NCBI GenBank assembly: GCA_964510585.1
Contig: CAZECW010000036.1
Location: 1-7,444 of the forward strand
DNA: 7,444 nucleotides
Origin: an uncultured archaeon
GTDB lineage: Archaea > Asgardarchaeota > Jordiarchaeia > Jordiarchaeales > Jordiarchaeaceae
Direction of reading: 5' to 3'
Below, one piece after another: positions 1 through 7,444 of the stretch (position 1 is its first letter; the number at the start of each line of letters is the position of its first letter). Made by a program: the position numbers and the translations under genes. The notes beneath the pieces were generated by a model. The model was not told the origin of the DNA. It searched no databases and was given only the letters and a program-made list of their open reading frames with translations.

Positions 1-300
1 GGGTGGCGCGGTTACCCTCCTTAAATTGAAGTGTCAATGGGGGTCGCCTAAATCGGCGCCCGAAAATCCCCACGGAGGGTTTTTCCGACCACTATCCTCT
101 AAATGGGAAACCCCTAAAATAAACATAGTCAAGTGTCAACAAGAAGTGATTCACTGTACAAATATACCGCGCATTTGAAATTTTAATAGACATTCACGAA
201 TTATAAGGGAATTGTAAAGACGCTTACGTAGCCGTAGAGGGAAATATTTTTCAATAACCACTTATTTCAAGGGCACGGAAAAGTGTAGGAAACATTTCTG

Positions 301-307
301 GGAGGTG
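301..307 (+). promoter_or_regulatory. Shine-Dalgarno site of wrbA
   Basis: GGAGGTG at 301-307, 5 nt before ATG 313; matches the archaeal anti-SD complement. Confidence 0.85.
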
Positions 308-312
308 GAAAA

Positions 313-945
313 ATGGAACCCTGGAAGACCAAAGTTCTGGTAGTGTTTTACAGCATGTATGGCAACACCGCTAAACTGGCAAGGGCTGTAGCTGAGGGAG
401 CCCAACAGGTAAAAGATGTGGAAGTTTCCCTAAGACAGGTAGAGGAACTCATCCCCAAAGAAATCATAGAAACAAACGAGAGAATGAAGAAAGTTAAGGA
501 GGAGCTGGCAGATATTCCCCTAGTTACAGATAAGGATTTAGTGGAAGCAGATGGAATAGTATTCGGTTCACCCACACGCTACGGAAACATGGCTGCCCAG
601 ATGAAAAATTTCATTGATAAAACCGGCGCTCTCTGGGCACAAGGAAAACTGGTAAATAAAGTTGCGGGTGTTTTCACCAGCACCAGCACACTCCATGGGG
701 GGCAAGAAACCACACTAATAACAATGATGATACCTCTCCTCCACCATGGTATGATAATAGTAGGTATTCCATACGCCATAGAGCCAAGGCTATTTTCCAC
801 AGAAGTGGGTGGAGGCAGCCCATACGGTGCGTCTTCCATATCTGGGCCCAACTCAGACAGAGAACCAACAAAGAACGATTTAGAAATTGCAAAAACCTTG
901 GGAAGGAGGGTAGCAGAAATAGCTAAGAAAATGACTCAAAAATAG
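313..945 (+). CDS. wrbA: NAD(P)H:quinone oxidoreductase, type IV (WrbA flavoprotein), 210 aa
   Basis: Flavodoxin FMN-phosphate loop YSMYGNT, FGSPTRYGNM, STSTLHGGQETT and GGSPYGA are WrbA-family signatures; strong SD. Confidence 0.95.
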   Translation: MEPWKTKVLVVFYSMYGNTAKLARAVAEGAQQVKDVEVSLRQVEELIPKEIIETNERMKKVKEELADIPLVTDKDLVEADGIVFGSPTRYGNMAAQMKNFIDKTGALWAQGKLVNKVAGVFTSTSTLHGGQETTLITMMIPLLHHGMIIVGIPYAIEPRLFSTEVGGGSPYGASSISGPNSDREPTKNDLEIAKTLGRRVAEIAKKMTQK

Positions 946-972
946 GTACAACTAATTGATTGCCAGAATTTG

Positions 973-1003
973 AAAAAAATTAGGAGTAAAAAAAACCTTT
1001 TTT
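973..1003. terminator. Probable bidirectional oligo-T terminator between convergent wrbA and the fusion gene
   Basis: T6 at 998-1003 on +; A runs at 973-979 and 988-995 read as T7/T8 on -; lies in the 65-bp gap between convergent stops. Confidence 0.5.
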
Positions 1004-1010
1004 AGTAGTT

Positions 1011-3011
1011 TTAGGTAACTTGCACCAAGCTTTCCTGTGGTTTGCCGTTTGCCTGTTCCTCTTTTTTACCATTTTTTCCGTTTAGGGGTTGTAGTCCCAG
1101 TCTTTGTTCAGCAGCTTGTAGGATAGCTCCCAGCATTTCGGAGTAGGACATTCCAGCGATTTTTGCCATTTTTGCAAGGTGGCCGTCCCAACACCATCCA
1201 GGGTTGGGGTTTACCTCGAGAAGTTTTGGGTTGCCGTTAGAGTCAAGCCTCCAGTCGAAGCGACAGTAGTCTCTGCATTCCAGTCTCTGGAAAAGTGTGA
1301 TGCACCATTTTATGATTTTACTTTTTACGTCTTCTGGTAGATCTGCGGGTATAGATTTTATGTTCCAGTAGGGAGAATCTGGTAGCCACTTGGCTTCGTA
1401 TCCACAAATTTTAGGGAGCCCCTCAGGCAGCGAAGAGTAGTCCTCCTCGGTGATGGGAAGCACTGTGTAAGATTCTGGGGGGTTACCAATTATGCCTACA
1501 CTAAGATCTTTACCGGGTAGAAATTCTTCGACTAGGATGGGCCTGTTGTATCCAAATTTTTCACGTATCTCGGAAATTGCATTGATGAGTTCTTCGGGGT
1601 TGTTTACAACACATCTCTGTGTGATGCCGAAGCTTGAGTCACCAAAGTTTGGCTTCACCAGAGCTGGGAAGACGAAGGTCAAGTCGAATATGGAGTCCTC
1701 GGGTTTAACGAAGACTGCTTTGGGAACTGGGATTCCCATCTCATTAGCTATACCTCGCACAAGGGACTTGTCGTAACAATGCGCAAGACACTGGGGTCCG
1801 GAGCCGGTGTAGGGTATGCCTAGCTCCTCTAACAGAGCGGGAATATGTAACTCTTTTCTTGGGTCGTTAAAGAACCCCTCATCGCACAGGTTGAAGACGT
1901 AGTCTATCTTGCCCCTAAGTTTCATTAGATCTTGGATGAGGGTGTCGTGGTTATGCAAGTATGTGAAGTTGTAACCTTTTAGTTCTCTGAGAGCGTCCTT
2001 CATTTGGTCTATCGTGTAGAAGTCGTCGTCGTCAAATCTTGCTCCCGGTTTGAGGCGGTCTGGCTTTGAAGGGTCACCTGTTATTACTACTACTTCTCTC
2101 AGCTCCTCTTTGGGCCTTTTCTTAATGGGTGTCCACTCTTTTCTGACAACACCAGTAACTATGATACGTCTCTCCATCATACCTAGATCTTGGTTACGCT
2201 GAGAGGAGGAAGCAATTTCAGTGTGTATTGTGACATCACTTAATCCCGCCTGTTGTAGGATGTTGGTTATGCTTTCTCTAGTATATAGTCTTTCGGCGTA
2301 GAATTGGTCAGCTATCGTGCCTTTTTCTACGTTGTTGATTATTTCGCGGGTTATGAGACGTTGGCCGTCGGCGGAAATGGAGCGTTCCCTGCATACGAAG
2401 TGTTTTTTGTCTATCCACTCCCATGAGCGGGGCTGATAGTGTTTCTTCAAGTATTCTCCGTCAGCGACATCTATGAGTAGTTTGCCCCAGGGTTTAAGTA
2501 CTCTGAAGGCCTCTTTGAGTACTCTAATGTCGTCCTGAACTGTTTCAAAATAGCCGAAACTGTTTCCTAGAATCATAACCACATCGAAGGTATCTGGTGC
2601 ATACGGCAGTTTTCGAGCATCGCCTTCCCTGAATCGAACGTTCAAGCCTTCCTTTTTAGCTTGCGTCTTCGCCTTTTGAATTAGGTAGTGGGAGCGGTCC
2701 AACCCTTCAACATTCTTGAAACCTCTTCTCGCCAGTTCTAGAGAGTGGCGCCCTTGTCCACAGCAACAGTCCAGAATTTTATCGTCTGGTTGAAGATTCA
2801 GAATTGAAGAGAAGAGATCCACCTCTTCTCGGGTGATTTTCTGGTCGTCTACTACATCCCCATCAGTTTTTAAATAGAGGGAGTTAAAAATACGACGCCA
2901 CCAATCGGGAGGAACATACTGCTCCAGATCATCGAGAGGCCCTAGAACTTTTAGTTGAGACTTACCATTTTTCCCCCGCGAGGGGGGTTTATCCCCTGCC
3001 TTTTCAGTCAT
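1011..3011 (-). CDS. Fusion protein: N-terminal class I SAM-dependent methyltransferase plus C-terminal D-Ala-D-Ala-ligase-like ATP-grasp domain, 666 aa
   Basis: Methyltransferase motif I ILDCCCGQGRHS, GLDRS, FREGDAR, LGNSFGYF, VLKPWGKLLID. ATP-grasp motifs HIPALLEELGIPYTGS, DK, LVKPNFGDSSFGI, LVEEFLPG, CRFDWRLD, LEVNPNPG. SD-like GAGGCG on - upstream of ATG 3011. Confidence 0.9.
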   Translation of the reverse strand: MTEKAGDKPPSRGKNGKSQLKVLGPLDDLEQYVPPDWWRRIFNSLYLKTDGDVVDDQKITREEVDLFSSILNLQPDDKILDCCCGQGRHSLELARRGFKNVEGLDRSHYLIQKAKTQAKKEGLNVRFREGDARKLPYAPDTFDVVMILGNSFGYFETVQDDIRVLKEAFRVLKPWGKLLIDVADGEYLKKHYQPRSWEWIDKKHFVCRERSISADGQRLITREIINNVEKGTIADQFYAERLYTRESITNILQQAGLSDVTIHTEIASSSQRNQDLGMMERRIIVTGVVRKEWTPIKKRPKEELREVVVITGDPSKPDRLKPGARFDDDDFYTIDQMKDALRELKGYNFTYLHNHDTLIQDLMKLRGKIDYVFNLCDEGFFNDPRKELHIPALLEELGIPYTGSGPQCLAHCYDKSLVRGIANEMGIPVPKAVFVKPEDSIFDLTFVFPALVKPNFGDSSFGITQRCVVNNPEELINAISEIREKFGYNRPILVEEFLPGKDLSVGIIGNPPESYTVLPITEEDYSSLPEGLPKICGYEAKWLPDSPYWNIKSIPADLPEDVKSKIIKWCITLFQRLECRDYCRFDWRLDSNGNPKLLEVNPNPGWCWDGHLAKMAKIAGMSYSEMLGAILQAAEQRLGLQPLNGKNGKKEEQANGKPQESLVQVT

Positions 3012-3130
3012 GATGTTTTTACGCCTCTATTATGAGTGGCCTACACCTATTATTGTTTCTTAATTCACCTTTTTTGATTCTAAATTACACTTGTATTTTT
3101 TATACTTACGTTTTTATGATAACGTTTTAG

Positions 3131-3138
3131 TATATAAA
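3131..3138 (-). promoter_or_regulatory. Candidate TATA box (TTTATATA on -, TATATAAA on +) in the divergent intergenic region
   Basis: Matches archaeal TTTAWATA consensus on -, about 120 nt upstream of ATG 3011; also reads as a TATA box on +; centred in an inverted repeat. Confidence 0.5.
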
Positions 3139-3302
3139 AATTATCATTCATATCACCCTCATAATTTTGTTAAAACATGCCGCTTTCCGCTTTTTTGCCA
3201 AAAAAATCTATTTTAAAACTCCCTTTTGAAGGCTCAAAATTAAAAATGAAGCCCTAATATAGCCCCTTCCCCAAGAGCCAAAATAAAGGGAAAAAAAGGC
3301 GT

Positions 3303-3466
3303 GTACACATGTTACTCTGAATCGACGCCGTCAATATGGAACACGTGTACCATCGCCCAGAAGGCTTGCTAACTGTCTAGTTTTCCAGCTGAAAATAGGT
3401 AGCAAGACCTCACGCTGGGAAACTGGTGGCTACGAAGAGCAGAAGCAAACTCGGCTTCACATCTGC
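3303..3466. ncRNA. Candidate structured RNA of unknown family (three adjacent hairpins)
   Basis: Stems seen by eye: 3303-3313/3340-3350; ~80-nt irregular hairpin 3350-3429; 3439-3466. GC-richer than flanks. No family recognised; strand ambiguous. Confidence 0.3.
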
Positions 3467-3704
3467 AAAAGGAGGACTGAGGAGGCTTAGGCAGGTTTAC
3501 AAGACCGTATAGCGAGGTTGACTTAATATGTGGGTGGTTGTGATTGCAAAATTTGGGTCACTAAAAGCCTTTCAGAGTAAGGTGGCTGGAATTTTGGTCA
3601 GCGGGTTTATTTTTTGTGTGCAGGAATATCCAATGGTAGAAACATTTTTTTATTTTCACATGCTTCTATTCAATCATAACTGGGGATGAATGCAGATTCA
3701 CACA

Positions 3705-3710
3705 AGGAGG
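3705..3710 (+). promoter_or_regulatory. Shine-Dalgarno site of the Cys-rich microprotein
   Basis: AGGAGG at 3705-3710, 9 nt before TTG 3720 and 3 nt before GTG 3714. Confidence 0.7.
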
Positions 3711-3719
3711 AATGTGTTT

Positions 3720-3851
3720 TTGTGGGAAGAATTGCCTATTTGTGAAAATTGTGGCAAGTTTATAGACGACTGTGATTGTAAATGCCCCTACTGTGGCGAA
3801 GCTGCGGATTGCCACTGCTGTGTGGGAAGAGAAGCTACAACTGGCGGATGA
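3720..3851 (+). CDS. Small Cys-rich CPxCG-type metal-binding protein, 43 aa, C-terminal Gly-Gly (not in ORF track)
   Basis: Manual translation: MWEELPICENCGKFIDDCDCKCPYCGEAADCHCCVGREATTGG*. Nine Cys, two CxxCG knuckles, strong SD. Alternative in-frame starts GTG 3714 and ATG 3690; stop TGA 3849-3851. Confidence 0.85.
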   Translation: MWEELPICENCGKFIDDCDCKCPYCGEAADCHCCVGREATTGG

Positions 3852-3896
3852 TACCCCAAAACCAAATCAAATAGAATTCTTTGGTGATGACACGAA

Positions 3897-5834
3897 TTGT
3901 TGAGAGAAGATTTTGTATGGATGGCTGGCGGGCCTCAGGGCAGTGGTGTTGATTCGGGCACTAACATATTTGCCCGTGCTTGTTGCTATGGAGGGCTTCA
4001 CGTATACGGAAAAAGAGAGTACCACTCCAACATTAAAGGGCTACACAGCTATTTCCAAGTCAGAGTTTCGCCTAAAGAAATTCAGGCTGATGTGGATCGT
4101 GTTGATTTGCTTGCTGCATTCGACGCAGAAACCGTAGTGAGACATATATGGGAAGTTTCCCCAGGCGGGGGAATAATTGTCGATGCGGAAACACTAGAAA
4201 CCAAAATTGACGAAATCAAAACTTTAACCTCGAATTTCAAAGCCGATTTTCAAAAAACTCTGGAAAACAGGGGAGTTAAGGCAGAGACCCTAGACGACCT
4301 GCTAAAAGCAGCAAAAAAGGAAAATAACATTAAAGTTTATGCTATACCCTACACCGATGTTCTAAGAGAGGTTGCAGAGGAGATTCACGAGGAGAAACTA
4401 AGCCGATTGACACGAATGATAAACGTATTAACCCTTGGGGTTTCCCTAGCCCTAGTCAACTATGATAGGGAGCCAGTTGAAAGAGCCATCAAAACCATTT
4501 TCGGCGAAAAAAACAAAATTGTTCAAATGAACATTGTAGCCTTTGACAAATCTTACCAGTATGCGAGGAGAACCTTTGGGGACGATTTCGGCTACAAACT
4601 AAAAACAATCCCCACAGAGGAAAAGAGAATATTCCTGCAGGGAACACAAGCCGTAGCCCTAGGAAAACTAGTCGGAGGCTGCAGATTCCAGTCCTATTAC
4701 CCAATAACCCCCGCAGCCGACGAAAGCGAATACCTAGAAGAAAACGAAATACTAGAGATAATAGGAGACAAGAACCCTGGCTCCATACTTGTAATGCAGA
4801 CAGAGGATGAAATAGCAGCCATCAACATGGCCATCGGCGCGGCTTTAACTGGTGTTAGAGCCGCGACAAGCACCTCTGGACCCGGGTTCTCATTAATGGT
4901 GGAAGGCTTGGGGTGGGCGGGAAACAATGAGGTGCCAGTAGTAGTAAACTATTATCAGCGTGGTGCACCATCCACAGGTCTGCCCACCCGTCATGGGCAA
5001 GCGGATCTGAGATTTGCGATGCACGCTTCTCATGGGGAGTTTCCCAGAATAGTTTTGTGTTCTGGCGACATACAAGAGTGCTTCTATGATGCGGTTAGAG
5101 CCTTCAATTATGCTGAGCGTTACCAGATGCCTGTTATCCACCTAATAGATAAGGCCTTAGCTAACAGCAGTAAATCTTACAAAATGTTTGACCTCAACCA
5201 GATTAGGATAGAACGCGGCCAACTGCTAAGCGATAAGGATGTTGAGGGCGAGGAGTATTTGAGATTTAGATTCACGGAGTCCGGATTGTCCCCTAGAGCG
5301 CCTCTGGGGACGCCCAACATTGTTTTCTGGAATTCGGGGGATGAGCACGACCAGCTTGGCCACATAAATGAAGAGTCTACCAATAGAACCTTGATGCTGG
5401 AAAAAAGGATGAAGAAACTGGACTTGGCAGATAGGGAGATACCGGTGGAGGAAAGGGTTAACTTTTTTGGAGATGAGGAGGCTCCTCACACTATTGTGAG
5501 TTGGGGCTCACCTAAGGGTGCAGTAATTGAAGCTCTGGAGAGAATTTTGGGAGAAGGTTACGAAATGAACTTCATACAGGTGCGTATGCCTCTGCCTCTA
5601 CCCAAAGATTACTTAGCTGAGAAACTGGGAAAGGCTGAGAAGAAAATTGTTGTTGAAGGTAACTATATGGCACAGTTAGCGGGAGTAATTCGGGAGCAAA
5701 CCGGCATAGACATGGACTATTTCGTACTAAAGTGGAATGGCCGACCAATATCCTCAGACGAGGTTTATGATGCGCTTAAATTGATTATGGAGGAAAAGGC
5801 TCCAAGGAGGCAGGTGTTGAACCGTGGTTCTTAA
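3897..5834 (+). CDS. korA: 2-oxoacid:ferredoxin oxidoreductase subunit alpha (fused gamma-alpha), 645 aa
   Basis: N-terminal gamma domain GGPQGSGVD...SNIKG; [38 protein letters not shown] motifs; SD GGTGAT at 3883-3888 before TTG 3897. Substrate specificity not determinable from sequence. Confidence 0.95.
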
Positions 5835-6792
5835 AGCAGCAGATTATAAAAGCACATACTTTGCAGATTGGTGTCCGGGATGCGGAAACTTTGGAATACT
5901 TTCAGCCATGCAAATGGCGCTTGCAGAACTACAATTACCACGCCACAAGACAGCCATATTCACAGGAATAGGGTGCAGCGGTAAAATGGCCCAGTGCCTC
6001 AACATCAACGGAATCCATGTACTACACGGCAGAGCACTGCCCTACGCCATTGGAGCAAAATTAGCTAACCCTGAACTGGAAGTGATAGCAGAGGGTGGAG
6101 ACGGAGACGGCCTCGGAATAGGGGTAGGCCACTTTGTGAGCGCCGGAAGAAGAAACATAGACATAACATACATTATCCATGACAATGGAGTCTACGGACT
6201 AACTAAGGGACAGGCGTCTCCCACCCTTGAACTGGGACTGCAAACCAAATCTTTGCCCAAACCCAACATAAACGCAGCCATTAACGCAATCGCCATAGCT
6301 CTGGCAGCGGGTTACACATTTATCGCCCGGGGATACGCCTACGATGTCCGCCACCTAAAAGAAATGATAAAGAGAGGAATTCAACACAGAGGACTAGCCC
6401 TAATAATTGTTCAACAACCATGCCCAACATACAATAACATCAACACAAAGGAGTGGTACGGAGGAGAAGACCGCATAGACCCCAAAACCGGAAAGCCAAC
6501 TCCCAGACTGTACAAGCTTGAAGAAACTGGCTACGATGGAGTAGTCCACAGCCCAGACGAGACCTTCGAAAAGCAAATGGCTGCTCTAACCAAGGCTCGA
6601 GAGTGGGGCGACAAAATACCCATAGGTGTATTCTACCAGAACGAGTTTGAACCCACCTACCAAGACAGGATAGTCAAAAGAATACCAAACTACTTACAAA
6701 ATCCACCAGCCAAACAACCAATAAGCGACTTACAAGGCAGAGCAACCACAAACATCACAGCCTTGCTAGAGAAACTCAAGGTCACAGGTTAA
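5824..6792 (+). CDS. korB: 2-oxoacid:ferredoxin oxidoreductase subunit beta (TPP-binding), 322 aa
   Basis: [19 protein letters not shown]/Mg motif GGDGDG...[17 protein letters not shown]; GTG start overlaps korA end by 11 nt (translational coupling). Confidence 0.95.
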
Positions 6793-6938
6793 AACCCAAG
6801 AAAAAGGACAAAAATTCCAAAAAAGATGGAATAGAAACTTTTAGACTCCCCAAGTGTAACAGTATAGATTAGTTGCCAGCCAATCTAGACAAAAGCCCAA
6901 AAAATATCTCACTTTTTCTCCTCGTTACCCTTTAATTT

Positions 6939-6956
6939 CCCCCCCCCAAAAAAAAA
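6939..6956 (-). terminator. Oligo-T terminator of the ferredoxin gene (T9 then G9 on -)
   Basis: C9 at 6939-6947 and A9 at 6948-6956 on +; T9 begins 18 nt after the ferredoxin stop on -. Confidence 0.55.
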
Positions 6957-6974
6957 CTTGCTCCTCTTTTTGAG

Positions 6975-7444
<470 letters not shown>

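Follow-up and report, generated by a model that had tools for sequence, protein, structure and literature searches.

Here we show, by comparative sequence analysis, that a cysteine-rich open reading frame of 43 residues at the head of an archaeal korA-korB operon is a real gene of a widespread, unnamed archaeal family. It lies in a stretch of 7,444 nucleotides from an uncultured archaeon of the Jordarchaeia, referred to below, at its full length, as the window. The family has conserved cysteines and a conserved C-terminal Gly-Gly, its gene is linked to korAB in an operon-like arrangement, and it co-occurs with a single branch of KorA and with an insertion in KorB. We tentatively propose that the microprotein is a metal-binding partner, or third subunit, of this clade of 2-oxoacid:ferredoxin oxidoreductases (OFORs); on sequence grounds, the 'two-subunit' OFORs of this clade probably have an undescribed small metal-binding partner.

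Background

Two-subunit OFORs are regarded as the simplest members of an enzyme family of central carbon metabolism, and the characterised OFORs of Sulfolobus function as alpha-beta alone. In the two-subunit enzymes the space between domains III and VI, beside their sole cluster, forms an open pocket, which in other OFORs is occupied by domain V or by an external ferredoxin (PMC5020499). A review of PFOR and OFOR enzymes from November 2026 describes one-, two-, four-, and five-subunit forms alone and no polypeptide of the kind reported here (PMC13768988), and our literature searches found no description of such an OFOR subunit. In the present study a large clade of OFORs, found in Bathyarchaeia, Methanoperedens, and the Asgard Jordarchaeia as well as on a contig with amoA whose host is presumably an ammonia oxidiser, is almost always accompanied by a conserved 40-residue cysteine-rich gene and by a matching loop near the iron-sulfur cluster.

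The microprotein gene in the window

The gene occupies positions 3720 to 3851 of the forward strand and encodes (M/L)WEELPICENCGKFIDDCDCKCPYCGEAADCHCCVGREATTGG*, that is 43 codons followed by TGA, with nine cysteines and a TTGG end. Its cysteine pattern, CxxCG-x5-CxCxCPxCG-x4-CxCC-x5-TTGG, combines zinc-ribbon-like CxxCG...CPYCG knuckles, interleaved CxC...CxC(C) cysteines, and a flexible TTGG tail. A Shine-Dalgarno sequence, AAGGAGG (3704 to 3710, forward strand), stands 9 nt before the TTG start; the region containing it, AGGAGGAA, is invariant in five members of the genus, and the 9-nt distance to TTG is the same in the window and in the divergent genome G001. Since the TTG start and its 9-nt spacing after AGGAGG are retained in the homologue of the most divergent congener (53% identical), and an in-frame ATG at 3690 upstream of the TTG is not conserved, 43 residues is the right length. 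Further upstream, a purine-rich, BRE-like GAAACA followed by a T/A-rich, TATA-like run (about 3638 to 3657, forward strand) is kept in all five genus members, G001 included, and on the strength of this conservation is a putative archaeal promoter of the microprotein gene.

The spacer between the microprotein gene and korA measures 45 nt (3852 to 3896, forward strand) and carries an SD-like GGTGATG at 3883 to 3889; neither a terminator-like hairpin nor a long T run was found in this gap before the korA start (TTG, 3897). The operon-like arrangement suggests that the microprotein is transcribed together with KorA and KorB. The nine-cysteine pattern, the TTGG end, the Shine-Dalgarno sequence, and the 45-nt gap lacking a long T run, all described in a first-pass annotation of this DNA, are thus confirmed in the sequence. 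The microprotein frame and korA also share a reading frame, with three TGA codons between them (3849, 3885, and 3888; window 3849-3899). This shared frame looks accidental, and programmed read-through into korA is ruled out by a 1-nt indel that alters the frame relation in a 98%-identical relative.

Selection on the gene and spread of the family

Homologues within the genus matched at E-values of 1e-12 to 1e-28, well outside what chance would give, and the gene was found in four of five congeners, one copy being merely 53% identical yet intact in all cysteines and in the TGG end. Pairwise comparison of 92 operons (1660 pairs) gave a median dN/dS of 0.14. The terminal glycines are encoded by GGC, GGA, GGG, and GGT alike, and all three stop codons occur, which together with the dN/dS value indicates selection on the protein rather than on a DNA motif. 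The possibility that the frame is not a gene was ruled out by the dN/dS value and by how widely the family occurs.

A pattern scan covering 185,579 species genomes left 125 confirmed relatives, whose hosts include Jordarchaeia/Freyarchaeota (the group of the window), many Bathyarchaeia, and Methanoperedens; the few found in records labelled bacterial are taken as mis-binned contigs. A metagenome scan confirmed at least 454 relatives, and 1.84 billion representative proteins, searched exhaustively with HMMER, yielded approximately 55 full-length small proteins, such that the homologues on which the first-pass annotation had made its reading depend number in the hundreds. The contig of one divergent member also carries a fragment of an archaeal amoA gene, pointing to an ammonia-oxidising host. 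Gene callers do predict relatives of the microprotein, which the sources name 'hypothetical protein' or leave without a name; its neighbours in the ESM Atlas are likewise unnamed 'hypothetical protein' clusters, and HVO_2753_ZBP is found among its language-model neighbours.

Family anatomy and profile searches

The core of the family reads CxxC(G)-x6-CxCxC(P)(Y/F)C(G)(E)-x3/4-CxC-x5/6-(A/V)(T/S)GG. Among 48 diverse members seven cysteines are invariant, as are the two terminal glycines that the first-pass annotation had singled out; an eighth cysteine is at least 90% conserved and the Thr preceding the GG about 90%. The ninth cysteine of the window's protein (the second C of CxCC) is not conserved, being replaced by A or V in many members, and is specific to a subfamily. 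Of the five extra cysteines initially counted beside the knuckles, extra cysteines do exist, but with seven invariant and one nearly so they are really three or four. C-terminal endings vary beyond the GG, many members ending in GGG and a few in GGD or GGE. The domain always stands at the extreme C-terminus, even in N-terminally extended forms of 130 aa, and the longer proteins include solely such extended versions and no genuine fusion to KorA or KorB. Two KorA chimeras (P0100 and P0129) are likely assembly or frameshift artefacts, and were rejected as fusions.

Scans of Pfam and NCBIfam assigned the microprotein to no family, and a profile search against all PDB sequences gave no match at E up to 1. 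Zn_ribbon_3 (PF13248) aligned to the window's protein with 16.6 bits (E 0.0052), below its gathering threshold of 27 bits, and to 17 of the 48 members at E up to 1 (best 2.6e-5); these sub-threshold matches are in line with the zinc-ribbon or rubredoxin-like knuckles recognised at the outset. The two CxxC knuckles, C8-x2-C11 and C22-x2-C25, are invariant in the family, and their separation of 10 residues agrees with the spacing of approximately 10-20 residues in zinc ribbons, as opposed to approximately 29, around an aromatic core, in rubredoxin (PF00301), to which no Pfam match was found even at E up to 1. With respect to the OFOR delta subunit and its two [4Fe-4S] clusters, the microprotein has no CxxCxxCxxxCP motifs and no match to Fer4 or PorD/KorD. 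It shares the conserved C-terminal Gly-Gly of the ThiS, MoaD, and SAMP carriers, but its 40-residue core has no match to ThiS/MoaD in Pfam and no regular secondary structure in the predicted model. The AlphaFold2 monomer, built from a 48-row alignment, was a poor model, with a pLDDT of just 64.7 and a disordered tail.

The associated oxidoreductase and other genes of the window

Downstream of the microprotein gene, korA (3897..5834, forward strand) encodes the fused gamma and alpha subunit (domains III-I-II) of a two-subunit 2-oxoacid:ferredoxin oxidoreductase, with Pfam POR and POR_N domains and a score of 840.6 bits against the NCBIfam equivalog NF041170 (cut-off 800). It is overlapped by 11 nt by korB (5824..6792, forward strand), encoding the beta subunit with TPP and a single [4Fe-4S] cluster, which scored 442.2 bits against NF041171 (cut-off 423) and matched the beta subunit of the Sulfolobus tokodaii OFOR (5B46_B) at E 1.5e-113. 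In the alignment, the KorB cluster ligands C17, C20, C51, and C200 correspond to C12, C15, C46, and C197 of 5B46_B. KorB also contains a clade-specific insertion of 12 residues (215-226; 6466..6501, forward strand), located 14 residues after the fourth cluster ligand, which is conserved in 47 of 47 KorB sequences linked to the microprotein and absent from 19 of 19 KorB sequences lacking it, as well as from 5B46/5B48.

A maximum likelihood tree of KorA placed the 47 linked sequences in one branch, apart from 20 unlinked sequences, with a support of 100/99. Within the linked branch the Jordarchaeia group with Methanoperedens and with unassigned metagenome sequences. In a scan of 400 Asgard genomes the full-length family was confined to the genus of the window, other matches being generic zinc-ribbon matches to positions 5-28; as this is the sole Asgard genus in that sample with the gene, the three-gene unit was probably acquired horizontally by the Jordarchaeia. 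Residues C29, C262, and C395 of KorA (nt 3981-3983, 4680-4682, and 5079-5081) are 98-100% conserved in linked sequences and are L, L, and A, respectively, in unlinked ones; judged from this pattern, they may lie at an interface or take part in sharing a metal.

Convergent with the operon, a gene on the reverse strand (6975..7388) encodes a dicluster ferredoxin similar to zinc-containing ferredoxin (Pfam Fer4 families; NF041165 below cut-off), and a dicluster ferredoxin gene adjoins the operon in Methanoperedens loci as well. It is likely the electron acceptor of the OFOR. The ferredoxin frame has an N-terminal extension of approximately 60 residues before its two Fer4 motifs, and its start is uncertain. 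On the other side, divergent from the operon, lies a gene for a fusion of 666 aa joining a SAM methyltransferase to an ATP-grasp domain resembling D-Ala-D-Ala ligase (1011-3011, reverse strand), which is 97-98% identical in congeners and stands beside the microprotein gene in the genus of the window only. A WrbA-like flavodoxin is encoded at 313-945.

Linkage to korAB and its exceptions

In about 90% of its copies the microprotein gene precedes korA-korB in the same orientation, at a distance of 3-83 nt. The distance is 31-74 nt, again on one strand, in almost all of 78 genome loci; of a further 86 loci (80 taken from the metagenome scan, 6 obtained by protein look-up), korA follows directly in 74, a contig edge intervenes in 5, and 7 are exceptions. 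Even among divergent representatives (40-55% identity) 7 of 10 are directly upstream of korA, in one case with a gap of 3 nt. The synteny with korAB that the first-pass annotation had made a test of OFOR partnership therefore holds in several lineages of archaea. Of 301 sampled Thermoproteota genomes, 194 have the OFOR type and 57 the microprotein; all 57 have this type of OFOR, mostly adjacent, leaving about 137 of the 194 without the microprotein; none of the Sulfolobus-type loci sampled has the gene. The genome from which the window derives has other OFOR genes, of the four-subunit type, and the microprotein is encoded at this operon only.

Exceptions to the linkage take several forms. In a high-GC subfamily (P0036; L127:4736-7277) 140 nt separate the gene from a molybdopterin oxidoreductase gene downstream, after which come FdhD and a MobA-like gene, and the protein retains all cysteines and an ATGG end. 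At four loci (L132, L155, L174, and L177) a LigD_N phosphoesterase gene comes directly after the microprotein gene; because the LigD_N gene is elsewhere found downstream of korB (17 loci), a deletion of korAB, or a relocated paralogue, is suggested for these four. One unlinked copy lies inside a sugar-modification cluster. A second paralogue, '...LPHCHCxCPYCGERDxCECALFDAATGG', is not beside korAB and is often near Lrp/AsnC regulator genes (L243-L247, L249, and L250, in genomes G623, G605, G701, G494, G422, G518, and G629); its hosts are mostly low-GC Thermoproteota (0.25-0.36, one 0.56), possibly ammonia oxidisers. Because every unlinked copy retains the TGG end, whatever the tail does may not be specific to the OFOR.

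Two further gene associations were observed. A gene for a protein with tandem ferritin-like/rubrerythrin domains (approximately 328 aa; for example L082:2399-3526(+)) precedes the microprotein gene by approximately 165 nt, in the same orientation, at 86 of 169 loci, most of them from Bathyarchaeia. At 6 of 20 sampled Thermoproteota OFOR loci without the microprotein, a different frame of approximately 100 aa stands directly upstream of korA (L228:3048-3350(-), L231:535-834(+), L232:475-789(+), L229, L234, and L237). It combines a CxxC...GYC...C pattern, a finger of C2H2-like type ('YCxTC...EL.EH'), and an acidic tail with (A/S)PxxD at its end, and has no Pfam family. Small zinc-finger-like proteins linked to OFORs thus form a second family here.

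Proposed role and alternative explanations

From the conservation and gene order described above, we infer that the protein binds metal and associates physically with the enzyme, as well as where it docks and what its tail does. The product would be a metal-binding protein of approximately 40 residues in which the CxxCG and CPYCG knuckles form one Cys4 site and the interleaved CxC...CxC cysteines may form a second, the metal being Zn or Fe/Fe-S. Made from the KorA/KorB transcript, it would act as a dedicated partner of the enzyme, most likely a small third subunit. It might dock on the KorA/KorB surface around the domain V pocket, beside the single [4Fe-4S] cluster and the clade-specific KorB loop, and from there could relay electrons to ferredoxin, gate their transfer, or shield it. 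The TGG carboxy-terminus, which is invariant, flexible, and free of side chains, might reach into a narrow site on the partner.

A complex of KorA 9-645, KorB 6-322, two Zn, and the microprotein, modelled with a 47-row alignment for each protein chain, lends weak support to binding as such: the prediction score was 0.42 (runs of 0.42, 0.00, and 0.45), compared with 0.01 for the best control, and fell to 0.00 once KorA was replaced. Contact agreement in these runs was at least 0% and the pLDDT of the partner at least 48. The mark set on this score was passed by 58 of 80 solved complexes and 2 of 110 mismatched pairs, and the passes at scores of 0.60 or below comprised just 7 of the 80 solved complexes and both mismatches. 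Given that Sulfolobus OFORs work as alpha-beta and that about 137 OFOR-bearing Thermoproteota genomes do without the gene, the microprotein is not needed for core catalysis; confidence in a strictly OFOR-bound role is limited chiefly by the unlinked paralogues that retain the TGG end.

Several other readings of the family have to be weighed against a dedicated OFOR partner. The microprotein might be a free, dissociable mini redox carrier, bearing a rubredoxin-like Fe(Cys)4 and/or a small Fe-S centre on its CxC pairs, that would swap electrons with the OFOR and, in the form of paralogues, with other oxidoreductases while not being stably bound. The CxxCG/CPxCG knuckles are a rubredoxin/zinc-ribbon signature, as the sub-threshold Zn_ribbon_3 matches also indicate, stand-alone paralogues exist, some members lie upstream of the molybdopterin oxidoreductase, and the weak, run-dependent docking of the models would suit a transient complex. 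However, a cognate dicluster ferredoxin gene is already present beside the operon, here and in Methanoperedens, the motif spacing fits no known ferredoxin or rubredoxin family (with no match in Pfam or PDB), and the invariant GG end and the co-varying KorB insertion are left unexplained, such that we regard a carrier of this kind as unlikely, though worth serious attention. Regulation is a more doubtful proposition still, whether by a nucleic-acid-binding zinc ribbon controlling kor expression or by an upstream frame that tunes korA translation through its own translation or through termination at its ...TGG-stop end. Purifying selection extends over the whole 40-residue scaffold and not the end alone, all three stop codons are used, spacers vary from 3 to 83 nt, the domain is kept in N-terminally extended forms and in unlinked paralogues, and the basic patches typical of nucleic-acid binders are missing. 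These points outweigh the position at the head of the operon with a short spacer, which would permit coupling, the presence of a different zinc-finger-like frame of approximately 100 aa ahead of other OFOR clades, and the general observation that small archaeal zinc-finger proteins, such as Brz of Halobacterium, are often regulators.

Slightly less probable again is a maturation or protection factor, that is a metallochaperone inserting or repairing the [4Fe-4S] cluster of KorB, or a thiol-rich oxidative shield. In its favour are the ferritin-like/rubrerythrin gene upstream in 86 of the 169 loci, the position of the KorB insertion adjoining a cluster ligand, and the precedent of the PFOR of D. 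africanus, whose domain VII protects its cluster via a disulfide (PMC13768988). Yet the ferritin-like neighbour is limited to some lineages, no Fe-S assembly genes recur among the commonest neighbour gene clusters, and the clade includes lineages known to be strictly anaerobic as well as the amoA-bearing contig, whose host is presumably an aerobic ammonia oxidiser. A conserved Gly-Gly end also invites comparison with proteins in which the terminal glycine is adenylated and then thiocarboxylated or ligated, as in ThiS, MoaD, and SAMP. If the TGG carboxylate were used chemically in this way, the family would be a new, non-beta-grasp class of C-terminal-glycine carriers or modifiers, or it might carry an intermediate for the OFOR while paralogues serve other enzymes, for instance a molybdopterin oxidoreductase. 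MoaD likewise ends in TGG. The GG is invariant, the Thr before it nearly so, and the domain always extreme C-terminal; four ThiF-family genes are present elsewhere in the host genome, and one subfamily is located beside a molybdopterin enzyme, FdhD, and a MobA-like gene. The modifier or sulfur-carrier idea of the first-pass annotation nevertheless found no support in genomic context, with no ThiF/E1-like gene in 175 loci (1.37 Mb) and neither JAMM nor rhodanese among the 12 commonest neighbour gene clusters (of which the 10 unlabelled ones were checked against Pfam). The beta-grasp body that E1 enzymes recognise is absent, no ThiS/MoaD profile matches, and the GGG, GGD, and GGE endings of some members speak against it as well; we therefore hold chemical use of the tail to be distinctly improbable. 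A RiPP precursor peptide modified by the methyltransferase/ATP-grasp fusion, an idea likewise raised early on, would draw on the adjacent, divergent position of the fusion gene (1011-3011, minus) in the window and its congeners. That neighbour is missing from every other lineage with the microprotein, and no recurrent modifying enzyme was found in 169 loci; the link is refuted as a general feature, and the restriction of the neighbour to this genus makes a modified-peptide precursor very unlikely, indeed scarcely credible.

Returning to a metal-binding partner of the OFOR, should the microprotein bind, the OFORs of this clade would be three-component systems whose electron output, oxygen tolerance, or regulation could depart from the Sulfolobus model, and results from korAB expressed on its own in a heterologous host could be misleading. 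The family would then also be a clear, testable case of a functional archaeal microprotein missing from domain databases.

Comparison with known systems

Among small proteins with a functional free C-terminus, the LysW/ArgW amino-group carriers are similar in being zinc-ribbon proteins of approximately 50 aa and, in this genus, in having an ATP-grasp ligase gene nearby. LysW has an acidic EDWGE tail and is used through its Glu side chain, whereas the microprotein ends in GG and its ATP-grasp neighbour is not conserved. ThiS, MoaD, and SAMP are likewise small proteins with a C-terminal (T)GG whose genes may stand beside a ferredoxin-dependent oxidoreductase, but the microprotein differs from them in lacking both the beta-grasp fold and a neighbouring E1/MoeB gene; MoaD genes occur beside aldehyde:ferredoxin oxidoreductase in MoaD-AOR clusters that often include MoeB (PMC1779556). 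The CPxCG zinc-finger microproteins (Haloferax HVO_2753, PF07754; Zn_ribbon_3, PF13248) are comparable in their size of 40-60 aa and in their CxxC and CPxCG knuckles, and are set apart by sub-cut-off scores, the additional interleaved CxC...CxC cysteines, the TGG tail, and the fixed link to an OFOR.

With respect to the enzyme itself, KorA and KorB of the window are of the same type as the two-subunit OFOR of Sulfolobus tokodaii (5B46/5B47/5B48), with conserved cluster ligands, although the solved S. tokodaii enzyme has neither a third polypeptide nor the 12-residue KorB loop. Compared with the OFOR delta subunit or domain V (PorD/KorD, TIGR02179), the microprotein is half the size, lacks CxxCxxCxxxCP, shows no sequence similarity, and has an invariant GG end. 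Like delta, however, it is a small cysteine-rich polypeptide encoded with the catalytic subunits, and it would be expected to sit between the proximal cluster and the external ferredoxin, in the pocket left unfilled in two-subunit enzymes (PMC5020499).
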